DNA of 64,000 nt from Sedimentisphaerales bacterium (GTDB taxonomy: Bacteria; Planctomycetota; Phycisphaerae; Sedimentisphaerales; SM23-30). Below, one piece after another: positions 1 to 64,000 of the stretch; the stretch's first letter is position 1, and each line of letters begins with the position of its first letter. The notes beneath the pieces are model-generated. The model was not told the DNA's origin. It did no database searches and was given only the letters and a program-made list of their open reading frames with translations. A program made the position numbers and the translations under genes. The stretch lies in the NCBI GenBank assembly GCA_963666285.1, contig OY762711.1; one strand, written 5' to 3'.

Positions 1-164
1 AAATATAAGGCAGGACCACCTTGTCCAACTATATTACTATCAAAAACAACCTGCACGACCAATTCAGATTGCGTCTTTGACAACATTTAATTGGTATTAT
101 AGTTTGGCCTGATATATTCTTATTGTCTGCCGCTTTTTTCGTCACAGGTATTTTATATATACAT

Positions 165-743
165 TTATCGAACAAACCCTATTCTTGATGGAGGCCATAT
201 AATCAGCCATGCCCTTCCTTCAATATCTTTTTTCTTCACCAAACCAGTAAAGCGACTATCATAAGAGTCAATATTATCATCACCAAAAGTGAAATAACCG
301 TTTTCGCACAGTACCTGCTTACCATTATGAAGCGATCCAACACCATAATATTTTAAGAAATCCAGATGAGCCGGACGTTCAACAGGCTTTCCATTAATGC
401 AAGCCCAATGTTCTTCTATTGATACAGTTTCGCCAATTAAACCAACTACCCGTTTCATGACGATTGTACCTATCTCATCTTTCAATGGATATTTAACGAT
501 TTCCCACCTATGAGGATCTCTAAAACAATAAGAGACTTTTTCAGTTAATACATAATCCTGTTGAGTATCCCAAGTTCCTTGAAGTGTTGGTTTCATAGAA
601 TCAGATGTTATAACCGAAAGGTCAAAACAAAAACTGTAAACTACATACATTAAACCAATAACTGCAAAGACGTTACGAAAAAAACGAAATAGTTTCCCTA
701 TTATGCCAGATTTGTTTTTCGACAAATTATCACTCTTGTTCAA
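165..743 (-). CDS. lepB: Signal peptidase I (S26 family), accessory copy
   Basis: N-terminal TM helix, catalytic Ser box SDSMKPTL, Lys box MKRVVGL, GDDNIDSYDSR and C-terminal WPPSRIG. Confidence 0.9.
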   Translation of the reverse strand: MNKSDNLSKNKSGIIGKLFRFFRNVFAVIGLMYVVYSFCFDLSVITSDSMKPTLQGTWDTQQDYVLTEKVSYCFRDPHRWEIVKYPLKDEIGTIVMKRVVGLIGETVSIEEHWACINGKPVERPAHLDFLKYYGVGSLHNGKQVLCENGYFTFGDDNIDSYDSRFTGLVKKKDIEGRAWLIIWPPSRIGFVR

Positions 744-1005
744 GCTTCACCTGCTCTTTTTCTAATTGCTCTTGCTGAATAGCTGCTTCAAACTCAGCTT
801 CTCTTTCTTCCAGCTTAATACGGGAAGATCTTGTAGCACCAGGCAAAGGATGAGCTACTGGCAAAATTATAGAAAACGCCAAACCTCCTAAGGCAACAAC
901 AGCACCATAAGATACTATTCTATTGACCGCCCTTTTAACAGGCTTTAACTCAGTATTTTTAGTTTCATCATTATTTACATCTTCGATATGTTCTTTATCA
1001 TTCAT
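730..1005 (-). CDS. Small single-TM protein (91 aa), candidate precursor/substrate of the flanking radical SAM enzyme and peptidase
   Basis: Likely ATG at 1005 (MNDKEHIED), just after the rSAM stop; charged N-terminus, hydrophobic helix, then HPLPGATRSSR and an E/Q-rich tail; 3' end overlaps the lepB start. Confidence 0.7.
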   Translation of the reverse strand: MNDKEHIEDVNNDETKNTELKPVKRAVNRIVSYGAVVALGGLAFSIILPVAHPLPGATRSSRIKLEEREAEFEAAIQQEQLEKEQVKLEQE

Positions 1006-1010
1006 TATAT

Positions 1011-2066
1011 TTATTCCATAATAATTTGTTTTAATATTTTTTCTGTTTCTTCCAGACACCATTGATTGAATAAGCATAGCAGCAAATCAGGTTTACCAGG
1101 CGAGCCAGACCTGATATAATTACAACACCCGCAAGTCGTCTTACACTGACTGAAAATACCACATTGCTTACAAGTACTTACATCTCTTATATCGCGAGGT
1201 TCACCAAAAAGAAAATCACTCCCCTCGAATACATTCCCCTTAAGTTTCATAGGATTTTCTGGCTGGTCGCCATCAATCAATCTTTCACATGGATATAGGT
1301 TCCCATTTGGTGTAACTGCTATATCTCCTTTACCAAAACCGCATTTGCGAACTTTATTTGCAGCATCAGATAATCTGACAGTCATATCATCAAACCAGCT
1401 AATATGTTTACCGGGCAACCCAGAGAGCCATAATTTACTACAATCCTTAACAGCTTGTCTTAAAACATCCATTGCAGTGTTATCCCAGTAGGCCCAAAGA
1501 TCAAGAGAAAGTTCTATATTATTGCATCCTATTTTTTGAAGACTCAATACATTATCAGATAATCTATCAATATTCTTGGGTGTTACTACAACAATAACAG
1601 GTATATGTTTGTCAAATGATCGTAATCTCTTATAATTACCAACAACTATTTCATAACTACCGGTGCCGTCTGCAAATTTACGATTCTCGTTATGAGTTTG
1701 CTCATCACCATCAATGCTAAAAGCAATATCAACATTTGAACTAAGCATAATATTTTTAGATTTTTGATCCAGTATTGTTCCGTTTGTTGTTATATTTACA
1801 GTTAATTTAACATCAAAATCTCTAGCAGTATCTTCAGCATATTGGATAATTTCACTTAAAAGATCGGGTTCAAGGAATGGTTCGCCTCCAAATAAGCCCA
1901 GCTCAAGACACCCACCTGGTGAAATAGAGACAATAGCTCGGTCAATGGCTTTTTTGGCCAAATCCAAAGGCATGACATTATTTGATTTGCCACTAATATA
2001 GCAATAGTTACAATCAAGATTGCATGCCTGGGTTACCATTAATGTTAGACCAAAACGACTATACAT
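1011..2066 (-). CDS. Radical SAM/SPASM-domain protein
   Basis: CNLDCNYC, FGGEP, TNG and SIDG motifs; Cys-rich C-terminus (CGFG..YPC..CKQC..CKTTCGCC..C). Confidence 0.9.
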   Translation of the reverse strand: MYSRFGLTLMVTQACNLDCNYCYISGKSNNVMPLDLAKKAIDRAIVSISPGGCLELGLFGGEPFLEPDLLSEIIQYAEDTARDFDVKLTVNITTNGTILDQKSKNIMLSSNVDIAFSIDGDEQTHNENRKFADGTGSYEIVVGNYKRLRSFDKHIPVIVVVTPKNIDRLSDNVLSLQKIGCNNIELSLDLWAYWDNTAMDVLRQAVKDCSKLWLSGLPGKHISWFDDMTVRLSDAANKVRKCGFGKGDIAVTPNGNLYPCERLIDGDQPENPMKLKGNVFEGSDFLFGEPRDIRDVSTCKQCGIFSQCKTTCGCCNYIRSGSPGKPDLLLCLFNQWCLEETEKILKQIIME

Positions 2067-2177
2067 ATAAATTCCATAAGAAATAAAGAGTTATGAAAAC
2101 ACATAACAACACAGAGAAAATTACCACAGGCAATCTATCAGGCTATATTATATATATAACACAACATCAGAAAAAAA

Positions 2178-3074
2178 TCAATTAAAGTCATTAATATTTA
2201 TTCCGGCATTAGTAAAAACTTTCTTCAATTTCGTACAGTTCATAGATACATCGCCAATACGGGGCGGGCCGTTTTGTTCTTCATGCCGGAGGATACCTTT
2301 GAGCAGATGCGGCGGGCAATGGTATTTATCCCGGACATACTCCCCTATTTGATAGAGAGACCAGGATCGGTTGCCGCCGAAATGATAGATACCCTGGATA
2401 TCGAGCGATAAAACAGCGAAAGCCATCTCGGCAATCTGGTCGCACCAGGGGCAAGAGCGAAACTCATCATGGAAAAGGGTAACCGGTCGATCTTTGGTAA
2501 GGCGGCTCTTGACCCAATCGATAGCACCTTTGTCGCCGGTGACCGAATCGCCAAGCGGCAGGCCGAGCCGGATAATGGTATTATCGGGGATATTTTCGAT
2601 GATCTGTTCTGCCTGGTAAAATGTCTTGCCGGCGACACTAACCGGGTCCGGGATATGCTGTTCGGAATAGCCGTCAGCGGGAGGGTTATTGCCGGAGAAT
2701 ACCAGGTCGGTACTCATATAAATAATGCGGCATTGTGTGCCGAAGACATCGGCGATAGCGCGGGCACCGTTAACGTTGAGATCATAGGCCCATTCCGGTC
2801 GTTCTTCGCAGATATCGAGGTCGCAGACGCCGGCAGAATGGATAACGACGTCAGGTTGAAACTCAGCATTTATATCTCTCAGCTCTGCGGCATCGGTGAT
2901 ACACATCGGGATAATATTACTGGCGGAGATATATCTGGTTTTGGGCGGGCAGATACCGAGCAGGTTGTCTTCATCGAAATGTTTTTGCAGGGCCTGCCAG
3001 ATGGGCCAGCCGTGGATGGATGTTATGCCGGTAGCGAGGATTTTTTTAGATGTCAGATTGAATTGTAGCTGCAA
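2178..3074 (-). CDS. RmlD-like (dTDP-4-dehydrorhamnose reductase family) NAD(P)-dependent SDR
   Basis: PDVVIHSAG, CEERPE..NVNGA and YMSTDLVFSG motifs; the canonical YGxxK appears as AGKTF, so activity is uncertain; start uncertain. Confidence 0.7.
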   Translation of the reverse strand: MQLQFNLTSKKILATGITSIHGWPIWQALQKHFDEDNLLGICPPKTRYISASNIIPMCITDAAELRDINAEFQPDVVIHSAGVCDLDICEERPEWAYDLNVNGARAIADVFGTQCRIIYMSTDLVFSGNNPPADGYSEQHIPDPVSVAGKTFYQAEQIIENIPDNTIIRLGLPLGDSVTGDKGAIDWVKSRLTKDRPVTLFHDEFRSCPWCDQIAEMAFAVLSLDIQGIYHFGGNRSWSLYQIGEYVRDKYHCPPHLLKGILRHEEQNGPPRIGDVSMNCTKLKKVFTNAGININDFN

Positions 3075-3099
3075 AGTTATTCAAACAGGTCAAATAAGG

Positions 3100-3477
3100 T
3101 TATGGTTTAAATATTTTTAATTCTATTTCCGCTATTGCCTTGTAGTGTTTACGGTTAGCAGTACATAATACAATTTGATTTTCTACTGCCGTAGCAGCTA
3201 ATAAAGCATCAGCCATACACATACCGTTTTTCAGGCAATATTCTTCCATATATACACTAGCCCTATGACCAATATTTTCGGTAAGAGGCAAAATTTCAAA
3301 ACCAGCCTCTTTTAGAAAAGAGCGAATTAATTTCGTTTCACGTTTATCTCTTGCTCCCTGCAATAATTCCATATAGACCACAGTAGAAATATATCTCACA
3401 TCTGAATTCTGGATTACCTGGGCAGCTTTGCCATTCCCACGCAGATACCAAATAATAATATCCGTGTCAAATAGCAT
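3100..3477 (-). CDS. vapC: VapC/PIN-domain toxin
   Basis: FDTDIII, ELLQG, DALLAATA and TANRKHY PIN motifs. Confidence 0.9.
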   Translation of the reverse strand: MLFDTDIIIWYLRGNGKAAQVIQNSDVRYISTVVYMELLQGARDKRETKLIRSFLKEAGFEILPLTENIGHRASVYMEEYCLKNGMCMADALLAATAVENQIVLCTANRKHYKAIAEIELKIFKP

Positions 3478-3706
3478 CTACTCTACCCTTTCTGATATTT
3501 CTTACAGCCTTATCAACATCTTCCTCTCTATTTGACCACATGCCAAAAGCCGGGTTAAGGGTAATATCATTTTCATATTGCTTTGTAATAGGCACAATCA
3601 AAGCCTTGTCTTTTCCGCGATATGTTAATTTTACAGTCTCGTTCATTTCCAGAGCAGTAATAACCTTGCTCATATGTTTCCGTAAATCCAGGATTGAAGC
3701 TTCCAT
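3467..3706 (-). CDS. Antitoxin (Phd/YefM-like) paired with VapC
   Basis: 79 aa, DLRKHMSKVI...LTYRGKDKALIVP, FGMW; overlaps the toxin start. Confidence 0.8.
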   Translation of the reverse strand: MEASILDLRKHMSKVITALEMNETVKLTYRGKDKALIVPITKQYENDITLNPAFGMWSNREEDVDKAVRNIRKGRVDAI

Positions 3707-3729
3707 AATACAATATTCCTTTCACGACA

Positions 3730-3754
3730 AAGTGTACACTTATAGTATACACTA
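3730..3754. promoter_or_regulatory. Tandem palindromic operator of the TA operon
   Basis: AAGTGTACACTT (perfect) and TAGTATACACTA (near-perfect) palindromes just upstream of the antitoxin. Confidence 0.55.
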
Positions 3755-4010
3755 CATTCGGGCAAAATCAAAGTTGAATTTAGAAAAACCTCAATACAAA
3801 AGCTGTTTATCACGATAACTTAATGATATTCAATAATTTGTGGCTAGAGCAATTTAATTTCTTATATTCGCTTTTTGCCTGTTACGGTTTCGGCTGACTT
3901 CATCAGAAATACTCGCAATATATGAATATTAAAGTACTCTAATAAACATAAGCAGCAAACAGGCATCACTTCAGACATGACAGTTAACAATAATTACATG
4001 ATTTCTAATC

Positions 4011-4406
4011 CTACACCTGAGTCCAGACCATCGGCTCATTTCGTTTGGCAAACTGGATGGCGAGCCCCCACGGGTCGCGGAGCATGGCAAGCCGGTCGCC
4101 GTTGATAATTTCCGGACCGGAAACTATGGCTGCCCCGGCAGCAGTAAGACGCTCGACAGTTTCTGGGATATCATCGCAGCAGAACGCAATATGCATCAGC
4201 AGCGGGTCCATCGAAGCATAGTCCGGTGTCTGCACTTTCGGATTGTTGTATATCTCGAGCATGACCTGACCGGTGGAATCGACAAGGAACCGGACAGGCA
4301 CGGGACTGTCGGCTGACCGTTTGACAGAAAATCCGAGGTTGGCACAGTACCAATCGGCACAAGCGGCAGGATCATTTACCTGGTAAGCAAAATGTTCAAT
4401 TTTCAT
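4011..4406 (-). CDS. VOC/glyoxalase family protein
   Basis: KIEHFA, MLEIY, HIAF and LRDPWG motifs. Confidence 0.85.
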   Translation of the reverse strand: MKIEHFAYQVNDPAACADWYCANLGFSVKRSADSPVPVRFLVDSTGQVMLEIYNNPKVQTPDYASMDPLLMHIAFCCDDIPETVERLTAAGAAIVSGPEIINGDRLAMLRDPWGLAIQFAKRNEPMVWTQV

Positions 4407-4417
4407 TACTCTATCTC

Positions 4418-4969
4418 CTATTCTAAGTTATAGTCAAAATCTTCTCGTTTATCGGCAACGTATTTAGCCAGCAGCAAAATCCAGTTATCCTGGCAGCTTC
4501 TGAAATTGGCTTCGGCCTGCTGCAGGGTTTGCTGCTGCTGGGGAGTGAGAGCGGCGAGCCGATTTTTTCGGACGGGAATATCAGCGAGCAGGCATTCTGT
4601 GCCGACGACCGCTACCATCTGCTGGGCAAAGCCGGCAATCTGGGCGGCGCCAACAGCACGAAAGGAATTTGGCACATCGATAACAAACCGGCAATCGGTC
4701 AAGCTGGTAATCATAGCACTGAAACTGCCGGTATTATTAAGCTGGACATACAGCTGATCGATACAATAGATTGCCTTTTGGACCCTGGTGAGTTTTTCGT
4801 AGCCAACGGCCATTTTGAGTTGGCCGACTTTTTTGACGGCAACAGTGAAGAACCTGCCGGGATTGATCATTTCATTGCCAGGCGTCAGCAGCATTTTATC
4901 GTTACTAAGCCGCTGGAGATACCAGGCACCGGCGGCCAGAATAATCGCACCTATAACTATAAACCACAT
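4418..4969 (-). CDS. Membrane-anchored protein, DUF4375-like
   Basis: N-terminal TM; QLNNTGSF resembles the DUF4375 EVNNGGF motif; ends LAKYV..REDF. Confidence 0.5.
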   Translation of the reverse strand: MWFIVIGAIILAAGAWYLQRLSNDKMLLTPGNEMINPGRFFTVAVKKVGQLKMAVGYEKLTRVQKAIYCIDQLYVQLNNTGSFSAMITSLTDCRFVIDVPNSFRAVGAAQIAGFAQQMVAVVGTECLLADIPVRKNRLAALTPQQQQTLQQAEANFRSCQDNWILLLAKYVADKREDFDYNLE

Positions 4970-4979
4970 AATAATCTCT

Positions 4980-6230
4980 CTATTGAATTAGTTCCTTTAC
5001 TCTCATAACAATATACAAAACCGCGAACCCGGTGAGGACAATAATGCCAAGGATACTGAGCAGGTGGAGCCATTTGGGCAGCCTGGCCTCTGCCGGGATA
5101 TCTTTTGAGGTAATAACTTTATAATTAAGAACTGCAAGAATTGGAGTAAGGACAAATGACAGAATAGTAGCAATATCAACCATAGCAGTCATTGTTTTTT
5201 TGAAAACACCAAGCAGCAGTACAGCGCCTAAAATTGTCACTAATATCCAGAACAAATAACTACTCTCATCAGAGTCGTCGCCTTTCATTATTAACGAAGT
5301 AGATTTTGACAAGACTCGACCGTAAGCATCGAGGCAGGTAATAGTAGTTGAAAACATGGTGGCAACCGCGGCGGTTGCGATAAGGTACCTGCTCCAACCG
5401 CCTATAGTATTGGCATAAAGATCGATAAGCTGGCCGGAAAAAATTGCGGCTTTTTGTGAGAATACCTCGCCGCTGCCAAACATAACCAGAGCACCCAAAG
5501 CCAGGAAACAGAGAGCGACAAACAAAGTTCCGATATATCCGACATTGAAATCGAATAATGCGTTTTTTAAGGTAGTAGCATCAGGATTGGATTTGCGTTT
5601 TTCGGTAGTCCAGATCGAGCTCCAGATAGCAACGTCAAGCGGGGCCGGCATCCAGCCGCATAAAGCGATAATAAACCCAATACCGGCAGGCCATATCTGC
5701 AGAGCTTCGGCCTCTACCTGATTCGGAGAATATGTAACGGCCGCGGCAATAACGGCAACCGTAGTAGCGGCGGTGAGAAATATGACAACGTATTTGATAA
5801 TCGAATCCAGCAGGTTGTAGTGCCCGAGAATAAGTATCGCGGTACAGCCAACAAGAATTGCGGCACTAACATATTCAGTTTTAACCTCGGTACCTACAAA
5901 CCAGCAGACGATACCGCTGGTAATCAAAGTTACCACAGCCTGGATGGGAAACATCGTGGCAACCGTAACAAATAAGAATAGATAAAAGGCCCAGTTGCCG
6001 AGTTTTTTGTAGCCGGTAAGAAGAGAATGACCGGTAGTAGCGGCATAACGCGGGGCTATCTCAAAAAATGGATATTTGAAGAGGTTTACAAGAATAACAA
6101 CAGAGACGAGGGCAAAGCCATAGTCGGCACCGGCACGGGTAGACTGGACCAGATGCGAAACACCAATTGAGGCACCGGCCCAAAGCAGGCCCGGCCCAAG
6201 AATAGACATAATTTGAGAAAGTTTTTTCAT
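4980..6230 (-). CDS. NRAMP-like divalent metal transporter
   Basis: GPGLLWAGASIGVSHLVQSTRAGA; about 11 hydrophobic segments; GWMPAP and MFSTT motifs. Confidence 0.8.
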   Translation of the reverse strand: MKKLSQIMSILGPGLLWAGASIGVSHLVQSTRAGADYGFALVSVVILVNLFKYPFFEIAPRYAATTGHSLLTGYKKLGNWAFYLFLFVTVATMFPIQAVVTLITSGIVCWFVGTEVKTEYVSAAILVGCTAILILGHYNLLDSIIKYVVIFLTAATTVAVIAAAVTYSPNQVEAEALQIWPAGIGFIIALCGWMPAPLDVAIWSSIWTTEKRKSNPDATTLKNALFDFNVGYIGTLFVALCFLALGALVMFGSGEVFSQKAAIFSGQLIDLYANTIGGWSRYLIATAAVATMFSTTITCLDAYGRVLSKSTSLIMKGDDSDESSYLFWILVTILGAVLLLGVFKKTMTAMVDIATILSFVLTPILAVLNYKVITSKDIPAEARLPKWLHLLSILGIIVLTGFAVLYIVMRVKELIQ

Positions 6231-6562
6231 AACTCAGGCCATATGATAAACGCTATACAATTTAGAATTAGCAGAATCACAAAAATCCTACAATATAATC
6301 TTACTCTATTTCTTTTTTTAACAACAATAATCAATGACAATACACTTGTTACACTAGTAGCCAAAAATCCTGGCACAAGCATAGCCCAAGCGCCGCTGTA
6401 ATCTGGTCCGCATTGAAAATAATTTGTATACCCCCAGAAACAAATAACACATGAAATTACAAAAAGGAAAATAATAATACCTTCATAGATTATACTAATA
6501 TTTTCGTTATTGTTATACATATGTCCTTCATTAGGAATATAATTTCTCGACAACATATTCAT
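6227..6562 (-). CDS. Hypothetical 3-TM membrane protein
   Basis: Three hydrophobic segments; fills the gap between the Fic gene and the transporter; start uncertain. Confidence 0.55.
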   Translation of the reverse strand: MNMLSRNYIPNEGHMYNNNENISIIYEGIIIFLFVISCVICFWGYTNYFQCGPDYSGAWAMLVPGFLATSVTSVLSLIIVVKKRNRVRLYCRIFVILLILNCIAFIIWPEL

Positions 6563-6564
6563 TT

Positions 6565-7149
6565 TTAACTACGTACAAATTCAATCAGTAAATCATATTC
6601 GCCATTATCGGCAACTCTAAGAGCATCAATATATTTTTTTCTTACATCAACAGTAGAGCTCAAACCGGCACTACCCCAGGTAAATGGCAGCTGTCTAAAT
6701 GTATATTCCAATAATATATCAGCCATAAGCCGGGCATGTCTGCCGTTGCCATTGGGAAAGGGATGTATTAAAACAAGCTTATGATGGAATCGGGCAGCAA
6801 TTTCATCATAAGAAAAAACACTATGCTCTATCCAATACTTTACATCATCGCAAAGTTTTTTCAACTCTACAGAGACATAAAACTTCGAAATACCAATATT
6901 TTTATCGGTGGTTCTAAAAGTTCCAGCCCATTTCCAGACATTACCAAACATTCTTTTATGTAATTCTTTCATAAAAGATTCAGAAAGAACATTTACAGGC
7001 TTTCGATCTTCCAACCAGCCGATAGCTTCGTTTATATTGTCCTGTTCCCACCTGTCAAGCTCAGCACGATTTGTAATATGTGAGAGCAGTAACCCTTCTG
7101 TTTCATTTGGGTCCAAAGGAGTGGCACCTTCAGAATAATCATAATCCAT
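6565..7149 (-). CDS. Mobile mystery protein B (Fic family)
   Basis: GATPLDP N-terminus, WKWAG and Fic motif HPFPNGNGRHAR. Confidence 0.9.
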   Translation of the reverse strand: MDYDYSEGATPLDPNETEGLLLSHITNRAELDRWEQDNINEAIGWLEDRKPVNVLSESFMKELHKRMFGNVWKWAGTFRTTDKNIGISKFYVSVELKKLCDDVKYWIEHSVFSYDEIAARFHHKLVLIHPFPNGNGRHARLMADILLEYTFRQLPFTWGSAGLSSTVDVRKKYIDALRVADNGEYDLLIEFVRS

Positions 7150-7616
7150 TATTTACAATCCCACAATGATCTTGGCATTTTTTCAACTATGTCTTCTGCA
7201 AGCATTTCAGCAGCCCGTTGTTTTTCCTTGCTATTTAATTCCTGTTTTTCCAATCTCATAAGTTGATTACTGCGTGTCATTCTCTTATCGGCTACTTTTG
7301 CCGCCTGTTGTTTAACAATCTGGTCAAGGCTGCCTTTTGCAACAAAGCCATATACAAACGTACAGTCCATAGCTTCTGCAACTTCGCGCATAGTAGCCAA
7401 AGTAACCTTGCCAAGATTTTCATCTTTTTCGATTCTGGCAACCCGCTGCTGGTTAACACCAAGCCTGGCGGCCAGCTGCCTGCCAGTCATACCAAGAGAA
7501 TCGCGAATAGCGCGTATCCAGCCCTTACGGGGAACAGAAAAAGAATCAGCCGAGGCGAATTTCTGCATGGCGATGTCTAATTGCTCACGAGCAATTTTTG
7601 TCTGTTTTGCATTCAT
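7149..7616 (-). CDS. Mobile mystery protein A (XRE-type HTH)
   Basis: PRKGWIRAIR.SLGMT..QLA.RLGV, M.LE.Q and LWD; stop/start overlap with mobile mystery B. Confidence 0.9.
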   Translation of the reverse strand: MNAKQTKIAREQLDIAMQKFASADSFSVPRKGWIRAIRDSLGMTGRQLAARLGVNQQRVARIEKDENLGKVTLATMREVAEAMDCTFVYGFVAKGSLDQIVKQQAAKVADKRMTRSNQLMRLEKQELNSKEKQRAAEMLAEDIVEKMPRSLWDCK

Positions 7617-7638
7617 ATTTGCGTATCCTAAGATTATT

Positions 7639-7720
7639 TACTATATATTTATAGTACATATCGGAATGCATACTACATATATATAGTATATTTTATAAAT
7701 CTTACTACATATTTATAGTA
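7639..7720. promoter_or_regulatory. Three 18-bp palindromic operators with a 32-bp period
   Basis: TACTATATATTTATAGTA (7639), TACTACATATATATAGTA (7671), TACTACATATTTATAGTA (7703). Confidence 0.7.
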
Positions 7721-7823
7721 AAAACAAACAAATACAAACACCAACTAACAACGATATTCTCATAAGCACATATTTTTATGTTATTTATGTAAATATAACA
7801 TTTTTTTGTTTTGTTTAAAATCA

Positions 7824-8684
7824 CTAGTGAAACGAGCTATTTACCCGGCTAGAGGCAGAACCGTCGTCCTGGTCGTAGATTATCGGGTCGGTGCTGTCGC
7901 TATTGACCCTGATGCGTTCGAGCTTAAGTGTCTTGCCGGTGTGGCTATCGATAGTAGCGATAATGCCGTTAACCCGCAGGTCGCGAGAGGCGATGCTGTA
8001 CTGGAACGGCATCTGGGTAACGAGACTTTTTACGACCGGTTCGATATTGCGACCAAGAACCGATTCGTGCGGTCCGGTCATGCCGATATCGGTAATGTAG
8101 CCGGTGCCGCCGGGGAATATTTCTTCGTCAGCGGTCGGGATATGGGTATGAGTGCCGAAAACCAGGCTGGCCTTGCCGTCGAGGAAACGTCCGAGCGCAA
8201 CTTTCTCGCTGGAGGCTTCGGCATGCATTTCGACAATGATTACCTTGATATGTTCGGGCAAGCGAGCGAGAATTTTTTCGATAGCAAGGAACGGGTTGTC
8301 GCCGGGAGTGTTCATATATAGTCTGCCGAGCAGAACAACAACAGCTATATCACAGCCATTTTCGGTATGGTAAATTGCATAACTTTTACCGGCTGCCTGG
8401 ATAGCCATATTCGCCGGACGAATGATATTGTCGGCTTTTTCCAAAACCGGAATGATATCTTTCTTGCGGAAGACATGGTCGCCCAAGGTAATGACATGTA
8501 CGCCGTATTTCTGGAGCTTGTCATATATCTGCGGGGTAATTCCGGAGCCGCCGGCGGAATTTTCGGCATTGGCAATGACACAATCGATCTGATGTTCCTT
8601 GACCAAAACCGGGAGAGCTTCTGATAGAACCTGTCGGCCGGGCCGCCCGACTACATCGCCAATACATAGCACTTTAATCTGCAT
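7824..8684 (-). CDS. ymdB: YmdB-like metallophosphoesterase
   Basis: GDVVGRPGR, NAEN, HAEASSEK, GTHTH and TDIGMTG; likely start MQIKV at 8684. Confidence 0.9.
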   Translation of the reverse strand: MQIKVLCIGDVVGRPGRQVLSEALPVLVKEHQIDCVIANAENSAGGSGITPQIYDKLQKYGVHVITLGDHVFRKKDIIPVLEKADNIIRPANMAIQAAGKSYAIYHTENGCDIAVVVLLGRLYMNTPGDNPFLAIEKILARLPEHIKVIIVEMHAEASSEKVALGRFLDGKASLVFGTHTHIPTADEEIFPGGTGYITDIGMTGPHESVLGRNIEPVVKSLVTQMPFQYSIASRDLRVNGIIATIDSHTGKTLKLERIRVNSDSTDPIIYDQDDGSASSRVNSSFH

Positions 8685-9012
8685 AAGATATTCCTGAAGC
8701 TGTTCAAAAGTCTTGCAAGTCTCGACGAGAGCACTAAATAATGACAAAACTTCCAAAGCAATAGTAATATAGATATATTAAATATCATATCGGCAGTAAA
8801 GTAAAGTGAATTTACTTATCAGCCTAAAGCGTATAGCCAATAATTAGACAGGTGGTGTGAAAATATGACAGATTTGGCTTACATAGTGAAAGCAAAAAGG
8901 CAGGCACAAACATAACATATTACTACAAAACAACTTAGTACCACTAAATATATTTTCTATACCTGCACAGCCATACAATATATACCAGAGTAAAAACTAT
9001 TCGATGATCCCT

Positions 9013-9747
9013 TCACTCCCTCTTGAAACTGGTAAGTTCATCTTTAACTGTCAGATATAAATCATAAACCCATGCGACATCATTGTCGGGCATAATTTCC
9101 CTTTCACGAAAATCGTAAGGGGCGATTATTACCCTGGTATTTTCATAGCCGTTACAAGCGATAATATAAAACACTTCTTCAATTGCCTCATCACCGATAG
9201 GTATGCATCCGACAGTAACGTTAGAACCATGGATAAAGATGTCGTCGCCAGGGTCGTGTCGGCCCTCTAATTCGGCCATTTCAAGATCAAACTCATTGGG
9301 ATAGTTAAGCTCCATAGACAGATGGTAACTGCTGTTTGGATTGAGCGATTTAATCCGGTATATTCCTTCGGGAATCTGCCGGTCACCTCGCCGCAGCTTC
9401 GGGCCGGAATTACCTGACATGCCGGTAAACGGATATTCCTTAATAAATCGCCAGCTGCCGCTCTCGCCCTGCTTCCATAGCTCAAGTATCTGCTGATCCT
9501 TAACGGCAAGAATGGCAATCGGTCTACCATCTGTAATAGATTCAATATCCGGAAAAAGGTAACTTACCCTGCCATCCAAAGCATCAACCACATCATTAAC
9601 CGTACGCTTACCCATAACTAAAGCCTTACCACTCTGAACCATCCGGCTATCAATATTTACCACTATGAATAGCAAAATGAAAACAAAACCCACAACCAAA
9701 ATGAGCTTCAAACAAAAGATTGCTTTACTTTTATTTATATGTGACAT
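9013..9747 (-). CDS. L,D-transpeptidase family protein (YkuD/YafK-like)
   Basis: GPK...GD.QIPEGIY, YPN..D and IFIHG..VTVGC motifs; N-terminal TM. Confidence 0.85.
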   Translation of the reverse strand: MSHINKSKAIFCLKLILVVGFVFILLFIVVNIDSRMVQSGKALVMGKRTVNDVVDALDGRVSYLFPDIESITDGRPIAILAVKDQQILELWKQGESGSWRFIKEYPFTGMSGNSGPKLRRGDRQIPEGIYRIKSLNPNSSYHLSMELNYPNEFDLEMAELEGRHDPGDDIFIHGSNVTVGCIPIGDEAIEEVFYIIACNGYENTRVIIAPYDFREREIMPDNDVAWVYDLYLTVKDELTSFKRE

Positions 9748-9822
9748 TGAAAATAAGATATTCTATTGCAAGCATAAATTCAATGCAGGAGTACTTTTAG
9801 CATAACACCTCAAGAATAATAC

Positions 9823-10068
9823 TCAAGACATCTCTCTTGGCAAAAATAAATAGATAAAGCTGCCAAAAATACCCAAAAACAGTATTAATAAAATACCAAT
9901 AATTCTATTAGTATCAGATAAATTTTTATTTGAAACACAATGAATCAAGGACCAAAGCCAAAGGCCAAATGCAGCAATTCCAATTAAACCTATCAAAATA
10001 ATCATCAGACTCCCGACAGCAAACAATGATGTAGACTCCATATTAAACTCCATTTTCCCTATTTTCAA
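9823..10068 (-). CDS. Small membrane protein, PLDc_N-like
   Basis: LWLWSLIHC...LILFLGIFGSFIY pattern; true start may be a downstream ATG. Confidence 0.6.
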   Translation of the reverse strand: MKIGKMEFNMESTSLFAVGSLMIILIGLIGIAAFGLWLWSLIHCVSNKNLSDTNRIIGILLILFLGIFGSFIYLFLPREMS

Positions 10069-10126
10069 ACCTTATATTAGAGCAATTTATAGATATTACT
10101 TAAAAAGCAATATGTTTTCAACCAAT

Positions 10127-10161
10127 AAAAAAGCAGGCTGGGATTGAGCCGCAGCCTGCTT
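10127..10161 (-). terminator. Intrinsic terminator of rny
   Basis: AAGCAGGCTG...CAGCCTGCTT stem with an A-run on + (U-tract on -). Confidence 0.75.
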
Positions 10162-10187
10162 GAAATTTAGTTTTATAAATTGAGTAA

Positions 10188-11783
10188 TTAGCGAGCGTAT
10201 TCGATACATCGTACTTCGCGGAGCAGGGTAATACGAACTTCGCCGGGATAGGTAAGCTCGTTTTCGACCTGGGTAGCGATATCTCGAGCGATCTTCCATG
10301 CGGTACCATCGTCCACTTTTTCAGGATCGACGATAACACGAATTTCGCGTCCGGCCTGTATAGCATAAGAACCGTTAACACCTTCAAATTTATTGGCAAT
10401 CTCTTCGAGACTTTCCAGACGTTTAATGTATCTTTCAAGAGTTTCACGTCGCGCACCCGGCCTGGAGGCGCTCATCGCGTCAGCGGCGGCTACCAGCGGG
10501 GTATAAGGCGAGGTAGCAGGTACATCGCCATGATGACCGGCAACAGCATTAAGAACTTCTTCGGTTTCACGGAACTTCTTGAGCAGATCAGCACCAATCT
10601 CCGGATGACCACCTTCGATTTCATGATCAACAGCTTTACCAATATCATGCAGGAACCCGCACCGACGAGCCAGGTTGCCATCGAGCCCGATTTCCTCGGC
10701 CATAGCCTGGGCAAGGAAGGCGACTTCGATACTATGCTTGAGAACGTTCTGTCCGTAACTGGTACGGAAATGAAGCCTGCCGAGGTAAGGCAGGAGTTTG
10801 TTGGGCAGCCCATTCATATTAACTTCCAAAGCGGCAGACTTGCCAAGCTCCATAAGTTTATTATCCATTTCCTTGGTAGTCTCGTTGACGATTTCTTCGA
10901 TTCGTGCCGGATGAATACGTCCGTCAACAATGAGTTTTTCGAGGCTGAGCCTGGCAACTTCTCGTCGAACGGGGTCAAAAGCAGAAACCACAACGACACC
11001 CGGAGTATCGTCGATGATAACATCAACGCCTGTAGCCTTTTCGAAAGCACGGATATTACGACCTTCACGACCGATTACACGGCCCTTCATATCGTCACTT
11101 GGAATATCCACAGTAGAAACGGTATAGTCGCAGGTATGAGAAGCAGCATAACGCTGAATAGCGTTCAGTGTAATCTCACGGCTGCGGCTTTCAGCCTCTT
11201 CTTTGGCACGCCCAACGATAGTTTCTATCATTGAAGACGCTTCGTGAGTAACATCACTTTCGATGCGTTCGAGTAGCATTTCCTTGGCCTGATCGATAGA
11301 AATACCGGAAATCTTGAGTAATTCAGACCTCTGCTGCTGCAGAATCGTATTCAACTGGTCGTCTTTATTCTGAATTTCTTTTTCACGATTGCCCAGTTTA
11401 CTTTCCCGCTTTTCGAGATTCTTTTCCTTGGAATTGAGACTTTCCCATTTTCTGTCGACAGAATCCTCTTTTTTACTGAGGTGCTTTTCCATGTCGCGCA
11501 GTTCATTCCGAACTTTAGCAGTCTCTTTTTCGAACTCTTCTCTCATCTTAATCTGCTCGGCCTTGGCCTCAAGTTGAGCAGTTTTCACGGTGTTTTCCGC
11601 CTTAAGTTCGGAATCTTTGATAATTCCCTGAGATTTCAGCTCAGCTTCTTTTATCTGATTCTTGCCAATAGCCCCCATTACCAACCAGGCAACAACAGCA
11701 CCGACAACAGCCGCGATAATTCCCACTAAAACGTAGTTGCCGGCAGACGAAGCGCCCTGTGCCAGTATTAACAAGTTTAACAT
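10188..11783 (-). CDS. rny: Ribonuclease Y
   Basis: TM + coiled coil, KH ([13 protein letters not shown]), HD (LHDIGK), [10 protein letters not shown]. Confidence 0.97.
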
Positions 11784-11809
11784 TATATATCTCCTGTATA
11801 TGGTTGTAC

Positions 11810-12266
11810 CATTCGTGCAAGAGAGTCAGGAGGGATAAAGAATGCAAATAGACTGGTGGTATATATCAAGTTCAAGTGCTTAATCAATATAAAGAAGAAA
11901 AAGCGTTAAACAATTCTTTAAATACAATAATTCTGCGCAAATACAGAGCTAAACTACCGAAAACATAAATAAACGGCTAACATTAGGTTAGCATAACCCA
12001 TTTTATGATATAGATTTAGCTTTTTTTCATTATTCATTTATCGAATTGTTCTGCCAGTATGGCAACTTATAAATTTAGCCTGAAACCTGTTTATATATGG
12101 TCAGGGTTAAACGGAACCTGATTGATAATTACACCTAAATTATATCGCCGTAAAATCGGCACTTCTTATTCAATATCCAGCATTCGCTTTGGTTATTATC
12201 AAGTTCTCCTGATATGTCCTGCACGGACACACTAGTAAAAATAAAAAAAATTAACTAATTACTCAT
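11810..12266 (-). ncRNA. Candidate long structured RNA / rny leader (6S-like genomic position)
   Basis: Long-range inverted repeats 11814-11832/12206-12225, 11837-11845/12180-12190 and 11874-11879/12159-12164; upstream TTGACG-N16-TAGAAT. Confidence 0.4.
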
Positions 12267-12272
12267 TATAAT

Positions 12273-12300
12273 ATTCTAATAAAAGCTTGAATTACGTCAA
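12273..12300 (-). promoter_or_regulatory. Sigma70-like promoter upstream of the rny leader
   Basis: Minus strand TTGACG (12300-12295), 16-nt spacer, TAGAAT (12278-12273). Confidence 0.45.
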
Positions 12301-12723
12301 GCGGAATATAAATTCTGTTTAGTGATTATAGCAAAAAACCAGGCTAACGTGTTATTACCCATTCGTTATTATTGATATAATTATAACAGATATCGGATAT
12401 CCTGCTATAAAACCTGAAAAGTAAAGAATTAAAATACTGGTACTACCAAAACCAATTATGACGCACAATGTGGCCAATCGCCAAACTTTTGGTAGTACCA
12501 GCTGTTGATTATGTATCAATCGGTCATGAAAAGAATGGAAAGACTCGTGTATATATCGTGTAAGAGGACCAGTATAATACACTATTTGAGACCGGCAACA
12601 TTTTGCGGTTCGCAATTTACAGGTTTTACATATTATGTGTAATTTAAAGAGATATTGCCGTAAATCCCGAAATACGGTAATATGAGAAGTATGTGAGCCC
12701 AATATTACTTAAGGAGTATTATC

Positions 12724-13320
12724 ATGCATAAATGCTTAATTCTTGCCATTTCGCTGCTAATTATAGCCGGATGTGAAAATAAACCACTAATTGAATGCCA
12801 GACGAAAAACGATCAGCTTGAAAATGATATCGTAAAACTGGAAGAAAAACTAGAGATCTCCCTTAAGGTAATTGACGAAGTCGATGCCAAACATAAGGCA
12901 AAAATCGACCAGTTAAATAACCAGCTGGCAAGTGGTAACGCAAAACAAGCCGAGCTAAATGACGCACTGGCAACAATAAAAGCAGAACTAAATAATACCA
13001 AAATGCTGCTGAATAAAATGGATGAAAAATACAAATCCCTAGTTGCCGCTAACGAAAAATCCAAATCCGACCTGGCTGCCGCTAATAATAGCATTGCAGA
13101 CCTTACCGGAAAGTTAAAACAGGCTGAAGAACAGCAAAATAAGAGCAAGCTGGAGCTGGACCAGGCAATCCAAAAGCTCAATGAAGCGGAAAATAAACTA
13201 AAAGCGGCCCAGAGCAAGGTTGAAGAGCTAACAAAACAAGTAGAAGTCTTGCAAAAAGAAAAGGCTGAACTGCTGGAAAAACTGAGTGAGCAACAAAAAA
13301 CAGAAACCGAGCAACAATAA
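12724..13320 (+). CDS. Coiled-coil lipoprotein
   Basis: SD AAGGAG; lipobox IIAGC; long K/E/L heptad pattern. Confidence 0.8.
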   Translation: MHKCLILAISLLIIAGCENKPLIECQTKNDQLENDIVKLEEKLEISLKVIDEVDAKHKAKIDQLNNQLASGNAKQAELNDALATIKAELNNTKMLLNKMDEKYKSLVAANEKSKSDLAAANNSIADLTGKLKQAEEQQNKSKLELDQAIQKLNEAENKLKAAQSKVEELTKQVEVLQKEKAELLEKLSEQQKTETEQQ

Positions 13321-13349
13321 TAATAGTACAAGTGATTTATACTCCAAAG

Positions 13350-13378
13350 ACCTGGCGAAAAAAGCCAGGTTTTTTTTT
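13350..13378 (+). terminator. Intrinsic terminator
   Basis: ACCTGGC-gaaaaaa-GCCAGGT followed by a T-run. Confidence 0.85.
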
Positions 13379-13732
13379 GTCTAATATCCAAGAATGCATG
13401 GTCGCAATAAAGTGGATTTTCAACGTAAGGCACTATAAGGTAGAGACTTACTGGCAACACAACTTACACTACTGTAAACAATCGGATAGTGAAATATGAA
13501 TAAATATTGAAAAAAAGTATTTAAAGTAATATAATAGTCCTAGAATGAATTGGGGGTATATAAACAGGAGAAAATGGAGATGCATGGAGGCAATAACTAA
13601 AAAATCTTTGTTAGTATTGCCCGGATATGAGGGAGAAAAACACATATCAATTTGTCATTAAATTCTAAAAACATATTAATTCTATAATAAAAATTATTTT
13701 GAAAAAGTAAATTCTCTGCAGAGGAAAAAATT

Positions 13733-16700
13733 ATGAGGAATTCTGGATTATTTGTCGCGTTATTTATTTCACTATTCAGCAGTTTATTATTCGGCGTTGG
13801 AGGAGTTCTGCCCGGTGACGGTTCAGCGGCTACGCCATATGTGATAGAAGATTTACCTGATTTCCAGGTGTATATCGACACCGCCAACTCCGGAACATAC
13901 TGGGCGGCGGGAGTGTATACCAGGCTGGACGCTGACCTGGACCTTAGCGGCGAAGGAGTTTACAGTGCCGGTTTGATCGGACCTTCTTCCGAAAACCAAT
14001 ACCTGGGATACTTTGATGGAAACGGACATACTGTCAGTAACCTGACAATAGTCGGTTCAAGGTATCTCGGATTTTTTGGATATATTGGCGATGGTGCAGA
14101 AGTCAGCAGCCTGGGGCTTGACGCTGTAAGCATAACCGGTTCCGGAAGCACAACAGGGATACTATGCGGAACAAATTATGGTCTGATCTCCGAATGCCAT
14201 TCATCAAATTCCAGTCTAAGCGGTTATGACACACTTGGCGGCTTATGCGGTTATAATTATACAGGCGATATTGTCAAGTCATATGCCCTCAATGTTGATG
14301 TTAGCGGGCATGATTACATTGGCGGGCTCTGCGGATACAGCAGAAATTACAGCAATATCGAAAATTGTTATGCGGTTGGCGCAATAACCGGCAATACATA
14401 TACTGGCGGTTTATGCGGATACAGCAATGATCATAATAATATTATTAATAGTTACAGTGCGTCAATTGTTAACGGTAATGACACTGTTGGCGGTTTGGCA
14501 GGAAACTCATATTATTATGTAACTGTCACTAACTGTTTCTACTACAACTACGGCGGAAGAAACAATGGATACGGTACAGCCTTAAACATCGATCAATTAC
14601 AGGATGCCACATACTTTGACGGATTTGATTTTGTCGGAAACACCGATGACGGTACAAATGATATCTGGGATATAACCACGGGGTATTTTCCAAAACTTTA
14701 CTATCAGACAGATGATGGAGCTGATGCCGGACTGATAATTGCGGCTACAACACTTGCCGGCAGCGGTACAGAAGCGGATCCATTCCTTATTTCTGATTAT
14801 GACGATCTAATGGAATTCAGTGGTAACGCCGGTCTGCGAAACGGATGCTATAAGCTGACAGCTGATATTGATATGCAAGAACTGACATTAACAGAATCAC
14901 TGATCAACCAGGCATTTCTAGGGGTATTTGATGGTGACGGTCATGTTATTAGTAATTTCTCAATTGCGGGCGGAGGCGGCCTTGGATTATTTAAGAGAAA
15001 TGATGGTACTATTACTGATCTTGGAATAGACTCAGCTGAGATTATCAGCTCCGGCAGTACGGCAGGCGCAATATGCGGCACAAATTATTATGGTGTGGTC
15101 TCCGGCTGCTTTGCGACAAACACCAGCATCAGCGGTTACGATAATGTCGGCGGACTTTGCGGTTACAACTACAACAGTGATATTATTAAGTCATATGCTT
15201 TCAATGTTGCTGTCAGCGGGCATGATTATATTGGCGGACTCTGCGGATACAGCAGAGCTAATAGCAATATCGAAAACTGTTATGCGATTGGCACTGTAAC
15301 CGGAAATACCTATGCAGGCGGTTTATGCGGATATAACCATGATCATAGTAATATCAATAACAGTTACAGTGCGTCAATTGTTAACGGTAATGATACTGTC
15401 GGCGGCCTGGCAGGGAACTCATATTATTACGCAACTATCAATAACTGTTTCTACTACAACCTCGGCGGAAGAAATAATGGATACGGCACAGCCCTGAATA
15501 TTGACCAATTACAGGACGCTACATACTTTGCCGGATTTGATTTTGCCGGAAATACCGATGACGGTACAAATGATATCTGGGATATAACCGCGGGTCATTT
15601 TCCAAAACTTTTCTATCAAACAGATGACGGTGCTTATATCAATAACCTGATCACCACAACTACACTTGTCGGCAGTGGTACAGAAGCTGACCCATTCCTT
15701 ATTTCTGATTATGATGATCTGATGGAATTCAGTGGAAACGCCGGTCTGCGAAACGGATGCTATAAGCTGACAGCCGATATTGATATGCAAGGACTGATAT
15801 TAACTGAATCGCTAATCAGCCAGGCATTTCTCGGGGTATTTGATGGTGACGGTCATGTCATTAGTAATTTCTCTATTTCCGGCGGAGGCGGTCTGGGATT
15901 ATTTGCCAGAAATGACGGTACTATTACTGATCTTGGAATAGACTCAGCTGAGATTACCAGTTCTGGAAGTACCGTTGGAGTATTGTGTGGTACAAATTAT
16001 TACGGTGTGGTCTCCGGCTGCTATGTGACAAACTCCGCCATCAGCGGTTATGACAATATTGGCGGACTCTGCGGACATAATTACAACAGTGATATTGTTA
16101 AGTCATATGCTTTCAATGTTGATGTTAGCGGGCATGATTCTATTGGCGGGCTCTGCGGATACAGCAGGAATAACAGCAATATTGAAAACTGTTACGCAGT
16201 TGGTGCTGTAACCGGAAATACTTATGCAGGCGGATTGTGTGGATATAACCACAGCTATAGTGACATAGTAAATAGTTACAGTGCTTCAATTGTTAATGGT
16301 AATGATACAGTAGGTGGCTTGACTGGAAACTCTTATTATAACGTAACCGTCACTAACTGTTTCTACTATAACTACGGCGGAAGAAACAATGGATATGGTA
16401 CAGCCTTGAACATCGATCAATTACAAGATGCCACATACTTTGCCGGATTTGATTTTGTCGGAAATACTGATGACGGTACAAATGACATCTGGGATATAAC
16501 CGCGGGACATTTTCCGAAGCTTAGCTACCAGGCAGATGATGGCGCCAATGCCGGGCTGATAATTGCATCTACAACACTTACCGGCAACGGTACAGAAGCT
16601 GATCCATTTCTTATTTCTGATTATGACGACCTGATGGAATTTCGTGCTAATGCCGGTCTGCGAAACGGATGTTATAAACTGACAGCTGACATTGATATGC

Positions 16701-19693
16701 TGGGGCTGGAAATCAATGACGCATTTGTCAGCCAGGCATTTCTCGGTGTATTTGACGGTGATGGTCATATTATCAGAAATTTCTCTATTGTTGGCGGAAG
16801 CGGCCTGGGATTGTTTGCCAGAAATGACGGCACTATTACCGATCTTGGAATAGACTCTGTTAACATTACCAGTTCAGGAAGTACAGTTGGAGTATTGTGC
16901 GGTACAAATTATTACGGTATAGTATCTGAATGCTTTGTGACAAACTCCAATATCAGCGGCTACGATAATATCGGCGGAATGTGCGGCCATAATTACAACA
17001 GTGATATTATAAAATCTTTCACATATAATGTTAGCATTAATGGCAGAAATAATACCGGCGGATTATGCGGCTACAATCACAACAATAGTATTCTGGAAAA
17101 TTGCTATTCGATTGGATATGTTACAGGCAACGATAAAGTCGGCGGATTATGCGGCTACAATCACAGCGGCTGTAATATCACAAATTGTTATAGTGCATCA
17201 TCCGTATCCGGAAGCTCAAACTATAGCGGCCTGGTCGGATATTCATATTATAATGTTTCAATTACAAACAGTTACTGGAATGTTAACACCGATGGAATAG
17301 ACGGAAACGCATCCGGTGATAACTATTACGGCTCGACCGGAAAGACAACTGCCGAGATGCAGACTGTTGACACATTTGCAGGCTGGGACTTTACCGATGA
17401 TGGCGAGCCGGCGATATGGTTTATGTTTACCGGTGAATATCCGCGACTGAGGTGGGAAGTATCACTGGTGCCGGATGTGACAAACATACCGCAAACCGAA
17501 GCAGAAGCTGCTATTGCCGATGTAAGGCTGACAGTTGGTGATATAACACATGAATACAGTTTCACTATCGTTGAAGATAATATCATAAGCCAGGGTATTG
17601 AGGCGGGTGAATATGTACTTAGATATACACCGGTTGACCTGACAATATCAGACGGACCGGAAATGGCAATAGTACCTGATGTAGTAAACACACCGCAGGC
17701 AGATGCAGTGACTGCAATTACAGGTGTCAAGCTGGTAGTGGGCGAGATAACTCACGCCTATGACTTTGTTATCCCGGCAGGTAATGTAATCAGCCAGAGC
17801 ATAGCAGCGGGCGAAAGTATAATAATTAACACAGAAATAGACCTGGTAATATCAGACGGTCCTGAGATGACTACAGTGCCGGATGTTGTTTATATGACAG
17901 AAGAAAATGCTGTACTGGAGCTGATGACGGCGAAACTGGCCGTTGGAACAATCACGCACCAGTATGACTTGACGGTACCTTCCGGACAGGTAATAAGTCA
18001 GTCACTTACAGCCGGTGAACCGGCGATAATAACAACAGAAGTTGATATCGTAGTTTCAGATGGTCCTGAGATGGTGGGTGTACCGTCCTTGTATGACCTG
18101 AACCTGACCGAAGCAATCGGCATTATAGAAGGCGCTGACCTGACTGTCGGTAATATTACCAGCGGTTATAGTTTTACGGTAGCACAGGGCAATGTAATCG
18201 GCCAGGGCATCGCAGGCGGCGGAACAACAGTAATTGGGTCGGCAATTGACCTTGTCGTATCTGACGGACCGCAGATTGTAACTGTACCGGATGTTGTCGG
18301 GCTGGACCAGGCAACTGCTGAAGCTGCAATTACGGCAGCGGGTCTGACAGTTGGCACCCCTACCATGCACTATAGCGGGACAATATCGACAGGAACAGTA
18401 ATGTACCAGAGCGTCTCGGCAGATGACCAGGTATTGATCGGTTCGCTATTGTCACTGGTAATTTCCAAGGGACCAAAGATGACAACTGTTCCAGATGTTG
18501 CGAACCTGCCGCAGGCTCATGCCGAGGCGATGATAGAGGCAGCCGACCTGTCAGTAGGAACAATAACAACAGAAAGCAGCATGACTATTCCGACAGGCAA
18601 TGTAATCAGCCAGGGAATAGCAGCCGGCAGTGCAGCAGCAGCAGATACCGCAGTTGACCTGGTGGTATCAAGCGGGCCGGAAATGAAAACAGTACCTGAC
18701 CTGGTAAATATGACAGAAGCATCCGCAGAAGCAACTTTAGCAGATGCCGACCTGACAACCGGTACAAAGACATATGAAAACAGCTCGACAGTTCCGGCGG
18801 GAAGTGTGATCAGCCAAAGCATTGCCGCAGGCGAATCGATAGAAATTTACTCCGCGGTTGACCTGGTAATATCAGAAGGCCCGGTAATGGTAAAAGTACC
18901 GAATCTGCGAAATAAAACCCAGGCTGAAGCCGAGGCTGTACTAATTGATGCAGGACTGGTGACTGGCAGTATAACATATGAAATGAGTTATACAGTTGAA
19001 CAAGATAATATCATAAGCCAGACCGCAGCGGCAGGAGAATCTGTTGCAACAGGTTCGGCGATTGACATAGTAATATCCAGCGGTTTAAGCGAGGTCAACA
19101 TGGAGACATTTGCCAAGCTGTCAACATTCTGGATGATGAGCGATTGCAGCGACATTCCGGGCTGCTTGGAAATTGATTTCAACTATGATAATAATATTAA
19201 TAATCGAGATCTGGAACTACTGGCAGAAAACTGGCTATCGACAAGCGGTGCAGCCGTTGCCCCGGTAATTGCGGAATACTTTGAAGGGCTGAACCATTTA
19301 ATTGATCTTGAAGCAGCTGATGAAAACAACTGGAGCATTGTTACTGATGAAGTGTTCCAGGGCAAGTATAGTGCCCAGGCAGCAGCAATTAGTGATAGCC
19401 AGCAAAGTACGATGGAATTTACTGTCGATACAACAGGTTACAACACGATAATTTTTGCCTGCAAAGTATCAAGCGAACAGAATTATGACTACCTGAAATT
19501 CTATATCGATGGTAAGAGACAAGGAAGTTTTTCAGGTGAAATTCCATGGGCAGTAAGCAGTTTTACAGTGACACCTGGCGAACATACCTTCAAGTGGGTT
19601 TACGAGAAAGATGAAACTATCAGCGAAGGAAGTGATACTGCCTGGGTTGACAATATCATAATCTATTATGACGAGAACTCAGTTCCGGAATAA
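13733..19693 (+). CDS. Giant secreted protein: GLUG-repeat modules, 8 PASTA domains, dockerin-like motif, C-terminal beta domain
   Basis: Signal peptide; repeated GGLCG(Y/H)N motifs; G.GTEADPFLI modules; eight VP(D/S/N)(V/L)...VISQ repeats; DFNYDNNINNRDLELLAENWL. Confidence 0.85.
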   Translation: MRNSGLFVALFISLFSSLLFGVGGVLPGDGSAATPYVIEDLPDFQVYIDTANSGTYWAAGVYTRLDADLDLSGEGVYSAGLIGPSSENQYLGYFDGNGHTVSNLTIVGSRYLGFFGYIGDGAEVSSLGLDAVSITGSGSTTGILCGTNYGLISECHSSNSSLSGYDTLGGLCGYNYTGDIVKSYALNVDVSGHDYIGGLCGYSRNYSNIENCYAVGAITGNTYTGGLCGYSNDHNNIINSYSASIVNGNDTVGGLAGNSYYYVTVTNCFYYNYGGRNNGYGTALNIDQLQDATYFDGFDFVGNTDDGTNDIWDITTGYFPKLYYQTDDGADAGLIIAATTLAGSGTEADPFLISDYDDLMEFSGNAGLRNGCYKLTADIDMQELTLTESLINQAFLGVFDGDGHVISNFSIAGGGGLGLFKRNDGTITDLGIDSAEIISSGSTAGAICGTNYYGVVSGCFATNTSISGYDNVGGLCGYNYNSDIIKSYAFNVAVSGHDYIGGLCGYSRANSNIENCYAIGTVTGNTYAGGLCGYNHDHSNINNSYSASIVNGNDTVGGLAGNSYYYATINNCFYYNLGGRNNGYGTALNIDQLQDATYFAGFDFAGNTDDGTNDIWDITAGHFPKLFYQTDDGAYINNLITTTTLVGSGTEADPFLISDYDDLMEFSGNAGLRNGCYKLTADIDMQGLILTESLISQAFLGVFDGDGHVISNFSISGGGGLGLFARNDGTITDLGIDSAEITSSGSTVGVLCGTNYYGVVSGCYVTNSAISGYDNIGGLCGHNYNSDIVKSYAFNVDVSGHDSIGGLCGYSRNNSNIENCYAVGAVTGNTYAGGLCGYNHSYSDIVNSYSASIVNGNDTVGGLTGNSYYNVTVTNCFYYNYGGRNNGYGTALNIDQLQDATYFAGFDFVGNTDDGTNDIWDITAGHFPKLSYQADDGANAGLIIASTTLTGNGTEADPFLISDYDDLMEFRANAGLRNGCYKLTADIDMLGLEINDAFVSQAFLGVFDGDGHIIRNFSIVGGSGLGLFARNDGTITDLGIDSVNITSSGSTVGVLCGTNYYGIVSECFVTNSNISGYDNIGGMCGHNYNSDIIKSFTYNVSINGRNNTGGLCGYNHNNSILENCYSIGYVTGNDKVGGLCGYNHSGCNITNCYSASSVSGSSNYSGLVGYSYYNVSITNSYWNVNTDGIDGNASGDNYYGSTGKTTAEMQTVDTFAGWDFTDDGEPAIWFMFTGEYPRLRWEVSLVPDVTNIPQTEAEAAIADVRLTVGDITHEYSFTIVEDNIISQGIEAGEYVLRYTPVDLTISDGPEMAIVPDVVNTPQADAVTAITGVKLVVGEITHAYDFVIPAGNVISQSIAAGESIIINTEIDLVISDGPEMTTVPDVVYMTEENAVLELMTAKLAVGTITHQYDLTVPSGQVISQSLTAGEPAIITTEVDIVVSDGPEMVGVPSLYDLNLTEAIGIIEGADLTVGNITSGYSFTVAQGNVIGQGIAGGGTTVIGSAIDLVVSDGPQIVTVPDVVGLDQATAEAAITAAGLTVGTPTMHYSGTISTGTVMYQSVSADDQVLIGSLLSLVISKGPKMTTVPDVANLPQAHAEAMIEAADLSVGTITTESSMTIPTGNVISQGIAAGSAAAADTAVDLVVSSGPEMKTVPDLVNMTEASAEATLADADLTTGTKTYENSSTVPAGSVISQSIAAGESIEIYSAVDLVISEGPVMVKVPNLRNKTQAEAEAVLIDAGLVTGSITYEMSYTVEQDNIISQTAAAGESVATGSAIDIVISSGLSEVNMETFAKLSTFWMMSDCSDIPGCLEIDFNYDNNINNRDLELLAENWLSTSGAAVAPVIAEYFEGLNHLIDLEAADENNWSIVTDEVFQGKYSAQAAAISDSQQSTMEFTVDTTGYNTIIFACKVSSEQNYDYLKFYIDGKRQGSFSGEIPWAVSSFTVTPGEHTFKWVYEKDETISEGSDTAWVDNIIIYYDENSVPE
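14080..17200 (+). repeat. Intragenic tandem repeat with a 912-bp (304-aa) period
   Basis: Anchor GGTACAGAAGC at 14765, 15677 and 16589, exactly 912 apart; copies highly similar at DNA level; boundaries approximate. Confidence 0.9.
17468..19085 (+). repeat. Eight tandem PASTA repeats, ~204-bp period
   Basis: VPDV units start at 17468 and 17672 and continue; end approximate. Confidence 0.85.
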
Positions 19694-19801
19694 TTAGAAA
19701 ATTTTTCGGGCTTGAAAAGAACAGCAAAACCTAATATCATTGACATGTATATTAACAGAAGAGTGCTAAAATGAAAATAAAGGTAGATAGGAATCAATGT
19801 T

Positions 19802-20608
19802 GTGATTGACAGGCCACGTGGACAAGATTTGCCTATTCCCCAGGAAGATGTAGAAAAAATTGTAACTCTACTGGGCGATATTGCAGGGATGACTTGCGAT
19901 CTACAGTCGCGAAAATATGCCTTAATGGAAAAAATGAGCGAGATGCTGGAAGCTGACGGCTGGCTGTGGTCTTCAACCCAGGTAATCGAAGAACAGGATC
20001 GCCCGTACTCAGTCGGCGTCATCTATGGCGGATTATCTGAAAGTGAATTTGCCGGGTGGGTTGAAGCATCACAAATGGCAAGTCAGCAGCCGCCTGAAGA
20101 TGTCCCGCTTTCTCACTTATTCCAAAAAGGAGATCACTTTACCAGAACCCGCCAACAGGTAGTACCAGATGACGCCTGGTATAATCACCCGACAGTCCAG
20201 CAATACAGACTGGACCGGGGAATCGACCATTTTCTATATTCGATATATCCGCTAGGCCAGACACATTGCAGTGCAATAGGTTTTTTCAGGCGAGTAGGCA
20301 ATCCATCCTTTACAGATCTTCAGAGACGAATATGTCATATTGTCTTTTCCAATGTCAAATGGATGCATGAAATGTCATTTCCAGATCATAAAGGCGATAA
20401 CTGTAAACGGCTGACACCGCGGCTAAGAACGGTACTGCTCTATCTGCTGAACGGTAAACAGAAAAATGACATTGCCAGCCAGCTTCATATCAGTCCACAA
20501 ACGGCAAAGACACATATTCGCAACATTTACAAGCATTTCTCGGTAAATTCACAAATCGAGCTTATCAATCGCTTTAAGGTTGGCAATGGCGGCGACATAA
20601 CCGTTTAA
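19802..20608 (+). CDS. LuxR-family transcriptional regulator (N-terminal sensor + C-terminal HTH)
   Basis: LTPRLRTVL..LLNG..KNDIA.QL.ISP.T.KTHIRNIYKHF.V.S..EL. Confidence 0.9.
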   Translation: MIDRPRGQDLPIPQEDVEKIVTLLGDIAGMTCDLQSRKYALMEKMSEMLEADGWLWSSTQVIEEQDRPYSVGVIYGGLSESEFAGWVEASQMASQQPPEDVPLSHLFQKGDHFTRTRQQVVPDDAWYNHPTVQQYRLDRGIDHFLYSIYPLGQTHCSAIGFFRRVGNPSFTDLQRRICHIVFSNVKWMHEMSFPDHKGDNCKRLTPRLRTVLLYLLNGKQKNDIASQLHISPQTAKTHIRNIYKHFSVNSQIELINRFKVGNGGDITV

Positions 20609-20730
20609 TATATATATTGTTACCTACTATTTCCCCATTTTTCTCAGCGTTAAAAGTACTTTTACAAGTTTAATAAAGTCGCTATATCGCCAGACATCAT
20701 AATAAAAAATAGTCAATTTTTCGGGAAATA

Positions 20731-20775
20731 TACCCCTACAGGGTGATTGAATTAAGATCTTTAAATACTTATAAT
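20731..20775 (+). promoter_or_regulatory. Sigma70-like promoter with an adjacent LuxR/NarL-like inverted repeat
   Basis: TACCCCT-ac-AGGGTGA (20731-20746) abutting TTGAAT-N17-TATAAT (20747-20775). Confidence 0.6.
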
Positions 20776-20781
20776 TAATTT

Positions 20782-20920
20782 ATCGCATGATAGTGGAAAT
20801 TTTAGGAAACTATATGCTATTATATTGCCGGTAAATTTGAAAATTGAAAGCTTCTAAGACTGGGATATGGAAGCTTATCATTAAATCCCTCTTCTGACAC
20901 TCAGGAGGGATTTATTTTTT
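20782..20920 (+). ncRNA. Candidate small RNA (or small-ORF transcript)
   Basis: Bounded by the promoter above and a terminator; no long ORF; six GGA motifs. Confidence 0.35.
20882..20920 (+). terminator. Intrinsic terminator
   Basis: TAAATCCCTCTTCTGA-cac-TCAGGAGGGATTTA followed by a T-run. Confidence 0.8.
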
Positions 20921-20942
20921 GGGATAAACTCCAATTAAAAAT

Positions 20943-20977
20943 TAAACCCCGATAAGAATAGTACTCACCGGGGTTTA
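20943..20977 (-). terminator. Probable terminator of ilvBN
   Basis: TAAACCCCG...CGGGGTTTA inverted repeat with an A-rich left flank. Confidence 0.6.
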
Positions 20978-21010
20978 TATAAAAATCCTTTTTCTTTTTT
21001 TCTTATCAGC

Positions 21011-21487
21011 TTAATGTTTTCTTGGCAGCGCGATGGTACCGGTACGAACAACATCTTTTATGCCGTAAGGGCGGCACATATCAATAAAGGCCTCAACCTT
21101 TTCATTTGGCCCGGCAACCTCAACAGTCACAAAGTTTGAACCGATATCGACAACTTTTCCGTTGAACATTTCGACAAGCGAATGAATCTCCGGTCGTTTT
21201 TCCGCGGGTGAGGCAACGGAAATAAGCATAAGCTCTCGTTCAGCCAAAGGACTGGTGGTAAAATCGAAAATTTTCAAAACCGGCACGATTTTACCAAGCT
21301 GTTTGCGGACCTGCTCCAGTACCGCATCATCCCCAATAACCACGATAGTCATCCTACTGATATTCGGATCATCTGTACGCCCTACCGCCAGCGAATCGAT
21401 ATTATACCCGCGGGCAGCAAACATGCCGGCAACATGAGCGAGAACGCCGGACTGATTCTGAACTAAAACACTAATAGTCTTTTTCAT
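21011..21487 (-). CDS. ilvN: Acetolactate synthase small subunit
   Basis: ACT domain VQNQSGVL..VAGMF.ARGYNIDSLAVG; ERELMLI; VRTG. Confidence 0.95.
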   Translation of the reverse strand: MKKTISVLVQNQSGVLAHVAGMFAARGYNIDSLAVGRTDDPNISRMTIVVIGDDAVLEQVRKQLGKIVPVLKIFDFTTSPLAERELMLISVASPAEKRPEIHSLVEMFNGKVVDIGSNFVTVEVAGPNEKVEAFIDMCRPYGIKDVVRTGTIALPRKH

Positions 21488-21545
21488 GATTTTACACCTT
21501 ATATATCAAGCGGCAAAAACCGCATTAAAATTTCGATTCCATTAA

Positions 21546-23285
21546 TTAAACGCGTTCAACCTTAGCAGTCGGCAGACCGTCCATCTCATGCAGACTCTTA
21601 CCGGCAGCCACCATCGGCCATACATTTTCTTCCGGCTCCATGTGGAAGTCAACAATGCAGCATTTTTTCTCACTAAGCATCTGTTCAACAACACCCGGCA
21701 CTTCAGCCTTGGTACGGGCAACCAGCCCGACAGCACCAAAAGCTTTTGCAACTTCAGCAAAGCATGGATGCTGCAGATAGCTCTTGGAATAACGTCTGCT
21801 GTAGAACAGTTCCTGCCATTGGCGAACCATCCCCATGTAACCATTATTCAAAACACAAATTTTTAATGGAAGCGATCTTTCAACCGCAGTTGATATCTCA
21901 TGCAGTGACATAGCAAAGCTGCTATCACCGTCAATAGTAACAACAGTATCGTGCGGGTTAGCAATTTGAGCTCCAATAGCAGAAGGCAGCCCAAAACCCA
22001 TGGTCCCCAGCCCGCCGGAGGTAACCATATGTCGCGGTTTACTGAACCTGTAGAACTGTGCGGTCCACATTTGATGCTGACCAACACCGGTAGTAACAAT
22101 AGCATTGCCTTTAGTCTGGCGGCAAACTTCTTCAATTACATATTGTGGTAAAATGCCATCGCCGTTACTTTCATATGTAAGAGGATAAGTCTCTTTGAGC
22201 TCATCGATACGAGCTATCCAGTCCTTGCGAGGCTGGGTTTCGATCATTTCTGTCAGGATAGGCAGTATCTGCCTGGCATCACCAACAACCGGTATATCAA
22301 CCTTAACACTCTTGGAGATACTGGATGGATCGATATCAATATGGATAATCTTAGCATGAGGAGCAAACCGCTTAACATCGCCGGTTACCCGGTCGTCAAA
22401 TCTGGCACCAACCGATACCAGGCAATCACATTCCTGAACCGCAAAATTAGCGTAAGCTGTACCGTGCATACCCAGCATATGCAGGCTAAGAGGATCATTT
22501 TCATCATAAGCACCAAGACCAAGCAAGGTAGTGGTAATAGGTGCATTAGTTTTCTTTACAAAAGCACGAAGTTCTTCAGAAGCATTTGCCAGGATAACTC
22601 CGCCGCCAGAATAAATAACCGGCCTGACAGATTCGTTTATCGCGTCAGCAGCTTTTTTAATCTGGCGAATATGTCCTTCTTCACGTGGTTTATATCCGGG
22701 CAGCCTGACCTCTTCATCCTTTTTATCTGGGATAATTTTAGCCGCAGAAACATCGGCCGGCAAATCAACCACAACCGGTCCGGGTCTGCCGGTGCCGGCA
22801 AGGAAGAAAGCTTCTTTAATGATGCGTCCGAGATCTTTAACATCCTTAACGATATAGTTATGCTTGGTTATGGGACGTGTTATGCCTGTCGTATCAGCTT
22901 CCTGGAAGGCATCGTTACCAATAAGGTGGGTTTTTACCTGACCGGTGATGATAACCATCGGTATAGAATCCATATAAGCTGTCGCAATACCGGTAATGGT
23001 ATTACAAGCACCCGGACCGGAAGTAACCAGCACGACACCGGTTTTGCCGGTTGAACGGGAATAGCCGTCTGCCGCATGGGTAGCACCCTGCTCATGACGA
23101 GTAAGGATAAATTCCATTGGGCTATCGTATAAAGCGTCGAAGATTGGTAAGACCACACCGCCAGGATAACCGAAAATCACCTCGGTATTTTCTTCCTGAA
23201 GAAGTCGGCACAGGTATTGAGCACCTGTAATTTCCTGGGATTTGCCCGCAGACTCGGGCGCAGAACTACTGCTAGAATTAGTCAT
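21546..23285 (-). CDS. ilvB: Acetolactate synthase large subunit
   Basis: FGYPGG, RHEQGA, TSGPG, GMHG, GQHQMW, SGGLGTMGFG, GDSS..NNGYMGMVRQWQ. Confidence 0.97.
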   Translation of the reverse strand: MTNSSSSSAPESAGKSQEITGAQYLCRLLQEENTEVIFGYPGGVVLPIFDALYDSPMEFILTRHEQGATHAADGYSRSTGKTGVVLVTSGPGACNTITGIATAYMDSIPMVIITGQVKTHLIGNDAFQEADTTGITRPITKHNYIVKDVKDLGRIIKEAFFLAGTGRPGPVVVDLPADVSAAKIIPDKKDEEVRLPGYKPREEGHIRQIKKAADAINESVRPVIYSGGGVILANASEELRAFVKKTNAPITTTLLGLGAYDENDPLSLHMLGMHGTAYANFAVQECDCLVSVGARFDDRVTGDVKRFAPHAKIIHIDIDPSSISKSVKVDIPVVGDARQILPILTEMIETQPRKDWIARIDELKETYPLTYESNGDGILPQYVIEEVCRQTKGNAIVTTGVGQHQMWTAQFYRFSKPRHMVTSGGLGTMGFGLPSAIGAQIANPHDTVVTIDGDSSFAMSLHEISTAVERSLPLKICVLNNGYMGMVRQWQELFYSRRYSKSYLQHPCFAEVAKAFGAVGLVARTKAEVPGVVEQMLSEKKCCIVDFHMEPEENVWPMVAAGKSLHEMDGLPTAKVERV

Positions 23286-23590
23286 GGCTTTGTTCTCCTT
23301 GTATTTTCTGGAACATTATTCGCCGGTCGCTGTACTGATCCGCCGGGAGTGTAAACCAGACCCGCTTCCTGCAAATCCTTTGCTGATAGCTGGTTACGGT
23401 TACTTGCTACCCAAAAGTACAGTCCGTAAAAAACCATGTAGTTTTTAATAATTTGTAAGTATCTTATTATATCGGCGAAAAACGGTAAAACAAAATTAAT
23501 TTTTTTGACATTAGCACATAAAAAAGGGCAGTTGTATACAAAATACAGCTGCCCGCAGAAATATTATAAATCTCCTTTCCGAACTTTGCC

Positions 23591-26500
23591 CTAATTTCCT
23601 TGGTTCGGAAATACATCAAAGCCAAACTGTACCTGCCCGCCTTGTATACAGCCAACTCTGAAATAATATGTTTGGCCCTGGACCAGATTGACAGACATCT
23701 CACCATACCCGTAAATATCTGAACAATACAACTCATTAAGAGCACTACAATTACCATCAAAAATAGCAATAGTCCCCTGTATAGGCATATTATAAGAATC
23801 AAGATATACTATATATTCTCCGGTGGTCCCTGGAACATACTGGTACCAGACATCAAAACTATCATCTCCGTCACCACATGATGACTGATCATATCCGCTT
23901 GAACCAACTGTTGACCCTTCAGTCCAGCCGTCCAGATTTTGAGCATTATCGCATTCATCATTATCCGGCGGGAAAATCTCATCAATGTTGAGCTGGTAAT
24001 AACCCATAGCATTTTCACTAAAGGCAACCCGAACATAAACGGTTTCACCGGTAGAAATTTGATATATAGCCATAGCAGAGCCACCCGTCTCCTCACCGCC
24101 CGGAGCAGATTCTGCACATACCAGCTCGGCGCCATTACAAGCATCAAAAACAGATACAACAACAGGGAAGCCCATATAGCTTTCATCGTAAACCTGGAAC
24201 ATTACCATATGATCGTATTCGGCGGTGTACTTATACCAGACATCAGCAGAATCATTAACACCACATGAAGAAGTAATGTCAGTTCCGGTAGCACCTACTG
24301 TAGAAGAATACTGAGAATCCCACATTGAAACTTCAATCGCATCAGAACAGATATCATTTTCCGGACCTGATTCGATATATATATTAAATTCTCCGACATA
24401 ACCATAATTACCGGCTGCTCTAATCAGGTAGGTCTCACCTTCAACAGCATAAATCCCCAGCTGCGCTGTCGGCCATTCCATAGATTCGTTTCCATTAATA
24501 CAAGCAAATTCCTGACGAGTTTCCTCATTGCAATCATCATTAAAGACAGAAAGATTGAAACTGGTATATCCAGACGGCTCCAGAGTAATCGCATAGCTTC
24601 CTGTTTCATCAGGTGTAAAACTATACCATACATCAACACTATCACCATTACCACAACTGCTAACACTGTCAGGAGTTGCAGCCAGGGTAGTACCCTGAAC
24701 CCAGTCGCCTTTGGATATTGGAGTCGGACTATCACAATTATCATTTTCCGGGGCAGGATGATGAATAACGGCAAACTTGAAGTCTCCGGTTGACCCGCCA
24801 TAATCAGCTATACGGATATAATAATCCGACATTGTATTGGCTTCAAACAGACGAATATCGTCCGAATAAGACCAGCATTCAAGTTCGGTACCACCGCAAC
24901 TATCAAACAAGGCAATACATGGATAAAAATCTTCCGGTCCGAAATTCCTGGCATATACTTCATAGATACCATCTTCATCAGGAGTAAATTTATACCATAC
25001 ATCATAAGTATCGTTATTATTGCAGCTGGTAATATCAGTACCGGTTGCAGTTGTTGTCGTTCCAAAATATTCCACGCCGGGTACAATTCTGACAGCATCA
25101 GCACATTCATCATTTAAGGTTGTCGGTGTTTCAGGGATAGCAACTGAACGGAAAACGAAATCCATATCCAGGTTGAAACTGTTAGAAGCATTCCAGGTTT
25201 TACCCTGCAGCCAGTTACCGGCAAAGACCGCCAGGTCTTCGATCCCGACACCGCCATCCCGGCTTACATCACCGCCGAGACACCACATATTTCCGGAATT
25301 ACAGGTCAAATCCAGCCATCCGGCAGCAACAGGCTGGAAATCCAGGATATTAACAATACCATCGGTATTGGTGTCACCGGCAGGTAAATCAATATCAAGA
25401 GTAAGTTTCATTTCAGTTCTATACGTGTCTGAATAACTGGATGAACCGCCAACAACAGTATAGAATGCTCCTAAAAATGGAGTAGAATTGTCGATAGGAA
25501 TATCATCTTCAGTCAGGAGCATAACAGGTTCTTCAATATACGAATCATATATTTTCATTTCAAAATCAAGCACATAATTACTAACCTGGTCACTAATAAT
25601 TTTATTGCCGTCAACTAAAACCAAAACCCTGGTACCGTAAGGATACGTTTCATCAGACAATACTTTCAAAGTGCCTTCCCAGGTTACTTCAACAGTTGCC
25701 CCACCGGAACCGTATTGACCACTGCCATTATAAACAGAAGAAAAATCAACATCGATATCGTAATATGCGGTAGAAGAGTCGTGATTGTAAACAATATGAC
25801 TATAAACATCTGTCTGCTGACCAACTCCTTCAGGTTGACCGGATTCCTGGACAAAAGCCTGGGCACTGCAGCTTTTATCTTTGCCATTTGTGGTACTTGC
25901 AGAATCGATAACAGTTACCCCGCCTATTTTACTATAGACAGTAACCGACGGTCTGCCGCTAGCGGCAGGGAACCAGACCTGCGGCCCGGGAACTTCAAGA
26001 AATTCACCGCTGAGACCGAGAATGTTGTCGGCAATATTTCCACGCAAAATTGAAGAGCCGGTTGAAGGATCAACCTGGTAAAGTCTATTATCAGCGTTTG
26101 CAGCAGCGAACATTTGTCCGCTTATGTGACTGTTATACATGTCTGTCAGCCCGGAAGTACCGGTATCACCGACATACGTCGGCACTGCGGTAGTCATATC
26201 AACAGAATATAAATGGGTTGCAAGCCTTGTACCGTTCTCAGCAACTTTCTGATTGGTAATATACAGGTTCATACTGGAACTGTCATATTCCATACTAAAG
26301 ACATAGTCTATAAGCTCGCCATCTATGCCGGTTCCAAAATCACCGATTAATGAAGCTGTGCCGGTTGCGGTATCAATTGTATATAAGCCAAGATAATCTG
26401 TTCCATACAATATCCCGGTATCATCGTTGTAAGCCAGCTCTCTCATATTGATAACATAATCAGGATTACCGGGATAGCGAGGGTTCTGGCCATATCCGCT

Positions 26501-26908
26501 GCCAATCGGCAATGAAATCTTTTCAGCGGGAAATATTTTATATAATGCTGAACCGGTTCCTTCCTCATAAGAGCTTCCGGTAGTAGCCCAGAAAAAGTCA
26601 GGCGAACCACTACTGGCCGCACCATAAAACGGGCCATACGGCAGAGGTGATAAATCGGCACTGCAAACATCATTATTGAGATGGTCGATCATTAAAAGAT
26701 ACAGATTGTAATTACTTACACCATAAAGATATTCGACATAATCTAGTCCGGCAAAAGCCTTTGTATCAAGTGAACCTGATTTGCTCTTGAACATAGTGTC
26801 AGAGGAAGAACCAACCGGGGCAGCTTCATAGTCAACTAATTCCGCGGTAGAAAATGAAGCCAGCAAACAAACCAGACAAACAGACCAGGCGTAACTCAAA
26901 AAACGCAT
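23591..26908 (-). CDS. Large secreted multidomain protein (putative beta-propeller, dockerin-like pair, four ND.C..A/DVWY modules)
   Basis: Start MRFLSY at 26908 with SD AAGGAG; signal peptide; GDTNTDGIVNILD..WL and DVSRDGGVGIED..WL; four Cys-containing DVWY repeats. Confidence 0.8.
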   Translation of the reverse strand: MRFLSYAWSVCLVCLLASFSTAELVDYEAAPVGSSSDTMFKSKSGSLDTKAFAGLDYVEYLYGVSNYNLYLLMIDHLNNDVCSADLSPLPYGPFYGAASSGSPDFFWATTGSSYEEGTGSALYKIFPAEKISLPIGSGYGQNPRYPGNPDYVINMRELAYNDDTGILYGTDYLGLYTIDTATGTASLIGDFGTGIDGELIDYVFSMEYDSSSMNLYITNQKVAENGTRLATHLYSVDMTTAVPTYVGDTGTSGLTDMYNSHISGQMFAAANADNRLYQVDPSTGSSILRGNIADNILGLSGEFLEVPGPQVWFPAASGRPSVTVYSKIGGVTVIDSASTTNGKDKSCSAQAFVQESGQPEGVGQQTDVYSHIVYNHDSSTAYYDIDVDFSSVYNGSGQYGSGGATVEVTWEGTLKVLSDETYPYGTRVLVLVDGNKIISDQVSNYVLDFEMKIYDSYIEEPVMLLTEDDIPIDNSTPFLGAFYTVVGGSSSYSDTYRTEMKLTLDIDLPAGDTNTDGIVNILDFQPVAAGWLDLTCNSGNMWCLGGDVSRDGGVGIEDLAVFAGNWLQGKTWNASNSFNLDMDFVFRSVAIPETPTTLNDECADAVRIVPGVEYFGTTTTATGTDITSCNNNDTYDVWYKFTPDEDGIYEVYARNFGPEDFYPCIALFDSCGGTELECWSYSDDIRLFEANTMSDYYIRIADYGGSTGDFKFAVIHHPAPENDNCDSPTPISKGDWVQGTTLAATPDSVSSCGNGDSVDVWYSFTPDETGSYAITLEPSGYTSFNLSVFNDDCNEETRQEFACINGNESMEWPTAQLGIYAVEGETYLIRAAGNYGYVGEFNIYIESGPENDICSDAIEVSMWDSQYSSTVGATGTDITSSCGVNDSADVWYKYTAEYDHMVMFQVYDESYMGFPVVVSVFDACNGAELVCAESAPGGEETGGSAMAIYQISTGETVYVRVAFSENAMGYYQLNIDEIFPPDNDECDNAQNLDGWTEGSTVGSSGYDQSSCGDGDDSFDVWYQYVPGTTGEYIVYLDSYNMPIQGTIAIFDGNCSALNELYCSDIYGYGEMSVNLVQGQTYYFRVGCIQGGQVQFGFDVFPNQGN

Positions 26909-26949
26909 GACAATCTCCTTTTTGGACAAATAACAAAAATGAATATTTA

Positions 26950-27135
26950 AGTTTACTTTCACAGTTTTTAAGTTGCATAAACCGCCTAAAAGGGCCTTCC
27001 TGCAACGCTTTGAATTAAATGTACTTTCGAGAATTAGCTCGGAAACACATTTAAATATATAGTTTTTCATTCACAAGGCCCTGTTCTGGCCTTTGCGTGT
27101 AATGTTGAACAGTCAAAAGTGCGATACCGCACTTT
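26950..27135. repeat. Dispersed intergenic element, copy A
   Basis: Three blocks nearly identical to 53975-54194. Confidence 0.8.
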
Positions 27136-27372
27136 AATTAAAAATTGAAATAGTAAAACAAAGATCAGACCGCTACTAATTATGCACTCAATGATCTCCA
27201 TAATTTGCTTTTGTGAGGTGTAATCGAAATCCAGCTCTATCTAATTAATTAGCTTATAACTTTGAAACTGAATTGTCAAATTAATTTAGTATTCGCTTCA
27301 CAAAAGGTGAGAAAATAGGGAATATTGGAAACATAGGTGGCTTGATTTCCAGGAATATTTAAATTTAAGGAT

Positions 27373-27412
27373 AAAAAAAACAGGATCACCTTTTTCTAAA
27401 GGTAACCCTGTT
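27373..27412 (-). terminator. Terminator of the PEP-CTERM gene
   Basis: AACAGG..ACCTTT/AAAGGT..CCTGTT stem with an A-run on +. Confidence 0.6.
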
Positions 27413-27460
27413 CAAAGAACGGTTTAACGATAACCTGTAATTAACAACAACCAATGTTAT

Positions 27461-28057
27461 CTATTTTACTTTTCGTTTCATAAGTACCGGCACTCCACAC
27501 ATCGCCATAAGAAGGACAGTTGCCGGCTCCGGCACAGCAGGGGCAGAAGAAGTTGCCATGAGACTGACATTATCAACAGACAGACAATTCATCCATCCGG
27601 CATCCAGGGTAATACCCAGCGACTGGCCAATATAACCATCATTGTCAGAACCCACAGTTGAGAAAGAGATTACCAGATCACCGGTAACGTTTCTCTGCGA
27701 CCAACGGAGTGACTGAGAAGTTATAGTATCCCAGCTATCGCCTGAAACAGCTGAAAAAGAAAGCTCCAGCGGACTTTTGAATATAGAATGAGTCGCACCA
27801 GTAACTGTTAGTACATATTCGGTTTCATCCTGGATAGCATACTCGGTATCAGTCCAGATGCTCTGGGTACTCAGAATTGAATACAGGCCATTGAACTTAA
27901 CTGCTGAATCATCAACAACATAAATTCCACTTTGTCCTTTCATAGACCAGTCGTCCAGACTGGACATATCATTCTGGTATATATTTTCGCTGATAAGGCC
28001 CGCGTTTACAAAACCGGATAGTATAAGAGTAAAAACAGTAACTAGATATTTTTTCAT
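27461..28057 (-). CDS. PEP-CTERM sorting-domain protein
   Basis: Signal peptide; C-terminal VPEPAT + hydrophobic stretch + KRKVK. Confidence 0.9.
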   Translation of the reverse strand: MKKYLVTVFTLILSGFVNAGLISENIYQNDMSSLDDWSMKGQSGIYVVDDSAVKFNGLYSILSTQSIWTDTEYAIQDETEYVLTVTGATHSIFKSPLELSFSAVSGDSWDTITSQSLRWSQRNVTGDLVISFSTVGSDNDGYIGQSLGITLDAGWMNCLSVDNVSLMATSSAPAVPEPATVLLMAMCGVPVLMKRKVK

Positions 28058-28374
28058 GCATTCTCCTCATTATTTATGACGGAAACTAACCGACATAGAT
28101 TCAATTTCGATGAACCGGCATCAAACGTACCGATATCGAAAAAATTTAGTTAAAAATAAAACTGGTAATTCGGAAATGACTCGAATGTCATGAAATGTAG
28201 ATACTGCAATATAAAATATGATAATAAATAAAGCAAATATGTTTGTTAATTTTTTCCAATTGTTTCGATTACAGCAATCATAGCTTTTCTGTATTAACAC
28301 TTGAATTATATCCAATTTTGATGATAATTATTTGAAAATAAATAACTAAAGAGAATAAATAAACATTTAATCGC

Positions 28375-29322
28375 ATGGCAATAAAAAACGCTACAACTAA
28401 AGCCCCTCGCAATCGAACCCTGTTCCTGGAAGATTCAGATATTGGCCGTCTAAAAAAGCGAATTGTTACTATTGACAGTAAGCCCAAACTTAAGGACATT
28501 CTCAATAAGACAATATGCGGCGATAGTATTGAGCTGCTCGATACGCTGCCGGCAGCATCAGTTGATTTGCTGATAGCCGACCCACCGTATAACCTGACCA
28601 AACAGTTCAAATCAAACACATTCAAATCCGGCCAGATGGATGAATACCGACAATGGCTGGAGCTGTGGATACCAAAAATGGTGCGGCTGTGTAAACCTAA
28701 TGCCAGTATATATATCTGCGGTGACTGGCGGTCATCTCCGGCGATTTATTACGAGCTGGAAAAACATTTCAAAATCCGTAACAGGCTGACCTGGGAACGT
28801 GAAAAAGGCCGCGGCTCAAAGAGCAACTGGAAAAACTCACATGAAGATATCTGGTTTGCCACGATGGGTGATGAATATACATTCAATGTAGACGCGGTAA
28901 AACTTAAACGCCGCGTTATCGCGCCGTATAAGGAAAACGGCAAGCCCAAAGACTGGCATGAAAGCGATGACGGCAAATACAGGCTGACCCATCCATCTAA
29001 TATGCTGACAGATTTGAGCGTACCGTTCTGGTCTATGCCGGAAAATACCGAGCATCCGACCCAGAAACCGGAAAAACTGCTGGCCAAGCTAATCCTGGCA
29101 AGTTCAAGCCAGGGCGATGTCATATTCGATCCATTCCTCGGATCCGGCACAACCTGTGTAACCGCTAAAAAACTCAACCGTAACTATATCGGTATCGAAA
29201 AAGATGAAACTTTCTGTATGCTGGCCGAGAAACGGCTGGAGCTGGCAGAAACCGATAAAACTATTCAAGGCTATCATGACGGGGTATTCTGGGAACGTAA
29301 CACATCACCTTCAAACAGCTAG
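28375..29322 (+). CDS. Orphan N4-C/N6-A DNA methyltransferase (beta-class motif order)
   Basis: DPPY before HPTQKP and DPFLGSGTT; no adjacent endonuclease. Confidence 0.9.
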   Translation: MAIKNATTKAPRNRTLFLEDSDIGRLKKRIVTIDSKPKLKDILNKTICGDSIELLDTLPAASVDLLIADPPYNLTKQFKSNTFKSGQMDEYRQWLELWIPKMVRLCKPNASIYICGDWRSSPAIYYELEKHFKIRNRLTWEREKGRGSKSNWKNSHEDIWFATMGDEYTFNVDAVKLKRRVIAPYKENGKPKDWHESDDGKYRLTHPSNMLTDLSVPFWSMPENTEHPTQKPEKLLAKLILASSSQGDVIFDPFLGSGTTCVTAKKLNRNYIGIEKDETFCMLAEKRLELAETDKTIQGYHDGVFWERNTSPSNS

Positions 29323-29459
29323 CAGAAATCAATACCACATCACTAATTTTTTTATAAGACTTTCCAAAAATAATTTTGCCTATCTATTTTTTATATATTA
29401 GGCTTAATTCAGACATCATATGACTATTCGAGTTTGACGAGGTTAAATACTATTTAGCA

Positions 29460-29820
29460 TACCGGACCGAAACAGGGAAAGTGTAAACCGCCCGGCCACA
29501 CCAGACACGGATGTTGCGGACAAGGATTTCGCGGTTGCCGCAAGAGAGAGATAATATCGGTTGCTTCCCGGGTCCAGAATCCATCGTGTGCATTTGCGAA
29601 GACCTCGATAATTATAGGGGTTTCGGCCCCATATGCCGGGTTCACCCGCTCGTTCCGCTGGTTTGGCGGGGCTAGTGACGGTAGCGCTTCTGTGTAGGCG
29701 CCCGGCATTTATATCTGACGGATCGTGCGTCAGAGAATGATATTTGTCTGCTGTTCTGACAGCCGACACCAATAAAAAGGGCTTACCGTGTTCGACTGGA
29801 ACCGGGAGCCCTGTTTTTTA
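29460..29820 (+). ncRNA. Unassigned highly structured non-coding element
   Basis: GC-rich, many nested stems, UUCG-capped hairpin, terminal hairpin + T-run, between convergent genes; G-U pairs favour the + strand. Confidence 0.55.
29772..29820. terminator. Bidirectional intrinsic terminator
   Basis: AAAAAGGGCT...AGCCCTGTTTTTT. Confidence 0.7.
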
Positions 29821-29885
29821 TTAATAATTAGGTGTCGCTTGCTGTAATTCTTCACGTTCGACAGAACTTCAACAAACCAAAAAGA

Positions 29886-31757
29886 TTACTTCCTTTCTTC
29901 TATTAGTTTACCGGCAACCAGGTTGACTTTGTATTCTTTCCTGCCGGGTTGGTAATCGATTTCTGCTGACACATCTTCATATTTGTTTCTATCGTATTCG
30001 GCATCTATTCCGTAAAACCAGCTTTCAGACAACTGAACTTCTACTGCAGCATTGGCATTTGCCGGTGCTTCAATTTCAAACCGGCCCTCTGCGTCTGTAT
30101 GAGAAATATTTCGATATCTTTTACCGTCAACAACCAGGTTTACAAATCTGCCACCTAGCTTTTTACCGGTTTGTGTTTCCAAAACTCCACTAATCTTAAT
30201 TTCTTTCTTGTACAGCTTAACCTGTATATCTTTTGAACTAAAGGGAACATCTTCTTTCATAGAAATTAGATCTTTTAGGTATCCATTTTTATTTGAAAAT
30301 ACTCTTATCTCCATTTTATTTCTGAACTGAGGAATGTATAAAATGTCAAACCTGCCATTAAGATCAGTTTTGACATTGCAATACCGTTTATATGTTTCAT
30401 AATCAATCTGTTTATTCAGATGCCAGCCTTGATAATAATATTTAGTATTTCCATTTTTAATACCATTTCCTTCTCCATCCAGCGGTTTAACAAACACATC
30501 AACCTCTACATCCGGTACCGGTTTTCCGTCAGTATCCACTATTGTCCCTGTTATTCTGCCAGCCTGCTCCATTACCATTACAATATCTCTTGCATCAATG
30601 AGGGAAAAAGCACCTTTGACATTGCCAACCTTACCCGGCGACTTAATATCTTCACTGGTTGAAAGTACAACCCAGCCGACTTCATTATTGCCTTCTTTAT
30701 AAGCCCTCAGCAAAACAGGTAAAGCTGCTTGTTTACCCATATCGGCTACTGTAATTGGCGGCAAGGTATAAAAGAACCTACCATATTGATCGGTGATGTA
30801 TTTCTTCGGCCCTCGTAAAGCTGCCGGACCGCTACCCTCCAGAACCTCAACTATTGCTCCCTCTACAGGATTGCCGTCAGAATCGATTACCTTTCCAGAT
30901 ACACTGCCGCCTTCCTCTCTTTCCATTTCTTTGTAATCCTCTAAATAGTCAGGATAGAATATTTCTTCTGGTATCAGATCATAGTTTGCATCAATATTTA
31001 CACTGACATCCAGTCCGTTACCATTTATTATTTTCACATTAATATTCAATGGCCGCATAGTTTTCGGGTCAACAACAGCCTGCCCGCTGCCAGTTGATGT
31101 TTTACGCGTATTCTCTGTATACTCAAAGGAATAACTTAAATCAAAGATCATCTTTTCTTTGGTACTATCTTCTTTGTTATGAACTGCGGTCAGGCCTTCA
31201 ACTTCTTTGATATCACCATTATTATTAAACAAGCCAAAAAACCTGATGAAACTTTTATCTGCAACAGGTTCAAAAGTATTTTTTGAAGGCGAATAGCGAT
31301 ACGTCTTTTTTTCGTGATTTATCAGAAGAAAATCGATACCGTTATCTATTTCAGTCGAATCATCCTCATCATGACGATAATGATCGGGCAGACGGAACCA
31401 CATCTTTTCAGTTTCCGGGTCTTCGCCATCCATAACCCGGGTTACCACAATAGACACACTCTCAGATGCATAAAGATTTTTTACAATATTCGCCCAGGCA
31501 GTTGTCGCACCATCAGGCGAAACGCCGCTTTTGTTCAAACCGACAAACAAAGCCAATAAAATAATTGCCGCTATTGCCGGCGGTAATAATCTAACAGGTT
31601 TTTCCATGATCATATTCCATATTCTATTGCCGGACTTCTGTCTCGATTGGCTTTTATGCAAAGCGATAGCCTCGGTTAAAACCTCGTCGCGCAGTTCCGG
31701 GCGTGGTTCAATATTAAGTTCAGATATAAGTATTTTCATCTCTTTTGGCGATCTCAT
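29886..31757 (-). CDS. Putative anti-sigma factor with LolA-like and carboxypeptidase-regulatory-like domains
   Basis: ATG 31757 overlaps the sigma stop (ATGA); TM after WNMIMEKP; repeated G.V.D.DG.PV.G..V...TD..GRF modules. Confidence 0.7.
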   Translation of the reverse strand: MRSPKEMKILISELNIEPRPELRDEVLTEAIALHKSQSRQKSGNRIWNMIMEKPVRLLPPAIAAIILLALFVGLNKSGVSPDGATTAWANIVKNLYASESVSIVVTRVMDGEDPETEKMWFRLPDHYRHDEDDSTEIDNGIDFLLINHEKKTYRYSPSKNTFEPVADKSFIRFFGLFNNNGDIKEVEGLTAVHNKEDSTKEKMIFDLSYSFEYTENTRKTSTGSGQAVVDPKTMRPLNINVKIINGNGLDVSVNIDANYDLIPEEIFYPDYLEDYKEMEREEGGSVSGKVIDSDGNPVEGAIVEVLEGSGPAALRGPKKYITDQYGRFFYTLPPITVADMGKQAALPVLLRAYKEGNNEVGWVVLSTSEDIKSPGKVGNVKGAFSLIDARDIVMVMEQAGRITGTIVDTDGKPVPDVEVDVFVKPLDGEGNGIKNGNTKYYYQGWHLNKQIDYETYKRYCNVKTDLNGRFDILYIPQFRNKMEIRVFSNKNGYLKDLISMKEDVPFSSKDIQVKLYKKEIKISGVLETQTGKKLGGRFVNLVVDGKRYRNISHTDAEGRFEIEAPANANAAVEVQLSESWFYGIDAEYDRNKYEDVSAEIDYQPGRKEYKVNLVAGKLIEERK

Positions 31758-32296
31758 AGTATCACCTCGCAATCTACTAACGATCTGAGTTTATCTATGC
31801 CGTAACGATAACGGCTCCGAACTGTATTGACCGAAGTGTTACGGAATTGGGCGATCTGGGTAAATTTCATCCCGCCGTGAATATGCAGGATAATAATTTC
31901 CCGCTGCTCGTACGGCAACTGTGCTAATGCCGCATTGATAATAGCATTTTTCTCGTTTTGGATCGCTGACGCCGCCGGATTAACAGAATCGGCTTCAAAC
32001 AGATCACCATCTTCCAGACCGGTCGGCCCAAGCTTACGCCTTTTCAGGGCGTTTTTGGCCAGATTTGCCACACAAGTTGCCAGGTACGACCTAAAATTGC
32101 CGTTAATCCTAATCTTGTCAGGCGATTTCACAAACGAGACAAAGAAATCATGCAAAACATCCTCTGCGGCATGAGTGTCATTAAGCAAACCGGTGGCCAC
32201 GGTCAGCAGATAACGCTCATACTTATCGTAAATCCTTTCGAGAGCCGCACTTGAACCTCGCTTGAACTTCCATAAGAGCAGTTTGTCTTCTATCAC
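31754..32296 (-). CDS. ECF RNA polymerase sigma factor
   Basis: AAEDVLHD region 2; LP..QRE......GMKF.QIA....SVNTVRSR region 4. Confidence 0.92.
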   Translation of the reverse strand: MIEDKLLLWKFKRGSSAALERIYDKYERYLLTVATGLLNDTHAAEDVLHDFFVSFVKSPDKIRINGNFRSYLATCVANLAKNALKRRKLGPTGLEDGDLFEADSVNPAASAIQNEKNAIINAALAQLPYEQREIIILHIHGGMKFTQIAQFRNTSVNTVRSRYRYGIDKLRSLVDCEVIL

Positions 32297-32447
32297 TATT
32301 ACCTCGTCAATACATAATGAATATGATCACATTCAATATATACACAATTTAGCAGCACAAATCAGTCTAATTATTTTGAAAACTAATAAAAAAAGCTCAC
32401 AATCCGAAAATCGCAAGCTTTATTAGTATGCTTAGTTGTTCCAACGG

Positions 32448-35400
32448 CTACTGAACACTTTCTTTTTCCGGAGCATCCTTATTCTTTTCGTATAGCTCCT
32501 CTACATATTGACCATCAAATACTTCATCGCCAAACTGAGGTGTTTCGTCAATGAAAAAGACACTTCGTTCATGAAAGTCAAGTTCCTTATCACCGGACAT
32601 TTTGCTGCCATGTTTGACTTTTAGCGGATACCATAAGCCATTTACCTGCTGGTATTTTTCTATCTGAGAAACCTGCGTGCTGCCACCACCCCATTCGATA
32701 ACCTCTTTGTGACAGAGATAATCTTTTTCTGGATTAAGATAAAACCAGAAGATGTCATCGTTTTCCTGGCCTATAATTTTTTGAGTATACTTAACGCAAA
32801 CAAAACCATGCTCTTTTGAATACACATCTTTAACAATCTCTGCTCTATAATCAATATCGGGCCATGAATGGTTTTCCAGAATACCATAGTAAGGGATATC
32901 ATAATAAACTTCTGGAACCTTCCAATAGTGATTCTGACCATTATGCCTGGCAAAATACCATTTTGATTTGCCATCGAATATTTCAATACTTTCTAAAGAG
33001 TCAAGCTTTCTTAACATCGAAACATATAAGTTGAAATTATCAATATTATTTGCATTGCGGCTTTTATAATGCTCATGCCGGTATCTTCCACCATCAATAT
33101 AATAAACACTGGAACAACCGGAGAAATTGATTACACAAGCAACCTTAGCTAAACCTTTAGATTTATATTCTTTATATACAGGTAAAAACTCAACAAATTT
33201 CTCATCCAGCCTATCAACTACTTTGGCATCTTTCGGCACACCAACATCATAAATGCTTTCCGGGCCGGGATCAGGATAATCATAAGCTACCTCGACTCTT
33301 TCCACACCGATATATTTTGCTGTTTTTGGGTCTGGACCAGCATAACTATGAGACCAGCATATATAACCGCGAAGCAAATCCTGCTCGGCATCCAGATACA
33401 TTATCTGGCAACATCCGCCATCGCCAATATTAAGTTTTTCATCACTGGAGACATATTTCAATATCCTCACATCCTGACCACGATATGTACCTCTACTAAC
33501 TTCAGGTTTTGTCTTATGATATTCGATCTGGTTGCGAAATTTTTCAAGCTCTTCGTAAGGACGATTGAAAGCCTGGTCCATCTGCTCTTTATCATCAAAA
33601 TCAACGTCAATGCCACTCGGTACCAGCAATGTCTGCTCTATTTCATTGCGTTTTTTATAATACCACAATACTTCTTTTGTCTTATAATCTCGATATGTCA
33701 CATCGCCGTTATAGTCATGAATAGTTACTTTCTCTTCCGGACATATCCACCATTGACTGATATTTGAGCCGTTATCCATATATTGATACAGCCACGGATA
33801 TTGTTTCATCGCTGCTATCATATCATCAAAGATAAATCCAAAAAGCCTGAACTCCTTATCAGCCTGACTAATGACCTCTTCCGCCAGCAGCTCCTTTATC
33901 TTTTTGTAGACATTCTTGCGAGTAGCCGGGCCGCGGTAGTTTCCGCTACGATCAACCAGGTACCAGCAGTTCATATCGCCGCCGCGTTGGTCTAACAGGC
34001 TTTCGTAGCTGTCCTTGCTCTCATATGCTACCGGGAAAGGAATATTTTTATTCTCCAGTATTGATTTCCACTCGGCAGCCTCGGTTTCAGACATACCGTA
34101 TTTCCTACTGTTGCTATGGGTAGCTATTACTTCCAGGCCATCATCATGATATTGATTATACATACTTATAGTCTGCCCCAGCCATTGATTAAAACCTGTG
34201 GTGTTGCCATCTGCATTCATGCCAAGTTCCAGCAGAACAACTTTGCCGCGATAATCTTCCAGCTTAACCGGGCCGTTAATCCACCACTGGCTGAAGTTAA
34301 ACTCCGGCAGCGGTTTGCCGACAAAATTAAATCCCAGCGGCTGAAGCTTTATCATCACTTCATCTTTACCAACGATATCTACATCCAGGCAGCCATGCCC
34401 GCAATATCTGTCAGAAATGTATACTTCAGTATCAAACTCGTCAGACTTTTTACATGGAATATATTGACCCCAGCTGGAATAATACTTTTTACCGATTGAG
34501 CCGACTGTCAGACAGTTCTGCCAGCCATACCCATAAGCATTCAACACTCGCAGCCCAATAGCAAAACCGGTTGGCATTTTTTCAGACTCAAACTTACCTT
34601 TGCTGTTGGTGCTATGAATTCTGCTATAGCCCAAATAACTGACTTCGACATTCACTCCCCATAAAGGATTGCCATTTTCATCAACAACCCTGCCTTTTAT
34701 AGTACGATCAAATTTTGTATCCGGCCCAAACCCTTCCTTGTATTCAACTTTGATAGTACCGGTATCAAAATCACCACCTGAATTGTGACTTTTTATCTTA
34801 ACATGTTTATATTTAACAACAGGGCCACTAACTGATAGACTGAAATTTCGTCCTTGCGGCAAATGCGGAATAATAAAGCTACCATCAGGTTTAACAACCA
34901 GCTCAGTCAATCGCCAATTACTCATAAGACCGTCGGCATCGTCCATGTATGCATATAATGTAATTTCTGCTTTTTCACTAATTGCACCATCAACATAATC
35001 CAGTTTGCCTACAAAATTATAGGTTGGCTTCAAGACTATATCGAAATGCTTGCCGTTATCAGCTTTCCGTAAACTGACATCTGCTCCCATACTATAATCA
35101 TTGTTATAGAGAACAATATGCTTGACTTCATCATCACTAGAAAATGGATTATAAGATACACTATCTGTAAACTCTCCGGCAGCATCTGTCTTATTCGGAG
35201 CAGCCCCTCTTTCTCTTTTTATGCTATAGTACAATCCCTCTACCGGATTGCCGACCTTGTCAATCAATCTGCCCGTTATCTTGAAACCTTTTGCATTGGC
35301 AGTATCAACAGATGGATACTCTTTTGCATGTTTTTCCAACTGCTTGATATCTTTATTAACTTTTGAAAGCTCTATCTCTCTAACTGCTATTTCCGGCATA

Positions 35401-36824
35401 GTGTCAGGATATTCGATCTTAGCTTTCATCGATTGAATACCTTCGGCTCTACCATCAGAGATAGAAAGATCAAGATTGATTAACCTCGCTGAACTCTTAT
35501 CAATCGTAAGCGTTATGCCGCCAGTCAAATTCTGACTTTCTATTGGCGAATGATATGAAGCTATCTTATCATTTTCATCCTTTATATCCCAGCCCCGAAT
35601 ATCAGTTTCAAGTCCTGGAACCATATTACCAAACATCTTCATTATCCAGGCAAGCATATCACCATCACACCGCATTACACTCATTAACTCATCCGGTATA
35701 TTAGTCTCCTGAAATTTAACCCCTGCTCTAAACATTTTTTGCTCTTTTGTAGAAAGATTGAAGAGCATTATTGTTCCGTCAGATGCTTCAACTGTAATTA
35801 TCTGATTATTAACATCCAGCCAGTATTCAACTTGTACATTTTCTAATTCACTACCATAACCACCCTGCATATCAGCAACCATCTTGATAATCTTTGTGCC
35901 GTTAAGCTTGTTTATTACCTCTGCCAGCAGCGTACCGGTTTGGTTCTGGGTTTGCTTATTATCATCCTTCTGACCTTCGCTTTCCTTGTCCAGTTCATTA
36001 AGCTGCTCTTCAACAATTTCCATTTCTGCCTGTTTTTCGCAAAATTCCGGAAATACTGCCGGATATTCAAATTCCATATATATTTTTTGTTCGCTTTTCC
36101 CGGCATATTTCAATACAGCTTCAAACGAATTTAATCTCTCACTTTCTTTATCTGCAAATAATTTTAATTCCCCGTTAATACTTCCGGTATCTAGTTGGTG
36201 AATAAAGATCACTTGTTTGTCATCGTCAGATCTCTTATCCCAGTTTTCTATGCTTACATCAAGATTCGGAATTTCCTTACCCAGTATCCGCAGCATCCAG
36301 CCCAGCATATCACCATCAAATTGATATATCTTCAGATATTCATCTGTCATTGGCAATGACTGAATTTTTTCATTATTTTTATAGAGTGAGACAACCTTAT
36401 TATTAATATCTATCAAAGCCGCGGTATCGTCACTCTGCTGGGCAATGATCACCTGCCTGGACACATCCAGCCAGAATTGGGCATTTATCACTTCGCCGTT
36501 TTCCTTATTCTGACTGGCATTGATCTTGATTATTCTTGCGTTATTGAATTTCTGTAATACATCGGCCAGCACAATACCGCTGTCACTGCTTGGCATTATC
36601 ATCAGCACTATAATCAGAATTGCAGCGGCGGTGGCCGGCGGCAGCCATTTTAGAATTGGTTTATTCATTATCAGTCTCCTGAATCGGTTGGTACCTGCAG
36701 CTTTGGGTTGCGGGCATTGCCGCACTCGTGCCATAACAGAATCTGTAAAGTCATTACGCACATTAACGCCCTTACCGAGAGCTTCAAGTTTTTGTTCCAA
36801 GTTATTATTCTTGTTTTCAGACAT
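32448..36824 (-). CDS. Giant putative anti-sigma protein (duplicated N-terminal domains, carboxypeptidase-regulatory-like repeats, degenerate TlpA-like domain)
   Basis: TAATG coupling with the upstream sigma; DFTDSVMAR.. then TM; two WLDV/DGDML.W repeats; LEDYRGKVVLLE without CxxC. Confidence 0.7.
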   Translation of the reverse strand: MSENKNNNLEQKLEALGKGVNVRNDFTDSVMARVRQCPQPKAAGTNRFRRLIMNKPILKWLPPATAAAILIIVLMIMPSSDSGIVLADVLQKFNNARIIKINASQNKENGEVINAQFWLDVSRQVIIAQQSDDTAALIDINNKVVSLYKNNEKIQSLPMTDEYLKIYQFDGDMLGWMLRILGKEIPNLDVSIENWDKRSDDDKQVIFIHQLDTGSINGELKLFADKESERLNSFEAVLKYAGKSEQKIYMEFEYPAVFPEFCEKQAEMEIVEEQLNELDKESEGQKDDNKQTQNQTGTLLAEVINKLNGTKIIKMVADMQGGYGSELENVQVEYWLDVNNQIITVEASDGTIMLFNLSTKEQKMFRAGVKFQETNIPDELMSVMRCDGDMLAWIMKMFGNMVPGLETDIRGWDIKDENDKIASYHSPIESQNLTGGITLTIDKSSARLINLDLSISDGRAEGIQSMKAKIEYPDTMPEIAVREIELSKVNKDIKQLEKHAKEYPSVDTANAKGFKITGRLIDKVGNPVEGLYYSIKRERGAAPNKTDAAGEFTDSVSYNPFSSDDEVKHIVLYNNDYSMGADVSLRKADNGKHFDIVLKPTYNFVGKLDYVDGAISEKAEITLYAYMDDADGLMSNWRLTELVVKPDGSFIIPHLPQGRNFSLSVSGPVVKYKHVKIKSHNSGGDFDTGTIKVEYKEGFGPDTKFDRTIKGRVVDENGNPLWGVNVEVSYLGYSRIHSTNSKGKFESEKMPTGFAIGLRVLNAYGYGWQNCLTVGSIGKKYYSSWGQYIPCKKSDEFDTEVYISDRYCGHGCLDVDIVGKDEVMIKLQPLGFNFVGKPLPEFNFSQWWINGPVKLEDYRGKVVLLELGMNADGNTTGFNQWLGQTISMYNQYHDDGLEVIATHSNSRKYGMSETEAAEWKSILENKNIPFPVAYESKDSYESLLDQRGGDMNCWYLVDRSGNYRGPATRKNVYKKIKELLAEEVISQADKEFRLFGFIFDDMIAAMKQYPWLYQYMDNGSNISQWWICPEEKVTIHDYNGDVTYRDYKTKEVLWYYKKRNEIEQTLLVPSGIDVDFDDKEQMDQAFNRPYEELEKFRNQIEYHKTKPEVSRGTYRGQDVRILKYVSSDEKLNIGDGGCCQIMYLDAEQDLLRGYICWSHSYAGPDPKTAKYIGVERVEVAYDYPDPGPESIYDVGVPKDAKVVDRLDEKFVEFLPVYKEYKSKGLAKVACVINFSGCSSVYYIDGGRYRHEHYKSRNANNIDNFNLYVSMLRKLDSLESIEIFDGKSKWYFARHNGQNHYWKVPEVYYDIPYYGILENHSWPDIDYRAEIVKDVYSKEHGFVCVKYTQKIIGQENDDIFWFYLNPEKDYLCHKEVIEWGGGSTQVSQIEKYQQVNGLWYPLKVKHGSKMSGDKELDFHERSVFFIDETPQFGDEVFDGQYVEELYEKNKDAPEKESVQ

Positions 36825-37348
36825 TACTTTAGCCCCCTTTCCATCTGCTGGCGCAGCCGGGCATGGGCCCGAGAGAGCTGCTTGGTTACTGTTCCGATCG
36901 ATCGACTGGTTATCGCGGCCAGTTCACGTACCGTGTGGCCGCCGAAATATTTCAAAGTTACTACCTGCTTTTCATGGTCAGGCAGTTTAAGTACATTCTC
37001 CAATAGTTCACTGTGGTCTGGTTTTGATTCTACTGATGCTTCAATACCAAAGAAATCATCTACCGATATACTTTCGGCCCGTTTGACATGCCGTCTAAGC
37101 TCGTCAAGTGCACCATTTCGGCATATCTGCATCAGCCAGGAGCCAAACATCTTGCCATTTTTCAAACTGCCCAGTTTCTCATAGGCCTTGACAAAGGCAT
37201 CCTGGGCAATATCCTCTGCCAGATGCTCGTCGCGAAGTATCCGCGCAGCTACCCCTACCGCCGGCTTCTGCCAGCGATCGACCAGTTCCGCATATGATTC
37301 AACCGAACCATTTAGAACTTCAGCTACAATTTCTGCATCTGACCGCAT
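36824..37348 (-). CDS. ECF RNA polymerase sigma factor
   Basis: AEDIAQDAFVKAY, FGSWL, GTVTKQLSRA. Confidence 0.92.
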   Translation of the reverse strand: MRSDAEIVAEVLNGSVESYAELVDRWQKPAVGVAARILRDEHLAEDIAQDAFVKAYEKLGSLKNGKMFGSWLMQICRNGALDELRRHVKRAESISVDDFFGIEASVESKPDHSELLENVLKLPDHEKQVVTLKYFGGHTVRELAAITSRSIGTVTKQLSRAHARLRQQMERGLK

Positions 37349-37741
37349 TTATCCTCAATAAACCAGTATGTTTTAACAGTTACAATATAATTGACACAAA
37401 ATATTCCCAAAATGCGACAATAAAATAAAAAAAACTCAGCGTTCACAGGTACGATATTTGTTTCAAAACCTATGCTTGCAGAGCTTTAAAAAAAGTGCGA
37501 TAGTGACACTTTAAATTATTACTTATATCTTGTTACTTATTACTGCAACCGTGTAAACATTTACAAAAAAAAAGAGCCCGCAGTCCTTTTACAAAAACCG
37601 CAAGCTCATTATTATCTTAAAAATGACGCAATACGACAAATTATTAATAATTTAAAATTGGTTGCCACACTGCGGCATTCCTTGCCTGATACCAATACAC
37701 AATATCTCTCAAACAGACCTTCGGGGCAGTTTGGATAATTT

Positions 37742-39679
37742 CTATTTACCAAAACACCTTTCTAGTTGTTCGCTGTCAGGCTTTTTGGTTATCATACTGA
37801 CAACAATCAACACTATAATAGCAATCGGAAATGCCACCAGCACGGGGTCAACTACCGGCCAGTTTGGACTGTCTGCCAAAAGACTATTGGCACCGTTAGG
37901 AACTTCATCGCTCCTGGTAAGTATCTTAACCAATTTAATAGGTCCGGCCTCAGCCTCTTTAATAAACACCAGCCAAAATGCACTAGTTAAGAAACCAACC
38001 ACCATGGAAGCAATTGCACCAGGCTTTGTCACCCATTTACAGAACAGGCCAAAAATGTATGCCGGGCCGAATGTTGCCAGGCACAAGCCAAAGAAGATAG
38101 CTGTAGCACGAGCAATAAAATATCCGCCACGTGCGTACTGGCTCAATATCATAGCTGCAATAATACCAACAACAATACCTATTCTTGATAAAATAATGCT
38201 CTTTTCATGCTGGCCGCTTATCTGCTCGTACACATCACGTCCCAGGCTTGATCCTACTGCATGGAACTGACTCGACAATGTACTCATCGCCGCCGAAAGC
38301 AGCGTCAGTAAAAACAGCAGACCAAACCAGTCAGGCATCGCTTTCTGGATAAATAACGGGATTATACTGTCAGGATAGAATGCCCAAACACCGGGTGCCA
38401 TTTGAGTAACTGCCCGGGTAAATGCCGTTGCATTAGGTTTGATTTCCGACATGCCGTCACCAAGGTCTTTGACCTCTGCCTTAGGCATTATAGCTTCGGC
38501 TTTTCCTACACCTTTTAGAACAACGTATTCATCAGGCTTGCCATCTCCAATGGTATCAATATGCAGCAGTTCACAAGGCACGGTTTTATTGCCATCAACA
38601 GTTTTTTTCGCAATAATATCTACCGTTGTTGTGTCAATTATTTTACCTGTGATAATTTCATTTTCATAAAAATATACATTGCTAAGGCTGCCAACTGTGA
38701 ATGCTGTACCGGTACAGAACATAATAAATATACCGCCAATCAAAACAGCCCGGTTTAGCTCTCTTTTACTTTGTACCGTCATAAATCTAACGGCCAGCTG
38801 CGGCTGGGCCAACACCCCCAAACCAACGCCCAAAGTAATGGTAGAAACTACAATCCACCATAAATCATAAGCATGAGCGTTTTTAGTTCCATCTGCCGCT
38901 TCCTTAACTCCCCAGCCAAACTCCGGCATACTAGTCCAGCCTTTATGACCGATTGTCTTAAAGCCGGCAAATACCTGATCTTTCATACCAGATAATCTTT
39001 CATGACTGTCAGTAACACCTCCAAGCACAACGTAAGTACTGATTAGCAAAATTGCAATACTTACCAACATAATAGTACCTTGAAGAGCATCGGTATACAT
39101 AACACCCTTGAGACCGCCAACTACCACATACACAGCAATAAGAATGCTAAAAGTCATTAAGGCATATTCATACGGGACACCAAAATGCTGTTGTATAAAT
39201 GCACACGCACCTATCATTACGGCCGCGGCATAAAGCGGGATAAATATCGCGATTACCAGCCCGGCAAAAACCTGGATAAACTTGCTTTCATAACGCCTTC
39301 CCAGCAGTTCCGGAAATGTATGAGCATCGAGACGATGGCCGATCTTGCGAGTTGGACCGCCCAGGAAGACAAACGCGATAAAAATACCTACAAAGATATT
39401 ACAGAACACCAGCCATAATACCGACATCCCGAACATGCCGGCGACACCGCCAAAACCAACTATAGCACTGGTGCTGATAAAAGTTGCACCATAACTCATC
39501 GCCATAACATATGGATGTGTTTTGCGGCCGGCGACAAGATAGTCAGCTGCATTCCTAGTACGGCGAAAACCCAGCCAGCCGAGAAACATGATAATCAATA
39601 AATAGGTTACAACGACAAATATCTCTAAACCGCCTGTTTGTGCTAATAACATATCAGATACTCCATAAACATATGACAT
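37742..39679 (-). CDS. Sodium:solute symporter family protein
   Basis: YLVAGR, ATFISTSAIVGFGG, GGLKGVMYTD, QPQLAVRF and SAAMST motifs; many TMs. Confidence 0.92.
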   Translation of the reverse strand: MSYVYGVSDMLLAQTGGLEIFVVVTYLLIIMFLGWLGFRRTRNAADYLVAGRKTHPYVMAMSYGATFISTSAIVGFGGVAGMFGMSVLWLVFCNIFVGIFIAFVFLGGPTRKIGHRLDAHTFPELLGRRYESKFIQVFAGLVIAIFIPLYAAAVMIGACAFIQQHFGVPYEYALMTFSILIAVYVVVGGLKGVMYTDALQGTIMLVSIAILLISTYVVLGGVTDSHERLSGMKDQVFAGFKTIGHKGWTSMPEFGWGVKEAADGTKNAHAYDLWWIVVSTITLGVGLGVLAQPQLAVRFMTVQSKRELNRAVLIGGIFIMFCTGTAFTVGSLSNVYFYENEIITGKIIDTTTVDIIAKKTVDGNKTVPCELLHIDTIGDGKPDEYVVLKGVGKAEAIMPKAEVKDLGDGMSEIKPNATAFTRAVTQMAPGVWAFYPDSIIPLFIQKAMPDWFGLLFLLTLLSAAMSTLSSQFHAVGSSLGRDVYEQISGQHEKSIILSRIGIVVGIIAAMILSQYARGGYFIARATAIFFGLCLATFGPAYIFGLFCKWVTKPGAIASMVVGFLTSAFWLVFIKEAEAGPIKLVKILTRSDEVPNGANSLLADSPNWPVVDPVLVAFPIAIIVLIVVSMITKKPDSEQLERCFGK

Positions 39680-39917
39680 CGACTTAACAAACTCAAAATA
39701 ACTTCATCATTCTGCCTGTCATCGCAAACAAATATATTGAGGAACCAACAATCTTCAATTAATATGAATAGCTACAAACAAAGATCAAAACGAATAAAGA
39801 TATTTAGCATATTTTACAGCAAAAAAAGCGTATTTCCAATAAATTAATATAGATAGGTTAAATAACCTGAAACTTGCATATAAAAATTTTCACTATAAAA
39901 TATAACCTGATTTAGCC

Positions 39918-40715
39918 ATGTTTGATATGCATTGCCATTTACATGAACCTGTTTTTGACGCTGACCGTGAGCTGGTAATAGCCCGGGCCGTTGAAAATGG
40001 AATTACCGGGTTTGTTACTAATGCCGGTAGTATCAACGATCTGTCAGCAGTTCAGGAATTAGCCGCATCTGATGATCGGATAATACCCTGTTTTGGTATT
40101 CATCCATGGTTTACAACGAACCTGCCAAAAAACTGGTTGGAAATTGTACAAAACTTCCTTTCAAAAACACCTTCAGGAGTTGGAGAAATCGGTCTGGATC
40201 TGTGGAGAAAAAATATTGGCCCCTTAGAAGAACAAACCACCGTCTTTCGTGAACAGCTGGCAATAGCTCGCGAGCTGAACCGACCGGCAATGATCCATTG
40301 CCTGAAAGCATACGATCAGATTCTGGAAATCTTCCGTTCAGACGGCGGCCCTCAAGCCGGCTTCCTTCTGCATGCTTACAGCGGACCATGGACTATGATT
40401 GAACCGCTGGTAAAAATGGGCGCATATTTCAGTTTTTCCCATGCAACTCTGGCACCTGACCGACGAAAAGCTCATAAAACAATAAGTTCGATCCCTGATG
40501 AGAGATTTCTGATTGAATCAGACAGTCCGGATCTGGTCGGCCCTGAACCGTTCCGACCGTTCAGTGTACGCATGGAATCTGGCAGATTCCGCCAGGAACC
40601 GGCAAACATAGCTGCCGCACTAACCGGGTTTGCCGATTTCAGAGGCATCACACCAGAACAACTCAGAAAGCAAATTGAAACTAACACGCAAATTTTCCTG
40701 CAAACAGTATTATAA
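39918..40715 (+). CDS. tatD: TatD family hydrolase
   Basis: DMHCH, GIHPW, GEIGLD, IHC, HAYSG and IESDSP motifs. Confidence 0.92.
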   Translation: MFDMHCHLHEPVFDADRELVIARAVENGITGFVTNAGSINDLSAVQELAASDDRIIPCFGIHPWFTTNLPKNWLEIVQNFLSKTPSGVGEIGLDLWRKNIGPLEEQTTVFREQLAIARELNRPAMIHCLKAYDQILEIFRSDGGPQAGFLLHAYSGPWTMIEPLVKMGAYFSFSHATLAPDRRKAHKTISSIPDERFLIESDSPDLVGPEPFRPFSVRMESGRFRQEPANIAAALTGFADFRGITPEQLRKQIETNTQIFLQTVL

Positions 40716-40870
40716 TACTATATTTTTTAGAGACTACCTATTAATATGTTATCTGTTAACTGTCAGGCAGAAAACACATATGGTCGCAGTTTATCAGCTT
40801 ACCTCTTGTCAGCTGTTACTATTCTATATATAATAACAAGTTATAAACACTAAAGTTATAAACTTGTAAC

Positions 40871-42676
40871 ATGAATCAAAAAGCTGAAAAGAAGAAAAAA
40901 TGGTATCGGTTTAAGATATCAATCTCTTTGGCCTCCAAATGCCTGGTAGGTTTTTCGCTGGCTATTATAGTTGTTATCTCAGTAGGTTTATACTTTCCTT
41001 ATGTATGGATGGACAAGCTGGTCGAAGAGGGAAAAATCGACCTGGCAAGATCTGAGGTTGATGATGTTTTACAGAGACATTGCCAAAGCATCGGCGAATT
41101 GAACCTGCCTCCGCTATCCAAGGCCGAATCTACATCCCGCCCGTTAACCCACTGGATAAATCTCAAAGAAAACCGGGAAGAAAAACTTAATAATGATATT
41201 TTTCTTAGACGCGGAGTCGGCTATTTTGAGGAAAAAACCAATCAGACAGAATTTTTCAGACTAAACCGTGAACAGGAAGCGATTATTCCGGAAGAATTCC
41301 GGACTGAACCAGATGATACAGATAAACCGGAAGGGTTTTTGTCAAATTTTGTGCCGGAATCGAATCCGGGCCGATATCTGCGAGGGTTGCGTACTGAAAA
41401 TTACTGCCTAGACTGTCACGGCAGCCAGGTTATTGAATCTGAACTGGCTAAAATACGGCAAAGCTCTGACCCAAACGAAATTGCACGGCTTGAAGCTGAA
41501 CAGCCTCCGGCATTTTCTCTGGGCGAACTGGTAGGTGTAATCAGCGTTATCCTGCCGCCCGGCCGCAGCAGCGAGATACTACTGGGTAACCGTACAATTA
41601 TTATCCTGGCCGGACTATTCTCCGGCTTGTCGGCAATCCTGGCGTTCTATATTATCACCCAGCGAATTATCCTTCAGCCAGTCCGTTCTCTACGCGAAGC
41701 GGCCGAACAGCTTCAGGTCCCGGAATATGATTCGGATGAGATAATACACTTAAAAGGTGATGAGCAGGATGATGATAGCGAACTTGATACATGGATGAAG
41801 GCGATCGAGCTGACCGGTCAGATCAATACCGGCGATGAATACGAACAGCTGGCGGTTGCATTTAACCATATGATTACTCGTCTGAAAACAGCGCACGAAG
41901 AATTGCGTAAGAACTATATGGCTCTGGATAATCGACTGGGTGAAATGGAAGCCAGAAATATCGCGCTGTACGAATCGAATAAACTCAAAAGTGAATTCCT
42001 GGCAAATGTTTCACATGAGCTTCGCACACCGCTTAACGCTATTATCGGATTCGCGGAAATCCTGCACGAGCAGGCCCTGGCCAGGGAAGATGCCCGCGGT
42101 CAGCGTTACAGTTCAAATGTTATGCAGTCAGGAAAACTGCTGCTGAGAATTATCAATGACCTGCTGGAACTTGCGAGAATTGAAGCCGGACGAGTTGAGA
42201 TAAATAACGAACGATTCAGGTTCGAAGAAGTTGTAAACGATCTGATAGATATGATTCGCCCGCAGGCAGAAACTAAAAAGCTGGAGATCGTAACGAATAT
42301 CAGCCCGAAAATCGGTATGATAGAGACAGATGCCGGTAAGACTCAACAGATAATATTTAACCTGATAAGTAACGCGGTTAAATTTACTCCGCCTGAAGGA
42401 ACAATCAGTATTGACGCAGACCTGGCAGAAGATGGGCCGCTATTGGGAATTGAGATATTCGTAACTGATACCGGGCCGGGCATTGCACCAACTGACCGAC
42501 AGGTAATCTTCGAGAAATTCCGACAGCTGGACGGCTCTGTTACCCGCAGTTTCGGCGGGGTCGGCCTCGGACTGGCAATTGTTAAAGAACTGCTGGATAT
42601 CCTGGGTGGTGATGTTGCGGTTGTCGACCACAACCAACCGGGCGCCAGGTTCAGGGTATTCCTGCCGGTGAAATAA
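40871..42676 (+). CDS. Sensor histidine kinase with a periplasmic CxxCH motif, HAMP, HisKA and HATPase domains
   Basis: Two TMs flanking CLDCH; VSHELRTPL, NAVKFT, DTGPGI and GVGLGL boxes. Confidence 0.92.
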   Translation: MNQKAEKKKKWYRFKISISLASKCLVGFSLAIIVVISVGLYFPYVWMDKLVEEGKIDLARSEVDDVLQRHCQSIGELNLPPLSKAESTSRPLTHWINLKENREEKLNNDIFLRRGVGYFEEKTNQTEFFRLNREQEAIIPEEFRTEPDDTDKPEGFLSNFVPESNPGRYLRGLRTENYCLDCHGSQVIESELAKIRQSSDPNEIARLEAEQPPAFSLGELVGVISVILPPGRSSEILLGNRTIIILAGLFSGLSAILAFYIITQRIILQPVRSLREAAEQLQVPEYDSDEIIHLKGDEQDDDSELDTWMKAIELTGQINTGDEYEQLAVAFNHMITRLKTAHEELRKNYMALDNRLGEMEARNIALYESNKLKSEFLANVSHELRTPLNAIIGFAEILHEQALAREDARGQRYSSNVMQSGKLLLRIINDLLELARIEAGRVEINNERFRFEEVVNDLIDMIRPQAETKKLEIVTNISPKIGMIETDAGKTQQIIFNLISNAVKFTPPEGTISIDADLAEDGPLLGIEIFVTDTGPGIAPTDRQVIFEKFRQLDGSVTRSFGGVGLGLAIVKELLDILGGDVAVVDHNQPGARFRVFLPVK

Positions 42677-42752
42677 AAAAAGCGTCCCACGAGCGAGACA
42701 CTTTTTATACGCTTATCAATTAACAGGCAAATATATGTTACAGCTTCTGTAA

Positions 42753-44078
42753 TCACTTCTGCAAAAACAGCCATATCCATCCATGAGTTTCATATTCTTT
42801 CGGCAGCTTCTCGTTGAGTTCTAGCATCTGTTCGCTTACTTTTGTTAGCTCTTCTTGAATATCTTTAATTTTATCCTGGTCTTTTTCTCTGTTTGGTCCA
42901 TGGATTTTATCGATAAGCTCTCTGTAGGATTCCCGGACCACTTTCAGTTCTGCCCTGACCTTTTCATACTCAGCTTGTTCCTGCTCAGTAGGTTCCGGGA
43001 GATCGGGTTTCAATCTTGAATAGTCACCGGCGAGAATATCAAGCTTGCCGTCACAATTCCAATCTACTGCACACAACTTTGTACGTGTACCGATAGTCGG
43101 TTCTTTCGGGATATCCCTGCCATACTGTGATTTTGACGAAGGTACAACTTCAACAGGAGCTGCCAGTTCATATTCTTGTGCCGTACCCTTATTCTCATAA
43201 AATGATATACTGCCGTCATCGGCACCAACAAGCAAGTCCGGATCGCCATCGCCATCAATATCTGCGGCACATACACCGGCCCGACTCTTTGCACCAAGCA
43301 GTTTACCGCCGGCTGTCAGCTGTACTTCCTTGCCAAAAGCATATTTGTCAGCAGTACCTTCATTGGGAACAAGATAAATGTTTCCGCTTATATTGCCAAC
43401 GATAAGGTCAAAGTCGCCATCAGCATCCCAATCGACAGCGTTTACTGCAGTGGCAGTACCGGAAATTGCTACAGGTTTTTCCGGGGTGCTCTTTATCGTC
43501 TTGCCATGATATTTAACAATAGTACCATCGTCGGTAGTCTCAAAGTCGGCATTTCCTTTTATTAGAATACCTTCATCGCCACGATCTACAATACCTCCAC
43601 CGGGGTTAATAAATTCATCGCTCTTGTTTTTCAGCATGACAGACGGCTTAAAGGATTTATCTTTTGTTCCTTCAAACAGAAATATCTCGCCGGGCCATGA
43701 ACCGGACAAAACATCAGGATTTCCATCGTTATTGAGGTCCACAACATGTGGTCCGAATCCTATGCATCAGCCGTAAGGGACGGTGCCGTCATTGTCGCCT
43801 GCCTTAAATTTGACACCTTCGACAAGTTTCGGCTCTTTATTGCTGCCGGCATTATGATGTACCCAAAGCGTTCCTCCGGAAAACTCCCCAACCAGTAAAT
43901 CGCGAACACCGTCGCCATCAAAATCACACACAAACGGTGCCGCATGACCTATATTGCCGGTATCGACAGGCTTGCCACCCGCTTCAATTTGGACAGGTTC
44001 GGCAAATTCAATCGCATTGCTAATACCTGAAAACACTAACAGACACGATAAACTTAGCGACATTCTTTTTTGTCCCAT
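42753..44078 (-). CDS. Secreted FG-GAP/VCBS-repeat protein, putative selenoprotein (in-frame UGA at 43769-43767)
   Basis: ORFs 43767-44078 and 42753-43742 are in one frame joined by G-[TGA]-C-I-G-F-G-P-H-V-V; SD AGGAG + signal peptide at 44078; five D.(D/N).DG..D repeats; hairpin behind the UGA. Confidence 0.7.
43716..43766 (-). promoter_or_regulatory. SECIS-like hairpin
   Basis: CCACA-UGU-UGUGG apical stem-loop with the loop starting 21 nt after UGA; lower stem AGGAUU/AAUCCU. Confidence 0.55.
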
Positions 44079-44127
44079 AGATACTCTCCTATAATATTCC
44101 AACTCACTCAGAATAGATGATGTCTGA

Positions 44128-44517
44128 CTATTTCGCCACTTCAACGAATGCCATACGCAAGTCATGGAGACTCATAGACAACATCTTATTTTCATCATCA
44201 GTCAGGTTGCCCTTGGTCTTTTCTTCGAGCATGCTTAGTATATCAATATAATGCTTGGCGGTATCAAGGTCCTTATCTGCTTTCCCTGTTTCCGGGTTAG
44301 CAAAAAGCCCCATACACATCATCGCCTGCATGGCATATGAATTCACCAGCAGCCCAAAATCAACCGGCGGTAAAGGCGGCCTACCCTGGCCGGAAGCTGC
44401 ATCTGCCGAACCGGCTGCATCTTTTGACTCTGCATCCTTACCGGCAAGTTTTTCCTTTTCCTTCCTGGCCTGAGCTTTCCAGTCATCATCGACGATTATC
44501 TTTTTTTCTTCTGACAT
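44128..44517 (-). CDS. DUF1844-like protein
   Basis: IIVDDDWK..A..EKE; AKHYIDILSMLEEKTKGNLT.DE. Confidence 0.85.
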   Translation of the reverse strand: MSEEKKIIVDDDWKAQARKEKEKLAGKDAESKDAAGSADAASGQGRPPLPPVDFGLLVNSYAMQAMMCMGLFANPETGKADKDLDTAKHYIDILSMLEEKTKGNLTDDENKMLSMSLHDLRMAFVEVAK

Positions 44518-44847
44518 ATTTATCTCTCCTGTATTTCGTACCTGATTTATAACTTTTTATAAGTGTATACAAGAATATACATATATCAACCTAAAACTTA
44601 ACACATATATCACCTGCAAACTTACTACTACACAGAGTAGTAATATTGGTCACGATTGAAGTATAACTCCAATTAACAAAACAATCTCACTCTTAAGACA
44701 AACGTCTTACAAACAACAACTTACAACTACTAAACACATTATTAAACCTAAACAGGTAGCAAAAAAACCATATAAGTATATCACTTGAGTTTAATTTTTT
44801 TAACATTAATCTTTACATAACCTGGCTGGAAGTTAAAATCAGAGCTT

Positions 44848-45447
44848 ATGAAGTCATATTTCAATTTATCTATTGTTCCGAATATGATTTTGAGGCTCTG
44901 GCAGTATTATGGTTCGCTTTCTATCTTACAGCAGTGCTCTTTGTTTATCTTTGCAGGCATAGTCATTGGCATGGCACTTTTCATAGCGCGAATTTCAAAT
45001 GCTGCATCATATATATCAGACACACCGGAAACATGTATGAACTGCCATGTTATGACAGATGCATACGCGACCTGGCGACGCAGCAGTCACAGCAGAGTTG
45101 CTGTCTGCAATGACTGCCATGTCCCTCACGATAACACTGCGGCCAAATATGCGTTTAAGGCTATGGACGGAATGAGACATTCATATGTATTTACACTTCG
45201 GAACGAACCTCAGGTTTTAACGCTTTCCGATGGGGCCAAACCGGTAGTCCAGGCAAACTGTATCCGCTGTCACGACCAACAGCTGGAAATGATCAGATTA
45301 GCTGCTGAGTCAGAACGCGCTTGCTGGTTCTGCCATAGCAATATACACAGCTCAGTTCAAAGTTTATCAGCTTCCCCAGAAGTACTTCGGCCCAAGCTGC
45401 CTGATGCCGGGCTGGACTGGATGAAGAAAGGAAAAATAAATGAGTAA
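44848..45447 (+). CDS. nrfH: Cytochrome c nitrite reductase small subunit
   Basis: TM + four CxxCH motifs (CMNCH, CNDCH, CIRCH, CWFCH); overlaps nrfA. Confidence 0.93.
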   Translation: MKSYFNLSIVPNMILRLWQYYGSLSILQQCSLFIFAGIVIGMALFIARISNAASYISDTPETCMNCHVMTDAYATWRRSSHSRVAVCNDCHVPHDNTAAKYAFKAMDGMRHSYVFTLRNEPQVLTLSDGAKPVVQANCIRCHDQQLEMIRLAAESERACWFCHSNIHSSVQSLSASPEVLRPKLPDAGLDWMKKGKINE

Positions 45448-46840
45448 AAACAAAAATAATAATATCAACCCGCAAGTTAAACTCCCGATCTGGGCAGGCC
45501 TGCTGATAATGTGCCTTTGCGCCGCAATTGTGTTTCTTATCGCCATCCTGACAATGAGTATCACAGAACGCAGATGGGAAGCTCAAAGACCGGCTATGGT
45601 TCTCAAACCAATTGAAGGCTGGCAGCCGGACAATGCAGTATGGGGCCAGAACTATCCACGTGAATACGAATCCTACCTGAAAATGAAAGATGATACAACC
45701 CAAACCAAATATGGCGGAGCGTTCCCGCGTGACTACCTGGAAGACGATCCGAGACAGGTATTGCTCTTTGCCGGTTACGGTTTCAGTAAAGATTACCTGC
45801 AGGCCCGTGGCCATATTTATGCTGTTGATGACGTCAAAAAGACCAAACGTATTACAAAACCTTTCAATGCCGGAACATGCTTTACCTGTAAGAGCCCGGA
45901 CGTACCAAGATTAATGGACAAAATGGGAGTTGCGGAATTTTATGCGGCCAATTTCCACGACCTGTCAGACGAAATTAAACACCCGATCGGATGCCAGGAT
46001 TGCCATGACCCAGAAACAATGAACCTTGCTATATCTCGTCCGGCATTAAAAGAAGCTTTTGCCAATATGGGCCGGGATATAAACGAGGCAACACACCAGG
46101 AAATGCGGTCACTGGTATGCGCCCAATGCCATGTCGAATATTATTTCAAAAAAGATCCCAAAAATTACCTTACCTTCCCTTGGCACAAAGGTACAACTGT
46201 TGAAGATATGATCAAGTATTATGATGAGGTTGGCCATATAGATTACGTAAATGCAATTTCAAAAACACCGATAGTTAAAGCCCAGCATCCAGACTATGAA
46301 ATATATCTCACAGGGGTACATGCCTATAATAACGTTGCCTGCGCAGACTGCCATATGCCGTATCGAACTGAAGGCGGAATGAAGTTCACTGACCATCATG
46401 TACAAAGCCCTCTGTTAAACATATCTAACAGCTGTGCGGTATGCCATCGCTGGAGCGAAGAAGAAATTCTTAAACGGGTTGAAAGTATCCAGGACAAAGT
46501 TCAAAATGCAATGATCATGGCAGAAGAAGCAATAGTAAAAGCTCACTTTGAAATTGCCGTCGGCATAAAAGCCGGTGCCGATGATGAAGAACTGGCCGAG
46601 GCCCGCAAACTGGTACGACATGCCCAATTCCGCTGGGATTATGTTTCAGCAAATAATGGCATGGGATTTCATGCTCCACAGGAATGTACCCGAATACTGG
46701 GCGAAGCTGCCAATGAAGCCCAGGAAGCCAGACTGATTATTACCAGACTGCTGGCAACCAAAGGAATAACCGAAAAGCAGACTTACCCAGATTATAATTC
46801 CAAGGCAAAAGCAACAGCAATTATCAAACAATACCAATAA
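45440..46840 (+). CDS. nrfA: Ammonia-forming cytochrome c nitrite reductase
   Basis: CFTCK (CxxCK) + four CxxCH; CHVEYYF, KAQHP, GFHAP. Confidence 0.96.
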   Translation: MSKNKNNNINPQVKLPIWAGLLIMCLCAAIVFLIAILTMSITERRWEAQRPAMVLKPIEGWQPDNAVWGQNYPREYESYLKMKDDTTQTKYGGAFPRDYLEDDPRQVLLFAGYGFSKDYLQARGHIYAVDDVKKTKRITKPFNAGTCFTCKSPDVPRLMDKMGVAEFYAANFHDLSDEIKHPIGCQDCHDPETMNLAISRPALKEAFANMGRDINEATHQEMRSLVCAQCHVEYYFKKDPKNYLTFPWHKGTTVEDMIKYYDEVGHIDYVNAISKTPIVKAQHPDYEIYLTGVHAYNNVACADCHMPYRTEGGMKFTDHHVQSPLLNISNSCAVCHRWSEEEILKRVESIQDKVQNAMIMAEEAIVKAHFEIAVGIKAGADDEELAEARKLVRHAQFRWDYVSANNGMGFHAPQECTRILGEAANEAQEARLIITRLLATKGITEKQTYPDYNSKAKATAIIKQYQ

Positions 46841-46999
46841 ATAATTAGCAGATCCCAAAAAGAATGACCCGGCCAGAAAACTGACCGGGCCAATTCCAAA
46901 AGGCAGTGTCAATTATTATTAAGGGTACTTCTAGGAATTGCTTTTGTTGCGAAAGATCCAACTTTCGCTAAAAATTAATTTTTAGAGGTGCCATTAATA

Positions 47000-49297
47000 T
47001 TAAAACTCAGACATAGGTTCAGCTTTTCCTTCAGCATCATCTATACCAACTGCAGGTTTCGTTTCCAGTCCGGCTTTTGTCCTTAGCTCATTATCTGCTT
47101 TGATCTTATCCTTAAAACCATCCGGCCAAAGAGTTTCAACATGCCCATCAGAAAACAGGGTAATTACGAACCCTTGCTTACCTTTCATATGATCAGGACA
47201 ATAAGCCAAAATCATCTGCGAATCGCAGCCATCCTTCAAATCACCACCGCGGTATACATAACCATTTATATGCTGCGGACATTCAGGACAACCGTCTTTT
47301 AGATAGCCTTCCAGATCGTCCAGGCTTTCTGGGTATTTATTATTGTCAAGCTGATAAGTAATTATTGCTGTGCCGATTATTTTCAGATTCGATAAACACA
47401 CTGCTTTTTGTGCATTTTCCTGGGCCTTATGCATCGCAGGAGAAACAACAGCACCGACAACACCCACATATGCCGAGCCGATAGCGGCAATAGCAACCCC
47501 ATCGGTTTCGATATGCGACATCACTCCGGTTTCGCCAACTGGATAAGACCAGGAAACAGATGGCGGCAAATCATCAAACAGGGTCTGAACCTGCGGCAGC
47601 ATAGGCGGCAGCACAATATCTTTCTGGGATGCGACCATCGTCAGCATAGGCCAGTAAGTATTCATTGTCGTACACATAGCCTTCAGAAAATCTTCAGAAT
47701 CTGTATATTCGAGATAATAAAGTTCAGCAGGAGCTTCAGCAACAGCTGCCTTGTATTTCTCATCCGACAAAATCGACATTGAAAGATCTTCGGCATTCCA
47801 AAGCTCAACTGTCTTTGCCGCAGACTGAGCCGAAGTAGATATTATAATATGTGTTTCGTCAAGGGTTACAATATTGGGCTGCAAACCAAACATAGCAAGC
47901 TGAGGAACAAGAATAGACCGAAACGCCTTACCATCCTGCTCGGTTATATTATAATTCAGTGAAACCGGAGAGCCTTCCAATTGTTCTTTAGCAAACCCGA
48001 CCAGACCATCAATTGTCTGACCAAACAAATCGGCATCCTTTACAGTCATAAGACATGAAACACTGCCGCCCATCAAACCGGTAGTCTGGTTTGTATTGAA
48101 GCTCGTCAATACTTCACCTGTTATATTATGCAACAGTCCATCGCCAAGATTTACACCTATCTCTTCCTGAAATCCATTTAAACCTTTTTCAATTTCTGCT
48201 ATGGCATTTTCATCTACCGCGGCAATCATGTCGCGATACATATAAAACAATTTCTCAAAATTGTAATTAAACATACTAAACCCAGTCGAGTCAGCAGGAA
48301 CAACCTTTATAAGTTTTTTATCTATTGGCCTGCTAAAATCAGCAAACACTGAACTGCCAAGCTGATCGCCAAACACATCAAGCACAACCTGCTTGCCCTT
48401 GAAACCAATCCTGTAATAAAGAGTGCCAAGTTCCTTAAGGTTCATCTTTTCAAACATTCCCTTTACGGCTTGAGCTTCTTTGTCTCCACTGGCATCCATC
48501 ATCTGCTCGATCATATTAAAATAATTCTTATAATTCAATGCTGCAATAATTCCATCACCATCATACTCTGGTCCGGCGAAAGCCATAACAGGTTTTGAAC
48601 GTGCCTTGATATTTGCAGCCAGTTTCTGTAGATATGCATCTTCCTGACCATCAACCGTAAGGATAAAAATAACATGATCGCCAATATTTGCAAGACACAT
48701 TACCGGCTCGACATCTTCATCATCATCTTCGTCATCGTCCGCATCTTCATCATCATCTTTTTCAGAAAATTTTATTACCTTACCAACAGCTTGAACCTTT
48801 TCAGTTTCAACTTCAAGGTCATCTGCCATATCATGTTTTTCAAATGAACTGATTATAGTATCCTTAATAACCTCAACCTTAGCCTGACCGCCGGTAGAAA
48901 CTACATAGAGACACCCTTCGATCTGTTCATTGCGAGGATCGAATTTATCAATAACAACTCCGGCAAGAACCGGGTCCTTAAAGATACGAGTCTGCTCGGC
49001 AATTCCTTTAACAAATTCGATCTTTTCCATAACATCGCTATCCAGATCAATTTGAGGAAAAACAGCAGTCTTTACCTGCTCGACAAAAGTTTTAACCGAA
49101 GGATCATTAGCCAGATCATTAAGAACGGTTTGTTCAAAATCATCTGACAGCTTGTCACTACCGCTGCCGGCGATATAAAAAATAGAGTCATCCAGAGCTA
49201 GACCCGCCAACTGATGAGCGGCAGATGAGGCATCAGCCGAATTAGAAAATAACACCCCAAAAACAATAACCAATAAAGACAGTAATTTAGCTTTCAT
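47000..49297 (-). CDS. Secreted DUF3352-like protein with a C-terminal prepilin-like / H-X9-DG domain
   Basis: Signal peptide; PAMHKAQENAQKAVCLSNLKIIG..Y..D and H...LFSDGHVE. Confidence 0.7.
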   Translation of the reverse strand: MKAKLLSLLVIVFGVLFSNSADASSAAHQLAGLALDDSIFYIAGSGSDKLSDDFEQTVLNDLANDPSVKTFVEQVKTAVFPQIDLDSDVMEKIEFVKGIAEQTRIFKDPVLAGVVIDKFDPRNEQIEGCLYVVSTGGQAKVEVIKDTIISSFEKHDMADDLEVETEKVQAVGKVIKFSEKDDDEDADDDEDDDEDVEPVMCLANIGDHVIFILTVDGQEDAYLQKLAANIKARSKPVMAFAGPEYDGDGIIAALNYKNYFNMIEQMMDASGDKEAQAVKGMFEKMNLKELGTLYYRIGFKGKQVVLDVFGDQLGSSVFADFSRPIDKKLIKVVPADSTGFSMFNYNFEKLFYMYRDMIAAVDENAIAEIEKGLNGFQEEIGVNLGDGLLHNITGEVLTSFNTNQTTGLMGGSVSCLMTVKDADLFGQTIDGLVGFAKEQLEGSPVSLNYNITEQDGKAFRSILVPQLAMFGLQPNIVTLDETHIIISTSAQSAAKTVELWNAEDLSMSILSDEKYKAAVAEAPAELYYLEYTDSEDFLKAMCTTMNTYWPMLTMVASQKDIVLPPMLPQVQTLFDDLPPSVSWSYPVGETGVMSHIETDGVAIAAIGSAYVGVVGAVVSPAMHKAQENAQKAVCLSNLKIIGTAIITYQLDNNKYPESLDDLEGYLKDGCPECPQHINGYVYRGGDLKDGCDSQMILAYCPDHMKGKQGFVITLFSDGHVETLWPDGFKDKIKADNELRTKAGLETKPAVGIDDAEGKAEPMSEF

Positions 49298-49756
49298 AAC
49301 ATAACCTCTTTCAAATCATTGATTTACTTAACGTCACAAAAAAAATAACCTCTTGATATTAATATTTAACACTTAAATGACAAAAAAGTTACAAAAATCA
49401 TTTTCAAGCCATAAATGCCTGCATCTTGACGATACTATATCAACAAATATGGGGAAATTATAAGTCTCTATTCTTAAAAGAGGATTCAAAAGTACATCTT
49501 GCATAAAACACAAAATATAAAGCGTCCTAAAGTAAGGTTTTACAATGAGATAAAACACTTTTGAGATTTTGCTATATATATAAAAGCGGAGTATCATTGT
49601 GGCAAATTAAGCAAAAAAACAGCCAGGAAAAGAAGATAGTAGACACATACAGCTAGTTGATATCACAGGGAGAAAAAACTGTTTCGAGAGTAAAAATAAA
49701 GGCTGCAAAATGCAAATTCTGCAGCCTCTGAAATTATAGCAACACCGTTTTTATGA

Positions 49757-52165
49757 TTATTGACACATCTCAACATATATATGGGTACAATTAAGCCATT
49801 CTTCACAGATAAGAGTAAAATCGAGTAAATTGACCATACAATCATTATTCAGATCACCTGCCATTACAGGAGAACAACCGTAATCATATATAAGTTCTAT
49901 GCCGGGATTATTGGCTTTTATCGCTGGAATATGAACCTGATATGCTTCCAATGAAAGCTGTTCGATATCATGAATATCCAATTTCTGTAAGGTATTTATT
50001 TCGGGATCAGCTAATCGAGAAATATCACCTATTGGATTACTATACAGATATATGTAGCGTATCTTTTCCCAATTTGAAAGGTCGGGAATATCACCTATGT
50101 CATTATTAGCTAAATGAACATATTCCAAAGTACTGATATTCTTAATCCCATCAATATCATCAATATCATTAGTATACAAATAAACAGTCTTTAAACTAAT
50201 GGCCGTCTCAAGGCCGACAAGACTGGTTATCCCTAAACTATTAGCCCTTAGATAAGTTAATTTTAACATATCTGTTTCCGTAATCGGAGGATAAATACCT
50301 TGCTTGGCCAACTCATCCTCAACGGCTTTCTGCAGATTGGCATCTTCAAAATATACTACATCCTGAATAAACTCGTAAGCCCCCATATCAACGACTCCAT
50401 TGGGCTCAAAGTCCGGGCCGGGATAAACTCCGGTATCAAGAGTAAACGGGTCGTCCATACAGCGAGGATAGCCATCAAGGTCTAGTTGCAATTCTAACGG
50501 AACGGCAGAGCCGTCGCCGGCATCAATACAAGGTGAGTTTGGTGAGAGCCTAAAATTGTCATCAAGATTACCGGGCATCCAATCTGGACCTGCAGGATCA
50601 ACAAGCATAGGATCATTTCCAATATTTCCTTCTCCGCCTAAATCTCCGGTCAAACCCTGTATACAGCAATAGTTAACATTTACATTTGTATTGGTGCCAC
50701 CAATCTGAGCTGTCTCATCCTGCAAGCTAAAATTCGTATCAACATTTTCCCAGAATATACAATTTGTTACCTTAGGGTAGCAATAGTATCCGGCATTTGC
50801 TATCCCTCCGCCATATTCCTTTGCCAAATTCCACCAGAATGTACAATTGATAAATTCAGCAGTGTTTGGAAATCTTGAATCATAATACGTATTAAATATT
50901 GCTCCACCACTATATGACTGACTGCTATTATAACTAAATATACAATTATAAAATTTAGCCGCTCTACTATAATTATATACAGCCCCACCATATCCGACTT
51001 CTGTTCTATTATTATAGAATTCACAACCAAAAAATTCTGAATAGCTAAAACTATTTAACACTGCTCCACCACTATTATACGCTTCATTATCCAGAAATAT
51101 TGAATCTAGAACCCTAATATCACAACTGTCGTTGAATATAGCACCACCATCTGCCGTAGTATAATTTGAATAAAATTGGCAGTTGCTTGCAACAGGAAAG
51201 CTGCCATTACTTATCACTCCAGAATGATAATTATATATAGCACCTCCATTATTAGACTTATTCATTTCGAATAAACAATTTTCAAAAGCCGGACTACTAT
51301 CCTCATTTATAAATACGGCACCACCTTTCGAACTTTCATTACTAATAAAATCACAATCAAATATTTTAAGACTACTATATAATGTATACAAAGCTCCGCC
51401 ATCATTAGCATTATTAGAAATAAAGTAACAATCTTCAATTTTCCAGTTAATACTATTAGATTGACAATATATACCACCGCCACGCTTCGAATAATTATTA
51501 CTAAATTGGCACTCAGTAACAACCGGCTTACATCCAACATCCTTATTATATATACCTCCACCATATTCTTTTGAAGCATTTCCTGTAAATATACAATTAG
51601 TTACCGTTGGACTGCTATTTGTAGTATTATACCACCCCCCACCTCTATCATAATCGGCTGTTCCATCGGCCTGGCCTCCGTAAACTGTAATACCATCAAG
51701 TGCTGTTAGCGGACCACAAAATTGTCCAACAAGAACGTGATAGCTATTATCTGCCCTGGTTGTATCTGCAATCAAATTGACAGCTTCAACTCCAGGTTCG
51801 TCATCACCAAGCAAATCACCGCTTAACAATGTAACATTATTACTAATATCCCTTTCACCGCCACCAGCAGGATATCCACCATAAATTATAACTCCATTCT
51901 TGAATACAAAAGACGCTTCACGATCACCTGGCGTATAACCATCACCTTTATCCGGACAATAAGTACCGGCAGCGACACGAATTTCATCATAAGCAACGGC
52001 CTCGGCAACAGCATCCTGCAAATAAATATAAGCATCCTCCCATGAGGTGCCATTATCAGCACCAACTGAGGCAGCGTCTACATATATAATCTTTGCATCT
52101 AAACCCTGAGAAAAAAACACTAATAGTAATCCAACAATCATTCTCAACAATAATATCTTCTTCAT
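49757..52165 (-). CDS. Secreted parallel beta-helix protein with LRR and dockerin-like domains
   Basis: Start MKKILL at 52165; GTSWEDA, repeated GGAI.N/F..N, SPCIDAG..VDMGAYE, F.DANL + LRRs, GDLNNDCMVNLLD..WL. Confidence 0.8.
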   Translation of the reverse strand: MKKILLLRMIVGLLLVFFSQGLDAKIIYVDAASVGADNGTSWEDAYIYLQDAVAEAVAYDEIRVAAGTYCPDKGDGYTPGDREASFVFKNGVIIYGGYPAGGGERDISNNVTLLSGDLLGDDEPGVEAVNLIADTTRADNSYHVLVGQFCGPLTALDGITVYGGQADGTADYDRGGGWYNTTNSSPTVTNCIFTGNASKEYGGGIYNKDVGCKPVVTECQFSNNYSKRGGGIYCQSNSINWKIEDCYFISNNANDGGALYTLYSSLKIFDCDFISNESSKGGAVFINEDSSPAFENCLFEMNKSNNGGAIYNYHSGVISNGSFPVASNCQFYSNYTTADGGAIFNDSCDIRVLDSIFLDNEAYNSGGAVLNSFSYSEFFGCEFYNNRTEVGYGGAVYNYSRAAKFYNCIFSYNSSQSYSGGAIFNTYYDSRFPNTAEFINCTFWWNLAKEYGGGIANAGYYCYPKVTNCIFWENVDTNFSLQDETAQIGGTNTNVNVNYCCIQGLTGDLGGEGNIGNDPMLVDPAGPDWMPGNLDDNFRLSPNSPCIDAGDGSAVPLELQLDLDGYPRCMDDPFTLDTGVYPGPDFEPNGVVDMGAYEFIQDVVYFEDANLQKAVEDELAKQGIYPPITETDMLKLTYLRANSLGITSLVGLETAISLKTVYLYTNDIDDIDGIKNISTLEYVHLANNDIGDIPDLSNWEKIRYIYLYSNPIGDISRLADPEINTLQKLDIHDIEQLSLEAYQVHIPAIKANNPGIELIYDYGCSPVMAGDLNNDCMVNLLDFTLICEEWLNCTHIYVEMCQ

Positions 52166-52666
52166 TTTATAGCTCCAAGAGTAATAAAAGCAGTTAAACA
52201 ATAAATTAAGACAACAAGCCAAAAGTATTACAACCGCAAACCAGTTAACCAAAAAAGTTAACATACAAAAACATTACTTAAACACTAGGAACTATAAACC
52301 ATGTATTTCAAATTAAATAAACCGATAAATTTCAATAGTGCTAAAATAAAAAATCTTAAATAACAAAACATTCCACAATAAAGATAAATGATATAACAAA
52401 GTAAACATTAACAGTAATTTATAAAACACATAACTTTTGATGGTTTAATATATACACTGTATTTTTATTAAAATAACTTTATTATATTTAGTATTATTTA
52501 CCCTAAACTAGGTAAAAACAATTAGTTAAACCTTCCCTAAATATAGAGTACAAATATAAAAACCATCAAGAAAACTCATAAATAAAAAGGGGATATCGCC
52601 TATAATAAAAAGGCAAGATACAAACAGTTTCATAATTGAATACCCTTATAATTTATTATCAATTAA

Positions 52667-52695
52667 TTGACAATAAATCACATACGGTATATATT
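52667..52695 (+). promoter_or_regulatory. Sigma70-like promoter
   Basis: TTGACA-N17-TATATT upstream of the aldo/keto reductase. Confidence 0.6.
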
Positions 52696-52742
52696 GGAAC
52701 CTGTACAGAAACAATAACTTAACAATAATAATTGACACTTTT

Positions 52743-53936
52743 ATGAAATACAGACGATTTGGCAAGACTGAACTATCGATGCCTGTGGTATCGTGCGGCG
52801 GTATGCGTTACCAGTTTGACTGGAAAGATAAGCCGCTGGAAGAAATTCCAAATGAGAACCAGGAAAACCTGGAAGCGACTATACGCCGTTCGGTCGAGCT
52901 GGGCATAAACCATATAGAAACCGCACGCGGATACGGCAGTTCGGAACGACAGCTCGGACTTATATTACCGGAATTCCCGCGAGACGAGATCATCGTTCAG
53001 ACCAAGATAGGACCTAACGAAAAAACTGAGGAATTTATCAAAGGTTTTGAAGAATCGCTGGAAAGGTTGAAACTGGACAATGTCGACCTTCTATCGATAC
53101 ATGGAATCAATCACGCTCCTACCCTGGACTGGTCTGTTCGCAAAGGCGGATGCCTGGAGGCGGCAAGGAAGTTTCAAGACCAGGGACTGGCAAAGCATAT
53201 AGGCTTTTCCACACATGGGCCTACCGATATAATTGTCAAAGCGATAGAAACTGATGTTTTTGGCGGGTTCGATTATGTTAACCTACACTGGTACTATATC
53301 AATCAACTAAACTGGCCCGCAATCGAAGCTGCTGCCAAAAGAGATATGGGCGTTTTTATCATAAGCCCAACCGACAAAGGCGGCATGCTGCATAAACCGT
53401 CTGAAAAAATAATGCAGTTGACAGAACCGCTGCACCCGATAGTATTTAATGACCTGTTTTGCCTGATGCAGGAAAAGATCCATACCATTAGTATTGGCGC
53501 GAGCTGTCCGGACGACTTTAACCTCCATATTGAAGCTGTCGAACTATTGGATAATGCCGCTAATCTGGTAGCACCAATAGTTGAGAAGCTGGAAAATGCG
53601 AAACTGGAGGCTGTCGGAGAAAAACTGGCCAACCCTTTTGACCTGGACATACCGGACTGGGATAAATGCCCTGACGGAATAAATGCCAGGGTTATTGTTT
53701 GGCTGTGGATGCTGCTAAAAACATTTGACTTGATAGATTATGGCAAAAGCCGCTTTAATCTAATGGGTAATGCCGAACACTGGTTTCCGGGCGAAAAGCC
53801 GGAGAATTTTGATAACGACGGCTGGCATGAAATTGCTGACCAAAGCGGGCTGGGCGATCAATTATTGGATATACTGCGAGAAGCAAAAGAGACCATGGGC
53901 GGCGAGGAAGTAAAAAGGCTAAGTAAAAGCGAATAA
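52743..53936 (+). CDS. Aldo/keto reductase family protein
   Basis: MKYRRFGKTEL, GINHIETARGYG.SE, HIGFSTHG. Confidence 0.9.
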   Translation: MKYRRFGKTELSMPVVSCGGMRYQFDWKDKPLEEIPNENQENLEATIRRSVELGINHIETARGYGSSERQLGLILPEFPRDEIIVQTKIGPNEKTEEFIKGFEESLERLKLDNVDLLSIHGINHAPTLDWSVRKGGCLEAARKFQDQGLAKHIGFSTHGPTDIIVKAIETDVFGGFDYVNLHWYYINQLNWPAIEAAAKRDMGVFIISPTDKGGMLHKPSEKIMQLTEPLHPIVFNDLFCLMQEKIHTISIGASCPDDFNLHIEAVELLDNAANLVAPIVEKLENAKLEAVGEKLANPFDLDIPDWDKCPDGINARVIVWLWMLLKTFDLIDYGKSRFNLMGNAEHWFPGEKPENFDNDGWHEIADQSGLGDQLLDILREAKETMGGEEVKRLSKSE

Positions 53937-53974
53937 ATCTCTCGATCAAAATGAATTTATGAGGTTACCAATTT

Positions 53975-54194
53975 AGTTTACTTTCGCAGTTTTTAAGTTG
54001 CAACAACAATGTACCTTTGGTAATTCGCCTAAAATGGCCTTCCTGCAACACTTATGTTTTAAACAAAGCGTGAGACGATAGCGAATTATTCCTGATGTCA
54101 ACGTACATCGGGACACCTTAATTTTTCACTTCACTATTCGTTTTTCACTTAATTTTGTGTATAATGTTGAACAGTCATAAGTGCGATACCGCAC
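53975..54194. repeat. Dispersed intergenic element, copy B
   Basis: Three blocks nearly identical to 26950-27132. Confidence 0.8.
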
Positions 54195-54214
54195 ATTTAT
54201 AAAGGAATAAGAAT

Positions 54215-54751
54215 ATGCAGACGAAGACAGGAATAAAAGATTTAATGGCACTGGATGTATGTTTCAGGACTATTGCGGCTCTACTGGCAATGGCAATTGC
54301 TGGGGCACTACTGGCAGCATTGTGCAAAGATATAACTATGCCGTATTTGTTTGGTGTTAAAGTACATGTATTCCAATATTTCATTCTGCTGGCAGCGTTT
54401 GGTTTCGGTCCGCTCGGCGGAGCTGCTGTCGGTGCTGCAAGCTGCTGGATTACTGCAATGGCACTGGGCAACCCATATATAATTGTTGGCAACGCCCTGC
54501 TTGGTTTTGTTGCGGGTTTTATGTATCGCAAAACCAATCACATCGCTATATCGGTTGTGATCGCATTCATATGCCAGGTACTATGGATACTGCTCAGCGA
54601 TATATTCTTCATGCATATGCCGATAGCAAGAGTCGGAATTATCATATTGAGTCTGTTCATTTTCGATATCCTTTGGTCTGTATGCGCCGGATTGACATAT
54701 CATGCGATTAGGAAACACTTTAAAGTAAATAAATCAATTCAAAGCGACTGA
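54215..54751 (+). CDS. ECF transporter S-component-like membrane protein
   Basis: About 5-6 TMs, FGPLGGAAVG motif; substrate unknown. Confidence 0.65.
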   Translation: MQTKTGIKDLMALDVCFRTIAALLAMAIAGALLAALCKDITMPYLFGVKVHVFQYFILLAAFGFGPLGGAAVGAASCWITAMALGNPYIIVGNALLGFVAGFMYRKTNHIAISVVIAFICQVLWILLSDIFFMHMPIARVGIIILSLFIFDILWSVCAGLTYHAIRKHFKVNKSIQSD

Positions 54752-54946
54752 TTTTCACTTTGTTTAACTCTAACACATTGTAATAGAATTCGTTATATTA
54801 GAGCACTTTAATTAACCTGCCGCTTTGCGGCAATCCTTGCCTAATACCTGGTACCAAATACCTTTCAAACTCTACACCTGTCAGTTTGAGTAACTAAATT
54901 TAATTTTCGTTTTGGCGACAGCCTGTTCAAACCTGTAAATCTGCAA

Positions 54947-55351
54947 ATGAATAATTCATTAGAAGTGTATAATTCAGACGGTATAATCGTTTTCGAGCGG
55001 GACGGCAAATGGCTGCACCCGCTATTTGCATTAATGGACTACCTGTCGGAACCGGAAAATGAAATGGATATCACAAATTGCACCTTGCATGATAAGATAA
55101 TAGGTGCCGCAGCAGCAGTGCTGATAATAAAGATGGGCTTCAGAAAATGTCATGGCCTGCTCATGTCAGAAAAAGCTGCTGCATTATTCAAACAGCATGA
55201 AATCGAGTATAACTATGATAAGATGGTCGAGGGGATATTGTGCAAAACAGAGAAGATGATAGAACCGAATGACAGCATAAACACAGCCGTAGAGAGATTA
55301 ATTGAGTTACGCAAAGAAAACAGACAAAAAATGAATAAAAACAGCCAGTGA
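54947..55351 (+). CDS. DUF1893 (TM1506-like) protein
   Basis: LHPL, DKIIGAAAA, MSEKA and C.TE motifs. Confidence 0.75.
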   Translation: MNNSLEVYNSDGIIVFERDGKWLHPLFALMDYLSEPENEMDITNCTLHDKIIGAAAAVLIIKMGFRKCHGLLMSEKAAALFKQHEIEYNYDKMVEGILCKTEKMIEPNDSINTAVERLIELRKENRQKMNKNSQ

Positions 55352-56151
55352 AGAGTTACAAAGCAACACAAAAATATGGACCAATAAAAAGACAAATGAG
55401 GCAATTATAGGACAATTGATGCAAATATTGAAACATGCTAAAACTGGGTTAAAAAACATTTTTTTAAGTATTTTGCTGAAATTAAACTTTCCCGCACAAT
55501 TCCATAAAGCATAACACCTTCCAAATAAACAACTTACATATATTGCAACATTAAAAACACCTGCTATTTGATTCAGATATGAATTGTTAAAAATTATTTT
55601 TTTATTTGGCATTATGGCACTAAAGTTTATATAATAAATAAAGTCAAAAAAGTAGTTCTGGCTTTTTTATAGTATTTGAATTTATGAGCAACATAAGCAG
55701 GAGAAAAGACCATTTCTATTAGTTCGATTTTGTTATTATAAAACTTTGCGATTCTCTTGAAATATGTTAATTTAGCGTGTTTTTTTTACGATAATGAAAT
55801 AGCAGAAAAAACAGTAAAACTGAAAAAGGTATTATTTTGTTGCATTGAAAAAAGTTTTTTGATATATTTTTACCTATCTAGTGGATTCTAATTGCATAAT
55901 TGCATTTATTTCAATGTGGCCAAACAATAATTATCGGCGTTCAGTGCGCATTTTAGACGTAGTCAGTTTGCGCGCATGTTTCGATATAGTCTGGTCGTAT
56001 TGGGGTATTTTGTACTATTCGTACAGCCTAAAATTAAGATAAATAAACATAAGAAAAGTGAATGCTTGTAAGCATTGACCATAATCGTATTGTAACAGCT
56101 GCTGTGTAGCAGCATAATATTTCACTTAATTTCTTATGGAGGATTGACAAC

Positions 56152-58509
56152 ATGAAGAAATTGTATTTGTTATTGTTGGTATTAGGTATTGGATCTCAGG
56201 TTGCATTAGCTGAGACAGTAATCGACCGAACAAATTTTGGGGTCATCGACTATAGTACTTCTATTAACGCAGTGGAAGCACCCCCAGCGTTATTTGATGG
56301 CTATAAAGAAACTAAATGGCTGTCAGAAGGCGGCGATCCACTTTCATGGATGACTTATGAATTCCAAAGCGGTAGATCTTACGCTATCAATTCTTATGCC
56401 ATGACCTCGGCTAACGATGCGTCTAATCGTGACCCTAAGAGCTGGATACTTTCAGGTTCTAACGACGGCGGAACAACATGGACTGAAGTTGATCACAGAA
56501 CTGATGAAGTATGGACAGCACGGTTTGAACGTCGTGTTTTCAAGTTCACAAATACTGTGCCTTACAAGATGTACAAGCTTCAGATAACTGCCAACTATGG
56601 TGAGCATTTCACCCAGTTTTCAGAACTGGAATTAATCCAGGATGGTATTTCACGTACAGCATATAGTAATGTAACATGGAGTAGCCAATGGAATTGGGAC
56701 GAAGGCGGTCTAAGAGCATTCGATAATATGCAGACAGATGGCAATCACACCAAATGGATGGCAGCAGACGGACAAACAACCGGTTGGCTGCAGTATGAAT
56801 TTTTAGGTGGTCGTGCATATGCACTTAATGGCTATACAATTACATCAGCAAATGACTGGCCAAGTCGTGACCCTCGCGACTGGACATTCCAGGGTTCATT
56901 TGACGGCGTAACCTGGGAAATTCTAGATACTCAGGCAGGTCAGTACTGGCAGGATGGCGCTGAAGATTATCGCTATACTCCAAAGACATATACTTTTGAC
57001 AACAATATTGCATATCCTTATTACAAGCTCGATATCACACTGAACAATGGTGCCGGTAATACAGTGGCACTAGCAGAAGTGGAACTATTGGAACGTACCT
57101 TAGATGGTTCAGCTACATATGTTTCTCCGGCAGAAGCAGCAGTAGAAGTTGAAACTGATTCTCTTCTTGAATGGGTAGCTGGTACTGATTCCGCTATCAT
57201 CGGTCAGTATGTACACATGGGTACATCTCCAGATGCTATGGTAGCATTAAATGCTGATTCAATGCTTGCTGCCAATGCAACATCATTTGACCCTGAACTA
57301 ATAACAGATTCAACATACTACTGGCAGATCGAAGGCGCTCTTTCAAGTAATAGTGAAGCCGGCGATCCTAACAATATCTGGAGTCGCGTATGGAGATTCA
57401 CAACAAAAACTTCTGTTGTTACATTCAATCCTGATTATCCTGAAGATGCTTTCTCGTTCCCTGGTGAAGAAGCATCATTTGAAGTTAAAGCTGCTGACCC
57501 TCTGGGCGGAGAAATTGCATACCAGTGGTTTATCGATGGTGACGGCAACCCAGACACAAACAGCGAATCTCCTCTTGTAAACGGTGCAGACTATGAAGGC
57601 GTTAATACAGCTACTCTTATCGTGAAGAACGGTACTCCTGGTTATTACAGATGCGGAGCTACTAATACATCTGGTAAGACAACTTATTCTGACTATGCTC
57701 GTCTATATGTCAAAGAGAAACTGGCACACTGGACTCTGGACTCTGCTGATTTTGACGGTACTGTCTATGTAGATTCTACTGGTAACGGCAATAACGCTAC
57801 ACCTGATGGTCCTCCAGTATTTACTGACGGTGTTGTTGATGACGACCTGGATGCAAGTAATGCAGTTACTGAAGGCGCTATCACTGTACTGGATCCAAAC
57901 AGTACTGCAAGCGTTGGCACATTCAATCCTGGCGAAGATACCGGCAGATTCTCAGTTTCTGCTTGGGTTAAGAGACAGGAAAATGCTGAAAATGTTGGTA
58001 TCAATATGATCGTTGCTAAACGTGACGGATGGACTGCTAGTGAAGAAAGCCTATGGCAGTTCATGGCTATTGAAAGCGATCATTCATTTAGAATGCAGTC
58101 TTATGGATTGTCAACTGTAAATACTGCTTCAAATGTATTCGTTGATGACGAATGGGTACACGTTGTAGTAACCTTCAACGGCACTCATGCAAGAATCTAT
58201 GTTGACGGTGCACAAGAAGCTGTAGGCACTTTCCAGCTGGCAGCAGGAACAGATGCAACCTTCCGTATCGGTCGCAACGACAGCTTGACTGAAAGATTCG
58301 AAGGTCCTATCGACGATGTACAGGTATTTAACTTTGATCTGTCTGCTGAAGAAGTAGTTGATCTATACTTCGCTGAAACTGGTACACCAAAATGTATCTA
58401 TGGCAACCCTGCAGCTGATATCAATGGCGACTGTGATGTTAATATCCTTGACATTGCAGACTTGGCCGGCAATTGGCTGGATCATGGTTACTACCCAGAT
58501 CGTCCATAA
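56152..58509 (+). CDS. Secreted protein with two F5/8-like (discoidin) domains, Ig-like, LamG and dockerin-like domains
   Basis: SD GGAGG; signal peptide; two SAND...RDP..W...GS.DG..W repeats; W.HVVVTF..YVDG..F.G.IDDV; DINGDCDVNILD..WL. Confidence 0.82.
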   Translation: MKKLYLLLLVLGIGSQVALAETVIDRTNFGVIDYSTSINAVEAPPALFDGYKETKWLSEGGDPLSWMTYEFQSGRSYAINSYAMTSANDASNRDPKSWILSGSNDGGTTWTEVDHRTDEVWTARFERRVFKFTNTVPYKMYKLQITANYGEHFTQFSELELIQDGISRTAYSNVTWSSQWNWDEGGLRAFDNMQTDGNHTKWMAADGQTTGWLQYEFLGGRAYALNGYTITSANDWPSRDPRDWTFQGSFDGVTWEILDTQAGQYWQDGAEDYRYTPKTYTFDNNIAYPYYKLDITLNNGAGNTVALAEVELLERTLDGSATYVSPAEAAVEVETDSLLEWVAGTDSAIIGQYVHMGTSPDAMVALNADSMLAANATSFDPELITDSTYYWQIEGALSSNSEAGDPNNIWSRVWRFTTKTSVVTFNPDYPEDAFSFPGEEASFEVKAADPLGGEIAYQWFIDGDGNPDTNSESPLVNGADYEGVNTATLIVKNGTPGYYRCGATNTSGKTTYSDYARLYVKEKLAHWTLDSADFDGTVYVDSTGNGNNATPDGPPVFTDGVVDDDLDASNAVTEGAITVLDPNSTASVGTFNPGEDTGRFSVSAWVKRQENAENVGINMIVAKRDGWTASEESLWQFMAIESDHSFRMQSYGLSTVNTASNVFVDDEWVHVVVTFNGTHARIYVDGAQEAVGTFQLAAGTDATFRIGRNDSLTERFEGPIDDVQVFNFDLSAEEVVDLYFAETGTPKCIYGNPAADINGDCDVNILDIADLAGNWLDHGYYPDRP

Positions 58510-58562
58510 TGAAATGAACATACATCGGTCATAATACTTGACTGATAATTGTTTAACAAATC

Positions 58563-58604
58563 AAAGCGGATTGTGCTGCCTCGCAGTGCAGTCCGCTTTT
58601 TTTT
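58563..58604 (+). terminator. Intrinsic terminator
   Basis: AAAGCGGATTGTGCTGC/GCAGTGCAGTCCGCTTT stem followed by a T-run. Confidence 0.8.
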
Positions 58605-58782
58605 ATTACCTGAACCGGCTAATACTAAGCTTATAATTATTCCCAAAAAATATGATGCCGGTTGCCCTGACCGCAAGCATAAGTAGAAAACAAAAACTTA
58701 TATAAGTTCTATTCTGTCAATAAAAAAAGAAGCAGAAAATCAATCCTGCTTCCTTCTTGAATTTTAACAAACTGAATAGAAG

Positions 58783-60645
58783 CTATTCAACCGTAACACT
58801 CTTTGCCAGGTTACGAGGTTTATCAACATCCTGACCGCGGATAACTGCGGCATGATAAGCCAGCAGCTGAAGCGGTATAACGGTCAGCAGCGGCTGTAAT
58901 TCATCCAGGGTATGCGGTACATAAAATACATGCTCGGCATAATTCTGTATCTCGGTATCACCTTCGGTAGCGACAGCGATAATACGACCGCCCCGGGCAC
59001 GAACTTCTTCCATATTGCCGACAACCTTGTCATACTGGCTGCACTTCGGAACTACAAAGACAACCGGCATTTCGTCGGTTATTAGTGCAATCGGGCCATG
59101 TTTCATTTCAGCTGCCGGCATACCTTCGGCATGGATATATGAAATTTCCTTTAGCTTGAGAGCTCCTTCAAGAGCAACCGGGAACTGATAACCCCTTCCA
59201 AGGAAGAGCCAGTTTTCCTGATCGCAGTATTTTTCAACTGTATCACGGATATAATCGCTCTGTTTGAGAACTGTTTCTATCTGGTCTGGAATCTGGTTCA
59301 ATGCTTTCAAATATTTCTGCAGGGCCTGATGTGACATATGACGGCGACGGGCTATAAACAATGCAAGCAATGTAAGCACCGTTACCTGGCCGGTAAAGGC
59401 CTTGGTAGATGCAACGCCGATTTCCGGACCAACATGCAGGTAAACTCCGCAATCCGTTTCACGGGCTATGGTACTTCCAACCGCATTAACAACACCAACA
59501 GTAAGAGCTCCTCGATTTTTTGCCTCTCTCAAAGCGGCAAGAGTATCGATAGTTTCACCTGACTGACTGATAACCACTTGAACGGTATTCTGATCGATTA
59601 TCGGGTTGCGATATCTGAATTCAGAGGCATAATCAATTTCGGTTGGCAGCTGTGCCAACTCTTCCAAAATGTATTCTGCCACCATACCGGCATGTAGCGC
59701 GGTACCACAGGCGGTTATATTCATTTTGCGTGCCAGAACAAGTTCGCGGGCATGGTCGCCCACACCGCCAAGCTTGATAGAACCGTCATTCAGGTCGATA
59801 CGACCGCTAAGACATGCTCTAAGCTTTTCCGGCTGTTCAAATATTTCCTTTTCCATGTAGTGCTTATAGCCGGCAAGTTCGATCTCATCAAGCGAGTATT
59901 CGATCTGCTCGACCTTAGCAACTACCGGGATATTATCAATCGTAGTAGTACGATAGCCATCACGGGTAACAATAGCCATCTCATTATCGCCAAGATAAAT
60001 AGCCTGAGATGTGTGGTTAATTATAGCTGACGCATCGGAAGATACGATATATTCGCCATCACCTACGCCAAGAACAAGCGGGCTGCCTTTGCGAGCGGCA
60101 AGAATCATATCGGGTACTTCGTTGCAGATTATTGTCAAACCATAAGTACCGACAAGCTCGGCAAGTGCCAGACGTGTGGCAACTTCGAGTCTCTTGGCCT
60201 TGGACATACCGGCATCAAACTTATCTTCCTGATGATAAAAATGGCTGATAAGATTGGCAATAACTTCAGAATCTGTATCGCTATGGAACTCGGCACCCTT
60301 GGAAATCAGCCACTTTTTGAGTGTGGCAAAGTTTTCAATGATACCGTTATGCACTATTGCTATTTTGCCGGTATGATCCTTATGAGGATGCGCATTTTTC
60401 TCGATTGGAGGGCCATGGGTAGCCCAACGTGTATGGGCTATGCCGATTGTACCTTTTACGTGGCCTTTATCGAGTTTTTCGGCTAGATCGGCTATACGGC
60501 CCACGCTGCGAACGAGGTTCATCGCACCTTCATCGCAAATTGCAACACCAGAGGAATCGTAACCCCTGTATTCTAAACGCTTTAGACCTTCAACCAGAAT
60601 GTCCTCTGCCTGTTTATCCCCCAGGTAAGCAACTATTCCACACAT
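58783..60645 (-). CDS. glmS: Glutamine-fructose-6-phosphate aminotransferase
   Basis: MCGIV, RGYDS, HTRWATHG, SQSGET, ALKLKE and PRNLAKSVTVE. Confidence 0.98.
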   Translation of the reverse strand: MCGIVAYLGDKQAEDILVEGLKRLEYRGYDSSGVAICDEGAMNLVRSVGRIADLAEKLDKGHVKGTIGIAHTRWATHGPPIEKNAHPHKDHTGKIAIVHNGIIENFATLKKWLISKGAEFHSDTDSEVIANLISHFYHQEDKFDAGMSKAKRLEVATRLALAELVGTYGLTIICNEVPDMILAARKGSPLVLGVGDGEYIVSSDASAIINHTSQAIYLGDNEMAIVTRDGYRTTTIDNIPVVAKVEQIEYSLDEIELAGYKHYMEKEIFEQPEKLRACLSGRIDLNDGSIKLGGVGDHARELVLARKMNITACGTALHAGMVAEYILEELAQLPTEIDYASEFRYRNPIIDQNTVQVVISQSGETIDTLAALREAKNRGALTVGVVNAVGSTIARETDCGVYLHVGPEIGVASTKAFTGQVTVLTLLALFIARRRHMSHQALQKYLKALNQIPDQIETVLKQSDYIRDTVEKYCDQENWLFLGRGYQFPVALEGALKLKEISYIHAEGMPAAEMKHGPIALITDEMPVVFVVPKCSQYDKVVGNMEEVRARGGRIIAVATEGDTEIQNYAEHVFYVPHTLDELQPLLTVIPLQLLAYHAAVIRGQDVDKPRNLAKSVTVE

Positions 60646-60872
60646 AATGTATCTCCAATTATATCAATAATTTATAACTTCTTACACTATATAAATATAT
60701 CGTAAGATAATGCCTGAATCTTTAGCGACATCTGCACAATTATAGGCTAATAATATTCAATTTACATTACATTTATAGCTTTTAATGGTTAACGTTCATA
60801 AAACTCGTATCTACAGTGCTATAGCTAAGCTTTGTTCTTGCTGGTTAAAGTCCGGTCAGCTATAATACCCGA

Positions 60873-61943
60873 ATGGCAAAAAAAGACGCAATTACATACC
60901 AGGAATCCGGCGTAAGTATCGAAGCTAACGACGAAATGGTTGATTTGATCAGCCAGAATGTTAAAAGAACACACGGTCCACGTGTTATGCACCTGCATAA
61001 TGCCTTTGCAGGTCTTTTCAGACTGGATTACGACCAGGATTTATTCAAAAAGAACTATAAGAACCCCGTTCTGGTGGCATGTACAGACGGTGTGGGTACT
61101 AAGATCAAGATAGCGGCAATGATGAAAAGGTATGATACTGTTGGTATCGATCTTGTTGCTATGAGTGTAAACGATATGATCGTTCAAGGTGCTGAACCGC
61201 TGTTTTTCCTCGACTATGCCGCTGTACACACTCTCAAACCGGCTCAGATTAACGAGTTCGTCAAGGGTATCAGTGATGGTTGTGTGATGAGCGACTGTGC
61301 ACTGATTGGCGGCGAAACCGCGGAGATGCCCGGAGTATACCGCAAAGGTGAATTTGACCTGGCTGGTTTTGCTGTTGGCGTTGTTGAAAAAGACAGGCTG
61401 ATTGCGGCTAATTATATTGAGCCGGGCGATTCTATTATAGGGCTGGCATCAAGCGGAATCCATTCCAACGGCTATTCGCTGGTACGTAAGATATGTTTCA
61501 ACAGGGAAAAACTTAGCTGTGATGACTATATCGATCAGCTGGGTGAACCACTTGGCGAAGCATTACTGAGACCTACCAAAATATATGCCAAGAGCATTGT
61601 TGCTCTGCTGAAAAAATATCGGGTCAAAAAGATAGTTAAAGCTATGGCACATATAACCGGCGGCGGACTGGTTGGCAACCTGCCGAGAGTACTGGGCGAT
61701 GAATTTGATGCGGTTCTGGACAGCAGTAAATGGGAAGTTCCAGCAATATTCAAATTTCTTCAGGAAAAAGGGCCGGTACCTCAGGAAGAAATGTACCGGG
61801 TGTTCAATATGGGAATCGGCTATGTACTGATAGTACGCCCGAAATTCAGCCGGTCAATAATGACACACCTGAAAACGCTGGGCGAGACTCCTTTCTTTAT
61901 CGGCAAGGTAAAACGAGGTACTGGAAAGGTAACTATCAACTAA
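60873..61943 (+). CDS. purM: Phosphoribosylformylglycinamidine cyclo-ligase
   Basis: TDGVGTK, GGETAEMP, SGIHSNGYSL, HITGGG, FNMGIG. Confidence 0.97.
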   Translation: MAKKDAITYQESGVSIEANDEMVDLISQNVKRTHGPRVMHLHNAFAGLFRLDYDQDLFKKNYKNPVLVACTDGVGTKIKIAAMMKRYDTVGIDLVAMSVNDMIVQGAEPLFFLDYAAVHTLKPAQINEFVKGISDGCVMSDCALIGGETAEMPGVYRKGEFDLAGFAVGVVEKDRLIAANYIEPGDSIIGLASSGIHSNGYSLVRKICFNREKLSCDDYIDQLGEPLGEALLRPTKIYAKSIVALLKKYRVKKIVKAMAHITGGGLVGNLPRVLGDEFDAVLDSSKWEVPAIFKFLQEKGPVPQEEMYRVFNMGIGYVLIVRPKFSRSIMTHLKTLGETPFFIGKVKRGTGKVTIN

Positions 61944-61974
61944 GTTTTTTAGCCGAAACAAAAAATAAACCAAC

Positions 61975-62019
61975 AAAGCCTGTAGTCAGATTAATCGATG
62001 ATTACAGGCTTTTCTGTTT
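61975..62019 (+). terminator. Probable purM terminator overlapping the comEC 3' end
   Basis: AAAGCCTGTAGTCA/TGATTACAGGCTTT stem then a T-rich tail. Confidence 0.6.
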
Positions 62020-64000
62020 GTGGCTGGTACAGATAAGGACAAAGAGAACTCAGGGCTTGCCGTTTATCAGCTGTAGGTCGGCGGGCTGAGAGAATGGCCG
62101 CATTCGGTGAAACGGCATCTACAAAATCCTGCAAAATATCTGACAGTTCGCCATGGTGCGGCAGCAAAAGATAATCAGCGGCAAGATCAACCTGCCCGTC
62201 AAGCAGCTGCCGCATAACTTCAGGAGTAATATCACCGCAAAGCAGGATGGTTTTTTCTTCAGATATAATTTTTACAACTAATGAACTCTCGTTTGCACTT
62301 TCATGTTCGCCATCAGGCGGCCATAGAACATTAACTTTTATATTCCCGCCTGTCAACCTATCATCGACAGCCAGATATGTCACAGGTATCGATTCGCGAT
62401 CTACCAGCTCCATAAACCGGTAATCACTTGCGGTGAAATGTCTACCGAAGCCGAGCGGTACAAACAGTCTGTCAATTTTGATGCGGGCGGCAACATCCGG
62501 TAAAGCACTGTAATGGTCCATATCTGAATGGGAGATAATCGCGGCATCAATAGAATTACAGCCGAGCCGGCGAAGATAAGGCACAACGGAATATTCACCA
62601 AGATCGAAATTATCGTAACTGCCGCAATCGTATAAAATAGTACCACCGTTAGGTAACTCTATAATAGTGACACAACCATGACCGGCAGGAAGAAAGTGAA
62701 GCTTTAATGTATCTGACGAAAAACGAAACGGGGCAAGCAGCATAAATGCAATCACACAGATTATCGTTATGCAGGCAGTCCGACGCAGCAATGAGTATTT
62801 TTTATAAAATGCAAACAGCAGGTTAAAAGATATACTCAGCAAATATATTATCAACAGCAATATCGGAACCGGTGCAACATTCTCGCTGGTACCGTCAATA
62901 GAGGCAAGACTTTGAGCAAGCGACAGCAGCAGCTCTCCCGGTAAGTCAAGGATCGGTTCAAGAAAAATAGCAAACGCAGGTAATACCAGGCTGACAAGTA
63001 ACCGAACAAGACCGGCCAGCATTGTCATTGATACTGGCAGAGCCATAATAACAGAGTTTAGCGGGGCCAGCCAGGCTACGCGGTTGAAATGCCAGGCAAT
63101 AATCGGTAATGATACCAGCCAGGCAACAATGCTGACTATTGAAAGCGAAATTACTGTTCGTCTCAACATGGATATTTGCCGTTGAAGCCAGGGACGATCG
63201 TCCAGCAGCGGCAAATCGTAATAATCGACAAGCCGGATCTTTTCAGGATTACGAAATATGTCGGTAAAGACCGAAGGAGTAATAATCACCAATGCCAGCG
63301 TAATGGAATATGATAATTGAAAACCTGCATCAAAAATATCAAGCGGTCGAAATATGAGGATAAGAAATGCACTGAGAGCGAGCAGGTTAACAGGCGAACT
63401 TTTGCGGCGGGAAATATAGCCCAGGCAAAAGAAAATAGATATTAGACCGGCACGAAGGACCGGACCGCGAGCTGGGACAATCAAAATAAAAACAAGAGTA
63501 ACAACAGCCGGTATCATTCCCTGCCAGAATCGATTGATACGAAACGGACGGACGATAAGCCAGATAAGACCGGTAAGCATACCTACATGCAAACCGGAAA
63601 GACTGAGAAAATGCATTGTGCCGCCGGCTATAAAAGCTTCTTTCGTCTCAGGTGAGATACCGGCCCTGTCACCCAGTAGCAACGCGGCAAACATATTGCC
63701 CGGACCGGTGCTAACTGGATTCTCTTCTGCTACCCCAAGCCGATTACGCAGTTCGGTACGAACCCGGGTCAGGCAACTGCCATAAGACATCGTTGGATTA
63801 ATGTTATGGTTTATCTTTACCAGTTCATTATGGTCAACCGAACAGGCTGCAAGAACACGAGTTTTGCGAGTATAAAATGGAGACCTGGTTTCCGCTGACT
63901 GACGACGATATATCCTGCCGGAAAGCTCTATCGAATGCGATGCTGACAGTTCTAACATTGGCTCGGAAAGGTACACCCGCACAATACCGGTAACAGGTTG
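61991..64000 (-). CDS. comEC: ComEC/Rec2 competence protein, 5' part outside the window
   Basis: HFLSLSGLHVG, GFQLSY, metallo-beta-lactamase SHSDMDH, PHHG; frame is open to the window edge. Confidence 0.92.
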   Translation of the reverse strand, partial: QPVTGIVRVYLSEPMLELSASHSIELSGRIYRRQSAETRSPFYTRKTRVLAACSVDHNELVKINHNINPTMSYGSCLTRVRTELRNRLGVAEENPVSTGPGNMFAALLLGDRAGISPETKEAFIAGGTMHFLSLSGLHVGMLTGLIWLIVRPFRINRFWQGMIPAVVTLVFILIVPARGPVLRAGLISIFFCLGYISRRKSSPVNLLALSAFLILIFRPLDIFDAGFQLSYSITLALVIITPSVFTDIFRNPEKIRLVDYYDLPLLDDRPWLQRQISMLRRTVISLSIVSIVAWLVSLPIIAWHFNRVAWLAPLNSVIMALPVSMTMLAGLVRLLVSLVLPAFAIFLEPILDLPGELLLSLAQSLASIDGTSENVAPVPILLLIIYLLSISFNLLFAFYKKYSLLRRTACITIICVIAFMLLAPFRFSSDTLKLHFLPAGHGCVTIIELPNGGTILYDCGSYDNFDLGEYSVVPYLRRLGCNSIDAAIISHSDMDHYSALPDVAARIKIDRLFVPLGFGRHFTASDYRFMELVDRESIPVTYLAVDDRLTGGNIKVNVLWPPDGEHESANESSLVVKIISEEKTILLCGDITPEVMRQLLDGQVDLAADYLLLPHHGELSDILQDFVDAVSPNAAILSARRPTADKRQALSSLCPYLYQPQTEKPVIID

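What the first reader, a model, noticed from the sequence alone, without database searches (positions are those of the whole stretch)
29460..29870. Large unassigned structured RNA candidate between convergent genes
Seen: a ~360-400-nt GC-rich island with no credible ORF. Domain 1: GGACC/GGTCC (29464/29571), GGGAA/TTCCC (29475/29565), AACCG/CGGTT (29486/29558), TTGCGG/CCGCAA (29514/29538), plus a possible pseudoknot ACACGGATG (29505) with CATCGTGT (29582). Then a GGGGT-TTCG-GCCCC hairpin (29617-29630), a multibranch closed by ATGCCGGG/CCCGGCAT (29633/29701), TCTGACG/CGTCAGA (29714/29728) and a terminator hairpin extendable by CGACACC/GGTGTCG (29764/29831). G-U pairs favour the + strand. Both flanking genes point toward it, so it is not a 5' UTR. 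I do not see the signatures of RNase P, tmRNA, SRP, T-box, common riboswitches or group I/II introns. Inference: a standalone ncRNA of possibly undescribed class.
Basis: partly seen in the sequence, partly recalled or inferred. Interest (0 to 1): 0.8.

Follow-up and report, generated by a model that had tools for sequence, protein, structure and literature searches.

The report
Undescribed multi-domain RNA gene, Sedimentisphaerales
This gene-free stretch is a real, separately transcribed gene for a folded non-coding RNA of about 400 bases that matches no described RNA family, is kept as a single copy in most genomes of one family of anaerobic sediment planctomycetes, and has an unknown job.

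Summary
It runs from a conserved promoter-like element (29364-29400) to a terminator hairpin and U-run (29779-29819).

- **No known family:** nothing in Rfam 15 matches it here or at 20 homologous loci. RNase P RNA, tmRNA, 6S and SRP RNA all lie elsewhere in the genome.
- **Distribution:** one copy in 20 of 25 genomes of one Sedimentisphaerales family (Planctomycetota). One weak, coding-like match turned up in 126 other genomes of the order, and none in 148 of the class or 149 of the phylum sampled. Lengths run from about 300 to 880 nt, and neighbouring genes are not conserved.
- **Structure:** three modules keep their helices through compensatory changes. These are a 5' domain (P1, P2, P3), a middle domain after an invariant GGCUGGC, and the terminal hairpin with its conserved GACUG loop.
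- **Expression:** short contigs from RNA libraries of four studies cover only the 5' domain.
- **Ruled out:** it is not a CsrB-type sponge, a Y RNA, a riboswitch leader or a coding gene.
most helices hold. The pseudoknot and the CGACACC/GGTGTCG extension do not.
- **Function:** unknown. My best guess is a trans-acting, protein-bound regulatory RNA. A ligand-sensing switch that controls read-through is the main rival.

The parts
29364..29400 (+). Conserved promoter-like upstream element: A-tract (29364-29373), TTTGCCT (29375-29381), 8 bases, TTTATATATTA (29390-29400).
   Evidence: The same layout (aaAaaa-N11-aTTTGCcT-N8-TTTATATtTTA) lies before the RNA in 23 of 24 homologs, mostly 18-29 nt ahead of the 5' domain. 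Its spacing does not fit a sigma-70 promoter, and the simple scan found no sigma-70-type site in 29250-29950. That it works as a promoter is inferred.
29437..29610 (+). 5' domain (D1), the conserved core. P1 is 29438-44 with 29601-07, P1a is 29457-62 with 29586-91, P2 is 29464-68 with 29571-75, and P3 is 29475-79 with 29565-69. The apical part (about 29480-29564) varies.
   Evidence: Covariance models R2 and R3 match 29437-29610 on the + strand, and this is the only match in the window. For P1, P2 and P3 over 21 sequences, 91.3% of cells pair and 12 of 18 pairs change on both sides. No shuffle of 500 reaches this, and slid controls pair at 24-55%. P1a pairs in 4 of 4 same-genus sequences through one-sided changes.
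29617..29630 (+). Small hairpin after D1 (GGGG-UUUCGG-CCCC).
   Evidence: A hairpin with a different sequence sits at this place in the homologs.
29633..29708 (+). Middle domain (D2 equivalent): a branched region closed by AUGCCGGG with CCCGGCAU. Its 5' motif UGCCGGGUUC corresponds to the family's GGCUGGCGGGUUC, and its 3' GCCCGGCAUUUAUAUC corresponds to CCGGCGUAAAUAAUC.
   Evidence: Within the genus the closing helix reads GCCGGG/CCCGGC, GGUGGG/CCCGCC and GGCGGG/CCCGUC. In 9 other lineages the helix after an invariant GGCUGGC is 93.9% paired, 6 of 13 pairs change on both sides, and no shuffle of 500 reaches the covariation score.
29714..29734 (+). Hairpin UCUGACG-GAUCGUG-CGUCAGA.
   Evidence: It appears in the MFE fold. 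In the 4-sequence alignment, four of its eight pairs change on both sides.
29745..29770 (+). Hairpin ahead of the genus-conserved AGCCGACAC.
   Evidence: It appears in the MFE fold and in the consensus fold of 4 same-genus sequences. It is seen in this genus only.
29779..29819 (+). Terminal three-part hairpin (29779-29811) with loop GACUG, then UG and a run of six U (29814-29819). It is an intrinsic terminator and a conserved module.
   Evidence: It is present in 23 of 25 homolog rows. Over 22 sequences, 97.8% of cells pair and 7 of 13 pairs change on both sides, and no shuffle of 500 reaches this. A 40-nt fold gives -21.2 kcal/mol. The exact loop pattern has only one other hit in the 6.35-Mb genome, without the flanking stems. 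The simple terminator scan did not report it, because the stem is bulged.

Best explanation
This is a free-standing gene for a multi-domain structured non-coding RNA of an undescribed family.

Shown here:
- It is conserved as a single copy in most genomes of one Sedimentisphaerales family, and was not found outside that family.
- It keeps three helical modules by compensatory change: a 5' domain closed by helix P1, a middle domain that follows an invariant single-stranded GGCUGGC, and a terminal hairpin with loop GACUG.
- It has no conserved ORF and no conserved neighbour.
- Its 5' domain turns up as short contigs in RNA libraries.

Inferred:
- Transcription on the + strand starts a few bases after a dedicated upstream element that is not of sigma-70 type (about 29405) and ends at the terminal hairpin and U-run (29819). 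That gives an RNA of roughly 385-415 nt.
- The RNA acts in trans. Most likely it is the RNA part of a ribonucleoprotein or a protein-titrating regulator. The invariant unpaired motifs (GGCUGGC, GCCGAAAC, the AAA after P2, the GACUG loop) would be the contact sites.
- The 5' domain may persist as a shorter stable species of about 170-215 nt.
For: No known family:
- Rfam 15 gives no match in the window, the region or 20 homolog loci.
- RNase P RNA, tmRNA, 6S and SRP RNA lie elsewhere in the genome.

Copy number and distribution:
- One copy in the genome and one model match in the window.
- 18 of 25 family genomes match model R2. Two of five non-matchers are then found with R3, giving 20 of 25, one match each.
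- 1 weak, partial, coding-like match in 126 other genomes of the order. None in 148 of the class or 149 of the phylum.

Covariation.

Strand:
- 32 of 368 helix cells are G-U pairs.
- The U-run follows the hairpin on the + strand in all homologs.
- The upstream element has one orientation.

Independence from neighbours: the flanking genes differ between genomes (DNA methylase, Abi_2, TrmO, MntP, TPR protein, FkbM methyltransferase, Kdo transferase).

Not coding: no shared ORF in 23 homologs.

Expression:
- Contigs of 107-168 nt from RNA libraries of 4 studies lie only on 29446-29658.
- One contig (29446-29613) differs from the window by a single base.
- All 22 listed base differences fall at 29500-29556 or at 29621/29626, which spares the conserved stems and junctions.

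No internal partner: the invariant GGCUGGC has no consistent complementary stretch inside the RNA in 13 lineages.
Against: - No experiment shows the transcript's ends, its abundance or a partner. Contigs cannot give ends or strand, and DNA can be present in RNA libraries. One of the four runs is flagged as probably DNA.
- Folding energy of the single sequence is only modestly below shuffles (z -2.5, against -2.1 for the other strand).
- The consensus scan finds no sigma-70 promoter and no simple terminator in 29250-29950.
- Three family genomes have no match even with R3, at 99%, 95% and 88% completeness. Two more (78% and 70% complete) were not re-tested with R3. So the RNA is not universal in the family, or it has diverged there.
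- The middle domain is missing or unrecognisable in the shortest homologs.
- Nothing found here points to a particular protein partner. The trans-acting, protein-bound mode is inferred by exclusion.
Confidence: 0.55

Rival explanations
1. Riboswitch-like sensor RNA. The 5' domain would be a ligand- or protein-binding aptamer. It would decide whether transcription stops at the GC-rich hairpin just behind it or reads on into the middle domain and terminal hairpin, giving a short and a long RNA with different activities.
For: - The 5' domain is closed by P1 and has strongly conserved junction bases.
- By my reading of the printed folds, about 8-9 of some 20 lineages have a U-run after the second hairpin behind it, like an intrinsic terminator.
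- RNA-library contigs stop within or just after this zone, at 29613-29658.
- In one genome an AT-rich spacer separates the two halves.
Against: - No ORF or conserved gene follows the RNA.
- In this genome and many others the hairpins behind the 5' domain lack a U-run.
- I found no alternative pairing between the P1 3' strand and those hairpins.
- No known aptamer model matches.
- Contig ends are not transcript ends.
Confidence: 0.17
2. Base-pairing small-RNA regulator with an unusually large structured body. A conserved single-stranded stretch such as GGCUGGC would be the seed that pairs with mRNAs, and the terminal hairpin and U-tail would be a chaperone-binding module.
For: - It has its own promoter-like element and terminator, and no conserved neighbours.
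- An invariant unpaired 7-mer has no internal partner.
- The terminator hairpin is conserved in sequence.
Against: - Lengths of 300-880 nt and three covarying domains are far more structure than base-pairing sRNAs usually carry (my knowledge).
- The seed-like motif is altered in this very genus (GCCGGG in this genome, GGUGGG and GGCGGG in the relatives) and is missing from the shortest homologs.
- I did not search for targets.
Confidence: 0.12
3. RNA of a mobile or defence island, in the way ROOL and GOLLD are often prophage-borne.
For: - Its position is not syntenic even within the genus.
- Here it follows a DNA methylase gene, and in one relative it precedes an Abi_2 abortive-infection gene.
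Against: - Exactly one copy per genome in 20 genomes.
- Other neighbours are ordinary genes (TrmO, MntP, Kdo transferase).
- It is absent outside one family, which fits vertical descent.
- I saw no integrase or phage genes beside it in the loci read.
Confidence: 0.06
4. Not an RNA gene: only the shared 3' region and bidirectional terminator of two convergent genes, or a small protein gene.
For: - In this window the flanking genes converge.
- Here the terminator hairpin has an A-run before it and a U-run after it.
- Short ORFs overlap the island.
Against: - The element is conserved with different neighbours and gene orientations.
- In other genomes the A-run before the hairpin is absent.
- Compensatory changes keep three sets of helices.
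- ORFs are not conserved, and one 617-nt homolog has none over 37 aa.
Confidence: 0.03

Closest known systems
Large 'ornate' orphan bacterial RNAs: OLE, ROOL, GOLLD (Rfam families; cryo-EM paper PMC12286853, of which I saw the search listing and abstract only)
   Same: A free-standing, several-hundred-nucleotide, multi-domain RNA with covarying helices, invariant unpaired motifs and no known function. Length varies through peripheral insertions.
   Different: No Rfam model of any of them matches here or at 20 homolog loci. This RNA is smaller in this genome (about 400 nt) and confined to one planctomycete family. It is chromosomal and single copy, and it has no conserved partner gene. OLE has adjacent protein genes (recalled). 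I have no evidence of self-assembly.
6S RNA and other polymerase- or protein-titrating RNAs (6S, Ms1, CsrB/RsmZ)
   Same: A stable trans-acting RNA whose 5' and 3' parts pair, made from its own promoter and ended by an intrinsic terminator. A protein-binding mode is my preferred guess.
   Different: The genome's 6S gene is elsewhere. The 5' domain is branched rather than a rod with a central bubble. GGA motifs are not enriched, at 6-16 observed against 6.6-20 expected from shuffles, so it is not a CsrA sponge, although a csrA gene exists.
Riboswitch-controlled non-coding RNAs (for example B12-riboswitch-controlled EutX/Rli55; recalled, not read here)
   Same: A structured 5' domain closed by P1, followed in some lineages by a terminator-like hairpin and then more non-coding RNA.
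   Different: No known aptamer matches, no ligand is indicated, and the internal terminator is not general.
Orphan structured ncRNA motifs from comparative genomics (Weinberg 2010, PMC2864571; Narunsky 2024, PMC11109978; passages searched by term only)
   Same: A GC-rich intergenic island in an AT-richer genome, with covariation, a terminator and unknown function.
   Different: None of the listed motifs is from this clade. The only planctomycete entry seen is Rhodopirellula-1, a cis-regulatory candidate. The 2024 main text names no PVC group. I did not read the supplements of either paper.

Membership tests
Any Rfam 15 family | Covariance-model match at or above the family's gathering score. 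| tested here: not met
   0 matches in the 64-kb window. Only matches at E 0.37-9.5, far below gathering scores and outside or across the core, in 29300-29950. No family recurs over 20 homolog loci.
RNase P RNA / tmRNA / SRP RNA | It would be the genome's copy of the universal RNA. | tested here: not met
   Full-length matches lie elsewhere: RNase P at C1:2722187-2722563 (283 bits), tmRNA at C1:933820-934178 (157 bits), SRP RNA at C1:6220-6318 (71 bits).
6S RNA | A match to 6S models, and a rod with a large central bubble. | tested here: not met
   The 6S match is at C1:373774-373961. The candidate's 5' domain has a branched apical part.
Riboswitch or cis-regulatory leader | It lies in the 5' UTR of a conserved downstream gene on the same strand. 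| tested here: not met
   The downstream gene is convergent here. In relatives it is Abi_2 (convergent), TrmO, a TPR protein (convergent), an FkbM methyltransferase or Kdo transferase, always behind a terminator.
CsrB/RsmZ-type CsrA sponge | Many GGA motifs, mostly in hairpin loops, well above chance. | tested here: not met
   GGA counts lie within about 1.6 sd of mononucleotide shuffles in all 12 homologs tested, and below the mean in 7 of them. One site resembles the SELEX consensus as I recall it (ACACGGAUGU at 29505-14).
Y RNA (Ro60/Rsr-bound) | A Ro60/TROVE protein gene in the genome, usually adjacent. | tested here: not met
   No TROVE (PF05731) match in the 97%-complete genome. The control rang in Deinococcus and Bacteroides.
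Intrinsic (Rho-independent) terminator | A GC-rich hairpin directly followed by a U-run on the transcribed strand. | tested here: met
   The hairpin at 29779-29811 folds at -21.2 kcal/mol and is followed by UG and six U. The same layout occurs in 23 of 25 homolog rows. The simple perfect-stem scanner misses it.
Structured ncRNA gene (generic criteria) | Homologs with compensatory base changes in the proposed helices, beyond what controls give. | tested here: met
   In each, no shuffle of 500 reaches the observed covariation score, and slid registers pair far less. The alignment was fitted to the model's structure, which favours it. The and alignments are plain MAFFT.
Protein-coding gene | A conserved open reading frame. 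| tested here: not met
   The longest + strand ORFs differ in place and length in 23 homologs. The three window ORFs scanned have no Pfam match.

The most novel reading that the evidence does not exclude
The RNA is the core of a lineage-specific ribonucleoprotein or sensing device that no known system resembles. Its 5' domain would be a new ligand- or protein-responsive fold. That fold would be released or terminated as a stable species of about 175-215 nt, and would gate synthesis of the longer form carrying the GGCUGGC domain. The gene would be driven by a dedicated promoter type that is not sigma-70-like and that it may share with PEP-CTERM cell-surface protein genes.
Probability: 0.13. Interest if true: 0.8.

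Novelty: categorically new. Interest (0 to 1): 0.62.

Why it matters
- Planctomycetota have almost no described regulatory RNAs, and Sedimentisphaerales are abundant anaerobic polymer degraders in sediments and digesters.
- A single-copy, family-wide, multi-domain RNA with its own unusual upstream element is the kind of molecule that has in the past turned out to be a ribonucleoprotein core, a sensor or a ribozyme.
- The three covarying modules, the invariant unpaired motifs and the natural size series (about 300 to 880 nt) give a ready minimal construct for probing, pull-down and structure work.
- The narrow distribution limits its general reach.
- The kind of thing it is, an orphan structured bacterial RNA, is familiar. 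The family itself is new as far as Rfam 15 and the searched papers show.

Tried and rejected
- **Bacteroidota origin.** I first suspected this because of T9SS-type domains nearby. I dropped it when matching records were titled Sedimentisphaerales.
- **Known housekeeping RNAs.** A divergent RNase P RNA, tmRNA, 6S or SRP RNA is rejected.
- **CsrA sponge.** Rejected because GGA is not enriched.
- **Y RNA.** Rejected because the genome has no Ro60 gene.
- **Sigma-54 promoter.** No GG lies 10 nt before the GC of TTTGC in the instances printed (my reading).
- **Sigma-70 promoter.** The two conserved boxes are 10 nt apart, not 16-18, and the scan found none.
- **Shine-Dalgarno mimic in P1.** P1 covaries away from GAGG in two lineages.
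- **Hidden small gene after the GAGGU.** TTG-started ORFs occur in some homologs only.
- **Pairing of the GACUG loop with UCCAG of P2.** It is possible only in this genus.
- **Model R1.** Built from the genus alone, it was too narrow: other genera scored 5-20 bits. R2 and R3 replaced it.
- **Consensus folding of the apical part of D1.** It gave no stable helices.
- **Promoter-motif regulon.**
  - A 45-nt weight matrix built without this genome's own site puts its best genome hit (28 bits) 106 nt before a PEP-CTERM protein gene. Its third-best hit lies before the PEP-CTERM gene at window 27461-28057.
  - With a core-only matrix, only 3 of 44 downstream ORFs at 13 bits or more are PEP-CTERM-like, against 0 of 178 at 9-13 bits. 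This is a weak lead, not a finding.
- **Earlier-findings look-ups.** By place and by sequence they found nothing.
- **Flanking cover in RNA libraries.** RNA-library contigs do not cover the flanking genes. I do not use this as evidence, because the runs were found with this stretch and relatives have other flanks.
- **L025.** A terminal-hairpin look-alike without a U-run has no 5' domain within 900 nt upstream. It remains unexplained.

Full report
**What is in the sequence.**
- Window 29400-29800 is a GC-rich island (0.49-0.56) between AT-richer spacers at 0.35-0.39.
- It lies between a DNA methylase gene (28375-29322, +) and a convergent gene for a CarboxypepD_reg-domain protein (29886-31772, -).
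- ORFs of 41-109 aa overlap the island. The three I scanned have no Pfam match.
- The single sequence folds a little better than shuffles on both strands: z -2.5 on + and -2.1 on -. Folding alone therefore decides nothing.

**It is none of the known RNAs.**
- Rfam 15 gives no match at gathering score in the whole window.
- It gives only chance-level matches in 29300-29950 at E up to 10.
- The genome is 6.35 Mb in 4 contigs and 97% complete. Its RNase P RNA, tmRNA, 6S RNA and SRP RNA all lie elsewhere.
- The stretch occurs once in the genome.

**Relatives.**
- A BLAST-level search of 60 relatives found the whole element in a same-genus genome and only its 3' hairpin in five others.
- A pattern for that hairpin found 7 records in the species-level genome collection. 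Six are titled Sedimentisphaerales and one Pirellulales. The organism is therefore a planctomycete of class Phycisphaerae, not the Bacteroidota I first suspected.
- The metagenome scan added six loci, five with the 5' domain in view and one cut at its 5' end (L034). The other 5 of its 11 hits were unrelated coding sequence.
- All true homologs begin with ACGAGGUU, which pairs with AACCUCG some 150-200 nt later. All end in the hairpin.
- Lengths range from about 300 to about 880 nt.

**Distribution.**
- A covariance model of the 5' domain (R2, 11 sequences) matched 18 of 25 genomes of the family, once each.
- A second model (R3, 21 sequences) recovered 2 of 5 non-matchers. It left three genomes without a match, at 99%, 95% and 88% completeness. 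Two further non-matchers were not re-tested. The total is 20 of 25.
- The weak matches are real: they carry the upstream element and mostly the terminal hairpin.
- Outside the family there was one weak, partial, coding-like match in 126 genomes of the order. There was none in 148 of the class or 149 of the phylum.
- These are samples scored with Infernal's stricter filters, and the model is trained on the family. The accurate wording is 'not found in those searched'.

**Structure.**
- *5' domain (window 29437-29610).* Helices are P1 (29438-44 with 29601-07), P1a (29457-62 with 29586-91), P2 (29464-68 with 29571-75) and P3 (29475-79 with 29565-69).
  - Over 21 sequences, P1, P2 and P3 are 91.3% paired and 12 of 18 pairs change on both sides.
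  - No shuffle of 500 reaches the observed values. Registers slid by 1-3 columns pair at 24-55%.
  - That alignment was fitted to the model, which favours the structure.
- *Terminal hairpin (29779-29811).* In a plain MAFFT alignment of 22 sequences it is 97.8% paired, with 7 of 13 pairs changed on both sides. Its loop GACUG is nearly constant.
- *Middle domain.* In 9 lineages it starts with an invariant GGCUGGC followed by a 13-bp helix. The helix is 93.9% paired and 6 of 13 pairs change on both sides. A small hairpin with an A-rich loop follows.
  - In this genome the matching piece is the branched region closed by AUGCCGGG with CCCGGCAU.
  - That helix covaries within the genus.
- *Strand.* G-U pairs make up 32 of 368 helix cells. 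The U-run and the one-way upstream element also fix the strand as +.

- P2, P3, the 29617-30 hairpin, the multibranch closing helix, the 29714-34 hairpin and the terminator stand.
- AACCG/CGGTT holds in 2 of 4 same-genus sequences. TTGCGG/CCGCAA holds in this genome only.
- The pseudoknot is not supported. Half of it pairs only through one-sided changes, the other half is mostly broken, and it competes with P1a.
- The CGACACC/GGTGTCG clamp around the terminator has no counterpart in relatives.

**Signals around it.**
- In 23 of 24 homologs an element of the form aaAaaa-N11-aTTTGCcT-N8-TTTATATtTTA lies 18-29 nt (rarely up to 173 nt) before the 5' domain. Here it is at 29364-29400.
- Its two boxes are too close together for a sigma-70 promoter. 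The scan finds no sigma-70-type site.
- The genome's tmRNA gene, by contrast, has an ordinary TTGACT-17-TATAAT.
- I read the element as a dedicated promoter or promoter-plus-regulator site. This is inference.
- Neighbouring genes are unrelated from genome to genome, and no ORF is shared.

**Expression.**
- Four RNA-library runs from four studies (sediment, microbial mat, wetland and marine sediment) each hold one to three short contigs of 107-168 nt. These lie only on 29446-29658.
- One contig (29446-29613) differs from the window by one base. All listed differences spare the conserved stems.
- Contigs show presence, not ends or strand, and one run may be DNA. I take this as moderate support for an abundant transcript of the 5' domain.

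**What it does.**
- Excluded: a leader or riboswitch of a conserved gene, a CsrA sponge, a Y RNA, a coding gene and any Rfam family.
- What remains is a trans-acting structured RNA. The size, the three conserved modules and the invariant unpaired motifs without internal partners fit a protein-bound RNA best.
- A sensor that controls read-through past the hairpins behind the 5' domain is the main rival. By my reading of the printed folds, about 8-9 of some 20 lineages have a U-run there, but this genome does not.
- The function is not shown.

**Novelty.**
- No Rfam family matches.
- Five paper searches found no report of such an RNA. Neither did term look-ups in PMC2864571 and PMC11109978. I did not read the supplements of those papers.
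I could not test whether it is the same family.

Noticed in passing
window 27461-28057 (-) and about 28212-28256 (-): The 198-aa ORF with no Pfam match has a signal peptide and a C-terminal VPEP-hydrophobic-basic tail, so it is a PEP-CTERM sorting-signal protein. A sequence resembling the RNA's upstream element (21.3 bits with my 45-nt matrix) lies 154 nt before its start.
   Followed up: partly
G000:C1:1758288-1758332 (+), outside the window: The best genome-wide match (28.0 bits) to the RNA's upstream element, A-tract included, lies 106 nt before a 223-aa PEP-CTERM protein gene. A core-only matrix gave only weak enrichment for such genes.
   Followed up: partly
L002 3023-3071 (-), beside L002 2086-3015 (-): In the same-genus genome G003, the gene after the RNA encodes an Abi_2 abortive-infection protein. 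A sub-threshold abiF RNA match (30.9 bits, gathering score 37) sits just upstream of it.
   Followed up: no
L025 about 900-935 (-): Another Sedimentisphaerales genome has a near-copy of the terminal hairpin (GGGCCUUCUGCGUUCGACCGGAACCAGAGGCCC) with no U-run and no 5' domain within the 900 nt upstream that I hold. Either the hairpin module occurs on its own or the RNA there is longer.
   Followed up: partly
L004 about 1040-1075, L003, L002 about 1435-1460, L006 about 800-830: Three same-genus relatives and one other genus carry an extra GC hairpin (such as GGCGGCAGCAGUGUCGCC) in the leader between the upstream element and the 5' domain. This genome lacks it.
   Followed up: no
window 31754-32296 (-) and 29886-31772 (-): An ECF-type sigma factor gene overlaps the start of the convergent 628-aa CarboxypepD_reg-domain gene by 19 bases, which suggests one operon.
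   Followed up: no
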